A DNA stretch of 46,810 nt from a virus, in the IMG/VR virus record IMGVR_UViG_3300002460_000008. The stretch is one strand, 5' to 3'. The notes beneath the pieces are model-generated. The model had not been told where the DNA came from. It did not search any database and saw only the letters and a program-made list of their open reading frames with translations. The first letter of the stretch is position 1; every line of letters begins with the position of its first letter. The position numbers and the translations under genes are program-made. Shown here one piece after another: positions 1 to 46,810 of this stretch.

Positions 1-33
1 GGACGTGGCGGGAGCGTCAGCCCGCCACAAATT
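1..33. repeat. Terminal direct repeat; identical to 46778-46810 (circular-closure overlap or short terminal redundancy)
   Basis: Read directly: GGACGTGGCGGGAGCGTCAGCCCGCCACAAATT at both window ends. The recombination module (Sak4-like at the right end, DUF669-like at the left end) is contiguous across the junction. Confidence 0.9.
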
Positions 34-134
34 ACAAAAAGAGGAGATTTATAGAATATTGGGGTAGGTTAGACAAATGGAATGCTGAAAAGGACGGTTT
101 CATTCTTGAATTACGGGCTCGAATTGCTCTAGTA

Positions 135-335
135 ATGCTAGAGCATTGGGGACCTGTAATGGGAAAAGTTAGTTCAAATGAAGATTCCAGTGGTAGACGG
201 TATATCGAAGATATGCAACCTCAAGATTTAGTGAGAAAAGCATTTGAAATTGCTAAGTTTTATGTAGAAAGGGCCGAGCAAGATAATCTCATAAAGAAAT
301 ACGACTCAGATAAGGGGAATGAAAATGCGAATTAA
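135..335 (+). CDS. Hypothetical protein (66 aa)
   Basis: ORF track. The ATG lies in the loop of a GCTCTAG/CTAGAGC hairpin (126-144) with no obvious SD, so the start is uncertain. Confidence 0.4.
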   Translation: MLEHWGPVMGKVSSNEDSSGRRYIEDMQPQDLVRKAFEIAKFYVERAEQDNLIKKYDSDKGNENAN

Positions 336-741
336 TTTCTCAAGCACGTCACAGGAGTTTGAACCACTTCCGAATGGGACGAATCTTTCGGAAGTGGAGT
401 CGATGGAAGTGGGTAAGTCAAGCACGGGAAATCCGAAGATTAAGACGACGTTTAAGATTCTTGATGTGGATGGAGGGAGGAAATTGTGGGATGAGTTTAG
501 CTTACTCCCGCAATCAGGATGGAAGTTGAAGGATTTTCTCGAGAAGGCGCAAGTGCCGCATAGTGCGATGCCGCTTACTGAACGTGGCTCTTTCGAGATT
601 GATTTCAATACAGAAGATGCTATCGGTGCGAAGGTTGTCATCAGGCATGAACAGGAGAGCTATGACTCGAAGCAAACGGGGCAGGATGGGAAGGCGATTA
701 GGAAGATTAAGAACGAAGTGAAGGAGTATCTCAAGGCATAA
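319..741 (+). CDS. DUF669-like phage protein (putative ssDNA-binding partner of Sak4-type recombinases)
   Basis: N-terminal pattern FEPLPNG...KIKTTFKILDVDGGRKLWDEFSLLPQSGWKLKDFL resembles DUF669. It lies next to an AAA_24/Sak4-like gene across the circular junction. Confidence 0.55.
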   Translation: MKMRINFSSTSQEFEPLPNGTNLSEVESMEVGKSSTGNPKIKTTFKILDVDGGRKLWDEFSLLPQSGWKLKDFLEKAQVPHSAMPLTERGSFEIDFNTEDAIGAKVVIRHEQESYDSKQTGQDGKAIRKIKNEVKEYLKA

Positions 742-851
742 AGACTAACGCTGTAAGGCGAGTGGGGCGCGCATACTTTATAACGCGCTAATATTTAGGA
801 GAGGAATTTTATGACGCCTAAGCCGCCGAAGCCGGGAACGGTGACTGGACG

Positions 852-968
852 ATGACCCGCCGCGACCTCGCGGACGTCCTGCTCGGCCTGCTGATCGCCG
901 CGCTGGCGATCACTGGCGCGCGGTCGGTCATGGAGGCGGTGGCGAAGATTCGGGGCGTGCCGTGGTGA
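852..968 (+). CDS. Small membrane protein (38 aa), first gene of the GC-rich cassette
   Basis: Hand translation: MTRRDLADVLLGLLIAALAITGARSVMEAVAKIRGVPW. One hydrophobic helix and high GC3. Preceded by a 14-codon ORF (811-855) with an ATGA overlap and a GGAGAGG SD. Confidence 0.4.
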   Translation: MTRRDLADVLLGLLIAALAITGARSVMEAVAKIRGVPW

Positions 969-1112
969 TGAGAGTCCCAGGGCGAGACGGGGAGGCGCGC
1001 TTGGCAGGACCATGGCCACCCCGGTGCGCGGAGTGCGGACAATTACTTCCGTGGTCGTTGCGTTCGGAGCCGCCCCGTGCCTGAGCCCTACCGCGTCGGC
1101 CCCCTCACGCCG

Positions 1113-1256
1113 ATGCCGCTGTGGGAGGCGCTGGTGATCCTGGCCGCCTACGCACTCGCACTGTGGCCGCTGGTGCTCGCGGCGTGGGTCGTCGGGCGCG
1201 TCGGGCAGGCGCGGCGACGGTGGGTCGTGGAGATCAAGTATGGAGGGCCGCGATGA
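1113..1256 (+). CDS. Small membrane protein (47 aa)
   Basis: Hand translation: MPLWEALVILAAYALALWPLVLAAWVVGRVGQARRRWVVEIKYGGPR. Strong GC3 bias, and ATGA overlap with the next ORF. Confidence 0.45.
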   Translation: MPLWEALVILAAYALALWPLVLAAWVVGRVGQARRRWVVEIKYGGPR

Positions 1257-1450
1257 GTAAACAGATGCCGAAGCGTATTCTCGTCCGGGCGCGGAATAAC
1301 ACGTCTGAAATGGGTAAGTTCAGAACCCTCGTGGACATACAACACGGCTACCTCTGGATCGGAGGCGATCCTGGACCCTGTTTCGTGGCGATCACAGGCC
1401 GAAAGACGCTGCTCAAGATCGCGGCGATGATCCGGAGGTACGCGCGATGA
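1253..1450 (+). CDS. Hypothetical protein (65 aa)
   Basis: Internal ATG of ORF 1121..1450, with ATGA coupling to the upstream and downstream ORFs. GC-rich. Confidence 0.5.
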   Translation: MSKQMPKRILVRARNNTSEMGKFRTLVDIQHGYLWIGGDPGPCFVAITGRKTLLKIAAMIRRYAR

Positions 1451-1902
1451 TTGACCTGACGCCGGAGGGGCTGCGGGCGCGGGCGCGTGATTGGTGCGTT
1501 GCCAATCTCAACCCGTTTTCAGAGTGGACGATTGATGAGTTGGCTACCGCCTTCACCGCCCTCGTCGCCGAGGCGCGTCAGGAGAGCGCCGGTTTCGAGT
1601 GGTGTCTTGACGAAATCAAGAACACTCTTGCTGGCCTCGGTTGCTCGCACGGACATGAACACGCGAAAACGCCACCGATGATGTACCCGGAATGGATCGT
1701 TTGCGTCGTCGCTCATCGTGTCGCCGAGGCGCGGCGGGCGCAGCGGGAGGCGGATGCGCTCGCGGTGTGCTGGTTTTGTCGCACAGCACGGCCGTTTTTA
1801 GATGACGGGAACACGCGGCACGTCGGGCAGGACGCGCAGGGCGACTTGATCGACATTCATTGCGTTGCTGCCGCGATCCGCGCGCAGGAGGAGACGCCGT
1901 GA
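1447..1902 (+). CDS. Hypothetical protein (151 aa), GC-rich cassette
   Basis: ORF track. 4-nt start/stop overlaps on both sides. No motif recognised. Confidence 0.6.
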   Translation: MIDLTPEGLRARARDWCVANLNPFSEWTIDELATAFTALVAEARQESAGFEWCLDEIKNTLAGLGCSHGHEHAKTPPMMYPEWIVCVVAHRVAEARRAQREADALAVCWFCRTARPFLDDGNTRHVGQDAQGDLIDIHCVAAAIRAQEETP

Positions 1903-2411
1903 TAACGGGAGATTGGCCACATCCGAGCAATGTAGGTGGTATGGCTCCGCTGGACGACGCGGCGTTCGTGAAGGCGATGACGGACAAGTTTCCTCTGATC
2001 ATGTCTGAGCGCGACCGCCTCGTGGCGATGGCGCGGGAAGCGATACGATTAAGAAGTTGCTCCGTTGTGCTGAGCGTCCATTACTGCGTGACGCATCAGC
2101 AGCCGTATATGCGTTGTACTGCGGGGATCGGGCAGGCTTTCATCCAGCGCCTCGCCGACGTGGAAAAATTAGCTGATGAAAGATTATTGAATTTAGATAT
2201 CTGTGAGAGAAAACTCACCGACGCAGAGGCGCGCGTGCGGGAGTTGGGGAAGACCATAATGGAGTGTGAATGTGCTGGCAACGAGCGGATTCTTCACGCC
2301 GTAACGCATGAGGGGTGTCCCGACGACTGCGGCCACGACAAGATTTTGTTGGGCAAAGTCGTCGAGGCGTCGAACGCGCTACGTGCCGCCCTCGCGCGGA
2401 GGACGACGTGA
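1899..2411 (+). CDS. Hypothetical Cys/His-containing protein (about 170 aa)
   Basis: GTG at 1899 overlaps the upstream TGA (GTGA), in the frame of ORF 1860..2411. Contains an AT-rich patch at 2161-2216. Confidence 0.55.
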   Translation: MITGDWPHPSNVGGMAPLDDAAFVKAMTDKFPLIMSERDRLVAMAREAIRLRSCSVVLSVHYCVTHQQPYMRCTAGIGQAFIQRLADVEKLADERLLNLDICERKLTDAEARVRELGKTIMECECAGNERILHAVTHEGCPDDCGHDKILLGKVVEASNALRAALARRTT

Positions 2412-2590
2412 GCTATCTCTTGATGGACGAGCGGGCGATGGACCCGGATCAGTTTGGGGAAGCGATCGTGTACGCAGCGGCAGAGACTCTTGTAGAAGCG
2501 CGCCGCGATCAGACTGAGTCAGGATGCGGCGTCATCATTCGCGTCAGCCGCCACGATGACGAGTACAAATGGGAGGAATACATCCCGTGA
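2408..2590 (+). CDS. Hypothetical protein (60 aa)
   Basis: GTG at 2408 in a GTGA overlap, in the frame of ORF 2315..2590. Confidence 0.5.
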   Translation: MSYLLMDERAMDPDQFGEAIVYAAAETLVEARRDQTESGCGVIIRVSRHDDEYKWEEYIP

Positions 2591-2817
2591 TCGCCCCCGC
2601 GGACCCCGTGGAGGCGCTGGCGAAGGTGCTCAAGTCCGTGCGCGTGGACGGTATGCCGATTGTGATTACGTGGTCAGACGCTGAGGACTTGGCCCGCGCC
2701 GCCCTCGCCCACGCGCGGGCGCTGGTGCCGCCCGAGAGCATGAGCATAGAGGTTCGATATCGAGAAGCTTGGAATAACTGCCGCGCCGAGACGCTGCGGC
2801 GGCTGGGCGGGAAATAA
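2587..2817 (+). CDS. Hypothetical protein (76 aa), last gene of the GC-rich cassette
   Basis: GTG at 2587 in a GTGA overlap, in the frame of ORF 2569..2817. Confidence 0.5.
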   Translation: MIAPADPVEALAKVLKSVRVDGMPIVITWSDAEDLARAALAHARALVPPESMSIEVRYREAWNNCRAETLRRLGGK

Positions 2818-2826
2818 AAACAAATA

Positions 2827-3219
2827 ATGAAACTTACCTGGCGCGGTTGGGCAGCGCGTATCCATACCTACTTCGATCAAGGAAAAGATTTCCTTGAGCG
2901 ATTTCGTGGATTACTCATTGCCGGCGCTGCACTTAAAATTCTTGGTGTACCACTTTGGGCGTTGGCTTGGCTGACGCCTTTGGTAATTTTTCTTTACATT
3001 TTAGTTGGTTATGTTTGGGTCAAAAGAGGATGGTACAAAGAACTTTCTGAAATTTCGGCACTTGACCGATGGACACCATTGCAGGTTTGGAATATTTGGA
3101 TGCAAATTAAGATATTAAAAAGATTAAGAATCGAGATTAATAACTTCGACACGAAAAGACTTCCCGAAGAATACTTAAAAGTTTTAGCTTCAACAAAAGA
3201 AAGAACCAATGCTGATTAG
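2827..3219 (+). CDS. Membrane protein (130 aa, two predicted TM helices)
   Basis: Hydrophobic stretches LLIAGAALKILGVPLWALAWLTPLVIFLYILVGYVWV. AT-rich backbone composition resumes here. Confidence 0.6.
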   Translation: MKLTWRGWAARIHTYFDQGKDFLERFRGLLIAGAALKILGVPLWALAWLTPLVIFLYILVGYVWVKRGWYKELSEISALDRWTPLQVWNIWMQIKILKRLRIEINNFDTKRLPEEYLKVLASTKERTNAD

Positions 3220-3463
3220 AATGTGCAGTTGGCATATTAAATACAGAGGTAAAAAGAAATTTCTTGGGATTATTAAATGGCAGCCATTGTGGAAGTGGCA
3301 GGTAAGTCATGGGATTTGCGATTTGTGCTGGAATGAGTGGAGAAAAGAAATAAGGGGGAAATTTGGGGGAAAACGGTGATGGCATCTAAGCTAATAACTT
3401 TGTGTCCATCACACACTTCAACTCCACTAATCTTTTCTTGGAGGAAGGGATGAAGGGTGGAGC

Positions 3464-3844
3464 GTGAGTACCCCAATTGATTTTTTCACGTTTGGAGAGT
3501 CTTATATAATTGATGGATTATGTGATTTATTAAAAGACTTAAATTGTGAAATTGAGATAAAAACAGAATATATATGGGATTATCGAGCAATAAAGGTTTT
3601 CGTAGAATGCGATCACTTTCACATTGAATTTCTTATAAAAGATGAATTCTTTCATGGCGGAAAAGTCGGAAAAGTCGATTTAATATTAAAAATCGTAACA
3701 TACAATGCACTAAAATTCATCTCCGCTCACCGTTTTCTTTGCTTAGTTGGGACAGCAGAATTAATCTTTGAAAGTGAATCGAAAAAAATGGAAGAAACAT
3801 TTCCTGAATTGGTAAAGCTGGCAGAAATTATAAAGAATGCCTAA
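3464..3844 (+). CDS. Hypothetical protein (126 aa)
   Basis: ORF track (GTG start). Abuts the polymerase gene. Confidence 0.55.
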   Translation: MSTPIDFFTFGESYIIDGLCDLLKDLNCEIEIKTEYIWDYRAIKVFVECDHFHIEFLIKDEFFHGGKVGKVDLILKIVTYNALKFISAHRFLCLVGTAELIFESESKKMEETFPELVKLAEIIKNA

Positions 3845-6254
3845 CTACCAACAAAAACCCCCCTCTTGCAACGGCTGCCCGTGGGAGCACCTTAGCATCG
3901 GCTACGCCACCGGCAGCGGTCCTTCCAATGCTAAATTAGCTGTTATCGCAGAGAGCCTAGGGGAAAATGAAGCGATTCAAGGGATTCCCCTCGTTGGTTA
4001 CACTGGACAAGAAGTCAACAAATTTCTTTCTGACAACGGCGCATTACGGCAGGAGACTTATTGTGATAACGTAGTACGTTGCAAACCCCCCATTGGTAAA
4101 GGAAAGAAAATTCCTAAAGAGGTAATTAAGTTTTGCACCGAGCGCCACCTTAAACCCGCTTTACAACTGGTGAAACCTAATGCGATTATCGCCCTGGGCG
4201 AGTATAGTCTTAACTATCTCAGTGGTAAGCGTGGTATCAGTCGTAGGCGTGGTTCTATACTTAATACAACTTTTGGGAAGGTAATTCCCACGTTTCATCC
4301 GTCATGGCTTCACAAAGGCGAAAATGCAATAATAATGTGGCCTTTCGTCTCTTTCGATTTTGGGAAGGGAATAAAGGAGGCTAAAACAGCGGAGTATTCT
4401 CCGCCGGCCGAGAATTTCAACATTGCCCCAACTATTGATGATATACGAGAACTTAAAAAGGCGGCTCAAGATGAAGGTAAGGTTGCCGTCGACATCGAAA
4501 CCTCCGCAGGATCATGGTGGAACACCGCGCCATTGTGCATTGGATTCTATCTATCGAAATGTAACCGAGCTATATGCGTTCCCTTCTTTGGACAATATGG
4601 AGTGTCAATTTGGAAGGACGATGAGCTTTTAGAAATTATAGTTCTGATAGATTCAATCTTGGGCGATGAAAGTATCGAAAAGATTTTGCAAAATGGTAAC
4701 TATGATATAAAAGTCCTTGAAGATGTTGGGTTCAAAGTAAGAAATTTTGCTTTCGACACCATGATTGCTCATCACGCAATAATCGCCGAAAAGGGCGTTC
4801 CCCACACTCTTGATTTTATTTCCTCGATTTACACCGACACTCCCTATTACAAAGATGATGTTAAGGGGGAAGATAACTTTGCCTTACATCCTGAAACAAC
4901 TCTTAGGACTTATAATTGCCGTGATTGCCGGGTTACTGGCCTTTCAGCTAGCGAGCTTGATCTTGAATTAGATGAATATGGAGTGAGAGAGACGTTCAAT
5001 CAAGATATGGCGATGCTTTTACCCATGAGAAGGATGGAAAAGCGGGGTATCTTAATTGAAACGACCCTTCTCGCAAAGTATAGGGCAGAGACTCTTCAAG
5101 AAATTGAAGAAGCAAAGAGTGACATAAAAAGAATTTTAGGCGGTGAGTTTAACCCGGGTTCAGGTAAACAGATGCGGAAATTTCTCTTCGAGGATTTGAA
5201 GCTGGAACCTGTTTCTTATACTAAAAGCAAGATTCCAGCTGTAGATTTTGATTCACTGATGCAATTGATGGATCAGGTTAGTGGGAATTTGGAGATTCTA
5301 TTAGCTCTGTTCCTCAGACTACGTAAAGTTGAAAAGCAACATTCAACTTATTTTAAGGAATTTATTCTTGATTACAATAACCGAATTCACACGAATCTTC
5401 TTCTCCACGTTACCCCAACCGGCCGATTATCTTCTCGGAATCCAAATTTACAAAACCAACCAGATGGCCGAGCAAAGCAACTTTTTATTAGCCAATTTGG
5501 ATTCGAGTTTCTTTCAAGAGATTATTCTCAAATTGAGTTACGAATTCTCGCGTATCTCACTAATGATGAAAGTCTCATAGAAATCTTTGAATCTGGCAAA
5601 GACCCGCACCTTCAAAATGCGAGTGATTTGTTTGGCATTCCGATTAACAAAGTGACAGAACAACAACGCGATGCCTCAAAAATCTTCGTTTACGGCGGTG
5701 TCATCTACGGCGGCACAGCCGGAACGATCCGTGCTCAAATGCGTAGTCGCGCTTTAAAAGAAATTTGGGAGAAGAAACTTCCTATAAGCCAGATAAAGAA
5801 AATGGCAATTCCTTCAACTGAGGAGGTAAAACGGGTTCAGGGGAATTGGCTTGAAAAGCACCCTAATATTGGGAAGTTTCAACGAGAAATCGAAGTGGAG
5901 GTGCTGAAAAATAGGAAACTTACTATTCCGATTGGTGGACGGGTGAGGTACTTTCTTGGAAAGAAGGAAAATATTGTTAGATCGGGATACAACACGCCGA
6001 TCCAGGGATCAGCCGCCGGCGTTATTAATCCCGCTTTAGTTACTCTTGACAGTCTTGTTCCCGATCCTAATGGTATTTCTTTGCAGGTACATGATGAATT
6101 GCTCCTAGAGGTGAGAGAAAGTGAGATTGATAAATATGTTGAGTTGAGTAAAAATGTTATGGAAAAGCCGATTAAACTCAATGGTAGGGAAATAGTATTT
6201 CCAACTTCATGTAAAGTTGGTTACTCCTGGGAGGGATTAAAGAAATATGTCTGA
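3837..6254 (+). CDS. Family A DNA polymerase with 3'-5' exonuclease and an N-terminal family-4-type uracil-DNA-glycosylase-like Fe-S domain
   Basis: UDG-like region: CNGC...AESLGENEAIQGIPLVGYTGQ...VVRCKPP...FCTERH...FHPS. Exonuclease motifs: VAVDIETS, NGNYDIKVL, YNCRD. Polymerase motifs: A DYSQIELRILA, B RDASKIFVYGGVIYG, C QVHDELLLE. Confidence 0.9.
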   Translation: MPNYQQKPPSCNGCPWEHLSIGYATGSGPSNAKLAVIAESLGENEAIQGIPLVGYTGQEVNKFLSDNGALRQETYCDNVVRCKPPIGKGKKIPKEVIKFCTERHLKPALQLVKPNAIIALGEYSLNYLSGKRGISRRRGSILNTTFGKVIPTFHPSWLHKGENAIIMWPFVSFDFGKGIKEAKTAEYSPPAENFNIAPTIDDIRELKKAAQDEGKVAVDIETSAGSWWNTAPLCIGFYLSKCNRAICVPFFGQYGVSIWKDDELLEIIVLIDSILGDESIEKILQNGNYDIKVLEDVGFKVRNFAFDTMIAHHAIIAEKGVPHTLDFISSIYTDTPYYKDDVKGEDNFALHPETTLRTYNCRDCRVTGLSASELDLELDEYGVRETFNQDMAMLLPMRRMEKRGILIETTLLAKYRAETLQEIEEAKSDIKRILGGEFNPGSGKQMRKFLFEDLKLEPVSYTKSKIPAVDFDSLMQLMDQVSGNLEILLALFLRLRKVEKQHSTYFKEFILDYNNRIHTNLLLHVTPTGRLSSRNPNLQNQPDGRAKQLFISQFGFEFLSRDYSQIELRILAYLTNDESLIEIFESGKDPHLQNASDLFGIPINKVTEQQRDASKIFVYGGVIYGGTAGTIRAQMRSRALKEIWEKKLPISQIKKMAIPSTEEVKRVQGNWLEKHPNIGKFQREIEVEVLKNRKLTIPIGGRVRYFLGKKENIVRSGYNTPIQGSAAGVINPALVTLDSLVPDPNGISLQVHDELLLEVRESEIDKYVELSKNVMEKPIKLNGREIVFPTSCKVGYSWEGLKKYV

Positions 6255-6579
6255 GCTTAAATCATTTTCCCTTTGGCAATTTCAAGATGAGGTTTACAAA
6301 TGGTCTGAGAAAAACTTCGGAGATCAAGATACTTGGAAACCCCTTCTCGGCGTGTGCGAAGAAGTCGGTGAACTCTGCCATGCTCATCTCAAAATCGCGC
6401 AGGGAATTAGGGGAAATCAAGAAACACTTGAGATAGAAGCGAGAGATGCGGTTGGTGATATTATGATTTATTTAGCCGATTACTGTGCAAGGAAAGGGTA
6501 CGATTTGCAACGATGCGTTGAAAACGCTTGGGAAATTGTTAGGGAACGTGATTGGAAAGAAAAACCGTTAACAGGCTAA
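6247..6579 (+). CDS. MazG-like nucleotide pyrophosphohydrolase
   Basis: EEVGELCHAHLK ... DAVGDIMIYLADYC matches the all-alpha NTP-PPase EExxE / DxxxY pattern. Confidence 0.8.
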   Translation: MSELKSFSLWQFQDEVYKWSEKNFGDQDTWKPLLGVCEEVGELCHAHLKIAQGIRGNQETLEIEARDAVGDIMIYLADYCARKGYDLQRCVENAWEIVRERDWKEKPLTG

Positions 6580-6582
6580 TGA

Positions 6583-8091
6583 ATGCCCGATCTCCTTGTC
6601 CCTCTCTTCCGGAAACTCGGGCAAATACGTTGGGATGAAAGTGAAGTAGTTGAGCAGTTAAAAGTAATTCAGTTTTTTATCAAAGAGCGCGATAAACTCA
6701 GTCTTATAGACTGTGGCCGCGCCGAAACAGAATTCCAACGTAGGCTTAGAATGTCTCGTGATGAGTGGTATCGCCTACTTATCAGTCGAGACACAGAGAA
6801 ACTTCGTTTACTCAAAGAGCATTGGGAGAAACTGAAACTTCAAAGTCAAAAACCCGGAGCTTATAAGGAGAAACAACAGCCGGCAGAAAAATCAATTTAC
6901 CCGCAAGGAGGTTGGCTTGGTGAATTTGTATTTGGATATGGTCGAATTATGGAATCGCCTGATTCTTTTCTATTCTGGTCTGGAGTCGCAGCTTTATCGG
7001 CTGTTATACGACGACACGTTTACGTTAATTTTGGGCCGAAAAATCTTTATCCTAATATGTATGTTATCCTCGTTGCTCCTGCTGGCATGGCCCGAAAAGG
7101 AGCGCCGATTAAAGCGGCGGAAGAGTTTGTAAAGATTATTCCAGATGTTAACTTCATTGATAGGACAACGACGGAGAGGCTCCCGCATGATCTTTCCTAT
7201 CGCGTTCAGGTTGTGGGTGGGCAGACAACGAAAGTCCCTTGTGACGCGCAAGCCTTTTTATGTGCTGAGGAATTAGTAGCAATTCTTGACGACCAAAGTT
7301 ACAACGCGGGAGTGATGAAGTTTCTTATCGACTGGTGGGATTGCCCTGATAGGAGAGCAACTCGCTCAATTTCTCATAATGTTATTGAGCTTCTTAATCT
7401 CCACTTAACACTTCTTGGTGGGACAACGCCGGGATGGCTTCAAGGGGCTCTCTCTTCCCTCATTGCCGGCGGTGGGATGTTATCTCGGGCAATTTGGGTA
7501 GTTGAGAATAGAACGAAGAAAAGATTGTCGTGGCCTGGATTACCGGATGAGAACATAGCCCGAAGTTTACGGGAGCAAATTGTGTACATCGAAGCTGTAA
7601 AGGGCGAATTTTCGATAGATAAGAGTAGCTTTGATTGGAATGATGATTGGTATAACAAGTTTAGGGATCACCTTGAAGCAAATGAGTCCGACGCACCAGC
7701 ACTTGAACGGAGGCAGATTCATCAGATAAAACTAGCAATGATTCTTGCCCTTAGCGAAGGAAAAGATTTAGTTATAACTCCCGAGCTACTCCAGGTAAGT
7801 AGCGATATTCTTGATAAGCAAGAGGAAGGAGCGCCAGAATTAGCTAGGATTCTCACGGCTAATCCGAAGGGTCGGGAAAGTTTAATGATTCTTGGTCATA
7901 TGCAACATAATGGGGGATTCATCTATCATTCTGATCTACTTAGGAGATTAAGTCCTTATGGAATTAATAAAGACGAATTGAAACAAATGATAGACACTCT
8001 CGAAGAAAGTGGGGAAATTGAAGTGGACATGGATACAACAAAGGGTCGGCCGGCAAAAATATATCGGTTGAAGAAAGGAAAGAAACCATGA
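6583..8091 (+). CDS. DUF3987-like replication protein (degenerate P-loop, C-terminal winged-helix-like tail)
   Basis: NLYPNMYVILVAPAGMARKG, AEELVAILDD, LTLLGGTTP and GGGMLSRAIWV follow the DUF3987 block order. Positioned after PolA/MazG. Confidence 0.5.
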   Translation: MPDLLVPLFRKLGQIRWDESEVVEQLKVIQFFIKERDKLSLIDCGRAETEFQRRLRMSRDEWYRLLISRDTEKLRLLKEHWEKLKLQSQKPGAYKEKQQPAEKSIYPQGGWLGEFVFGYGRIMESPDSFLFWSGVAALSAVIRRHVYVNFGPKNLYPNMYVILVAPAGMARKGAPIKAAEEFVKIIPDVNFIDRTTTERLPHDLSYRVQVVGGQTTKVPCDAQAFLCAEELVAILDDQSYNAGVMKFLIDWWDCPDRRATRSISHNVIELLNLHLTLLGGTTPGWLQGALSSLIAGGGMLSRAIWVVENRTKKRLSWPGLPDENIARSLREQIVYIEAVKGEFSIDKSSFDWNDDWYNKFRDHLEANESDAPALERRQIHQIKLAMILALSEGKDLVITPELLQVSSDILDKQEEGAPELARILTANPKGRESLMILGHMQHNGGFIYHSDLLRRLSPYGINKDELKQMIDTLEESGEIEVDMDTTKGRPAKIYRLKKGKKP

Positions 8092-8375
8092 TCCGCCCCG
8101 TTGGTCATAATGTTTTAATCAAAACTTTCAAAGACGAGGTGAAATACAAGAATATTCTTTTCGTCCCTGACACTGCAATGAAAAGATCATGTGAGGGTGT
8201 TGTGTTAAAGGTGGGGGAACGGTGCTTTCAAGTTAACCAAGGAGATTGGGTTATCTTCAGCCGAAAACAAGCCCATGATGTTGATGAGTATTTTGTTGGG
8301 GGACAACACGTTATCGTAGATGAACGTGGAGTGATGGTTGTTATAGAAGAAGAGGTGAAAGATATTGCTTACTGA
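8088..8375 (+). CDS. GroES-like co-chaperonin (Cpn10)
   Basis: IRPVGHNVLIK, ILFVPDTAMKRSCEGVVLKVGE, QGDWVIFSR and HVIVDERGVMVVIE align block for block with GroES. Confidence 0.75.
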   Translation: MIRPVGHNVLIKTFKDEVKYKNILFVPDTAMKRSCEGVVLKVGERCFQVNQGDWVIFSRKQAHDVDEYFVGGQHVIVDERGVMVVIEEEVKDIAY

Positions 8376-8568
8376 ACTCTATTCAACACTTCATAAATGC
8401 TCTTCATGCGGATTTATAGCAGAGGAAGAAGCAACTATTTATTCGGTTCGTTATCACCCTCCATGCTTAACTCCAATGGTAGTTATAAGGATAAGCAAAT
8501 TAGGACTAAATAATAAGCCAGAAAAAATAATTTACGATGCCCCCTTCACCGCGAGGAATGGAAAATAA
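8365..8568 (+). CDS. Hypothetical protein with a CxxC motif (67 aa)
   Basis: ORF track; CSSCGF motif. Confidence 0.45.
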   Translation: MLTELYSTLHKCSSCGFIAEEEATIYSVRYHPPCLTPMVVIRISKLGLNNKPEKIIYDAPFTARNGK

Positions 8569-8816
8569 TGTTTGTTGATATGTTTTCAGCAGATGACTAT
8601 TCAGAAGAAATTCAACTCAAAGTTCTTGTCAACCTCACTCTCCTCGATCTCGTGCGTGAGCTAAAACAAGGTGAAATCTTGACTACAGAATGGCTAGAGG
8701 ATAAATCCCATGATGCGGAATTTAGGATAATCGTCCAGGGCCGACGTGTAGGTGTAGGGGAAGGAAACAAGATAATCGACCCGCAAGATGGAAAACCGCT
8801 AATTATCTCGGGGTGA
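8568..8816 (+). CDS. Hypothetical protein (82 aa)
   Basis: ORF track; ATGA-type junction with the upstream ORF. Confidence 0.5.
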   Translation: MFVDMFSADDYSEEIQLKVLVNLTLLDLVRELKQGEILTTEWLEDKSHDAEFRIIVQGRRVGVGEGNKIIDPQDGKPLIISG

Positions 8817-8818
8817 TT

Positions 8819-8959
8819 ATGGTAAGCGTGACTCCGCCGGAAACGGTTTGTGATAGCTGTGGATTAGTAATAAAAACCGAAAAGATTTGCATAAGATGTT
8901 GGAGATGCGTTAACTGTCATGTTGGTGAACATGGAAAGGACTTGAAATGCGGAAATTGA
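8819..8959 (+). CDS. Cys-rich mini-protein (46 aa)
   Basis: Hand translation: MVSVTPPETVCDSCGLVIKTEKICIRCWRCVNCHVGEHGKDLKCGN. Eight Cys. Confidence 0.4.
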   Translation: MVSVTPPETVCDSCGLVIKTEKICIRCWRCVNCHVGEHGKDLKCGN

Positions 8960-9099
8960 ATTTGAGTAACTCAGCTAAGAAGGAATTGCTAAAATTCTTG
9001 GTGGAATTTTACATAAAGGGACGAGTTATCATAGGGCCGTTATATAATATGGGCTGGAATAGCGCGATAGATGCTTTAGTGAAGGAATTAAAAAAATAA
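8947..9099 (+). CDS. Hypothetical protein (50 aa), last rightward gene
   Basis: Hand translation: MRKLNLSNSAKKELLKFLVEFYIKGRVIIGPLYNMGWNSAIDALVKELKK. Confidence 0.4.
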   Translation: MRKLNLSNSAKKELLKFLVEFYIKGRVIIGPLYNMGWNSAIDALVKELKK

Positions 9100-9101
9100 T
9101 A

Positions 9102-9140
9102 ATCACCTCCTTCCCTAATCAGGTTCGATCACCTCCTTTT
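9102..9140 (+). other. Two copies of a 16S rRNA 3'-tail (anti-Shine-Dalgarno) look-alike in the convergent intergenic gap
   Basis: ATCACCTCCTT (9102-9112) and GGTTCGATCACCTCCTTTT (9122-9140). On the minus strand these read as two long SD sequences (AAGGAGGTGAT) with no ORF behind them. Confidence 0.6.
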
Positions 9141-9213
9141 AGTAAGACTTTTTCTTTGGAGGCTTTGTAGCTTGGCCCTTCTTTGTTTTCATCTGATTGC
9201 CTGGCATTGTTTA

Positions 9214-10671
9214 TCACCCCCCTTCCATTTGGCCTATTAAAGTCATTGCTTTTTGCCATAATTTTAAATTATCCGGGTTATGAATAATTTTTGTAGAAAG
9301 CCCAAGAGATTCTAGAAGTGCATCCTTTTCAGAGTTACTCAATCCAACATACTTTGTGTATCCTTTATTATAGCTTTTATAATCATATTCCGGTAATTTA
9401 GCTTTAGAAATTTCATCCTTCATTATTCCGGCACTTTTCCACTTATTAAATTTGTGCTCCCAAATAGACAATTCTACAGGTTTCATAGTTTTTATGACGT
9501 TATCAGAAAATCCGAGATGAGTATTTAGCCATTCTTTAAAACTAAAAGTGTCGGTAAATTCTTTACTCAGTCCAAAAGGAACTGATGGTTGATAATTTTC
9601 CATTTCGGGTAATACCAATCCTCCCTCTTTTCCCCCAAGAGGGATTTTCTTATAAGTTTCGTTAAGAGAGAGTGGCTGACTCCCCATAGCTTCCTCAAAT
9701 TTCCTACCCAAATCAGCTTTAGACCTACTATACCGCGAACCAATTCTAGGGCCGCCACCTTCTGATCTTACACTCATTAATTCCAATGGAATAGCCTTCT
9801 TCGTATCAAGAACTCTTAACTCACCTTCGAAATACCTTTTCGGGTTATAAAGTAAGCCCTCAATTTCTCTACTCCTTAAAGCCTCTGAAAGAGCGGTGTT
9901 GAATTCTTTTGTATTGCTCGCCCCGACCAATTTTGGAAATGAAGCGAAGAAACTTTGTTGGCCAGTTGGAATGTACCTTCGCATCTTATTCATTTCAAAT
10001 AACTTTGGAACAACTTCCATAAAGGGGAGATTATGCAACTTCGCAAAATCTTCCATTTTTAGAGCAGTATTAAATAACTCGTCACCTGAAGGAGTTTTAA
10101 CAGAAGTCTTGTTTAAAGCATCAATATAAGACTCAACAAGTTTCTTTTGAACCTGTTCACCCCACGCCGGCTGAATTTGGCTCGGTTTCATCGTTGGTGC
10201 TACACGAAGGACATCTGCACCAAAAGAGTATGCTTTAGTTGGAGTGGTAGTTAAACTAACTCCAGATGGTTCACCGAATCGAAGACTAAATCTTTCCCCA
10301 ACCCGTGACGGATCAAAACCTTTTCTGAGAATTTGGGAACCAGTACCGACATCAGTCCCGTGAAACCACCCTCCCCGAATAATCTTTTCAACCATCTTAG
10401 CAAAGTCACTTGGTAATTCACTAAGCTCAACTGGTTGCTTAACCTGCCTTTTTATAAAATCACGATATGCACTCTGAACAGCTTTACTCGCCCCCGGCAT
10501 TGCCGTTTCAGTAATATCGGGAGATGAAGGACCTAACGCGCCGAGGACGCTATGAATTAATTCGCTAATGTAATCTAATGGAGGAAATCCTTTAGGTTCG
10601 TAGACGGATTTGCCCTGCGGACCTGCACTTATCTGCGCCTCATTAGGATCGAATGGATTAGCTATGGGCAT
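9214..10671 (-). CDS. Last gene of the late operon; virion/ejected-protein candidate with a weak ADP-ribosyltransferase-like pattern
   Basis: Position after the giant internal protein. GGWFHGT...GVSLTTT...YFEGELRV loosely resembles ART H/R - S-x-T - ExE spacing, but the STS-to-ExE distance is unusually long. Confidence 0.5.
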   Translation of the reverse strand: MPIANPFDPNEAQISAGPQGKSVYEPKGFPPLDYISELIHSVLGALGPSSPDITETAMPGASKAVQSAYRDFIKRQVKQPVELSELPSDFAKMVEKIIRGGWFHGTDVGTGSQILRKGFDPSRVGERFSLRFGEPSGVSLTTTPTKAYSFGADVLRVAPTMKPSQIQPAWGEQVQKKLVESYIDALNKTSVKTPSGDELFNTALKMEDFAKLHNLPFMEVVPKLFEMNKMRRYIPTGQQSFFASFPKLVGASNTKEFNTALSEALRSREIEGLLYNPKRYFEGELRVLDTKKAIPLELMSVRSEGGGPRIGSRYSRSKADLGRKFEEAMGSQPLSLNETYKKIPLGGKEGGLVLPEMENYQPSVPFGLSKEFTDTFSFKEWLNTHLGFSDNVIKTMKPVELSIWEHKFNKWKSAGIMKDEISKAKLPEYDYKSYNKGYTKYVGLSNSEKDALLESLGLSTKIIHNPDNLKLWQKAMTLIGQMEGG

Positions 10672-10710
10672 TCGGATTAACGAAATCGTTAACTAAGATT
10701 AACAAGATTA

Positions 10711-13700
10711 TCAACGAGACTTCGTCCCACCCGGCTCGCCCCAACCAAAGACCAAAGAATCGAAATCAAATCCTGCCTCTGGCGATTGAATATCACGTTT
10801 TGTTGCTAAGGTGCTTTGTAAGGGAGTCATGCCACGTCCCCAACGTTGAACAGCATTCATTCCTGGGAGGTAATTCTTTGCTAAGTTTTTAGCCATGCTT
10901 TGATAATCAAGTTGGGTTAGGTCTTTAAGCATGGTAACGTAAGATTGGAGAAGTGGGGTATAGGGATTTAATCCAATAAGCCCAGGGGGGCTTAATTGGT
11001 AAGCGAGGCTTGTGAGCCCGGTTGCACCAGCAAGGAAAGAGGCGATTGATTGCTGATAAACAAGAGCCTTTAGAAAGGCGTATCGTTCTTGAGGATGTAA
11101 CGCCTCAATGAATTTCCCAAACTCCTGTGGTGCTCCTTGCGCTGCCATACGATGAGCAAAATTGATATGGTCCCCAACTTTAGGACCCTGCCTTAAAAGG
11201 AGTCCCATCGCTCCCATGTGTTTTATAGAAAATGTATTAAACTGCATAACAGCTTCACCTAGAGGACTTGCTATTCTTCCTACAATTCCACCTCTTGTTA
11301 ATCCACCAACAACTCCTGTATGAACGGGCGACCTAAAACCCTCGCCATAAAGAAAATTTGTAATATTTGTTGTGTAGGTTGATGCTCTTTTAAGAGCAAC
11401 AACAAAATCAGGATCATTTAGAGTTGCTGGATTGAAATTCTTGGCTGCCCGACGAATTGCTTGTTGATGAGCCTCATAAACCGTAACCCGATTCAAAATT
11501 TCGGCGGCGCGCATACCGAGGAAGCTCGCACTGTAAACTTTATCGTATAACCACTCCATCCCGTAAAGAGCAGCTTTCCAATTTCCGGCATTGACTCTAG
11601 TAAGGTTAGGTGTGAAAAGCTCTTCCATATCGTGAACAACACCTAAATCACGATAATGTTTCAAAGCTTTTGGAGAAAAAAGAACTTCGGTGAGTGTTCC
11701 CATTCCTTTAGCGTAACCAAGCATTAAGTCAAAGCCGGCTGCGATAGGACTTGCGGGAATTCTAGCTAATCCGTCTGTAATTGGCTGTGTTGTATTAAGA
11801 AGCATCGTTCGGAGATTAGCTCCGATCATAGCTGCGTAATTCATCCTCTTCGTTGAAGTAACAAAACTATTTAGCGATTTATCAGCTATACTAACTTTCG
11901 GAACCTGAATAACGATTTCCTGACCAGTTGAAGTTACAAATTTCGCCGTACTACTTGGAAATGATTTTGCAATAATATTATCAATTTTAGATGCGGTATG
12001 AGAAAAATCAGCCATATCAGGAGAAATTTGCTTACCCGAAACGCTATCAAGATGCCACTGGATAAACTTTTTATTGGAAGGTGAAGTTTCAGCATTTTTA
12101 AGAATCTCACCGTATGCTAAGTAATTTCGCCAAGATTTTTCCTTAGTCACATATTTTGAAAGGCCATCAAGAACCTCCCAAACATTCGCATTCACTTCAA
12201 GTTTAACTGGATTAGTTCCAAATGGAATGTTGACAAGATTATTAACTCCATTTGTCTTAATCATTCCGCCAATCATACTCGCAAAACCGTGGCCCTGTTT
12301 ACCCGCCGAAAGAACAATTTCAGGGACTAAATTAAGAACATAGTTATAATCAGGAGGTACAGGGGGTTCTCCAATAGATGCTCTATGTTTATTAACAAGG
12401 GGAATAACTTCTTTTTTGGACCATTGCTGAATATCGGAAATAACAGCAACTTCCTGTTTAGTATACTTATCAGTTTTTGAAGGAACCCCTACTAAGGCAC
12501 GAGTGAGTTTTTGGCTAGTCTCTTCAGAAGCTCCAACTAATTTCCTAAATCCCCGAACCATTTGCTGAGACTCATATTCAGAAACAGCAGCAGTAGTTTT
12601 TGCGTCAAATATTAATTTAGCTGCAACATCATATTCTTTCTTGTTTTTCATTCCGTAAGTTATTGCAGCGTCGAAAACATAACGATAGCCACCAAAATCC
12701 TTACCATCAGGTTGCGTCGTTAGTTGGACATCTATTCTATTGGCAGGCGGAACCCGTGTCCGGCCGCCGCCGAATGGATACCAAAATCCGCCCTCGTCTT
12801 TAAGTAATTCCCAAACACTTCCACCACTCGGAGCCGGAGTATCTAACCCATTAGCGATACGTTCTGCTGTTTCATCAACTGAAAGCTGCTCGGCTTGGGT
12901 TGTTAACTTGTTTATTGGTATAGCATACTTCGTTCCTTTAGAATCAATAACGCGAACAGTATTATTATTAATAATTCCTTCAACAACAACCTTTTCACCA
13001 TTACTTTTAAATACTTCTTCGCCTATACCAAACTTAGATTCTAATTTTCCTGTAACTTTCGCAAAGGGAACAAAGTAACTACCACTACCTTCCATTGGAC
13101 CTACGCGAATTCCAGTTGGAAACTTTTCAAGCACTTTAACGACTTTACCGCTTGCATAAACAAGATCACCAACGATTGAATCCGCTTCTTCTATGAACGA
13201 CGCTTTAACAGCCGTTTCAGGAACTATCGCTGAAACGGCTCCGCCAGGAGCTATAGTAATATTCATCGGCCCAAGAACATTATCAACAGTAGCTTTAGCT
13301 CTTGGATACCTATTAAGAATCTGCTCCGCTGATTGGAGGAATCCAGGTATCGGCGGCTGATTCGGAGCATTCGCAGCAGCTTGTAACACAGGATTAACTT
13401 CTCTAGAAATTGCTCTTTGTCCCGCTGTAAGCAACTCAGTTGTTTCACTTGCTGGTTCTGTTGTGAGTGTACCAAAAGCGGGGGGTGGAGGTGGTTCAGG
13501 AGGTGAAAAAGGCGTCGTCGGAGGGGTGACGACAGGGGGCTTCCCGAATTCTCGACCCGAAGTTGCAGGGATTAACGATACAGGCGGGCGAATATAACCA
13601 ACCGTCGTAGCTTCACCAATATCTTGCGCGATAGATTCTTCAAGTTGATAACGAGTTTGCCGACCCATTGGGCCAGTAGATTCATTAATTGACTTAATCA

Positions 13701-14610
13701 TTGCCCTTTTAGAAATCGGATGTAACGCATCCCAACCAGCTTTACCAATTTGGTGAAATCCGTGAAATCCCAAGAGAACACCAGATATTTTTGCAAATTC
13801 TCCACCAAATTCTGTAGCTAATCCATCAACACTTATATGACCTTTTTGTATGCTATCGGCTAATCTGTGAGAAAAAGTTTGATAAGCCGCTATCGCTCCA
13901 CCTTGAAGGGAAGCGTTGGTCACAGCGCGAGCAATAGCAGGATACCTGACAAAATATTGAAATAAAGCTGTAGCTGCTTGCGGGATTTGCGCTCCTGCCT
14001 GAAGAGCCTTTAACTGAAATATAGGAAGCGTAATGAGAATATCCGTTGCCATCATTCCCGCATTTTCAGCAGAAAAGAAATCCGGAGCCAGTTGTGGCTT
14101 TTCGCCGGGCGAAACTATCGCTCCTCCACCCGGTAATCCACGAAAGACTCCACGAGCAAATTGTGGAGTTTTTCCAACTGGTAAATTACCGAAGGGAGTC
14201 TCTAAAACAGATTCGGGAGGGAGATTGAATGCCGGCCTTATATTTTCATTTATTAAATTCTTGTAATAGTTATAATACAAATCAACGGCTGGACCAACAA
14301 GCGCAGTAGTTCCCATCCTCGGTCTTGCTGCAAGTTCCTGAGCATGACGCTGTTCAGTCTCTGCTAAGTTAGGAAGCGATACTGGATTAATCGCCGGTTT
14401 TGCCACCATCGTTTCTTCAGGAGATACTGAAGGAAATCCTAAATTCTGCTTTGCGACAACCTTTTCATTTTCAGGTAACCCATTATATTCACTTGTTTGC
14501 TCAAGAAATCCCTGAATAGTTTTCATGATATCAGGATTTCTCGACATGAAAGAATATCGTTCTTCCTGTGGAAGTCCGTAAACGTGTCTTATGATTTCTT
14601 GTGGTTCCAC
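10711..14610 (-). CDS. Giant internal virion / ejection-type protein (1299 aa)
   Basis: Size and position match T7 gp16-type proteins. Has a Pro-rich linker (PPVVTPPTTPFSPPEPPPPPAFG). No catalytic motif recognised. Confidence 0.6.
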   Translation of the reverse strand: MEPQEIIRHVYGLPQEERYSFMSRNPDIMKTIQGFLEQTSEYNGLPENEKVVAKQNLGFPSVSPEETMVAKPAINPVSLPNLAETEQRHAQELAARPRMGTTALVGPAVDLYYNYYKNLINENIRPAFNLPPESVLETPFGNLPVGKTPQFARGVFRGLPGGGAIVSPGEKPQLAPDFFSAENAGMMATDILITLPIFQLKALQAGAQIPQAATALFQYFVRYPAIARAVTNASLQGGAIAAYQTFSHRLADSIQKGHISVDGLATEFGGEFAKISGVLLGFHGFHQIGKAGWDALHPISKRAMIKSINESTGPMGRQTRYQLEESIAQDIGEATTVGYIRPPVSLIPATSGREFGKPPVVTPPTTPFSPPEPPPPPAFGTLTTEPASETTELLTAGQRAISREVNPVLQAAANAPNQPPIPGFLQSAEQILNRYPRAKATVDNVLGPMNITIAPGGAVSAIVPETAVKASFIEEADSIVGDLVYASGKVVKVLEKFPTGIRVGPMEGSGSYFVPFAKVTGKLESKFGIGEEVFKSNGEKVVVEGIINNNTVRVIDSKGTKYAIPINKLTTQAEQLSVDETAERIANGLDTPAPSGGSVWELLKDEGGFWYPFGGGRTRVPPANRIDVQLTTQPDGKDFGGYRYVFDAAITYGMKNKKEYDVAAKLIFDAKTTAAVSEYESQQMVRGFRKLVGASEETSQKLTRALVGVPSKTDKYTKQEVAVISDIQQWSKKEVIPLVNKHRASIGEPPVPPDYNYVLNLVPEIVLSAGKQGHGFASMIGGMIKTNGVNNLVNIPFGTNPVKLEVNANVWEVLDGLSKYVTKEKSWRNYLAYGEILKNAETSPSNKKFIQWHLDSVSGKQISPDMADFSHTASKIDNIIAKSFPSSTAKFVTSTGQEIVIQVPKVSIADKSLNSFVTSTKRMNYAAMIGANLRTMLLNTTQPITDGLARIPASPIAAGFDLMLGYAKGMGTLTEVLFSPKALKHYRDLGVVHDMEELFTPNLTRVNAGNWKAALYGMEWLYDKVYSASFLGMRAAEILNRVTVYEAHQQAIRRAAKNFNPATLNDPDFVVALKRASTYTTNITNFLYGEGFRSPVHTGVVGGLTRGGIVGRIASPLGEAVMQFNTFSIKHMGAMGLLLRQGPKVGDHINFAHRMAAQGAPQEFGKFIEALHPQERYAFLKALVYQQSIASFLAGATGLTSLAYQLSPPGLIGLNPYTPLLQSYVTMLKDLTQLDYQSMAKNLAKNYLPGMNAVQRWGRGMTPLQSTLATKRDIQSPEAGFDFDSLVFGWGEPGGTKSR

Positions 14611-16095
14611 TTAGCGCCCCATTATGAGTTGTTCAAGTTCTTTTGCTGTTTTTGGCGCTGCCGAAGTCGGTTTTCCACCTAATTGCGGTTTTGGTTTTGG
14701 CTGTTGTTTTGGGGCTTCAGTTCTTGGGCTTTCAGGAGCTGCGGAAGGGGGTACAAGAATTCCTTTCCCAAGTCCAGGTGTACCAACAAGTTGCCCAGCA
14801 AATTCAAGAAAACCTTGAAATCCGATTGGTTCATCAGGTTGGAAACCAAGTTGGTCGCTGGCTTTTTGGAGAATAGCAAGACCTTCCTTATGTGTAGCGG
14901 GAAGTTTCATCTTGTCTAGTCCCATTTTCAATACATTCCGGAGGTAATCCTTTTGAGCTTTATCCCCAATTTGATCGTATTGATATTGTAAAACATTGTT
15001 CCAATGTTCTATCTTGCTTTCGTAATCATTCTGTCGTCCCTCAACAACCGCTTTACGATAGTCATTCGTTGCTTGAATAGACAACGCTCGAAGATTAAGT
15101 TCCCGATCTTTTCTAGACTCACCCACTTTAATTCTAGAAACCACTTCGGGCGGAAGTCCAGATACATCCTCTCCAGCTAAGAGTTGGTCGGCTATTTGTT
15201 GAGCAAGAGGGAAGTTTTCGGGGCCGATAATTTTAGCGATAGAAACAGCTTTATCGGCGCGAACTTTATTAACAAATTGTTCTTGTTCCTGATCTAGTTT
15301 ACGATCTTTTTGAGCAAGAAGATTACTGGCAATTTTTTCTCGTTGTGCAAGTTCGGCATATTTGTATTGTTTTATATCAATTTGTTTTTGCTCTTGTAAA
15401 CTCGCTTTTCCAGTTAAAGACTCTAATGGTTTCTTACCAGTGGAGGTTGCCTCAACCAGTTGCCAAATATCAGAATCAGAAACGGATGAAGGATACTTTA
15501 CGCGATAATCTCTAAATAACTTAGCTGCTTCCCTATCACCCTTCATCTTCAAAAGGCGCTCTTGAAAAGCGGGGTTAAACAAATCTTCCTGAGCCCTGCT
15601 CTTAACAAGTCCTGAAAGGGCAACAATTTGCTCGTTAGGAACACGGCCGGCAGCGGCTTCGCTGATGACATGGCGTTGTAATTGTGCTAATGTCTGCGGC
15701 TGAAATCCTCCAACTCGTTTCGTAACCTGCCGTTCTGCAAGTTGTGTCGGTGGTGCAGCTTCGCCAGTTGCGGCGCTATACTCCGGTGATACCTCTTGAG
15801 GGATTCCATAACGCTCCGTTTCGGTAACATCACGAGGCGCCTCTGGCGGTTTCGAGCCAAAGAATTTCTCGAAAAGTTGTGCTCCCTCACCACCTGTAAG
15901 AGCCGTATTTGGATCGAGTAATCCTTGGTTAACACCTTCAAGAATCATTTTGAATTTTTCGAGATCGCGAGCTTTGAATTGGTTTATAAAATCAGCTACT
16001 GATTTGCCAAATTCGGGAGCTACATTTTCCGGCGCTCGAAATGGAAGAACAGAAGAGCCACCAGAAACTAAAAAGTTTCCTTGATTATAAGGCAT
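14611..16095 (-). CDS. Internal virion protein candidate (494 aa, coiled-coil rich, Pro/Lys-rich C-terminus)
   Basis: Position (gp15-like slot) and composition only. Confidence 0.5.
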   Translation of the reverse strand: MPYNQGNFLVSGGSSVLPFRAPENVAPEFGKSVADFINQFKARDLEKFKMILEGVNQGLLDPNTALTGGEGAQLFEKFFGSKPPEAPRDVTETERYGIPQEVSPEYSAATGEAAPPTQLAERQVTKRVGGFQPQTLAQLQRHVISEAAAGRVPNEQIVALSGLVKSRAQEDLFNPAFQERLLKMKGDREAAKLFRDYRVKYPSSVSDSDIWQLVEATSTGKKPLESLTGKASLQEQKQIDIKQYKYAELAQREKIASNLLAQKDRKLDQEQEQFVNKVRADKAVSIAKIIGPENFPLAQQIADQLLAGEDVSGLPPEVVSRIKVGESRKDRELNLRALSIQATNDYRKAVVEGRQNDYESKIEHWNNVLQYQYDQIGDKAQKDYLRNVLKMGLDKMKLPATHKEGLAILQKASDQLGFQPDEPIGFQGFLEFAGQLVGTPGLGKGILVPPSAAPESPRTEAPKQQPKPKPQLGGKPTSAAPKTAKELEQLIMGR

Positions 16096-16904
16096 TATGC
16101 ACCCGCTCCACCTTTAGCAAAAGCACCAGCAACACTAGCAATACCCTGTCCAGTCTTGAGGACTTGATTAACGTAATCCCAAGCATTTGGCTTTTCCTGC
16201 CCTATCGCTGAAGGACCAACAAGAGTTTGTGGGAATATCGGTTGTGTCCCCAAGAAAGATTGAGCCGATTGCATGTAATTCTCGGGGGAACGGAGTTGGT
16301 AATCCTGTCTTGCTCTACCCATATTCGCTTCAAGGATCGCTTGAATAATCTGTCCAATATTTCCTAATCCGGCAGCCCGCTGCGTTCTAATCTGTTCACC
16401 CGTCATCCTTCTTCCTGCATAAGCCTCTTTTGCGCCAACCTCCGCTTCCGCACTTTTCGCAAGAATATTCGCCATCAAATCGCCGTAAGAACGAGCGCCA
16501 GCACCAGCCACGTCAGAACCATAACGAGCCCCACGGCGGCCAAAAGATTCCAGAATTTGTGGCAGCGCGTATTGTTGAAAATTCCTATTCCCTTGTTCAA
16601 GGGCGGTTCTGTAAATTGAAGAAGTGTCTGTAGGTCCCGTAACATCAACTGGCTTACGGAACATACTGGTAGCTTCAGTTAATTCTGGAGAAGCCCCTAA
16701 ACTAGTTGATAAACTAGATAAATCAACTCCTTTAAGGTAATCGGCAAAACTTAATGAAGGTTGACCTAGCTTGGACGATAAAAATGTCCCATATTCTTTA
16801 GCAATACGATTGACGTTAGGCGCAATATCCGGTGTCAGCGGCGCAATGGTCTGCGTCTGTGGCATCGGTGGTTGCTTGAATTTTATTTTTCGTTCAAGGG
16901 ACAT
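16095..16904 (-). CDS. Internal virion protein candidate (269 aa)
   Basis: Position (gp14-like slot); ATGA-type coupling to the next gene. Confidence 0.45.
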   Translation of the reverse strand: MSLERKIKFKQPPMPQTQTIAPLTPDIAPNVNRIAKEYGTFLSSKLGQPSLSFADYLKGVDLSSLSTSLGASPELTEATSMFRKPVDVTGPTDTSSIYRTALEQGNRNFQQYALPQILESFGRRGARYGSDVAGAGARSYGDLMANILAKSAEAEVGAKEAYAGRRMTGEQIRTQRAAGLGNIGQIIQAILEANMGRARQDYQLRSPENYMQSAQSFLGTQPIFPQTLVGPSAIGQEKPNAWDYVNQVLKTGQGIASVAGAFAKGGAGA

Positions 16905-17487
16905 TCGCCGTCTCCTTTAGTAACTCGCTCCGGAGGATTCCATAAACAAGCATATCACAGGTATCACCCTTCGGCAAGATAAAATCATTCCGTAATGTCC
17001 CCTCACGTTGGAAACCAAGCCGCTCAAGCATCCGCCACATTACCTTATTCCTAGCAGGAACCCGCGCATAAAGGCGTTTTAGCCCAAAAGTTATCATACC
17101 ATACTGAAAAGTATCGTGAACAAGTTGATCTCGGCCGGCGATTTTTCTATCCCAAAATACGAAGCCCACATGAGCCTTAAAATTAGGAACTAAGTTTTCA
17201 AACATAATTAACGAATTATCAATTTCTATGATAATTGTATCTGGAGCAAATAAAAATTCCAAGATTTCTTGGTCATCCATTTGCCAAGTCGTTGCCAAAG
17301 AAAATGTCTTGAGGAAGTTTCCAGCTTTTTGAACATTCTCCATCGTCATCTTGAATGGATAAGCCGGCTTTCCATCAGCAAAGAAAAGCGGCTTCTCATC
17401 CAAAAAGTGTGATGTTGATAGTGGCTCCTCCGAGAGTTGATCTAATAAAGATTCTGTCTGCATTCCATTCGTCTCTGCGAGAGTCAT
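16894..17487 (-). CDS. GNAT-family N-acetyltransferase (RimJ/RimL-like)
   Basis: HVGFVFWDRKIAGRDQLVHDTFQYGMITFGLKRLYARVPARNKVMWRMLERLGFQREGTLR matches the acetyl-CoA-binding core. The start is uncertain: the ORF overlaps the upstream gene by 92 nt, and an alternative ATG lies at 17349. Confidence 0.7.
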   Translation of the reverse strand: MTLAETNGMQTESLLDQLSEEPLSTSHFLDEKPLFFADGKPAYPFKMTMENVQKAGNFLKTFSLATTWQMDDQEILEFLFAPDTIIIEIDNSLIMFENLVPNFKAHVGFVFWDRKIAGRDQLVHDTFQYGMITFGLKRLYARVPARNKVMWRMLERLGFQREGTLRNDFILPKGDTCDMLVYGILRSELLKETANVP

Positions 17488-17728
17488 AAACTATACCCCC
17501 ATTGTTGGTATTCGCTATGTAGGTAAAAGGCTTTTTCCCTAAGCCGTGACTAACAACAATATCGCCATTAGCTACAGTGCTAGAAACCGTTACGGAAGAA
17601 ACTTTGCAATTTTCTTGTAATCCTATCCCATTACTACATAATCTACGGATTTCATCAGATAGTATCTTAATATAGTTTCTCAAATCTTCCAAGGAATCTG
17701 GTATCTCAAGGGGTAAAGTAATCTTCAC
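17396..17728 (-). CDS. Hypothetical structural-module protein (110 aa)
   Basis: ORF track; 4-nt overlap with the upstream 543-aa gene. Confidence 0.5.
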   Translation of the reverse strand: MKITLPLEIPDSLEDLRNYIKILSDEIRRLCSNGIGLQENCKVSSVTVSSTVANGDIVVSHGLGKKPFTYIANTNNGGIVYDSRRDEWNADRIFIRSTLGGATINITLFG

Positions 17729-19356
17729 TTAACATTCTCAACACGAGAAGAATGAGTGCCACTGAATCGTAAAGTTACGCTAATAATCCTAAATTTCTCA
17801 CCTGAAGTTGAATTTTGTAAGCGAATACGAATGTTATCTCCTGTTACTAAGGGAAAGCCGTGAGCGTATTGAATATCACCAGTAGTTAATGTGGTTCCAC
17901 CCAAAGAGATAGGTAAAGCGGTACTGAATGAATTACCTCTATCTATACTGGTGCTAAGAGACAATGTTGCCGTTCCTTCAACGATATATCCTACTATAAC
18001 CTCAAGAAGTGTTATCTCATCTCCATCATTTTCTCCAACCGCATCAAAACTTTCCCAACTAAATTGAAGTTGATTTCCGTCGAAAATTGTTGAGCTTGAA
18101 TCGAGTAAAAAGGTTTTCTTTGTTGATGTCCCAACAATAGTTTGTAAACGAGAAAATATTCCTGTCTCATCATTCCATGTATCTATTGCTTCATTCCAAC
18201 TTCCAACATCTTCATCCCAAGATATTCCTTGAACAGTTTTGTATTGTCCGAAGCAAGTTATGTTAGGGTACTGCCCTGAACGCCAACGCCTTCTAACTAC
18301 ATCATAGGCGTAATAAAGTGATGGCGCAGTTGAAGCCGAAGAGGTTCCTGTAGGAATTGCTAAAATATATTCGCGAGTAATAAGATCAAATGTGCCAATA
18401 GCGCGGTCATGCCCATTGGGATTAAGATTTGCGAAAATTTCTTCTTTGACATCGTTACCAATAGGATCAAATTTAGAGCCGTCAAAATAATAAATATTTT
18501 CATCATTCCCAGTAAAGAAGTGACCACCGCGCCATTCTGCGAGTGAGTGAGATAAAAGAAGCCCAAGTTGACCAACAAGCTCCGTTGTGTCGAATGGATT
18601 AAATACATCTCCTGTAGCGCGAATATCAACAATGCTTTCTGATTTATAAATAAGTCCACGGAAAGGGCCAAGTTTTTTTATATTCTGGATAGCGTCATCA
18701 CGATCGGCTAAATCCCTATTTCCAGACCCTGTTCCAGTGAAGTTAACAAGTCCATTTTGTGTCCAACGAATAGTTTGAGCTAAATCTTCGCCTTTTTCAA
18801 TCGTATGGGCAAGAACCAAGCGATTATTAATCGTATCCAAACCTTTCGCGGCGACGCCAGCTGTGACTTCATAATGTAAAGCAGAAGTATCTCCCGTCCA
18901 AGCTCTTAACGAATATTGTCTACAAGTAAAGAAGAAAGTATCGTCCATAATTGAAACACTAACCAAATCTTTAGCTGTTCCATCAAGACCATCTTCCGGT
19001 GGGACAATATTCCAAATGTTATTTCTATAATAAAGAAGGTTCTTACTAGTTATAGCAATCGGAATTATAAGCCCATCGCTTTTTTTCCAAATTCCAACCC
19101 AAACAAGTTCCTCATCAAAAGTCGCTCCAAGCTGTGTTCCGCCATAAGCTTTACGGATTTCATTTTTATAAAAAAGAATATCACGCATAGCTGGTGAATA
19201 TTCAGGTGGAATAAGCTCACCTGTCACGTCAACCTTTAAACCCTTGTCAGCCGGTCTTATCCTAACCCTACGATCTTTTAAAAATTCACGCGATTTCGCA
19301 CTTAAGCGTGGCTTGAATTGATTAAGAAACAAGCCACCAAGAAGTCTATCAGCCAT
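17725..19356 (-). CDS. Tail tubular/nozzle-type protein candidate (543 aa)
   Basis: Call is by position only (gp12-like slot before the internal proteins). Beta-rich, Trp/Gly-rich composition. Confidence 0.4.
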   Translation of the reverse strand: MADRLLGGLFLNQFKPRLSAKSREFLKDRRVRIRPADKGLKVDVTGELIPPEYSPAMRDILFYKNEIRKAYGGTQLGATFDEELVWVGIWKKSDGLIIPIAITSKNLLYYRNNIWNIVPPEDGLDGTAKDLVSVSIMDDTFFFTCRQYSLRAWTGDTSALHYEVTAGVAAKGLDTINNRLVLAHTIEKGEDLAQTIRWTQNGLVNFTGTGSGNRDLADRDDAIQNIKKLGPFRGLIYKSESIVDIRATGDVFNPFDTTELVGQLGLLLSHSLAEWRGGHFFTGNDENIYYFDGSKFDPIGNDVKEEIFANLNPNGHDRAIGTFDLITREYILAIPTGTSSASTAPSLYYAYDVVRRRWRSGQYPNITCFGQYKTVQGISWDEDVGSWNEAIDTWNDETGIFSRLQTIVGTSTKKTFLLDSSSTIFDGNQLQFSWESFDAVGENDGDEITLLEVIVGYIVEGTATLSLSTSIDRGNSFSTALPISLGGTTLTTGDIQYAHGFPLVTGDNIRIRLQNSTSGEKFRIISVTLRFSGTHSSRVENVK

Positions 19357-19364
19357 TTTCAGCC

Positions 19365-19895
19365 TTATTCATCTAATTCAAACCATTTATAAAGAGTCTC
19401 TGTTCCAATCACCCTAGTAATCTTGTAATACCAATTATTTGGAACCTCCCCATAAAATGCTATTTGATGAGATATACCGGCGCCAGAAACTGTATTAATA
19501 GCCGTCCCTGAAAGTTCAAACCCTGGTGGGTTAACGGAGCTTGCCCAAAATAGAACCCCAGCTTCATCGGCTGCCGCTCCAAGAATTGCCCCAGATGCAC
19601 GTCTTTTTCTACCACTTGTATTTTGATAAACACTAGCAATCGCTCGTGATCCTGTAACTTCAGTCCAAACTCCTGCTTCAAGTGCAATCGTTGAAGCTAA
19701 TGCAACAGAGAGACTCATAGCTGTAATTGTACCTGATGTATTAACTGAAATACAAGCGCTGGTAATGGAATCAACAGGTGGTAAACCAAATATGTCGATA
19801 ATCGCTTGCTTTAACGCGCGAAGTTGATCGTCGCCAAGACTTCTTGCTGAAGAACCCGTCGGAGTGCTTGGGTTTATCGAATTTGGGAGTGCCAT
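19365..19895 (-). CDS. Hypothetical structural protein (176 aa)
   Basis: ORF track, late operon. Confidence 0.5.
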   Translation of the reverse strand: MALPNSINPSTPTGSSARSLGDDQLRALKQAIIDIFGLPPVDSITSACISVNTSGTITAMSLSVALASTIALEAGVWTEVTGSRAIASVYQNTSGRKRRASGAILGAAADEAGVLFWASSVNPPGFELSGTAINTVSGAGISHQIAFYGEVPNNWYYKITRVIGTETLYKWFELDE

Positions 19896-20525
19896 CTATA
19901 TCCTCGGTGTAATTCCAAAGTCTTGATCCTCCGATTCTACGGTTTCGTCAATCGGAATTGCTGCGATTAATCTATTTACTTTCGCTTCCCATAAGTCAGA
20001 AACTTCATATTCATACAACGAGTGAGAACCCCTTACTAACGCTTTCATCCTAATCACTTCATCCCACTCATCCGGAGTGTCAGGATAGGCAGAAGTAGAG
20101 GAAAAATTCGGTTCAGTAACCTGTTTCCTATACCGCAATCTATACTCCACTCCGGAGGAAGAAGGTGCTGAATCAAACAATAAACTATTTCCAAATCTGC
20201 AATAATGTGTAGGAGAACCAGTGCCAGTATTGCGCTTATCAATAAAACGGAAGCTAGAAGGAATAACTTTTCGGTTATTCGTCGTGTCTTTAAGGGATAA
20301 GACGTGTTTGAGGTTGGTAAGCCCCATTGTTGTGAACGAGATTTCACTTGCATTGACTGAAAGCGTAAATGTTTTCGTGCTTTCAAGTTCATAGAATCGA
20401 AAGCCATACGCAACCTCAAGAAAAGCCTGTCGGAGCCATCCTTCAACTCTGGAAGAAATGTCAGTACGAGTGCGTAACTCTATAGTAGCTTCAGCTTTAA
20501 TTTCAGCCCATGTTTGCCTAGCCAT
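19896..20525 (-). CDS. Tail adaptor / tubular-A-type candidate (209 aa)
   Basis: Size and position only. Confidence 0.3.
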   Translation of the reverse strand: MARQTWAEIKAEATIELRTRTDISSRVEGWLRQAFLEVAYGFRFYELESTKTFTLSVNASEISFTTMGLTNLKHVLSLKDTTNNRKVIPSSFRFIDKRNTGTGSPTHYCRFGNSLLFDSAPSSSGVEYRLRYRKQVTEPNFSSTSAYPDTPDEWDEVIRMKALVRGSHSLYEYEVSDLWEAKVNRLIAAIPIDETVESEDQDFGITPRI

Positions 20526-20836
20526 TAGGTACTTGGTCCGCCATCGTCAACAAACGACAAAGGCGCTTCCGTAGGATACTCATTTGGCCGTAAATCCTCT
20601 CTTGATGGTTCATCAAGGCAATGAGAGACACATACAACGACACTACCACCATCACCCTGCTGACGTCGGAGTTGCGATAAAGGATAAGTGAATCCACAGC
20701 GGGAGCATTCTTCCCATTGCTCACGATAGCGTTTTGAGCGTGCAGTTTGTTCAAGATCAAACTGTTCCTCACCGCCGTAAGTGGCTCCGCCATAAACGCC
20801 AACACCATAATAATTAGTTTCGTTGGTATTAGCCAT
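20525..20836 (-). CDS. Hypothetical Cys-containing protein (103 aa)
   Basis: ORF track; CSRCG...CVSHC motifs. The overlapping ORF 20518..20808 is judged the wrong frame. Confidence 0.5.
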   Translation of the reverse strand: MANTNETNYYGVGVYGGATYGGEEQFDLEQTARSKRYREQWEECSRCGFTYPLSQLRRQQGDGGSVVVCVSHCLDEPSREDLRPNEYPTEAPLSFVDDGGPST

Positions 20837-21242
20837 CTTCCTTCATTGATTCCTTCATAAGTTTATTAAGATACCTTGAAAGCGCCTCACGCCATTGAGC
20901 CATTCCAAAAGGAATTTTTACCTCTTCATCATCAACGTAACGCGCTAGCCATTCAACTTGACTAAAAGGAATATCACACTTGAATATATCTTCCCCAAGA
21001 ATTTCAAGCCAAGCTTGCCAAATTCTACCATCCCTCCTATTCATTCCAGAAGGAAATGACGCTTGAATGATAGACATAATTAATGCAGTAGTAGCTCTTG
21101 TATTAACCTTTTCAGGACAAATGCCGTCAGCATCTCGTGATAAAACAAGTTTATCACCAGGAGAAATATGCAATTCAATAACATCAAAATCGAAGTTAAC
21201 AGCCTTGCCAGAAGCAAAAAGTTTAGTTATTGCCTGGCCCAT
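20829..21242 (-). CDS. Hypothetical protein (137 aa)
   Basis: ORF track. Confidence 0.5.
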   Translation of the reverse strand: MGQAITKLFASGKAVNFDFDVIELHISPGDKLVLSRDADGICPEKVNTRATTALIMSIIQASFPSGMNRRDGRIWQAWLEILGEDIFKCDIPFSQVEWLARYVDDEEVKIPFGMAQWREALSRYLNKLMKESMKEDG

Positions 21243-21261
21243 TTCATCCCTCCATTTTAAA

Positions 21262-21504
21262 CTACTGTAATTTCTCCTGAGTATTTAAAAGCGGTAAAGC
21301 GTGAGTTGAAATAAAATTCTCAATTTGAGCCTTTTGGCCGGTAGTTATATCTTTAGTTAAAATAGCTGTATAACCCTGTCCATCATTAGCGCGAACACCT
21401 CCATTAACAACTATAACCCAACTAGTCCCACTTCTAGTAAATGTAATTGAGTTTATATCAGCTAAAGTCAAATCAAAATAGGTTCTAGTAAATACTTTAG
21501 GCAC
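21262..21504 (-). CDS. Hypothetical protein (80 aa)
   Basis: ORF track. Confidence 0.5.
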   Translation of the reverse strand: MPKVFTRTYFDLTLADINSITFTRSGTSWVIVVNGGVRANDGQGYTAILTKDITTGQKAQIENFISTHALPLLNTQEKLQ

Positions 21505-21518
21505 TATTTATATCCTCG

Positions 21519-22844
21519 TTAACTAGTAGGTGCAGTTGAGTCATAATAAAATGTTGTAAGACGAATAGTTCCAGTAGTTCCAAAACCACCACCGCCATTG
21601 GCAGTTACAATAATATCTGTCGCACCAACATAAAGTGTTGGCTTAAATTTGTCAAAATGATTTTTCAAGTCAGTAGTTGTTCCAGATGTTAATGCCGTGA
21701 GATTCGCAAATAAAGCTGTTGAGGTTTGATCTCCGATTGAAATTGAAGATAATGTGCCATTAAAAGCCGTTGTAACTCTAGAAACGACGTGCCACACCAC
21801 AGAACCAGCAGGGATTAAACTAGAAGCTGTAATTGCCGAAGCTAAATTAACTGCATCTACTGTTGTAGTTACCCGTTTCCAGCCCATCGCTGCACCGTTG
21901 GCGGCGCTCGACAGGTGTGCAGCGGTCCCAAGATACAGCGACGACACCCTATTCGAGGTGCCTCCAAGCGTTTTGTTGGCGTTGTTATCATCCGCAGGCG
22001 TGAAGGCGCCTTGCGGAGACAACGCCCACCCGACCCCGTTCGTGACGTCACCAAAACCGATGTTGTTCCCTGCTTGAGAATAAAGAAGCAGTTGCCCGAG
22101 CGTGGTGCTGACGGTCGCGTTTGTACCGTTATGGAGTAACGAAAGATAGTCCGTCCCGCTTCCGTACACGCGAAAGGTTTGAGGTGTCGTGCCCCGCTTC
22201 TGCGCGAGGATGTTGGCCGCGTCGCGGATTAATGTAACATCACCCCAAGATAATGTAATTCCGGAAGCGAGAGTAAGCGTTACCTCATCAAATTTAAGAC
22301 TATCACTCGATTGAAATGCCGACGTTCCATTTCCATAAGGTATTCTATTTACGGTTAAAGCGTCTAATCCCGTTCCACCATTAGCAACAGGTAAAATTCC
22401 ACTAACATGGGTTGTTAAAGCAATTTTCCCCCATGATGGGGCAGTAGAAACACCACCAGAAATAAGAGCATTTCCAGTCGCAACACCAACCAGCTTTGAA
22501 ATTGTTGCTGTTGCACTTGCATATAACAAATCACCCACAGTATAAGACGCAAATCCAGTTCCACCATTGGCAGCCGGAAGAATCCCTGTAACATCTGTAG
22601 TTAAAACAATACTTCCCCAAGAGGGAAGTGAACCGTTAGAGCGTAAAACAGCATTTGCAGAACCAATACCAAGACCAGCTACAACAGATGCACCTGTCGC
22701 ATAAAGGAGATCACCAGCAGTTAAACCACTAAAACCGCCACTAATTTTAAGTGTCCCATCAGAATTATGAGCTACCTGAAGAAACTGATTAAGAACAGTT
22801 CCCCATGTATTTTGATCGGAAAAATTGGTAGGTAAACGTGCCAT
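21519..22844 (-). CDS. Tail fibre protein (441 aa) with tandem GILPxANGGTG repeats and a GC-rich central segment
   Basis: Repeated ...GDLLYA...PSWG.I.LTT.V.GILP.ANGGTG units are typical of phage fibres. Gly/Thr/Ser/Ala-rich. Confidence 0.7.
   Translation of the reverse strand: MARLPTNFSDQNTWGTVLNQFLQVAHNSDGTLKISGGFSGLTAGDLLYATGASVVAGLGIGSANAVLRSNGSLPSWGSIVLTTDVTGILPAANGGTGFASYTVGDLLYASATATISKLVGVATGNALISGGVSTAPSWGKIALTTHVSGILPVANGGTGLDALTVNRIPYGNGTSAFQSSDSLKFDEVTLTLASGITLSWGDVTLIRDAANILAQKRGTTPQTFRVYGSGTDYLSLLHNGTNATVSTTLGQLLLYSQAGNNIGFGDVTNGVGWALSPQGAFTPADDNNANKTLGGTSNRVSSLYLGTAAHLSSAANGAAMGWKRVTTTVDAVNLASAITASSLIPAGSVVWHVVSRVTTAFNGTLSSISIGDQTSTALFANLTALTSGTTTDLKNHFDKFKPTLYVGATDIIVTANGGGGFGTTGTIRLTTFYYDSTAPTS
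22371..22715 (-). repeat. Intragenic tandem duplication (two units of about 61 aa) in the tail fibre
   Basis: Residues about 44-97 and 104-158 share GDLLYA...PSWG.I.LTT.V.GILP.ANGGTG. Confidence 0.7.
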
Positions 22845-23098
22845 TACTTATCCTTAGTTAATCCTTCCAACATGGTATCGCAGGTATCACCCTTAATAGC
22901 AATTCTTCCATTAACACCCTTATCAGTATTCGCCCACACACTCACAGCGCGACCATAAGGGGTATTCAAAACAATGCAACCGCTATTCGCATCTTTAACT
23001 TTTACCATTTCCCTAAGCTGCTCAGGAGACATACCAGCCATACTCACAGTACCGCATCCCGACGCTAACAAAGCAGCAACTAAAATCTTAATTCTCAT
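22844..23098 (-). CDS. Lipoprotein (o-spanin or exclusion lipoprotein candidate)
   Basis: Signal peptide with lipobox: MRIKILVAALLASGC. Confidence 0.6.
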   Translation of the reverse strand: MRIKILVAALLASGCGTVSMAGMSPEQLREMVKVKDANSGCIVLNTPYGRAVSVWANTDKGVNGRIAIKGDTCDTMLEGLTKDK

Positions 23099-23297
23099 AG
23101 CTAACCTTTTTCTCCCTTAACTTACATTTAGTCATACTATGTTGAACAAGATACTGAGCAAGTTGCTTCCTCGCTGCCGATTGCATTAACCCGCAGCCAT
23201 GTTCCGTTTTAGCTCTTCCTTCCAATTCAATATCCCCTCCGTATTCTCCATTAGGAGACATAAAAATTGTTAAAAGAAATACCCATTCAACTATCAA
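23088..23297 (-). CDS. Small protein with an N-terminal hydrophobic anchor (i-spanin-like candidate)
   Basis: MIVEWVFLLTIFM N-terminus. Overlaps both neighbours. Confidence 0.4.
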   Translation of the reverse strand: MIVEWVFLLTIFMSPNGEYGGDIELEGRAKTEHGCGLMQSAARKQLAQYLVQHSMTKCKLREKKVSYEN

Positions 23298-23566
23298 TTC
23301 TCATTTTCCTTAACATCACACTCATCCGCTTTCTGATTCAAAGCCATTGCTTGATGTCGACACATTATCCTAATAATTCTAGTTCGAGCACTATCTTGTC
23401 TAACATGAGTATTTAACATATTAACTACTGTTGTAATAGGCGACGGGACGTGTCCAGTAAACATTCCAAGAAGAACCATAGCAACTATAATAGGGAAGCC
23501 AAGTGTACTTACAACTTGTGCCCAACCGGGTAAACCGTTAATAGAAATCTTCCGGCGTTCTTCCAT
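23294..23566 (-). CDS. Single-TM protein (holin-like candidate, 90 aa)
   Basis: Start moved to the ATG at 23566, just after the upstream stop. TM segment WAQVVSTLGFPIIVAMVLLGMF; charged C-terminus. Confidence 0.4.
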   Translation of the reverse strand: MEERRKISINGLPGWAQVVSTLGFPIIVAMVLLGMFTGHVPSPITTVVNMLNTHVRQDSARTRIIRIMCRHQAMALNQKADECDVKENEN

Positions 23567-23570
23567 TAGA

Positions 23571-23939
23571 TTAAGTATAGACAATACGGCATATAACCGC
23601 AGAACCAGGATTCGTTGTACCAACCGTTCCACCCGCTGTCACGCAAGCAACTACTAATCCAGTCTCGTAAGATAAGCCACTTGGAATGACAAGTGACCTA
23701 CTAACTCCCTGCCTCACTTCAATAACCATATCAGGAACCGTAGTTCCAACAGTTACCGCGCCGGCTGTGTTATAAAACTTTACATAGTTATCTTGCGCGG
23801 CATTCGCCGTATTATCAACTTCTATCTCGTAAATAACCGTCGCTGATGCCTGAACAGAAATACCTGTACTTTCCAAGTCAGTTTCTGTAAACAGCTTTGC
23901 GCCGGAGACGAACCCAAGGGTTACGTTAGATGTCGCCAA
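23571..23939 (-). CDS. Hypothetical structural protein (122 aa)
   Basis: ORF track; beta-rich. Confidence 0.5.
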   Translation of the reverse strand: MATSNVTLGFVSGAKLFTETDLESTGISVQASATVIYEIEVDNTANAAQDNYVKFYNTAGAVTVGTTVPDMVIEVRQGVSRSLVIPSGLSYETGLVVACVTAGGTVGTTNPGSAVICRIVYT

Positions 23940-23952
23940 TTAGTTTCTCCTT

Positions 23953-24228
23953 TCAAGCATAGTCGATAAAGACAATTCCACTTCCAAGAGTGGAAACACG
24001 GAAGCCATTCGTCCACCATGCGTCAAGAAACACATCTAAACTATTCTTTGCAGTCGGATTAGTCAACTGAAATATTTTAGTACCAGCATCGTCCAAAATA
24101 ATCAATTCATCACCAACACTCGTGATAGATGCCCATCGAATTGATTTAACTTTAATTCTTCCCGTAATCTGTGTAGTCGATGAAACAGTATCAACCAACC
24201 ACGGTCTTTTAGTTAAATCGTTTGCCAA
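23953..24228 (-). CDS. Hypothetical protein (91 aa)
   Basis: ORF track. Confidence 0.5.
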   Translation of the reverse strand: MANDLTKRPWLVDTVSSTTQITGRIKVKSIRWASITSVGDELIILDDAGTKIFQLTNPTAKNSLDVFLDAWWTNGFRVSTLGSGIVFIDYA

Positions 24229-24240
24229 AACCCCACCCCC

Positions 24241-24480
24241 TTATTCCTTTACCATTCTCAAGTTAGCTTGCAAAGCAACAATATGCGCCGCCCGTACAAG
24301 TGCATTAGAAATCTCGATAGCATCATCCTTAGTTTTCAAATCCGTTGCAAGAACACGCATATCATTGCTCGTCGTTAACGTCACCCAAATCTCCCGCTTA
24401 AAATCAGGTTCTAACGTGCTAAAGCGTAGAAGTTCATACTTCTTCAATACCCTATTCATCCACCTAACTACCACATTCAT
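24241..24480 (-). CDS. Hypothetical protein (79 aa)
   Basis: Start moved to the ATG at 24480, directly after the upstream stop at 24482. Confidence 0.45.
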   Translation of the reverse strand: MNVVVRWMNRVLKKYELLRFSTLEPDFKREIWVTLTTSNDMRVLATDLKTKDDAIEISNALVRAAHIVALQANLRMVKE

Positions 24481-24481
24481 A

Positions 24482-25510
24482 CTATCTCGCAGACAATAAA
24501 GCGAGTAAGATGACATTTGTAACTCCAATAGGAGCAATATGGTTTGGGAACATGATAAACGAAATTATAGCAATCGAAACGGCGCACCCCGTAAGAGGAT
24601 CGCCAAGAGACATATAAGGAGCCAACGAATAAGCAAAGCTGGATAATGCAATAAGACCAACCAAACCATATTCAAAAAAGACTTGAATGTAATCGTTGTG
24701 AACATGGGCAAAACCCTCATGTAATGAAACCTTTTCACGATAAATTGTAAACCAAATAAGGGACTTTTTGTTAAAGCTATTAAAACCATATCCTACCAAC
24801 CAGTAAGGCCACCTTAGCGCATAACGAATTGCTAATTCTGCTATCGCCAAGCGTGCCCTGAATGAATCAGCCAATGCCGACTCGACAAATTTAAGCCATA
24901 CAAAACACCAAACAACAGCGAAAACTGGCATTAAGTAAAAACCAACCTGGGGCCAGGCAATAACAGACCCAAAAATCCCTCCCAAGATAGCACCACGCGA
25001 TGTACTTAAAATGAGTCCAATAAACATCGGGATAAACAAATACCAAGTATCCCAAGACGCTACAAGGGGAAGAATTATTGCTAAAAAAGCCCCTAAGTTA
25101 ATTCTATTTCCAAGTGAACCTTGCGTGGGCTCATAGCGTTTTCCAACTCTTTTGTTATAAGACATAACACTCGCATCAACCAAAGCGAAACAAGTTTGCC
25201 CTAAACCCGCAAGGATAATTGACGTTATTAGAATTTCTTTATTAGGAAGGCTGCGAGTGATAAACCAAAGAGCTACAACACAACCCCAAAGTGCAACTCC
25301 ATGGAGGTTATCAGACGATTTATAACGAAGTAAGAGTAATCCGAAGATAAGTCCGAAGGGAAAAGTGTTGATAAGAGCCCAACCAAGAAAAACAAAACTT
25401 AAGAGTATAACTATCCTATCCCGATATGTCGTCCACCCTACAACTTTCGGGTTAGGGTAAAACCCTATTAACGGCGCTGCAAATGCAAAAGCCGCCAATA
25501 TCCACTCCAT
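24482..25510 (-). CDS. O-antigen ligase/polymerase-family (Wzy_C-type) polytopic membrane protein
   Basis: GSLGNRINLGAFLAIILPL, LILSTSRGAILGG, RWPYWLVGYGFNSF and FAHVHNDYIQVFFEYGLVGL match the family hallmarks. Many TM helices. The ATG at 25510 has an AGGAG SD; the ORF is open up to a GTG at 25576. Confidence 0.75.
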   Translation of the reverse strand: MEWILAAFAFAAPLIGFYPNPKVVGWTTYRDRIVILLSFVFLGWALINTFPFGLIFGLLLLRYKSSDNLHGVALWGCVVALWFITRSLPNKEILITSIILAGLGQTCFALVDASVMSYNKRVGKRYEPTQGSLGNRINLGAFLAIILPLVASWDTWYLFIPMFIGLILSTSRGAILGGIFGSVIAWPQVGFYLMPVFAVVWCFVWLKFVESALADSFRARLAIAELAIRYALRWPYWLVGYGFNSFNKKSLIWFTIYREKVSLHEGFAHVHNDYIQVFFEYGLVGLIALSSFAYSLAPYMSLGDPLTGCAVSIAIISFIMFPNHIAPIGVTNVILLALLSAR

Positions 25511-25576
25511 GATCACTCCTATCGGAGATAGGTTAACTCGGTGGTGGATAATTCCACCACCGAGTAAGTCAACCAC

Positions 25577-26131
25577 CTATGTAAAGTCGTACCAGAAATA
25601 TCGGTAAGCGTCGTTACCTACAGTTACGGCAGCACCACTATCATCAATATTGATGAATTTAAACTTAACTTCATTGGTATTATCAACTCGACCTACCAAT
25701 TCAACTGTCCAACCAGTTAATGAAACACCTGTCGTAAAAGACGGCGGCTCCAAGATAATCAAGTCACCAGCCGCAACACCAGTAATGATAGTAGAAATCA
25801 TTACGGTACTTCGAGAGCCTAAAGTATTAGGATTTAACCTAACTGTACCCGTCCGAATATTCTTCGGCCCAGAATACGTAGTCGTTTCGTCCTGATTTGT
25901 TGGCTCAGAAGTTGAAGTATGTAACAACCCATTGGAGTCAATCCACATCCAATAAGTAGTCACTACACCTGCATCGCTAACTGCCTCAAGAACGATACCG
26001 CTTGGTTTATCCGATAAGCCAGTACCGTCCCTTAAAGCAGTATTAAAAGGTGCCCTTACTCGTAGCCACGCTTTACTTGGTCCGCCACCAAAATCGGAGT
26101 AACCGTCCTGCGCTTCTCCCGTTCTAGCCAA
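25577..26131 (-). CDS. Hypothetical structural protein (184 aa)
   Basis: ORF track; immediately downstream of the capsid gene. Confidence 0.5.
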   Translation of the reverse strand: MARTGEAQDGYSDFGGGPSKAWLRVRAPFNTALRDGTGLSDKPSGIVLEAVSDAGVVTTYWMWIDSNGLLHTSTSEPTNQDETTTYSGPKNIRTGTVRLNPNTLGSRSTVMISTIITGVAAGDLIILEPPSFTTGVSLTGWTVELVGRVDNTNEVKFKFINIDDSGAAVTVGNDAYRYFWYDFT

Positions 26132-26160
26132 TCAATTCACCCCCTTTATGGTGGCGGTTA

Positions 26161-27063
26161 TTACGCTGGAGCTGTAAAGTACGTTTCTCTCCAAGAGCCA
26201 AAGCCGGCAACGCAACGGAAGAAGGTCTTAAACATTGCGTCACCAGTACCAAAATCATCACCATTCTCAAACACCGGGCGCTTCCTCCAGAAGAACTTCC
26301 AATCGTGATTTCTTCCGATAAGCGCCCAATTATTCGTATCGGTAGCATAGTGACAGACGAAGAAAGAAAGTTCCTCATCTATCAATGAGTTAATTTCATT
26401 GTTAGAGCTATAAGGCTTATAAGCCGACCCAAGAATTTCCCGAGCAATCCATTTTTGCTCAACCGGAATAATCACACGCCACGGCTTCGCAAGAATCTTA
26501 CGATTCCGTCCATTCACCATCTTTTCAAACGACTCAACAGCAGCTTGCAAGGCAGTAACACTAAGCTGCACGTCCGTTGTAGGACGATTCGCGTAAGTAC
26601 CACCACCTAGAAGTGTATGCGCCGTACTTGCTAATGCAAGTCCGTCAAATCCCGCAAACACCGTTGCATCGGTAGCATTGTTAAAGATACTCCAAAACGT
26701 AGTTTCCACCGTTTCAGCATTGGCGGCAGAAAGGTCTTTTGATGCCTTTTTCATTACATCATAAAGATCATCATCTTGCATTTCACGAGTTACCCTAAAG
26801 CCAAGACCGTAGGAAACATGGGTATAACGCACCGAAGAACCCTGGATAGGATTATCAAAGGTTGTCGGCCCGCCTTGAATCTTCTTAGGAGTCGTTCCAA
26901 GCAACGCAACTTCTAAGTCATCCTCATAGTTTCGCTTAGAAGTGACAATATGTGCAATCTTGTCATACTCCGTTATACGATCCTTCAGATCCTCAGTGTA
27001 AATCTTCCGTAATCCCGGTGCTAATACCGAGCTAAAAGCACCTGTAGAAGTAGGAGTAGGCAT
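26161..27063 (-). CDS. Major capsid protein candidate (300 aa)
   Basis: Position after scaffold/decoration-like genes, size, and a strong SD (AAGGGGGTGA). No motif was verified. Confidence 0.65.
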   Translation of the reverse strand: MPTPTSTGAFSSVLAPGLRKIYTEDLKDRITEYDKIAHIVTSKRNYEDDLEVALLGTTPKKIQGGPTTFDNPIQGSSVRYTHVSYGLGFRVTREMQDDDLYDVMKKASKDLSAANAETVETTFWSIFNNATDATVFAGFDGLALASTAHTLLGGGTYANRPTTDVQLSVTALQAAVESFEKMVNGRNRKILAKPWRVIIPVEQKWIAREILGSAYKPYSSNNEINSLIDEELSFFVCHYATDTNNWALIGRNHDWKFFWRKRPVFENGDDFGTGDAMFKTFFRCVAGFGSWRETYFTAPA

Positions 27064-27084
27064 TTAAGTTTTCACCCCCTTCCT

Positions 27085-27576
27085 TTAGGCTGCCCAACCA
27101 ATGTAAGAAGCAAGAACAACAGCGTAAACACGTCCATTAACATCACCAGAAGCATCCTTCAACCCAATAACCTTAACCCTCACGTCGGTAGTATCACCAG
27201 CATCAAACGCCCACGGAGTATCAGACTCAGTAGTACGCTTGATAACGCCGCAACGCAAACCAACATGAGAAGCGCCAACGAGAGTTAAATTACCATCAGC
27301 CGCAAGAACTAAATTACCCTCAAGAATCGTACCTGGAAGTACAGGAGTAAAACTTACTGTCTTGTAACTGCCACCTGAAGGTGTATTATTCTGCCCGGCT
27401 CTTGTAGCAACGCCGTAAATCATGTTTACATCAGCGCCGCCCTCGGCCATTAATCCATTCGCGTTTCTAGTTAAAAGAGCACCAATCTTAAAGGTTGAAG
27501 AATTTGCTTCTAGATTTTCCCATGCGTAAAAAGGCTCAAAAGCTACTTCAATCGCCCTAACTGTCTGCGTAGCCAT
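27085..27576 (-). CDS. Head decoration-like protein candidate (163 aa)
   Basis: Position directly upstream of the capsid gene. Gly/Ala/Val-rich, beta composition. Confidence 0.35.
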   Translation of the reverse strand: MATQTVRAIEVAFEPFYAWENLEANSSTFKIGALLTRNANGLMAEGGADVNMIYGVATRAGQNNTPSGGSYKTVSFTPVLPGTILEGNLVLAADGNLTLVGASHVGLRCGVIKRTTESDTPWAFDAGDTTDVRVKVIGLKDASGDVNGRVYAVVLASYIGWAA

Positions 27577-27592
27577 CTAGTTACTCACCCCC

Positions 27593-28003
27593 TCATTTCA
27601 CCTTTAGAGTTTCTGAAAGTTGCTTTGTCGAGTCGTCAACTTTAAGTCCAGCCGATTCTGCCATACCCTTCCAATTTTCATTCGCCGAAGCGATGCGATT
27701 AGCGTTCTTCCTCTCCTTCATTGCCATAAGCTTCTCATAACGCGCATGGGTTAGACGAGCAAGAACAAGATCGCCATTCACACGCTCACCAACAGCATTT
27801 GGTGGGACAAGAGCCGATTCCTTATGCTTTGCCCCAAGGATTTCATAGCCATATATGGCCTTCATGCGTTCAAGGTTTTCTGGCTTCTTATTTAGCCAAC
27901 AGTAATAATGCTCTTCTCCATCATCATCTTTTTCCTTATTAACAACGTGAAACTGATCAATTTGGTCTAAATCTTCAACTAAGTCAATTAATGGCTTATT
28001 CAC
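27593..28003 (-). CDS. Hypothetical head-module protein (136 aa)
   Basis: ORF track. Confidence 0.5.
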   Translation of the reverse strand: MNKPLIDLVEDLDQIDQFHVVNKEKDDDGEEHYYCWLNKKPENLERMKAIYGYEILGAKHKESALVPPNAVGERVNGDLVLARLTHARYEKLMAMKERKNANRIASANENWKGMAESAGLKVDDSTKQLSETLKVK

Positions 28004-28731
28004 TTTTTCTCCTTCCTATTAGAACCAATTTCAATTTCTTCAGCATGGTCATACTGCTTCCAAAGCTCAGGAGAAATTCCCATCCTTTCAGCGACGGTCC
28101 TTTCATCCTCACTAAGCTCGACCTTCGCGGGTTTTATTATGCCAGAAACTCTTTCTTGCTCAAGCTGAGTTTTTCTGGTTCTTTCGGAACGCTCATTATC
28201 TTGTTGAGTAATCATATCATCAGCATACGATCGAGTAAGTCGCCAAACAGCATCAATTCCCGCCGCTTCTGCAAGAACACGAGGATCAGCCTGAGCTTTC
28301 ACCTTGTCATAATAGGGTTTATACTTAGCAAAAGCCTCTACCCCAACACGATCACGAAGTTTCATTTCTTCAACTTCAATCCTGGCGATAACTGCGTTAG
28401 GATCAGGCTCACTAGTCTTTTGAGCCTTCTCGACTAAAGGAGCTACCTTAGCCTGATAAAATGCACTCATCGCTCTGACAGGATCACGATAGAAGTCATC
28501 CGCTGTAATGTCTAACTCTTTCGTCGGCTCTTCTTTCTTCGGCTCAACCTGCTTATTTTCCCTAACAGAATTTGCAATGTTTTGCATAGATTCAAGAATT
28601 GCCCTATCACGAACCTCAAGCCGCTTCTCAAGCTCTTCCAATAACTCTTGCTTACTTAAAGGCTTGTCAACTTCCTTAGCCGCCTCAATCGCTGCCGCTG
28701 CCGCCGCTGCTTCTTCCTCTGGCGTTGTCAT
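28000..28731 (-). CDS. Scaffolding protein candidate (243 aa)
   Basis: Ala/Glu/Lys-rich helical composition (MTTPEEEAAAAAAAIEAAKE...), located between portal and capsid. Confidence 0.55.
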   Translation of the reverse strand: MTTPEEEAAAAAAAIEAAKEVDKPLSKQELLEELEKRLEVRDRAILESMQNIANSVRENKQVEPKKEEPTKELDITADDFYRDPVRAMSAFYQAKVAPLVEKAQKTSEPDPNAVIARIEVEEMKLRDRVGVEAFAKYKPYYDKVKAQADPRVLAEAAGIDAVWRLTRSYADDMITQQDNERSERTRKTQLEQERVSGIIKPAKVELSEDERTVAERMGISPELWKQYDHAEEIEIGSNRKEKK

Positions 28732-28733
28732 TG

Positions 28734-28955
28734 TTACTCCCCTTTCCCTCTTAGAGTATCAATCTCATCGAGGATTTTGTCCAATAAATTCGCCTGCGCC
28801 GCAATGACTGGCCCATCGGCAGCATTCGCCGGGGTAAGAGCCCTAAAACGGCCTATCAAATTCTGATAAATCGGGTCAATAACCTCCCCTCTTATAATTT
28901 TCCAGGCTTCGCTCTTAACCAAATCGTCAATTAACTGCTTCCTCTCTTCACTCAT
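28734..28955 (-). CDS. Hypothetical protein (73 aa)
   Basis: ORF track; ATGA-type overlap with the portal gene. Confidence 0.5.
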   Translation of the reverse strand: MSEERKQLIDDLVKSEAWKIIRGEVIDPIYQNLIGRFRALTPANAADGPVIAAQANLLDKILDEIDTLRGKGE

Positions 28956-30898
28956 GCAATAGCCACCGATTGTGCGTTAGGATTAGGTTCAGAAACTACT
29001 TCTTGAAGAACCTCCACTGTCGGACCCTGTGGAGGAATCCTTCCAGCAAAACTCTCCATCCCAAGTTGAAAATCTTGTTGAATTTGCATAGGTGAGCCAC
29101 CTTGTCTTACAAAGTCAAGCGCAGCCGCCACGTCAACAAGGAATTCATCAGGGTTGGAAATATCATAGGATTGAACAACTTCTTTGAGAATATTGTAAGA
29201 CGACCTTGCAAGCTCAACAACCATATCTTTAATCTGGTCAGGCATTTGTGGATTAACCATAACTTGCATAGCTATATTAAGAACCTGGCCGTAAAATCCT
29301 GTTATCAAGTTGTGAAGAGCAAGAAGTCCCTGACGTTGACTTTCTTTATTACTCGAAGCGGTAGAAGGATTAACCTGAATAATGAAATTCTTTTCAACTT
29401 CTTCCGGCGACATTGAAAGAATTTCTCTGACATAAATCTCATCTTCAGGAGATAAAATTTCACTTAAGTCAACACGAGGTTTAAATTGTTGATAAAGCTG
29501 AGATATGCGAATGCCAATCTTAGAAAACTCATTTCGCATGAGTCGGATAACCATATCAAAACGACGATTTCCTTCTTGAAGAACAGAAAGAGTTGTCGTC
29601 GCTGCAACACGAGGATTATCAAACTCACGGCCTAATTGGGGATCGGAAATACCACTAAGTCGCTCACCATAATCCCTAAGCAAAGATTCGTGGGTAAAAG
29701 ACGAGGGAGAAACATCACCGAGCTTTTCAGGAATTAAATCACTATCAGGATTATCAAGCAGCATCATCTTTCCGGGCCAAATCTGTTCACCCTTCTTAAT
29801 TCCTGAACCCTTACGACCCTTCCAGAATCTTGTGTTAGCAATAGTAATATTATCAGCGCGTTGATTAATAAAGCTGGTAATAGCTTCCTGAATCTGCCAA
29901 AGAAGCTGCGCTAACCCTTCGCCAGAAGAACGATTATCACTATCCCGATAATAATAAAGGCACTCAACTGGCCGTTGCCCATGAAAGAAGAAATTAGAAG
30001 TTACACGAATAGGCAAACCACTTTCATAATCCCAAAGAGCAGTTAATTCTTCACGAAATCCATCATCATCAATATCAAAGGAAACATGAGTTTCATAAAG
30101 AGTAATAACTCGAGTCTCAGCCCAAGCAAGTTTCCGAAGGGCATCCGACTCCTGCATATCTTCTGGAAGTGCCTTTAAGCAATTCTCTACAATTTTCTTC
30201 CCATTACTCGCTAAACCATTCTTCTCCCGTTCTAAAATATCTCCGGCTCGCATGAAAACACGATGAGAATTCCACGGCTTTTCATTCGCCGGCTCTATTC
30301 CCCACGGTTCCAACCAATTTTCAAGTTGAATTGGTGTAGCACAAGGTTGATCCTTCAACTTTTTAATAAGCGAAACTCGTTTCTTAGTTTTTGTATCGTA
30401 GGTTAAAATCTTCTTAATAACTTCAACCCAATGAATCTTAACAGGACACTTACCGAAATAAACTACCTGATCTGAAATTTGTTCAACAACATTTGGCAAA
30501 TCTAAATCATTCTTCCTAGCCCACTCAAGAAACTTCTCCCACGGTTTCGCGTAGGCTGTGTAAGTGCTGGATGTAGCAGTTACCATCCAAAAGGGCTGCG
30601 GCCCAAGAAGTGTGTTAACAATGCGAGCCTTTACAGCATCGCCCGCAATTCTGATAATTGGAGCAACAAAATTTGACGCCCCAGGCCACGGAAAAGTTTT
30701 CACCTTAATCGCCGGCTTCGCTTTAATCGCTCGACGAAGTAGCCTTAACTCTTGAAAATACTCATCATACGCCGCAATTGCCATGCGGTGCTCTTCAATT
30801 AAATAGGCCATAAGCCGTTTGACAGGTTCACTCTCGGGATCAAATGGCTTATAAAAAGCCTCTTCAACCATAAATTCTTCTTTTAACTTACGAGCCAT
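28952..30898 (-). CDS. Portal protein candidate (648 aa)
   Basis: Size and position downstream of the large terminase. No motif verified. Confidence 0.6.
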   Translation of the reverse strand: MARKLKEEFMVEEAFYKPFDPESEPVKRLMAYLIEEHRMAIAAYDEYFQELRLLRRAIKAKPAIKVKTFPWPGASNFVAPIIRIAGDAVKARIVNTLLGPQPFWMVTATSSTYTAYAKPWEKFLEWARKNDLDLPNVVEQISDQVVYFGKCPVKIHWVEVIKKILTYDTKTKKRVSLIKKLKDQPCATPIQLENWLEPWGIEPANEKPWNSHRVFMRAGDILEREKNGLASNGKKIVENCLKALPEDMQESDALRKLAWAETRVITLYETHVSFDIDDDGFREELTALWDYESGLPIRVTSNFFFHGQRPVECLYYYRDSDNRSSGEGLAQLLWQIQEAITSFINQRADNITIANTRFWKGRKGSGIKKGEQIWPGKMMLLDNPDSDLIPEKLGDVSPSSFTHESLLRDYGERLSGISDPQLGREFDNPRVAATTTLSVLQEGNRRFDMVIRLMRNEFSKIGIRISQLYQQFKPRVDLSEILSPEDEIYVREILSMSPEEVEKNFIIQVNPSTASSNKESQRQGLLALHNLITGFYGQVLNIAMQVMVNPQMPDQIKDMVVELARSSYNILKEVVQSYDISNPDEFLVDVAAALDFVRQGGSPMQIQQDFQLGMESFAGRIPPQGPTVEVLQEVVSEPNPNAQSVAIA

Positions 30899-31074
30899 TA
30901 CCTTCCCTTAACCCGGATATATTTTCCTGTATCTGTTAAACGCCCTGAACGGTACATTCCGGCAGCCGCGCCTATTGCCTGCTCACGGGATTTTCCTTCT
31001 TTCATCATGTGCGCAGCCTTGACAAACACTTGTCGAGGAAGCCTCCGCGATGCTGATTTAGCTCCGCCAGCCAT
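30898..31074 (-). CDS. Small basic protein (58 aa)
   Basis: Hand translation: MAGGAKSASRRLPRQVFVKAAHMMKEGKSREQAIGAAAGMYRSGRLTDTGKYIRVKGR. TAATG overlaps on both sides. Confidence 0.4.
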   Translation of the reverse strand: MAGGAKSASRRLPRQVFVKAAHMMKEGKSREQAIGAAAGMYRSGRLTDTGKYIRVKGR

Positions 31075-31469
31075 TAATAACCCCTCCCTACGCTCTGTTG
31101 ATTTCCATACATCATTGGTCCCAACATCTGAATTAAATGAATAAAATTTTCAAGACTCGGCTGCGCCCCTGGCATTCCCATCCCACTACCCATTCCAGCA
31201 CTACCCTGACGAGGCATCATCGGTGGCATCATAATACGAGAGCCACCAGTTTGGAAAGTTTTTGGCAAATCTTCTTTAGCCTGACCGCCCTGATTCAGAG
31301 CACTCATAGCTTTAAGGATTCCACCCCAATCCACCCCTCCTGATTGCCACCCACCATAAGTTGAAGAGGTTCCAGTATTTGCTGCTTGACGTGAGGCAAC
31401 GTCGGGATACGCACTCATGTAATCTTGATTTGACCATTGAGGAGACATTTCCATATCGCCATAAGGCAT
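31074..31469 (-). CDS. Low-complexity Gly/Met/Gln/Pro-rich protein (131 aa)
   Basis: ORF track; MMPPMMPRQGSAGMGSGMGMPGAQP. Confidence 0.5.
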   Translation of the reverse strand: MPYGDMEMSPQWSNQDYMSAYPDVASRQAANTGTSSTYGGWQSGGVDWGGILKAMSALNQGGQAKEDLPKTFQTGGSRIMMPPMMPRQGSAGMGSGMGMPGAQPSLENFIHLIQMLGPMMYGNQQSVGRGY

Positions 31470-31921
31470 TACTTTTTATCTCCTAAAAGGATTCTAAAAA
31501 GATTATCATTCAAATCTTGATACATCCCTTCTTCATCCTTCCACCACCGCGCTCCACAACGCTTTCCCCCTAAATCACGAATGTCAAGATGTAATCCCGG
31601 GTTTTTCCAAAAAGGATATACACCAATTCCAGTGAAAGGGAATCGTTCAGCAGCCATAAACTGATCGAATAAAGCAACACCACGAAAATCAATATCAACA
31701 GCCTTCCCGTCATAATGTTGACTATCTTTCGTATGCCCCGATGCCTCGTAAGCTACATGAACAATCGCCGGAGCACCTAAATACCCTTTCTTAATAAAAC
31801 TCGCAAGCTCATCAACAAGTTTGACCAACTCAAAATCAACTTTTCTAAAATCGGTGAGCCATTCTTTAGGATCGAAGTTTTTAATCTGTAATTTCCAATC
31901 CATAGGAATTGGGCCAGGCAT
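31469..31921 (-). CDS. Peptidase M15-family (VanY/hedgehog-type zinc) cell-wall hydrolase, endolysin candidate
   Basis: SGHTKDSQHYDGKAVDI (SxHxxGxAxD zinc motif) and a downstream GLHLD. Confidence 0.7.
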   Translation of the reverse strand: MPGPIPMDWKLQIKNFDPKEWLTDFRKVDFELVKLVDELASFIKKGYLGAPAIVHVAYEASGHTKDSQHYDGKAVDIDFRGVALFDQFMAAERFPFTGIGVYPFWKNPGLHLDIRDLGGKRCGARWWKDEEGMYQDLNDNLFRILLGDKK

Positions 31922-31964
31922 TAATATTCCCGCCTAATCTCACTTAATTCACTTCTATTCATAG

Positions 31965-34256
31965 CTAATACCCACTAACGGGGTTTCTACCCCTAAGAAA
32001 TACGTCCATATCAAAACTATGCTGAACCGCCTCGATTCTATCCTCTTCTGGAACGAATTCCTCTTCAATTTCGGGATAATTAAACCTGACGCAACGGGGA
32101 AAGTAAGAAAAAGCGTCAATTAAGTCATCATGCTTCCCAAGGGGGAAGTCAGAATAGTCATTTACAAAATCCGTCATGCTTTCACGAATGAAAACCATAT
32201 TCTGTTGGAAATACTGTGACACCATCCTAATTCGTTGCTCTTTTGTTTGCTTATTCCCGGCTTTTACCGGCAAAACCTGAATATACTGCCCCGTTTCCTT
32301 CCTATACTCTTCGAGAGAATACTGAATCAACTTTTGTTGAGCAGAATCTTCGTAGTAAATCGCTCGAACACGCCAACGAGCAGCAAATTTGAAAATTTGC
32401 TCAATAAGTTGACGGGTTTGTACACGTCCACGCCATGCTTCAAGCAACATCACACGTCGAGACTCATCAACACCAACAACGACAACAGCAGAATAATCCG
32501 CTTCACGTCGAACACTCGTTGCGATGTCAACAATCGCAACCCGATCCATTTCGAGAGGATCGACAACACGGCCATCATCAAGAATTAACTTCCCTTTATC
32601 GCCAAAGCGGTAATACCGGAGCCAATCTCGATTGAAGTCGTTGATTCCAACACCGCGAGGGGCGTTGAGATAGAGGCAATTTTTAGAAGCATAACCCCAA
32701 CATATATAGTTTCCTGTTTCAGTTTGTAAAGAGTAAACAACCTCGATACCATCATCTTCAATCTTAATTACTTCATCCTGTTCTTTAACCCATCGACCGC
32801 AAAGGAGTGAATTTATAATTTTCTGCTTTTTAATAGGGTTTATTTGGAGTAAAAACCTCCGTCGCTCTTCCCATAAGCAGCCAAAAACAAACATCTCATC
32901 ATTTTTGGCTGTATTAAAATAGTAACCATGAACCTTTAATTGAAACTCTATTTCATCCCAAATAAGGGGATTATATGATCTTTTTTGGGCAATAGTAAGA
33001 TGCCTAGTACAAGACCCTTCACCATCATAAATTCCCGCTAACCACTTCCCATCAGTATCGGTAGCATCAACATGTGGATCGCAAACGAACATCATCTTTC
33101 GACCTATCTTTGGAGGAAGATAAGTTGAATGCTTTTCACTTGGCCAACGACCGGTGAACCAACGATGGTCGGGAGTACATCGAACAACCCGACCCGATCT
33201 CAAAGTAACCTTCACAACCGGGGCAATTCGACTCCCGATATGAACAACACGAGTCAAAGCTAACTTTGAGCGGCCTAAAATTCCAGATTCGGTAAACCCA
33301 ATCACTTCATCACCAACTCGAACATCTTCAATGGGCTTCGATTGAAAGTCGCCCATTAAGATAGGAGCACCCTTCGGATTACATGCAAACATATAATCGC
33401 CGAGTTTCACTCGAAGTCGAGCGAGTTCAGCGAAGTTGAATCGTTCCGGGAAAATCGGTTGGTCATCCTCCAGCGCCGAACGGATGTGTCGAGCGTAACC
33501 AAGCGGATTCGTTGCCGAAATCTCACCTTCACTCTCTTCGATGCTTGAGTAAAGGTCGGAAAACGCCCATCTCGTTCCAATCACGACCAATTCATCTCGT
33601 CCCGGTACTTCGAGAAGCGACTCAGTATATTTATACCACTCTATCGCCTTCCTCATCAACTCCGGAGATGCCGCATGTTGATCGTTAATCAAGTCATCAA
33701 GAATGATCCGAGTAAAGTGACGACCAACAACCGCACCACCTACACCTATCGTCGAAAAAGTTGGCTCGGGATAATCGTTCTTACGGGGTAACGTCGCCGA
33801 TCCAATATTCCAGGTAATATGTCGAGAAGCGAAATCAGGAATTATCTCGGGAAATAACCACTGAAATAAAGCATTACGCTCAAAAATTGCCTTAATCTTC
33901 GACAGGAAATGCTCAGAGTTTGTCGCCGTAGCATTTGCAATAAGAATTCTTTCATCAGAACCACGAAAACGGTCATTTGGCTCTTGAATTACTAGCCAAA
34001 CAGGATACCCTATCGTCGCCAAATGGCTCTTGAAGAAACCACGAGGAAGCATAAACAACTTCCTCACATGAGCCTGTTCCTGAATGAAGTTACACGCCCT
34101 CAAGTGAACGCCCGGAGTAAAATCCTTAAAGCCAAGAACAGCTTTACAGAGAAAATACAACGATCCCCGGCAACGCGCACGAAGAAATTGGCGTTGTTCT
34201 TCGTTCGTATTATCAACGACTAACGAACCTGGAGAAGTTGTAGTTCCGTTTGTCAT
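31965..34256 (-). CDS. terL: Terminase large subunit, interrupted in frame by an intein
   Basis: ATPase motifs: PRGFFKSH, RIILDDLIND, IGTRW. Nuclease motifs: AIVDIATS, YYEDSAQQ, GKHDDLIDAF. Removing residues 292-526 rejoins DYMFA to CLYLNAP. Confidence 0.9.
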   Translation of the reverse strand: MTNGTTTSPGSLVVDNTNEEQRQFLRARCRGSLYFLCKAVLGFKDFTPGVHLRACNFIQEQAHVRKLFMLPRGFFKSHLATIGYPVWLVIQEPNDRFRGSDERILIANATATNSEHFLSKIKAIFERNALFQWLFPEIIPDFASRHITWNIGSATLPRKNDYPEPTFSTIGVGGAVVGRHFTRIILDDLINDQHAASPELMRKAIEWYKYTESLLEVPGRDELVVIGTRWAFSDLYSSIEESEGEISATNPLGYARHIRSALEDDQPIFPERFNFAELARLRVKLGDYMFACNPKGAPILMGDFQSKPIEDVRVGDEVIGFTESGILGRSKLALTRVVHIGSRIAPVVKVTLRSGRVVRCTPDHRWFTGRWPSEKHSTYLPPKIGRKMMFVCDPHVDATDTDGKWLAGIYDGEGSCTRHLTIAQKRSYNPLIWDEIEFQLKVHGYYFNTAKNDEMFVFGCLWEERRRFLLQINPIKKQKIINSLLCGRWVKEQDEVIKIEDDGIEVVYSLQTETGNYICWGYASKNCLYLNAPRGVGINDFNRDWLRYYRFGDKGKLILDDGRVVDPLEMDRVAIVDIATSVRREADYSAVVVVGVDESRRVMLLEAWRGRVQTRQLIEQIFKFAARWRVRAIYYEDSAQQKLIQYSLEEYRKETGQYIQVLPVKAGNKQTKEQRIRMVSQYFQQNMVFIRESMTDFVNDYSDFPLGKHDDLIDAFSYFPRCVRFNYPEIEEEFVPEEDRIEAVQHSFDMDVFLRGRNPVSGY
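32679..33383 (-). mobile_element. Intein (235 aa) with a LAGLIDADG-like endonuclease insert
   Basis: Cys1 (CNPKGAPILMGDF...), block B TPDH, block F/G VVYSLQTETGNYICWGYASKN followed by +1 Cys. Internal WLAGIYDGEGS motif. Confidence 0.85.
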
Positions 34257-34379
34257 CCGCCGTCACGTGTAAAGTCAAAAGCAGGAAAAGTCAAAATCAA
34301 CTTCGCTCTTAGCAAAAAGCAAAAGCAACTGCCCGGCAGAGAACCGGCGTGGTTTTTTATGAAACCGCTTGGCTGATGA

Positions 34380-34808
34380 TTATGGCGCTGCATCAATCAC
34401 GTTCCCATTAATTTCCTTGAGAACCTGACTAAACCAGTCACGAGTATCTTCATCAATCCCGTTAACGGAGTTGTTCTCAACGAGAACCCTCCGCCGGGGC
34501 TCAAGCCCTGAAACCCTGATTAAGTCGTTCGATAAGAGCCTTTTTAAGTTATGGTCAGTGATTGTCCCATCGTCCAGCATTTCAACGAGTTTCTTGAGTC
34601 CCTTCTCTGCGCCGTTAAAGGCGTTTTCCTTAAACTCGACAACGCGGCCGGCAAGTTTTTCTAGCCGCTCTTGCATTGCTGCTTTAACATCAGGCTTCGT
34701 GAGGACTCTGGTAATAGCTTGATGCTTTACATCGTAATCCCTTGCAATCTGCCCGACATTCCTCCCTGCCATGAAGGAGTTAAGAATTTCAAGATCGCGG
34801 ATGTTCAT
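34380..34808 (-). CDS. terS: Terminase small subunit candidate (HTH)
   Basis: Lies immediately upstream of terL. HTH-like GRNVGQIARDYDVKHQAITRVL. Start set to the ATG at 34808, which overlaps the upstream stop (ATGA). Confidence 0.55.
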   Translation of the reverse strand: MNIRDLEILNSFMAGRNVGQIARDYDVKHQAITRVLTKPDVKAAMQERLEKLAGRVVEFKENAFNGAEKGLKKLVEMLDDGTITDHNLKRLLSNDLIRVSGLEPRRRVLVENNSVNGIDEDTRDWFSQVLKEINGNVIDAAP

Positions 34809-34948
34809 TTTAAAAAAATCCTGAATAACCAAATTGTGAAGAGAGAAATACCGAATAAAATGACAATGATAGAGAATCCAACGATGGAGCGAAGATCACT
34901 TCGATCGCTGTCAAAATCCCCCTCTACGTCTCTCTTAATTTCTGTCAT
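34805..34948 (-). CDS. Small membrane protein (47 aa)
   Basis: Hand translation: MTEIKRDVEGDFDSDRSDLRSIVGFSIIVILFGISLFTIWLFRIFLK. Confidence 0.4.
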   Translation of the reverse strand: MTEIKRDVEGDFDSDRSDLRSIVGFSIIVILFGISLFTIWLFRIFLK

Positions 34949-34958
34949 CAACCTCATT

Positions 34959-35168
34959 CTACCCTCCCCCCTCCGGAACCCGGTCTAACTTGTCGAGGGC
35001 TGCCCGGAGGGCTGGGAGCCCCCGATGAGCCGGCATTGCCTCTTCTAGCCACTTAAACTCATTAAGCAAACTTTCCCTTGTATGCTGCTCTGGAAAACCA
35101 GAACAACTCATGCAATGCCCATTAATGGCTCTTACGCAACCACAAAGTTTATATTCGTGATTTTTCAC
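34959..35168 (-). CDS. Cys-rich protein (69 aa), C-terminal part GC-rich
   Basis: ORF track (GTG start); CGC...HCMSC. Confidence 0.5.
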   Translation of the reverse strand: MKNHEYKLCGCVRAINGHCMSCSGFPEQHTRESLLNEFKWLEEAMPAHRGLPALRAALDKLDRVPEGGG

Positions 35169-35203
35169 TTAAGCCCCCTTTCCGGCCGAAAGCCGGCAAT
35201 TGG

Positions 35204-35740
35204 CTAGCTGAACCTGGGCGTGAGGGCCAAAGCGGGCTCCCCCCCGCCATCTACCCCCTCGAACCCCCTAGGTCGAAGGCTCGCGGCCAGGCGAAAGCAC
35301 CCAATTGCGTCGTCCAGAGCCGTGTGGAATTTCAAGTCCGCCGTAGACACACCCGCCGCCCGGCAGGCATCCTGCAAATTGCGACCTCTTGCAGCGCGCA
35401 TTGTGTCGAAAGTCCTTCTGTAAGGAAGGCGCAGCCCTTCCCGGCTGAGTTCTTCTTGGAGGAACCTCGCATCAAACTTATAATTATGCGCCACGTACTC
35501 GTCAGCGTACAGAAGAAGCATGAAGAATATTGGGAGAATCTCGTGAAACGTAGGTGCGTCTTTGAGTATAAAGCTGTTAAGTCCATTGTGGCTATTCTCA
35601 AAATCCATTTGGGGGTTAATGTAGGTACGGAGGGCGCAGTAGATTTCTTTCCAGTCAGTTAAGACTACGCCGATCTCGCAGACTCGGTCGTGGACTGGTG
35701 AAAGCCCTGTGGTTTCTGTGTCAAGTATCAGTGATAACAT
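35204..35740 (-). CDS. DnaQ-like DEDDh 3'-5' exonuclease
   Basis: ExoI LDTETTGL, ExoII VAHNYKFDARFL, ExoIII HTALDDA. Confidence 0.85.
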   Translation of the reverse strand: MLSLILDTETTGLSPVHDRVCEIGVVLTDWKEIYCALRTYINPQMDFENSHNGLNSFILKDAPTFHEILPIFFMLLLYADEYVAHNYKFDARFLQEELSREGLRLPYRRTFDTMRAARGRNLQDACRAAGVSTADLKFHTALDDAIGCFRLAASLRPRGFEGVDGGGEPALALTPRFS

Positions 35741-36020
35741 CTAGCTGCTCATTAACTTGATTTATAATCCTTGCCAAACTATCTATTAAAACTTCATCTT
35801 TTCCGAGACTTGAATATCCTGCGTCATTTAAATGAGTGTGCATAATTTCATGCCAAAATGTATCTCTCAATCTTTCGGCTGAGGAATTTTTGGCAAGTTT
35901 CAGAGTTTGCTTAGAAGTTGAGGAACGCCCAAACCATTCATCTTGTCCATCTTCATCCAACTCTTTTATCTCATAAACAAGATTGCCGATTTTAATTCTT
36001 CCTGGAACTTTAATAATCAT
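35721..36020 (-). CDS. Small HExxH protein (putative zinc metallopeptidase)
   Basis: FWHEIMHTHL motif. Start set to the ATG at 36020 (ATGA overlap with the upstream mini-ORF). Confidence 0.45.
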   Translation of the reverse strand: MIIKVPGRIKIGNLVYEIKELDEDGQDEWFGRSSTSKQTLKLAKNSSAERLRDTFWHEIMHTHLNDAGYSSLGKDEVLIDSLARIINQVNEQLDVITDT

Positions 36021-36130
36021 TCCTCTCTCCACCCACACCCACCATTATCCAACTTACATTCGTACTTATCCGTCGGCAACGCCTTGTAAGTCATCCGCCC
36101 GCAACGTGGGCACTTGAATGTCCAAACCAT
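36017..36130 (-). CDS. Zinc-ribbon mini-protein (37 aa)
   Basis: Hand translation: MVWTFKCPRCGRMTYKALPTDKYECKLDNGGCGWREE. Confidence 0.45.
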   Translation of the reverse strand: MVWTFKCPRCGRMTYKALPTDKYECKLDNGGCGWREE

Positions 36131-36155
36131 TTTGTGCTTATACCCGAATGTCATG

Positions 36156-36326
36156 TCAAGACTTTATACTTTCAAGAAGCTTGTGCATAAACTTATTAAA
36201 CCTTTCTTGAAAGTTCCATACTAAAATATTTAACCCAATTTCCCCTTGGCAATCAAGGCACCATGCAAAACCGATTCTACAAGAATCTCGTGGTTCCCAA
36301 TTTTCGTGCTTGCACTCATCAACCAT
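36156..36326 (-). CDS. Cys-containing mini-protein (56 aa)
   Basis: Hand translation: MVDECKHENWEPRDSCRIGFAWCLDCQGEIGLNILVWNFQERFNKFMHKLLESIKS. Confidence 0.4.
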   Translation of the reverse strand: MVDECKHENWEPRDSCRIGFAWCLDCQGEIGLNILVWNFQERFNKFMHKLLESIKS

Positions 36327-36843
36327 TTCCGTTCTTCTCCCCCTTCAAAAATTCAAACATCTTCAAATCCTCAAGCGACAGCTTCTCATCCCTAACTAGC
36401 TTGATAATTTCCAACTCATCTCGAGATAACTCCAACCCGTTCTTTAGCAACTCCAATTCCGCCTCCAGCTTTTCGGCCTTATCAGCTAACTCTTCAAATT
36501 CGGTATTGGGTGGTGGTTCGTCTGGAAAAGGAGTCGCGGAACTGTACTGGGTGCAAGTGGTAAAAATTGCGGTAGCGTAAGTATGTTGAACATTAAAAGT
36601 TGCAGAAATACTCACCCACGCCACCGCTGTTTGGGATGGCGGAGTAATAACGGTAATAACCTTAGGTGGAAAAACTCCAGTTATACCCTGCACAAATCTT
36701 CTCTTTGAACTCTTCCCCATTCCACTATCTCCCATTCCCCATATAGTTGCTCCTAGCAACGCTTCATAAAAAATTTTTAGTTTAAATATTGTAATTTGGA
36801 TTTGGTATTGCGCAAGTCCTAACACGAGCGAAGCGAGTGCCAT
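36319..36843 (-). CDS. Hypothetical protein, first ORF of the leftward operon (coiled-coil acidic C-terminus)
   Basis: ORF track. A promoter-like element inside its first codons suggests the true start may be the ATG at 36738 or 36723. Confidence 0.45.
   Translation of the reverse strand: MALASLVLGLAQYQIQITIFKLKIFYEALLGATIWGMGDSGMGKSSKRRFVQGITGVFPPKVITVITPPSQTAVAWVSISATFNVQHTYATAIFTTCTQYSSATPFPDEPPPNTEFEELADKAEKLEAELELLKNGLELSRDELEIIKLVRDEKLSLEDLKMFEFLKGEKNGNG
36788..36815 (-). promoter_or_regulatory. Sigma70-like promoter candidate for the leftward operon
   Basis: Minus strand reads TTGCGC-N16-TACAAT. Confidence 0.3.
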
Positions 36844-36865
36844 TTTGGCACGGGGGGAGCCCCCC

Positions 36866-36891
36866 TGTGACAGAAATTGGCATTGTGACAG
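36866..36891. repeat. Direct repeat TGTGACAG x2 (36866-36873 and 36884-36891)
   Basis: Read directly. The second copy forms GTGAC-N7-GTCAC with the downstream sequence. Confidence 0.5.
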
Positions 36892-36902
36892 CGATGGTCA
36901 CT

Positions 36903-36912
36903 TGTCTAGACA
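36903..36912. promoter_or_regulatory. Palindrome TGTCTAGACA (operator candidate)
   Basis: Perfect 10-bp palindrome upstream of the leftward operon. Shares the GTCTAGAC core with three other sites. Confidence 0.5.
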
Positions 36913-36981
36913 TTAAGACAAACTACAGGTGGTGGCCGGCGGCGTGGTGAGCACTAGCTGTAGTAGCATGGCAATTGTCCT

Positions 36982-36995
36982 ATTGTCTAGACAAT
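36982..36995. promoter_or_regulatory. Palindrome ATTGTCTAGACAAT (operator candidate)
   Basis: Perfect 14-bp palindrome. Confidence 0.5.
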
Positions 36996-37004
36996 CGTGC
37001 AATT

Positions 37005-37037
37005 AAAAGAAAACCCCAGGCCGGCGGGCGCCTGGGG
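37005..37037 (-). terminator. Rho-independent terminator after gene 37046..37231
   Basis: CCCCAGGC (37014-37021) pairs with GCCTGGGG (37030-37037). It is followed on the minus strand by TTTTCTTTT. Confidence 0.65.
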
Positions 37038-37045
37038 TTCCCTTA

Positions 37046-37231
37046 CTACTTCGTCGTCGTGTCGAGATCGGCGCCTAGCGCATCCAGCGCCATGTCGCCG
37101 AGAGTGTGCAGGTAGCTATCGTCGTTTTCGTCCTTCGCCCGGAGCGCCATGATTTCCTTGTTTTCCACCTGGCGCACGTCACCGAAAAATTCCTTGATCG
37201 CTCCCACTCGCGTGAGCTTCCGCTTTTCCAT
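37046..37231 (-). CDS. Hypothetical acidic protein (61 aa), GC-rich
   Basis: ORF track; GGAGGGAAC SD; followed by a terminator. Confidence 0.55.
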   Translation of the reverse strand: MEKRKLTRVGAIKEFFGDVRQVENKEIMALRAKDENDDSYLHTLGDMALDALGADLDTTTK

Positions 37232-37305
37232 GTTCCCTCCACCATTGCGGAGATTTGACTACCCCATCAGCATTGCACTAACGGGGTAGTTTGTCAAGCT
37301 TGCGT

Positions 37306-37767
37306 TTACTTGCCGAACGCCGAGAGAAGCTGGTCGATCTCCGCGTCGCTCTTTCCCTGCGCTTTCAGCACAGCGCGAAGAGTGAACGACGCGCGTTCCA
37401 CGGCCTTGTCAGTGACGGGCCGGTGTTCCGCTACGCTCGCGTTCGCAGCGTTCTGCATCGCCGATGCGACGATCAAATCCCACACCGCGTCATCGGGCGT
37501 TGCGTAGTCGTTGTCCTTGACGAACTGCGCCAGCGCCTCTTTCGCTGACTGGCCGTAGCGATTGTGTAGGTCGGCGATAGTGATCGGTTTCACCGTGGCA
37601 GGATCGATGCCAAGAAGCTTCGCTTGCTCGACACGGATAGAACCGTCGTCGTTTGTCAGGGAGTTGGAGTAAACTCCCTTGTTTTCCTTCGGGTCCCAAC
37701 CGACACAGCGATTGCGCTTCGCCTTTTTTGGATCGAACGTGAACTTCTTTTTCTCCGCCGTCGCCAT
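37306..37767 (-). CDS. Hypothetical protein (153 aa), Lys-rich N-terminus, GC-rich
   Basis: ORF track; GGGAGGAACGAAA SD. An intercistronic 8-bp stem-loop lies at 37258-37290. Confidence 0.6.
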   Translation of the reverse strand: MATAEKKKFTFDPKKAKRNRCVGWDPKENKGVYSNSLTNDDGSIRVEQAKLLGIDPATVKPITIADLHNRYGQSAKEALAQFVKDNDYATPDDAVWDLIVASAMQNAANASVAEHRPVTDKAVERASFTLRAVLKAQGKSDAEIDQLLSAFGK

Positions 37768-37798
37768 TTTCGTTCCTCCCTTTTTTCGGCCGCCGTCA

Positions 37799-37811
37799 TT
37801 GACGACCTAGG
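37799..37811 (+). promoter_or_regulatory. TTGACGACCTAGG box, copy 1 (-35-like hexamer plus CCTAGG palindrome)
   Basis: An identical 13-mer recurs at 38815-38827. Confidence 0.35.
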
Positions 37812-38084
37812 CTTAGCTTATCAGATTGGAAAGGGATGTCAAAGTTTTTTTTCAGAGACTCGAAAAAAGATTTTTCGTGCCAACTCCGAGCCCCGTTTTT
37901 GGAAAAATTGTCAACGTGGCACCCAGGGTAAGGGGGGGAAAAACCTGGCGGCGAGCTCGGCTGTAAGAGCGTGATTTCATTGGAGATTTTTGGGTTATAA
38001 CCGTTATGGGAGGGTTTATAACCCGGAAATGACTGTTTTTGTCAGTAGAATCAAGGGGTTAGGACGAGAGTTATAAGGTTATGG

Positions 38085-38208
38085 TTATAACGTTTCTCCC
38101 CCTCAGCTTCGCTGCCCTGGTAAGTTTCTTTGCACTTGACATACTACATTTTATATATAATAATTATTATATTAGAGAGACAGGAGGGCCGAGGGAGAAA
38201 CGTTATAA
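38085..38208. repeat. 16-bp inverted repeat (TTATAACGTTTCTCCC / GGGAGAAACGTTATAA) bracketing an AT-rich core
   Basis: Arms at 38085-38100 and 38193-38208. The core contains TTTTATATATAATAATTATTATATTA. Confidence 0.6.
38136..38164 (+). promoter_or_regulatory. Promoter candidate TTGACA-N17-AATAAT (alternative TATAAT at N14)
   Basis: Read directly. Sits inside the inverted repeat, upstream of the rightward genes. Confidence 0.3.
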
Positions 38209-38346
38209 TCCAATAACTATAACTTTAGGGAGTTTAGTCAATGATTACGAGGAGTTAGAGCTGATTTTGGGTTATAAAATGACCGTAATTTTTATAATTC
38301 TGTAAGTCACTGAAATCATTAACAAAAAAGGGGAAGGGGAGTGGGG

Positions 38347-38706
38347 ATGAACCACCCTGGGCGGCCGCTAAAAAGTGAGTTAAATCCAATACTTAGCCCG
38401 ACGGTCCGTGATATAGCGTGGGCCGCTGGTGTGTATGAAGGTGAGGGACACGCTAACAAGTTAGGAATTACAGCAATGTCCCAAAAAGAAAAATGGCTAT
38501 TGGATAGAATAAGGGATTTATTCGGAGGCAGCGTCGGCGGGCCATATAAAGGGAGTAATAACAATCAGCATTACTTGTGGCAATTAGCTGGGCCGCGAAG
38601 CCGGGGATTTCTTATGACAATTTACTTATTCTTATCTCCCCACAGAAAAGAACAGATAAGAAAAGCGTTAAAATTAGGAGAGTACCGTATAAAAGCTGGC
38701 AATTGA
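38347..38706 (+). CDS. Free-standing single-motif LAGLIDADG-like homing endonuclease candidate
   Basis: WAAGVYEGEGH motif. The overall pattern parallels the endonuclease insert of the terL intein (WLAGIYDGEGS ... RRRFLLQINP versus SRGFLMTIYL). Confidence 0.55.
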   Translation: MNHPGRPLKSELNPILSPTVRDIAWAAGVYEGEGHANKLGITAMSQKEKWLLDRIRDLFGGSVGGPYKGSNNNQHYLWQLAGPRSRGFLMTIYLFLSPHRKEQIRKALKLGEYRIKAGN

Positions 38707-38738
38707 GCCCGTCGGCCATGTCACCTTGGCAATCCGGA

Positions 38739-38752
38739 CCTGTCTAGACAGG
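38739..38752. promoter_or_regulatory. Palindrome CCTGTCTAGACAGG (operator candidate)
   Basis: Perfect 14-bp palindrome, 63 nt upstream of TTGACGACCTAGG box copy 2. Confidence 0.5.
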
Positions 38753-38814
38753 TTAACACAACCTATGGTGTCGATTGACCGAGCCGACCCCTATATCTGG
38801 TAGAAAAGTAAGGC

Positions 38815-38827
38815 TTGACGACCTAGG
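38815..38827 (+). promoter_or_regulatory. TTGACGACCTAGG box, copy 2 (possible early promoter, TTGACG-N18-TACTCT)
   Basis: Identical 13-mer to 37799-37811; about 75 nt upstream of gene 38903. Confidence 0.35.
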
Positions 38828-38902
38828 AGCCCCTTTGGTACTCTCGACCCATGAAGCGGGCTCTTCAGAACCTCATAGTTTTTTTCAATTGAAGGGCTAA
38901 TC

Positions 38903-39313
38903 ATGAAAAATCCTGATGAAGTTACTCCGCTTACCCTGGAAGAAAGATTAAATCTGATTAAGGAAATAACTAAGGCGCCATCGGGGACTCCGATAATTCC
39001 CACTATGCTCGCTCAGCGTAAGACTTTGCAAAGCGAACGAAATGGCTTGAAAGTGGAGTTAGGAAAGTTTTACCAGGAAATAGAAAGCCGAGAGAAGCGC
39101 GTTTTCGAGATTGATAAAGAACTACGTTCCATTGGCGTGCAGGTAAAGCCAATTTCCACGGAAGTAACTCTCTTTGTTCTCGATAGGAAAGCCGGCGATA
39201 TAGCCTTTGATATGCTTAAGGAAGTTAAAAGCAACGTGAGGATAATTTACGACTCCCCGAAAAAGGGCCAATGCCGTGTGGTGGAAGACGTTGTGAAAGA
39301 GGAAGGAATATAA
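38903..39313 (+). CDS. Hypothetical protein (136 aa)
   Basis: ORF track. Confidence 0.55.
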   Translation: MKNPDEVTPLTLEERLNLIKEITKAPSGTPIIPTMLAQRKTLQSERNGLKVELGKFYQEIESREKRVFEIDKELRSIGVQVKPISTEVTLFVLDRKAGDIAFDMLKEVKSNVRIIYDSPKKGQCRVVEDVVKEEGI

Positions 39314-39489
39314 TGACTCACACTCTCACAACGGGGCAACTAAGAAAACTTGTTATAGCAGTTGACGATGGAAACAAGTGGCCGCTCCTCACAGACGATC
39401 CATTCGTTAACTATGTCATAGATTGCATGTTTTCAGAAGAGGAATTACCCTACGATGAGCAGTTGTATATCAAGGAACTTTCAAGCTAA
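39313..39489 (+). CDS. Hypothetical protein (58 aa)
   Basis: ATG at 39313 (TAATG junction), in the frame of ORF 39271..39489. Confidence 0.45.
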   Translation: MTHTLTTGQLRKLVIAVDDGNKWPLLTDDPFVNYVIDCMFSEEELPYDEQLYIKELSS

Positions 39490-40172
39490 TGCAAGTCTCC
39501 ACCGGCCCCACCGCCGACGTTCGCTCGAGCCTTTCCGGGCGCATCACCGACGCACGACGCGCTATCTTCATAGAGTTGCGGGAACGTGGTATGTCGGCTG
39601 TGGTTGCCAAGTCAGAAATTACCCTCACAAAATCTATTCCCGGCCGCCGTGGTCGCCATTCATGGCAGGTTAATGCTTTCATGGCGAATGGCGGCCGTAA
39701 TCCGATTTTCATACTCGCAGATATTTCAATCGGTGACTTCGTGGAAGTTTACTTTCCGCCGAAGGAACAACGCCTACACGTTAAACTAGCGGTGCTACAT
39801 AACATTCTCACACCTTATTCCCTCACCGACGCCTCCTCAATTAGCCCCACCGACGAAATTTTCTTCTCAACTCCGTCTCTAGCAGTTGTCACGTCAACTA
39901 AGGCGAGGCAAAATTTTGCTAAGGCGGTTTACGACGTGGCAAAGGAAAGCGATCAGCCGATACATAAGGTTTCAGCGTTGAAAGCGATGGAACAACTTTT
40001 CGTTTCGCTCGCGGCCGCCGGAAAAATCGAGAAGAGTTACGCTGAAAAACGATTCGATAAGTATGACAAAATAAGTGCGAGGATTTGGCGCGGTGGTACA
40101 CCGGGAGAGCAGATAAACTCTTTCATACTCGCATGGAATTTACTTGCGAGCGCCACGGGGATAACGAAATGA
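39489..40172 (+). CDS. Hypothetical protein (227 aa), start of the GC-rich island
   Basis: ORF track; TAATG junction. No motif recognised. Confidence 0.55.
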   Translation: MQVSTGPTADVRSSLSGRITDARRAIFIELRERGMSAVVAKSEITLTKSIPGRRGRHSWQVNAFMANGGRNPIFILADISIGDFVEVYFPPKEQRLHVKLAVLHNILTPYSLTDASSISPTDEIFFSTPSLAVVTSTKARQNFAKAVYDVAKESDQPIHKVSALKAMEQLFVSLAAAGKIEKSYAEKRFDKYDKISARIWRGGTPGEQINSFILAWNLLASATGITK

Positions 40173-40759
40173 ACGAATCGCTTGAACGCCAAGAAACTGC
40201 GATTGTCAAATCACGGCTTGACAGGATTCTCGAGAAGCGGGCTATTCAGCACAAGGTCATACTTGTGCTTGATACGTCTGGTAGCATGGCCTCACAGGCA
40301 GATTCTCCCGGCGAACGGCGCATCGACGCCTTACGTGGCGTCGTGACAATGCTTCGTAATCAAGGTATCGCTCCGCGCCAACTCGTTTTCAACAGCGACG
40401 TTATGTGGAGCGATGTCATCCCTGAGCCCTCCGGCGGCACGAATCTCGCGGGTGCGCTGAAATTCTGCAAACAGCTCAATCCTGAACACGTCATCGTGGT
40501 AAGCGACGGCGAGCCCGATGATATCTCGCAAGGCGGCGCTGCTAGCATCGCGGCAGCGAAAGCACTCAATTGCAAAGTTGACGTGTTTTTCGTGGGGCCA
40601 AAGGATATGACTCATGCAAAAGAATTCATGGACCGCCTTGCTGTGGGAACTGGAGGTTCTTCGCAGACGGTTTCCTTCAAAGAGCTTGAGCAGAAAATCG
40701 CGGGAATGCTCACTGCGGGCGATGCGGCGGATGAGAAAAAAGGGAGTATCGCGCTGTGA
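40169..40759 (+). CDS. von Willebrand factor A (vWA) domain protein with an intact MIDAS motif
   Basis: VILVLDTSGSM (DxSxS), GGTNLAGAL and VIVVSDGEPDD. Start set to the ATG at 40169 (ATGA overlap). Confidence 0.85.
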   Translation: MNESLERQETAIVKSRLDRILEKRAIQHKVILVLDTSGSMASQADSPGERRIDALRGVVTMLRNQGIAPRQLVFNSDVMWSDVIPEPSGGTNLAGALKFCKQLNPEHVIVVSDGEPDDISQGGAASIAAAKALNCKVDVFFVGPKDMTHAKEFMDRLAVGTGGSSQTVSFKELEQKIAGMLTAGDAADEKKGSIAL

Positions 40760-41082
40760 TTAACAAATTCAAAACTCCCGTTTTCAGCGTTGCCTTCAAG
40801 GCGAATAGCGACATTCCCAAAGAGATTGCAACGCATCTCGAATGGGAATTGCATATGCTAATCAATCTTCACTCCGCCGCTATATTCTCATCGCCGGAAA
40901 AGCATGCTAAGTTTATCGCTTGCTTGACAGAGTATTGTAAGGAATGTGCCCAGGAGTTTCTCGACGAGTTGAATTCCGGTGGAACATCTGGCGGTAAAAT
41001 TCCCGCAAAGGTCTGTGACGACTGGATTCAGGGACATCGCCGGCCGAACGGTACTTGCCCGAATTGCGGGGAGAAGCACTAA
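40756..41082 (+). CDS. Hypothetical protein with a C-terminal zinc-ribbon (108 aa)
   Basis: GTGA overlap with the vWA gene; CKEC ... CPNCGEKH. Confidence 0.5.
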   Translation: MINKFKTPVFSVAFKANSDIPKEIATHLEWELHMLINLHSAAIFSSPEKHAKFIACLTEYCKECAQEFLDELNSGGTSGGKIPAKVCDDWIQGHRRPNGTCPNCGEKH

Positions 41083-41273
41083 TGCAAATAAGAGCACAAC
41101 TGAGGCGTTATGCTGTGGCGTTTTCAAAGTTTCCAGAAGAGTTTGTCAGACAATGCTGCTACAACATGACTTGTCCTTCGGGATACCACGGAATCCATGT
41201 AAGGGTCCGTTTCAAGTCCCGCGCAAGGCATCATGGGACAAAAACTGGGCAATCCAAGAAAGCGCATAAGTAA
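41082..41273 (+). CDS. Basic Cys/His-containing mini-protein (63 aa)
   Basis: ATG at 41082 (TAATG junction), in the frame of ORF 41055..41273. Confidence 0.4.
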   Translation: MQIRAQLRRYAVAFSKFPEEFVRQCCYNMTCPSGYHGIHVRVRFKSRARHHGTKTGQSKKAHK

Positions 41274-41274
41274 A

Positions 41275-41424
41275 ATGGATTCTCTTGACATTTTCTGCCA
41301 CAGTTGCAAAACCGTCATCGCTGCCCGTGTCGGCGTTCACACGGCTACTATGATTCAGAATTGCCATGAACACTCAAAAACGATAATTTACCCCACAGGG
41401 AGTAAGGCTCCGAGGGAGGATTAA
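41275..41424 (+). CDS. Cys/His mini-protein (49 aa)
   Basis: MDSLDIFCHSCKT...NCHEH, in the frame of ORF 41233..41424. Confidence 0.4.
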   Translation: MDSLDIFCHSCKTVIAARVGVHTATMIQNCHEHSKTIIYPTGSKAPRED

Positions 41425-41425
41425 G

Positions 41426-41554
41426 GTGAACATCACGAGTGACAAGGTTCGAGTGAAGAACCCGGTAAGTCCGCCGAAAACGATCGTGAGATTTTCTCTG
41501 GATTCCTTCCCTATAGGGGTGGGGAGCAATCGTTGGAATGTAAGTAAGTGGTAA
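41426..41554 (+). CDS. Possible mini-ORF (42 aa, GTG start)
   Basis: A GGGAGGA SD lies 5 nt upstream of the GTG. Hand-translated. Confidence 0.3.
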   Translation: MNITSDKVRVKNPVSPPKTIVRFSLDSFPIGVGSNRWNVSKW

Positions 41555-41559
41555 AAGGT

Positions 41560-41696
41560 TTTCTGGCGCGAGACGCTAAGGTGGCGGCGTATATTTATAT
41601 TGTATATATAAAATACCCGGCTTCAAGTTTTGGGGTACTAGGACCCCTCAGCAATAACGCCATGCTGAAAGCCACCAAGACCCTAAGCGCCAGAAA
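41560..41696. repeat. Inverted repeat (TTTCTGGCGC...GGTGGC / GCCACC...GCGCCAGAAA) bracketing an AT-rich core
   Basis: Outer arms at 41560-41569 and 41687-41696; inner arms at 41580-41585 and 41671-41676. Core is TATATTTATATTGTATATATAAAATA. Confidence 0.5.
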
Positions 41697-41723
41697 CTTC
41701 ATTAAAAAGGGGAGGATAGTCTA

Positions 41724-41912
41724 ATGAAATACTCAATCGTCCAAAAACTCCTCGAGGCTCAAAAGAATGGAAAACACCGTTACCACCATAAGTTAACGGC
41801 GGAACAGAAAGTAAATCGTTGGTTAGACCGTTACATCCTTGCGCTTATGGAGGGAAAACGCAGACGGGAAGATATAGGAGCGTATTACGGGAGTCCTAAA
41901 CAAAATGACTAA
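41724..41912 (+). CDS. Hypothetical protein (62 aa)
   Basis: ORF track; GGGGAGGA SD. Confidence 0.5.
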   Translation: MKYSIVQKLLEAQKNGKHRYHHKLTAEQKVNRWLDRYILALMEGKRRREDIGAYYGSPKQND

Positions 41913-42012
41913 TGGTCCTCTTACAAAACCAAGTTCATCGCTTTGGGATGCTGTAATAGCGGTAGGAATTTGTACAGTACTCTGGAAAATTTTCGAGAAC
42001 GTATGGAGATAA
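41905..42012 (+). CDS. Small membrane protein (35 aa)
   Basis: Hand translation: MTNGPLTKPSSSLWDAVIAVGICTVLWKIFENVWR. Confidence 0.35.
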   Translation: MTNGPLTKPSSSLWDAVIAVGICTVLWKIFENVWR

Positions 42013-42045
42013 GGTGATGAATAAAAACAAAATCGGCGGTAGGAA

Positions 42046-42225
42046 ATGGAATTAGCGCAATCTCTCCGAATCTATCTTGAAGCGTTCCGGCACAGTCACG
42101 TCTGTCAGAAATGCGGTGGATTGTGGAACCACGCTAATCCAGATTGTCCAGCTGAGGAGTTAGAAAGTAAAACGCCGGGATGTATGGAATGCGAAGATTG
42201 TATGGGAGCGAATGAAAATGCATGA
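42046..42225 (+). CDS. Cys-rich mini-protein (59 aa)
   Basis: Hand translation includes CQKCG...CP...CMECEDC. Confidence 0.4.
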   Translation: MELAQSLRIYLEAFRHSHVCQKCGGLWNHANPDCPAEELESKTPGCMECEDCMGANENA

Positions 42226-42490
42226 CAATGTTCCATGCCCTGAATGTGGTGCAGATTTAGAAATAAATGTTGCGCCCCCTGATAGGTCGGTAGGAATTTA
42301 TGAAAGTATCGAAGAAGTTTTGGGGGAGTGCGAACATGCTACGAAGTTTTATGAGGAAGTTCCGGAGGAACGTGAGAGAGAAATGCAGGAATGGAGAATG
42401 GAATTCGAGAGTAAACTCCTAGAAGCATTCAACGAAAATATGGCAGCACGTTACGAAGCTAGTGAAGAGAAAAAAGGGGATAGAGACTAA
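42212..42490 (+). CDS. Zinc-ribbon protein with an acidic tail (92 aa)
   Basis: CPECGADLE...; ORF track. Confidence 0.55.
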   Translation: MKMHDNVPCPECGADLEINVAPPDRSVGIYESIEEVLGECEHATKFYEEVPEEREREMQEWRMEFESKLLEAFNENMAARYEASEEKKGDRD

Positions 42491-42750
42491 TGGCAAGTTT
42501 CAAAGTAAAACCCCTCGATCTCGATTTAATCGTTTTACAAATTCTTGGCAGCGAAGCTGCTCCTAGCGGAGAGCAAATCTCCGTCTTGCAAAAGGAAATG
42601 AAATTTACGCTGAAAGCGGCGAAAGCTCTACGGGATAAATTCAGTTGGGCGATTGAGCAAATTGAGGAAATGAAAGAAGCAAAGAAAGACGATCGGGAAT
42701 TTGATGATTTAGATGAGAGCGATTTAGACGATGGAGTTGAGAAAATTTGA
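42490..42750 (+). CDS. Acidic protein (86 aa)
   Basis: ORF track; C-terminal DDREFDDLDESDLDDGVE. Confidence 0.55.
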   Translation: MASFKVKPLDLDLIVLQILGSEAAPSGEQISVLQKEMKFTLKAAKALRDKFSWAIEQIEEMKEAKKDDREFDDLDESDLDDGVEKI

Positions 42751-42992
42751 TTATGCTTTTAGCAAGTGAAATTCTTACGATAAAAGGTGAGATAGATCGT
42801 CGCCAAAAGCTCCTACTAAAGCGTCTAGACGCTATCGCCCAAAAAAAATCAGCTAAAAAGGCAACGCAAAGCGGAAGAGTAAAAAAAGTAAAAAGTGTGA
42901 GAATGGATAGTGATATTGCGAAGATGGTAAAGGCGGCAAAGGTGCTAGGGGCGACGGAGGAGCAAATAAAGATTTTGTTAGGGGGAGGATGA
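42747..42992 (+). CDS. Basic protein (81 aa)
   Basis: ORF track. Contains the palindrome at 42820-42833. Confidence 0.5.
   Translation: MIMLLASEILTIKGEIDRRQKLLLKRLDAIAQKKSAKKATQSGRVKKVKSVRMDSDIAKMVKAAKVLGATEEQIKILLGGG
42820..42833. promoter_or_regulatory. Palindrome AGCGTCTAGACGCT (intragenic, same GTCTAGAC core)
   Basis: Perfect 14-bp palindrome inside ORF 42747..42992. Confidence 0.35.
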
Positions 42993-42993
42993 A

Positions 42994-43176
42994 ATGAAAA
43001 ATTGGTTTCCCTGGGGTACTCGGCCCAATCCTGAAAATGGAGCGTTTCGTACAGCGGAATGGCGAAATTGGGAGCGGTCTGAATTAGGATTAGAAAATGC
43101 CTCTTCCGAGATACTATTTTGGGATGCAGTTTTCTGCCATTTTATGTATGGAACAGAATATAATTACCCTTGGTAA
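42994..43176 (+). CDS. Hypothetical Trp-rich protein (60 aa)
   Basis: ORF track. Confidence 0.45.
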   Translation: MKNWFPWGTRPNPENGAFRTAEWRNWERSELGLENASSEILFWDAVFCHFMYGTEYNYPW

Positions 43177-43191
43177 AATAAGGGATTAAAA

Positions 43192-43359
43192 ATGGATAGC
43201 TTTCCAATGATTAGGAGATGTTCGTTATTTCAAGATAATGAACATTGCGTTATTAAACCGCAAATTGCAATTTGGTCGGTGGATCACATTTGGATTTCTG
43301 AAAATTTAGTAATAACTCCTGGAAGATTACTACTCATTTCTATAAAAAGCCAATGGTAA
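43192..43359 (+). CDS. Possible mini-ORF (55 aa)
   Basis: Hand-translated; overlaps the next start by 7 nt. Confidence 0.35.
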   Translation: MDSFPMIRRCSLFQDNEHCVIKPQIAIWSVDHIWISENLVITPGRLLLISIKSQW

Positions 43360-44252
43360 CCCTAAAAGTCCGTCAATCCCATGCTCGTACCTATAAAAAG
43401 TGTAAGCGAAAGTATAAACTTCAAGTAATAGATAACTTAGTCCCGCTAATTAAGCACCCTGCTCTCAGTATTGGAACAGCGACCCATGCCGGCCGGGCGA
43501 ATTTCCTTGTTAACCGTGATCCTGCATTAGCCCTCAAGACAGCCTTCGCTTCTATGGAGATGGAAATTAGTCTTTTTCCGTCTCTGCTGGGAAATGTTCA
43601 TGGAAAGGAATGTGGCCGGCGGCCGTGTACAGAGTGTTCTAGACAAATGGTTTTAGAAATGGTGGCGTATTATTGCCAGGAGTTTGATAAGCGTTATCCG
43701 GATGGTTGTATTAAAGTTTTAGCAACAGAATTGTCATTTGAAGTACCTATAGCGCAGTTTGAAGAGTTAGAAATGTTTGCGGTAGGAACGATTGACGCGG
43801 ATGCGATTTATTTGGAAAAGTATCGTGTAAATTGGGAATTCAAAACAACGAAAACTACGCTCGCTCAATACTTCGATCAGGAATACATGAGCGATCAACA
43901 TATCGCTTATTCTTTAGCTCAATCCATTCTAACGGGTGAAACACCATACGGAACCTTACTTGACGTGATTAAGAAACCAGGTAAAGAGAAAGGGCCGGAA
44001 TGTGATGAATTACTTATCCCAATTAATAGCGATGATATTATTGAGTTTAAGAGAGATACAGAAGAGCTTTTGAAAGAAATTGCCTACTCGATGGAGCATG
44101 ACTACTTTCCGCCAACGAAAGATTCTTGCTTTGGGATTTACGGGAGATGTGAATTTTTTGATGCCTGCAAGTCAAAGTTTGATCCTCACGTAATGAGAAA
44201 TAAGTACATGGTAGTGGAAGTTCCAGTTATAAATTTGGAGGAAGAGAAATGA
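43353..44252 (+). CDS. Cas4/RecB-like PD-(D/E)XK exonuclease with a C-terminal Cys cluster
   Basis: GTIDADAIY...WEFKT (D...ExK), QYFDQEYMSDQHIAYSLAQ (QxxxY), and an N-terminal Cys plus CFGIYGRCEFFDAC. Confidence 0.75.
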   Translation: MVTLKVRQSHARTYKKCKRKYKLQVIDNLVPLIKHPALSIGTATHAGRANFLVNRDPALALKTAFASMEMEISLFPSLLGNVHGKECGRRPCTECSRQMVLEMVAYYCQEFDKRYPDGCIKVLATELSFEVPIAQFEELEMFAVGTIDADAIYLEKYRVNWEFKTTKTTLAQYFDQEYMSDQHIAYSLAQSILTGETPYGTLLDVIKKPGKEKGPECDELLIPINSDDIIEFKRDTEELLKEIAYSMEHDYFPPTKDSCFGIYGRCEFFDACKSKFDPHVMRNKYMVVEVPVINLEEEK

Positions 44253-44446
44253 GCGAGAATGTGATGAAGGTTTTAATGACAGGAATAGCTTGTTTAACGG
44301 CAGCGATGATTATAACTGTTATAGCTTATAGAAGTTCTGAATATAATCAACTTTACTTGAAATCTGAATATGTTAAATATGAAGGTCCACGGGTAGGGTT
44401 ATGTGCAGGACCGCCACAGATGATGAGTAGAGGAATTAATCCATGA
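44249..44446 (+). CDS. Small membrane protein (65 aa)
   Basis: TM segment VLMTGIACLTAAMIITVIAY. Confidence 0.5.
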   Translation: MSENVMKVLMTGIACLTAAMIITVIAYRSSEYNQLYLKSEYVKYEGPRVGLCAGPPQMMSRGINP

Positions 44447-44625
44447 AAAGATGGTTAGTTGTTATAGAAATGTCCGATGATGGAAAAAATGGAATGGAGA
44501 ATCAAGAATTACCCATTTATTTACTTGATTCGCGCCATTCTGTGTCAAGATACCTACTCGGAAAAACAGATTTAGATTCAGGTATCCAAATGGATTTCAG
44601 GATTGCTGAAGAATTAATTCCATAA
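44443..44625 (+). CDS. Hypothetical protein (60 aa)
   Basis: ORF track; ends 1 nt before the tRNA. Confidence 0.45.
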   Translation: MKRWLVVIEMSDDGKNGMENQELPIYLLDSRHSVSRYLLGKTDLDSGIQMDFRIAEELIP

Positions 44626-44709
44626 GGGAGCGTGATGGAATGGTAGACATGAAAGATTTAAAATCTTTTGGCGAAAGCCGTGGGGGTTCGACTCCCCCCG
44701 CTCCTACCA
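44626..44709 (+). tRNA. tRNA-Leu (anticodon UAA), class II with a long variable arm and encoded CCA
   Basis: Folded by hand. Acceptor GGGAGCG/CGCTCCT; D arm ATG-GAATGGTAGA-CAT; anticodon arm AAAGA-TTTAAAA-TCTTT. Variable arm GGC-GAAA-GCC; T arm GGGGG-TTCGACT-CCCCC; discriminator A followed by CCA. Confidence 0.9.
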
Positions 44710-44740
44710 TTTGTAGTAGATGCGGAAAAGATAAAGAAAT

Positions 44741-45061
44741 ATGACTACCAGCGTTCGGGCGTCGTTCGTCCTACAATTTGGTGAGTCAGAGGCTCAATGC
44801 ATGGAACGAGCAGTTGACCAACACATGAAAGCCGCCCATGCGAACAAAGGGAGCGACCCGTTCAAATGGGCGGTGCTAATCGCGATCGGTTACGAATGCT
44901 TTGAGAAGTACCGGGAGACGCATGGATTTACTGTGTCTGCACCGGATTTGGAACGGTGGATTTTTGACGAAGCGGCGCTGGCCACCCATGACGGAGACTG
45001 CGACTATCTCGCCCTATTCGCTGGACGATACGACCGCTATGTCAAAGAGAAGCTACCATGA
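44741..45061 (+). CDS. Hypothetical protein (106 aa), GC-rich single-gene island
   Basis: ORF track. Composition differs from both flanks. Confidence 0.55.
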   Translation: MTTSVRASFVLQFGESEAQCMERAVDQHMKAAHANKGSDPFKWAVLIAIGYECFEKYRETHGFTVSAPDLERWIFDEAALATHDGDCDYLALFAGRYDRYVKEKLP

Positions 45062-45327
45062 AAACGACGACGGCGATAGAGCGTGGTGTGAATGAGATTA
45101 AAGAGCTTATAAAAGGTCTTAAAACGCCGCTTGATTGGTCAAATCCGAAGGCGGCAATGGATCAATTCTTGTCTGAATTAGAAATGTTAGCAGAAATTCA
45201 CGCAAAATTAACCGCACCGAGATGGCTACCATTTTTTGTATGGCGCAAATTTTACTTCTTGAAACTTGGGATACTTAAATTCATTAAATTTCGGTATTGG
45301 AATATCAGGGATCTTTTTCTGTGGTAG
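45058..45327 (+). CDS. Hypothetical protein (89 aa), hydrophobic C-terminus
   Basis: ORF track; ATGA overlap. Confidence 0.5.
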   Translation: MKTTTAIERGVNEIKELIKGLKTPLDWSNPKAAMDQFLSELEMLAEIHAKLTAPRWLPFFVWRKFYFLKLGILKFIKFRYWNIRDLFLW

Positions 45328-45494
45328 ATTGGGTAATTAGGAAAGTTTTCCGAATGGGAGTGCTAGAGTTAGGGAAGGATTTTTTCAGACATTACAACCA
45401 TACCTCAAGCACAGAAGTTAAAATAAGTGAAGCGCAATTCGAGAAATGGAAGGAATTTTTGGAAAAGTGGAGCCGGAAATGCCATACGAGATAA
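45297..45494 (+). CDS. Hypothetical protein (65 aa or shorter)
   Basis: ORF track. The start is uncertain and both ends overlap neighbours. Confidence 0.35.
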   Translation: MEYQGSFSVVDWVIRKVFRMGVLELGKDFFRHYNHTSSTEVKISEAQFEKWKEFLEKWSRKCHTR

Positions 45495-46294
45495 AATTTG
45501 CTGATTCAGATTTCATCCGTGAAGAGTGTAGTATAATCATTTATGGAGATAGCGGTATTGGTAAAACGACCATTTGTAAAAATATGCCGAGCCCGTTTTT
45601 CGCCCTGATTCGTGGTGGTGGCGAACATCGGCCATTACCTTTGGTTAAGACAGGAATTCCCTTTGCTGAAATTAACACAATGCAGGAATGGAATGAATTA
45701 ATTCTGGACCTGAAAGGGACTCAATCAACGAAGATTCCAAAAGAAGTCATTGAAATGGCGAAGATTCTGGATGGGAAAGATCACAGTGAGGGAATAGTTA
45801 TCGGCGGATATAAAGTTAAAACTCTTGTCATTGACCAATTCCCAACGCTTTACAACCTTTACATGAATGATATAATTCATAGGGTTTCTCGTAAGAGGGA
45901 CACTCCTGAAACTCCAAATATGCAAGATTATGGTCATGCAAGACGGGTTTTTACCAATTTCCTCATGGAAGTGAATAACATTCCGCATCTTCATAAGGTT
46001 TATCTCGCTCTTTCGGAGATTGACGAGGACGAGAATACGAAAGATCGCTACGGTGCGCCTATGGTCCCTGGAAAGCTCGCTCTCGAAGTTATGCTCTTCG
46101 TTGATTTCGTATTTAGAATGCATAACCGGAGGGAAATGCAGGGCGGAAAAATGGTCGAATATCGAGCATTTCAAACTCAACCGGAGGGAATTTGGCGTTG
46201 TAAGGATAGCTCGGGAAAGCTCCCGAAATATATTGCGTTACCAAATTCGGATTACAATTTTTGGGAAGAAGTGATTTTGAAGTGCCTAACGTAA
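45446..46294 (+). CDS. AAA_24 / Sak4-like RecA-fold recombination ATPase
   Basis: Walker A IIIYGDSGIGKTT, Walker B-like TLVIDQF, and a QDYGHARRVF block. A likelier start is the ATG at 45479, which has a GGAG SD. Confidence 0.7.
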   Translation: MEGIFGKVEPEMPYEIKFADSDFIREECSIIIYGDSGIGKTTICKNMPSPFFALIRGGGEHRPLPLVKTGIPFAEINTMQEWNELILDLKGTQSTKIPKEVIEMAKILDGKDHSEGIVIGGYKVKTLVIDQFPTLYNLYMNDIIHRVSRKRDTPETPNMQDYGHARRVFTNFLMEVNNIPHLHKVYLALSEIDEDENTKDRYGAPMVPGKLALEVMLFVDFVFRMHNRREMQGGKMVEYRAFQTQPEGIWRCKDSSGKLPKYIALPNSDYNFWEEVILKCLT

Positions 46295-46491
46295 AATTTC
46301 ATACGAGGAAAAATAAAAAGCGCATGATTGATAGGGAAATCAAGATGCTTGCTCGAAAGTTAGGGAGTGATAGGAGTAATAAAAATGGTAGGCTCAACAA
46401 TGCTGGTTGGGTTTCAAAGCGCGAAGAAAAAGAAATGAAAGCTGAGTTAGCAACGATGTTGCTAGAGCAAATTAATAGGAAAAATGTTTAA
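46261..46491 (+). CDS. Hypothetical basic protein (start uncertain; alternative ATG at 46324)
   Basis: ORF track. Confidence 0.4.
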   Translation: MGRSDFEVPNVKFHTRKNKKRMIDREIKMLARKLGSDRSNKNGRLNNAGWVSKREEKEMKAELATMLLEQINRKNV

Positions 46492-46777
46492 ATATAATCC
46501 AAAACAATACTCTTTATCTATTAAACTTTCTCGAAAAATGCTTGAAGATGATCCTAATTGGAAATTATGGCAGAGTAAATCCAAAAGAAAGGAGGTGATT
46601 CCCACAATGGCGGGAAAGAAAGGTACGGTGCGGATGCGTAAGCCCATTTCTGCCGATAAGGCAGCGATGAAGCTTGCGGTAATGCTCGCTCCATTCACGG
46701 CGGCAGATCGGAAGTCTATCGTTAAGGTAGCGGGCAAGACGCTGAAGCTGGCGGCAAGATTGGGAGCGTCGAGCTAG
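46484..46777 (+). CDS. Hypothetical basic protein; likely true start at 46607 (56 aa)
   Basis: A near-perfect SD (AAAGGAGGTGAT) lies 8 nt before the in-frame ATG at 46607. The C-terminal part is GC-rich. Confidence 0.45.
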   Translation: MFKYNPKQYSLSIKLSRKMLEDDPNWKLWQSKSKRKEVIPTMAGKKGTVRMRKPISADKAAMKLAVMLAPFTAADRKSIVKVAGKTLKLAARLGASS

Positions 46778-46810
46778 GGACGTGGCGGGAGCGTCAGCCC
46801 GCCACAAATT
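46778..46810. repeat. Second copy of the 33-bp terminal repeat
   Basis: Identical to bases 1-33. Confidence 0.9.
46782..46805 (+). terminator. Stem-loop GTGGCGGG-N8-CCCGCCAC just after the stop of 46484..46777 (also present at 5-28)
   Basis: 8-bp GC stem read from the sequence. No clear U-tract follows (ACAAATT), so terminator function is uncertain. Confidence 0.3.

Follow-up and report, generated by a model that had tools for sequence, protein, structure and literature searches.

A GC-rich cassette of overlapping, partly modular genes in the replication region of a groundwater phage

Genes, composition and setting of the island

The analysed window, IMG/VR virus record IMGVR_UViG_3300002460_000008 (46,810 nt), carries a GC-rich island of small genes at 811-2817, all on the strand shown (Table 1). 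As the earlier note on this DNA had proposed, the island is inserted in the AT-rich replication/recombination module. It lies between a DUF669-like gene and a UDG-PolA gene, near genes for PDDEXK_1 and AAA_24 proteins.

Table 1. Features of the island and its flanks, with positions in the window.
Feature	Position	Strand	Remarks
Left flank, DUF669-like / SSB-like backbone gene	319..741	+	46% G+C; weak Pfam DUF669 match, E 0.0076; PHROG SSB families
Leader ORF	811..855	+	14 codons (MTPKPPKPGTVTGR); after strong AGGAGAGG Shine-Dalgarno
g1	852..968	+	38 aa; one hydrophobic helix; GC3 0.92 vs GC2 0.51; cluster of 1
g2, doubtful ORF	962..1084	+	40 aa; GTG start; codon-position G+C 0.71/0.68/0.66, no signal
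g3	1077..1256	+	59 aa; one 26-residue hydrophobic helix; GC3 0.87 vs GC2 0.53
g4	1253..1450	+	65 aa; soluble; GC3 > GC2
g5	1447..1902	+	151 aa; four constant blocks (A-D) and, between them, three variable Cys/His-rich modules, types 1a-2a-3a
Constant block A	1453..1485	+	DLTPEGLRARA; near-identical DNA in 13 lineages
Constant block B	1552..1577	+	FTALVAEAR; same-codon identity 0.95 vs 0.39 expected
Constant block C	1720..1755	+	VAEARRAQREAD; identical 33-mer in 8/13 lineages, minor codon GAT included
Constant block D, g5/g6 junction	1867..1902	+	AAAIRAQEETP, stop; contains AGGAGGAG and overlapping GTGA
g6	1899..2411	+	170 aa; second modular family: LDDAAFV..., EIDRLVALAR, RLADAEARVRELEE, ...ALARRT[TP], stop; Cys/His inserts
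Constant block E	2214..2246	+	LTDAEARVREL; nucleotide comparison across lineages
Constant block F, g6/g7 junction	2388..2411	+	ALARRTT, stop; contains GGAGGA and overlapping GTGA
g7	2408..2590	+	60 aa; GC3 > GC2
g8	2587..2817	+	76 aa; third family: PVEALAKxLK ... AEDLARxALAxA..LVP ... W..CRAE.LRRLG
Right flank, membrane-protein gene	2827..3219	+	AT-rich, 40% G+C; not in backbone relatives
Orphan gene, same variable slot	3464..3844	+	AT-rich; overlaps PolA start (3837)

The genes are chained by six 4-nt overlaps of stop and start codons (ATGA at 852, 1253 and 1447; GTGA at 1899, 2408 and 2587), five of which are preceded, at a distance of 6-9 nt, by a Shine-Dalgarno sequence of the GGAGG type. 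All six had been listed earlier; only the first was slightly misplaced, at 853 rather than 852-855. It joins the stop of the leader ORF, at which the G+C step starts, to the start of g1, and the leader itself is presumably translated.

G+C at the third codon position (0.67-0.92) exceeded that at the second (0.39-0.53) in g1, g3, g4, g5, g6, g7 and g8, while the candidate ORFs in 962-1137, including g2, which overlaps both the stop of g1 and the start of g3, showed no coding signal in codon-position G+C. Therefore, of the 7-9 ORFs previously counted, seven are solid and the other one or two are doubtful. The two tiny single-TM proteins described before can be recognised as g1 and g3, each with one long hydrophobic stretch in its sequence. 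g4 is called elsewhere as a 109-aa gene from GTG 1121; the added stretch is read in the frame of g3.

The island had also been described as a self-contained operon and candidate system, which the signals do not bear out. No promoter-like site was found on the + strand of 742-2826 with a sigma-70-type consensus, which may not be the host's, and no terminator-like site was found in 1-4200, so that neither lies inside the island or at its ends; only g5, g6 and g8 recur together elsewhere. The supposed hairpin at about 765-790 has a 6-bp stem, is no stabler than shuffled sequences (z -0.12) and is not terminator-like. An Rfam scan of 500-3500 gave one sub-threshold chance match only, and thus no sign of structured RNA.

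The earlier reading had recognised no family motif in any product, and the database searches agree with it. For the seven proteins of the island, nothing in Pfam, PHROG, PADLOC or NCBIfam reached a curated cut-off or rose above noise. Thus no model of a known defence or anti-defence family matched significantly, and no recombinase, integrase, transposase or nuclease domain (Pfam, PHROGs, NCBIfam) was found in the island ORFs. Neither the g5 profile nor g6 had a match below E 0.1 in a PDB sequence search. The AF2 model of g5 was mostly helical with moderate confidence (pLDDT 66), and a fold search with it found nothing below E 0.8 in PDB or BFVD. For g6, the AF2 model (pLDDT 42) was unusable for such a search.

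G+C was 62.8% at 811-2817 and 43.2% in the remaining window, where 1-kb bins ranged from 0.375 to 0.548. Compared with all other 2007-nt windows, the richest of which had 50.5%, the island stood out with z = 7.5. In the 300-nt profile, G+C was 0.40-0.47 at 1-750, rose to 0.65-0.72 at 751-1200, stayed at 0.56-0.66 on to 2850 and then dropped to 0.32-0.40. The tetranucleotide distance was 0.71 for the island and 0.24 ± 0.04 for other windows. These profiles confirm the abrupt change that had been claimed, with a sharp step at both ends, and the G+C counts quoted for it (43/60 at 1441-1500, 15/60 at 3481-3540) were reproduced exactly. The change-points of the cumulative GC curve, 814 and 2811, match the start codon of the first ORF and the stop codon of the last.

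Inside the island, G+C was uneven, with 0.72-0.73 in g1 and g3 and 0.56-0.58 in g4, g6 and g7. The range among genes (0.56-0.73) suggests that the island is perhaps composite, and there may have been more than one import. A G+C bump at 40 kb was considered as a second import and dropped because the VWA-like gene there belongs to the backbone. Terminal inverted or direct repeats were not found at the island ends, besides a 17-nt AT-rich direct repeat (697-713 and 3114-3130). This pair was rejected as insertion scars; it is probably due to chance, encloses the AT-rich membrane gene and lies off the composition boundaries.

The three closest backbone relatives found (L037, L038 and L039) share PolA (55-60% identity), AAA_24 (about 51%) and the DUF669-like gene (43-52%) with the window phage. 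As had been suggested, we checked the corresponding region in them, and a tblastn search found no match for any island gene in any of the three. The interval from the DUF669-like gene to PolA is 0.56 kb in L037, 0.7 kb in L039, 2.5 kb in L038 and 3.1 kb in the window, with unrelated contents: 557 nt without called genes in L037, two small genes in L039 and other genes in L038. A search of INPHARED found no near-identical phage, the best PolA match by tblastn being 29% identical.

Modular genes shared with other phages

The g5 homologues form 12 clusters in addition to its own, 13 in all. Their variation consists of the exchange of whole non-homologous modules, not of point substitution, and all swaps are in frame. 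For example, the window has the module types 1a-2a-3a, L006 has 1a-2c-3b, L041 has 1e-2b-3a, L040 has 1b-2a-x, L020 has 1b-0-3c, L036 has 1c-0-3c and L027 has 1b-0-3b. The blocks between the modules behave differently. They are 24-40 nt long and near-identical even at synonymous sites; blocks A-F, of 24-36 nt, show 87-100% nucleotide identity across up to 13 lineages. The same codon was used at 87% of positions overall, against 39% expected (block A, 0.80 vs 0.38; block C, 0.90 vs 0.40; block B, Table 1). The similarity extends over the g5/g6 junction, where 1869-1971 is 98% identical to L010-L013 over 103 nt. The last 14 nt of block B, GTCGCCGAGGCGCG, are repeated at 1720-1733, so module 2a is bracketed by a direct repeat.

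Judged by their nucleotides, the constant blocks are identical by descent, and recombination is strongly implied as the mechanism of the mosaicism. The identity at synonymous sites could partly reflect selection on embedded ribosome-binding sites or mRNA instead of recombination. One Rifle scaffold, L004, carries a 49-nt frameshifting deletion in g5.

g6, with about 10 clusters among 1.84 billion representatives, appears on less evidence to be built like g5, of constant blocks and Cys/His-rich modules. The spacing of Cys and His residues suggests that the modules of both proteins possibly bind zinc. g8, whose stop codon ends the island, has homologues in five other phage loci, four of them with 47-54% identity and the fifth, weaker, with 39%. 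Its tblastn matches are in L010-13, L014/15, L027-29 and L041, and in other phages it comes after g5/g6 homologues.

L010-13 and L041 have homologues of g5, g6 and g8 in this order, and g5 and g6 occur together in L006, L018-20 and L035-36. The backbones of these carriers (AAA_24, PolA) have only about 25% protein identity to the window phage, in contrast to the 87-100% nucleotide identity of the cassette blocks. G+C of the cassette is 0.61-0.67 in backbones of 0.43-0.73 (0.43 in the window, 55-73% in the other carriers), so that it stands out as a GC-rich island in 55% phages and as a GC-poor one in 71-73% phages. The overlapping stop/start junctions had been put down to a style of high-GC genomes; in keeping with this, the high-GC phages that carry the g5-g6 set show the same junctions. 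A search of 185,579 GTDB genomes found no match to g5, so that prophages gave no hint of the host. On these sequence comparisons, g5-g6-g8 is a rare, phage-only gene set that is spreading between unrelated phages.

The products had all been taken for orphans. This no longer applies to g5, g6 and g8, but it stands for g1, g3, g4 and g7, for which relatives outside their own phage were not found in any locus examined; g3 and g4 had no match in IMG/VR. We considered g7 as a diverged g5 paralogue and rejected this, as its likeness to the VAEARRAQ segment of g5 is faint and non-significant (hhalign probability 34%). Composition and coupling suggest that these four genes arrived together with g5-g6-g8.

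Origin, alternative explanations and possible role

We regard the origin, the insertion and the mosaic architecture of the island as demonstrated. The whole account that we favour, with a probability of roughly 0.7, is that 811-2817 came horizontally from high-GC phages into this 43% G+C groundwater phage; the direction of transfer is suggested by composition. The landing site would be a hypervariable accessory slot of the early replication/recombination operon, from the DUF669-like gene to UDG-PolA. The island would probably be translated as a chain off an upstream transcript, from the Shine-Dalgarno-led leader through the six stop/start junctions. Its g5-g6-g8 core would be a copy of a mobile phage gene set whose G+C stays at about 61-67% in any backbone. 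The constant blocks, two of which hold the Shine-Dalgarno sequence and overlapping stop/start of the next gene, would be short homology patches for homologous recombination during co-infection, so that modules and whole genes could be swapped in frame. The predicted products are small cytoplasmic helical proteins and, in the case of g1 and g3, membrane peptides with a single pass.

A sharp step in composition could also mark an assembly chimera, in which reads of a high-GC organism were joined into a low-GC phage contig, and high-GC phages with related sequence were indeed present in the same sample series (ERZ27254756). We consider this practically negligible. The flanking membrane protein was found in 50 collection blocks; the contigs with its gene that were read (ENA, JGI, Logan) numbered 23. 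All six fetched contigs (L001-L005 and L021), four of them 45.8-46.9 kb long, had the island with the same junctions at 99.2-100% identity, although assemblers and projects differed among them (ENA megahit-style k141 contigs, JGI, the Rifle scaffold and a groundwater SRR assembly). Copies of this phage were nearly identical throughout (99.9-100%). In addition, both boundaries fall on a start and a stop codon. It is also highly improbable that the replication/recombination module simply includes the island as an ordinary, conserved part with nothing but an odd composition. Its place within the replication operon would suit such a part, as would the finding that the g5/g6 set adjoins PDDEXK and AAA_24 genes in other phages too. 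However, the three backbone relatives have PolA, AAA_24 and DUF669 genes without any island gene, no product matched a replication family, the families are very rare, and their placement relative to the recombination genes varies among phages.

Two other explanations accept the foreign origin. The island might be passenger DNA brought in by illegitimate or short-homology recombination, now neutral or decaying and without a function in the window phage. It is dispensable in the backbone relatives, its composition is unameliorated, 968-1077 holds no convincing gene, and the deletion in L004 breaks g5. We nevertheless think this unlikely: the seven frames are intact with Shine-Dalgarno sequences and stop/start coupling kept, the island is intact in five of the six fetched contigs (L004 being the sole exception), and the frames of g5, g6 and g8 stay open across many recombinant forms in which all module swaps are in frame. 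Such open frames and in-frame swaps imply that selection acts on the proteins, at least in the hosts where they usually occur. Quite unlikely, too, is a self-mobilising element whose conserved blocks are recognised by a recombinase, nuclease or homing enzyme dedicated to copying the cassette from phage to phage. The block identity far above what protein constraint needs, the constant cassette composition across backbones, the 14-nt direct repeat around module 2a, and HNH genes in the same slot or nearby in L037 and L038 would all be in line with it. Against this, the island ORFs encode no domain of the kind, no such gene is consistently adjacent at the other loci, the only terminal repeat is the probably fortuitous AT-rich pair, and the insertion context differs in every phage group.

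Under the favoured account of an imported and shuffled cassette, the island probably has an early accessory or host-interaction role. The variable, possibly zinc-binding modules would determine which host or rival-phage targets are bound, and hence an early accessory, host-interaction or counter-defence role. Host takeover, anti-defence or exclusion, as suggested before, would be candidate functions, for which no family or fold match was found. The modular, recombination-driven diversity fits a conflict-related role without proving one. More tentatively, the constant blocks might be dedicated in-frame recombination linkers, two of them doubling as coupling junctions. g5 and g6 would then form a population-level combinatorial protein system, in which unrelated phages (43-73% G+C, presumably with different hosts) reassort Cys/His specificity modules from a common pool, as weapons in an arms race against competing phages or the defences of the host. 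We think this extended version doubtful, though possible.

A foreign block in the accessory slot of a phage is ordinary in itself. This cassette testifies to recent gene flow between phages that differ by up to 30 G+C points and have about 25% backbone protein identity, which bears on the reach of the common phage gene pool across host boundaries within one aquifer community. In-frame shuffling of three slots between nucleotide-conserved linkers would be an unusual route of diversification for small early proteins. If the Cys/His modules are specificity determinants, the families could turn out to be a new class of host-interaction or counter-defence proteins. More members might be found by using the constant blocks as a search signature.

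Relation to known systems

The moron concept is associated with Juhala and Hendrix. Like morons, the island is extra, horizontally spread DNA that deviates in composition and that the backbone can do without, and it sits between genes that are near-adjacent in relatives (only 557 nt apart in L037). By definition, morons are independent transcription units with their own promoter and terminator, and the prophage expresses them to the host's benefit (Cumby et al. 2012, PMC3594210). The island is coupled to the upstream operon, and with the sigma-70-type consensus that was scanned, and that may not be the host's, no promoter of its own was found, nor was a terminator; we therefore call it moron-like and not a moron. 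It also lies in an operon for early replication, in a genome of apparently lytic style, and has 7-9 genes, while morons lie in the late region of prophages and have one or two.

Modular shuffling within T4-like hyperplastic regions is mediated by PeSLs, which lie between genes and combine an early promoter with a stem-loop terminator (Arbiol et al. 2010, PMC2839356; Comeau et al. 2014, PMC4122927). In both cases, a plastic region flanked by core genes holds a cluster of variable orphan genes, and short conserved nucleotide motifs in otherwise unrelated sequences may act as homologous exchange points. The motifs of the island differ in that they are coding, two being Shine-Dalgarno and stop/start junctions and the others lying within genes, so that exchange would be in frame and would shuffle protein modules as well as genes. 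Moreover, the phages that share the island genes are unrelated (43-73% G+C).

Diversity-generating retroelements have a template/variable repeat pair with adenine-specific substitutions and a reverse transcriptase. They differ from the island, whose modules are replaced whole and which has no template/variable repeat, the only repeats in 600-3300 being of 20 nt or less; no RT domain was found in the island ORFs with Pfam. Integron cassettes, each with an attC-type site and with a tyrosine-recombinase integrase nearby, differ too, as no recombinase domain was found in the island or the examined flanking genes and no imperfect inverted-repeat site at the gene ends.

Anti-CRISPR operons encode small, diverse, family-less proteins that are horizontally exchanged, in an early-expressed dispensable slot. 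The island genes share the small size, lack of family matches, diversity, exchange and early dispensable slot, a likeness that is circumstantial. They differ in that no HTH regulator was found with the island and no known defence-related model matched.

Mosaic joints, with their "linker" or "boundary sequences", were reportedly described in lambdoid phages and mycobacteriophages by Clark and colleagues in 2001 and Pedulla and colleagues in 2003. The likeness to the island lies in sharp switches between highly similar and unrelated sequence, and in conserved gene-border sequences proposed to promote exchange. In the island, unlike at those joints, the switches also lie inside genes at fixed in-frame positions, resulting in a combinatorial three-slot protein, and the shared segments span backbones across a 30-point range of G+C.

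A foreign gene chain in the replication region

The island, with limits set at 811-2817, had 62.8% G+C against 43.2% for the remainder of the window (z = 7.5 relative to all other windows of equal length), and its tetranucleotide distance to the remaining genome was 0.71, versus 0.24 ± 0.04 for other windows. In 300-nt windows, G+C was 0.40-0.47 up to position 750, 0.65-0.72 at 751-1200, 0.56-0.66 to 2850 and then 0.32-0.40. The 1-kb bins elsewhere in the 46.8-kb window had 0.375-0.548, none near the island value. A cumulative-GC walk placed change-points at 814 and 2811, coinciding with the start codon of the first ORF (811) and the stop codon of the last (2815-2817). The composition step claimed in the earlier note is thus real, and its hand counts of 43/60 and 15/60 G+C were reproduced exactly. 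Within the island, G+C was uneven (0.72-0.73 in g1 and g3, 0.56-0.58 in g4, g6 and g7), so the 2 kb may stem from more than one event. The island and most of the membrane gene lie between the two copies of an AT-rich, 17-nt direct repeat (88% identical); as this repeat disagrees with the composition boundaries, it is probably due to chance.

Seven frames were genuinely coding by the criterion of GC3 well above GC2 (0.67-0.92 versus 0.39-0.53), a signal absent from candidate ORFs in 962-1137. A 14-codon ORF (MTPKPPKPGTVTGR) with a strong AGGAGAGG site upstream overlaps the g1 start. All six 4-nt start-stop overlaps described earlier are present (ATGA at 852, 1253 and 1447; GTGA at 1899, 2408 and 2587), five of them with a GGAGG-type Shine-Dalgarno sequence immediately 5′. 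The hairpin of the earlier note has a 6-bp stem and is no more stable than shuffled sequence. The island is an intact chain of foreign genes, linked by translational coupling and placed within an early replication/recombination operon.

An artefact was rejected because the same island was found in all six fetched contigs of this phage (L001-L005 and L021), at 99.2-100% identity. Record names of the contigs read indicate groundwater and aquifer metagenomes as the sources. All ten tested proteins were present in the public protein collection, on contigs of 45.8-46.9 kb (JGI, ENA and Logan assemblies). In that collection, 50 blocks index the membrane protein at 2827, which was carried by 23 of the 23 contigs read. 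The 99.2% exception, the Rifle-type scaffold L004, contains a stretch of Ns within g6 and a 49-nt deletion in variable module 1 of g5. The deletion shifts the g5 frame and may be a true variant or a fault of the assembly.

Features of the window and of comparison contigs (L-numbers)
Feature	Position	Strand	Remark
14-codon ORF	811-855		
g1	852-968		coding; single-pass peptide
g3	1077-1256		coding; single-pass peptide
g4	1253-1450		coding
g5	1447-1902		coding
g6	1899-2411		coding
g7	2408-2590		coding
g8	2587-2817		coding
17-nt repeat	697-713 / 3114-3130		
14-nt repeat	1564 and 1720		flanks module 2a
L004 deletion	1494-1542 (L004 379/380)		49 nt
AT-rich orphans	2827-3844		130-aa membrane protein, 126-aa ORF
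DNA polymerase	3837-6254		805 aa
Second GC-rich patch	36850-37750		
Patch ORF	37306-37767	minus	153 aa
Patch ORF	37046-37231	minus	61 aa
G+C bump	40085-40759		VWA-like gene
tRNA-Leu	44626-44709		anticodon TAA
GC patch	L038, about 8000-9500		includes HNH_3 gene
g6-like paralogues	L014 3386-4756 (= L027)		three in tandem
GNAT / MazG-like neighbour loci	L010 4238-4723; L014 2273-3061, 5269-5649; L040 753-1271; L041 1646-1963		

The insertion slot in backbone relatives

No close relative of the phage was found in INPHARED (PolA at most 29% identical) or in IMG/VR. A PolA protein search identified backbone relatives at 55-60% identity, of which three were fetched (L037-L039). They share with the window AAA_24 (about 51%), the DUF669-like gene (43-52%), PolA, a 502-aa protein and Cpn10. 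The interval from the DUF669-like gene to PolA is 557 nt with no called gene in L037, about 0.7 kb with two small genes in L039, about 2.5 kb with DUF3310, HNH_3 and other genes in L038, and 3.1 kb in the window, where it holds the island and two AT-rich orphans. In tblastn searches against L037-L039, neither any island gene nor membrane gene 2827 or ORF 3464 had a match. With such differing intervals, and no island gene in the relatives, the slot is a hyperplastic region for accessory genes, and the island is lineage-specific. The island is dispensable in these relatives. The foreign insertion proposed in the earlier note, which had suggested looking at the DUF669/2827 junction in relatives, is supported.

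The slot in L038 has its own patch of 56-57% G+C (about 46% around), so the slot has taken up foreign DNA more than once. The two AT-rich orphans of the window have native composition and are equally accessory: they were absent from all three relatives and had no family match in Pfam or PHROGs. The DNA polymerase is one fusion of a UDG-family domain, a 3′-5′ exonuclease and PolA, and this fusion was present in all relatives found.

A mobile, modular cassette in unrelated phages

For g5, 12 homologue clusters were found besides its own. For g6, a word-indexed search gave one cluster and an exhaustive HMMER scan (1.84 billion representatives) gave ten. Homologues of g8 were 47-54% identical in four other phage loci, with a weaker one (39%) in L006. 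No relatives of g1, g3, g4 or g7 were found in any examined locus or scan. The earlier description of an orphan, self-contained system was only partly right: g5, g6 and g8 are not orphans, and these three alone recur together in other phages. A GTDB scan of 185,579 bacterial and archaeal genomes gave no g5 relatives.

The homologue-bearing contigs L006-L013 are all from phages and uniformly have 61-63% G+C; further ones from IMG/VR and JGI scans had 55-56%, 67% and 71%. The g5-g6-g8 order recurs in L010-L013 and L041, and g5 and g6 occur together in L006, L018-L020 and L035-L036. The backbones are unrelated: AAA_24 and PolA of these phages either match those of the window at about 25% or give no match. 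Even so, parts of the cassette reach 87-100% DNA identity to the window; for example, window 1869-1971 matches L010 at 98% over 103 nt. Cassette G+C was 0.61-0.67 in every setting, with backbones at 0.43-0.73. The cassette is thus a GC-rich island in the window (+0.18 relative to backbone) and in 55% phages (+0.09), neutral in 62-67% phages, and a GC-poor island in 71-73% phages (-0.07 to -0.09). The genes of the island core form a set that is rare, confined to phages, spread horizontally and shuffled in a combinatorial way.

Similarity of the shared genes is a mosaic. The g5 family has four constant blocks, A (DLTPEGLRARA), B (FTALVAEAR), C (VAEARRAQREAD) and D (AAAIRAQEETP, then stop), with three variable slots in between. 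The slots hold unrelated, mostly Cys/His-rich modules that are freely reassorted, and for each slot pair all combinations predicted under recombination are seen. Module 2a also occurs alone as an 85-aa protein (P0041), and in the window it is flanked by a 14-nt direct repeat, GTCGCCGAGGCGCG. The g6 family appears to be built likewise, from LDDAAFV, EIDRLVALAR, RLADAEARVRELEE, a CxHGDExTCGCR module, and ALARRT[TP] then stop.

Module types in the three g5 slots
Source	Slot 1	Slot 2	Slot 3
Window	1a	2a	3a
L006	1a	2c	3b
L041	1e	2b	3a
L040	1b	2a	x
L020	1b	none	3c
L036	1c	none	3c
L027	1b	none	3b

In both L014 and L027 there are three g6-like paralogues in tandem. Two of them have ALARRTP before the stop and the third has WRTP, a pattern that fits duplication through recombination at the conserved junctions. 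Three other phage lineages have GNAT acetyltransferase genes adjoining the g5/g6 cassette, and in two lineages MazG-like genes are separated from it by a few small genes; the window's island has neither.

Mechanism, known systems and function

Constant-block DNA was nearly identical across lineages, synonymous sites included. For block C, 8 of 13 lineages shared an identical 33-mer, with the minor codon GAT, and over all blocks two lineages shared the same codon at 87%, versus 39% predicted from the codon usage of the same genes. Block D (g5/g6 junction) and block F (g6/g7 junction) hold a Shine-Dalgarno sequence plus the next gene's overlapping stop/start. These observations strongly imply that the constant blocks are identical by descent and serve as short homology patches, by which modules and genes would be exchanged in frame. 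A PD-(D/E)XK nuclease gene and an AAA_24 gene lie near the cassette in all these phages and could provide short-homology recombination.

The island resembles a moron (PMC3594210) in its deviant composition, placement between neighbours and horizontal spread. However, it does not appear to be an independent transcription unit: a scan with a sigma-70-type consensus found no coding-strand site resembling a promoter inside or adjoining it, and no terminator-like site was found there either. We therefore did not file it as a moron. Modules would be swapped via short linkers, as in PeSL shuffling in T4-like phages, but PeSL linkers are promoter/terminator motifs, whereas those of the island are coding sequence or junctions without a promoter/stem-loop motif (PMC2839356, PMC4122927). 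A diversity-generating element of the DGR type was rejected, as the island varies by module replacement and no template repeat was present in 600-3300; so was an integron, with no recombinase in the island or examined flanking genes and no attC-like site. Foreign blocks are ordinary occupants of phage accessory slots. A cassette whose composition stays constant across 43% to 73% G+C backbones is less so, and three-slot, in-frame shuffling between nucleotide-identical linkers is unusual.

Searches of the island proteins against Pfam, PHROGs, PADLOC and NCBIfam, of g5 and g6 against PDB sequences, and of the g5 model against known folds gave no match that would indicate a specific activity. The g5 model (pLDDT 66) had mostly helices and a small hairpin, and the g6 model was unusable for fold comparison; the island products are presumably small helical proteins. 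The variable Cys/His modules would give binding specificity, and these products, together with g1 and g3, might alter functions of the host or of competitors at an early stage of infection. The genes are small, dispensable, mobile and diversified by recombination, traits to be expected of accessory genes with a role in conflict.

Elsewhere in the window, a second, smaller GC-rich patch (55-61% versus about 43%) has two ORFs, neither matching Pfam, whose GC3 is 0.73-0.77; the patch may be another import. A G+C bump near 40 kb was rejected as foreign, since it is a backbone gene 52-56% identical in L037 and L038. The single tRNA of the window reads the AT-rich codon UUA.
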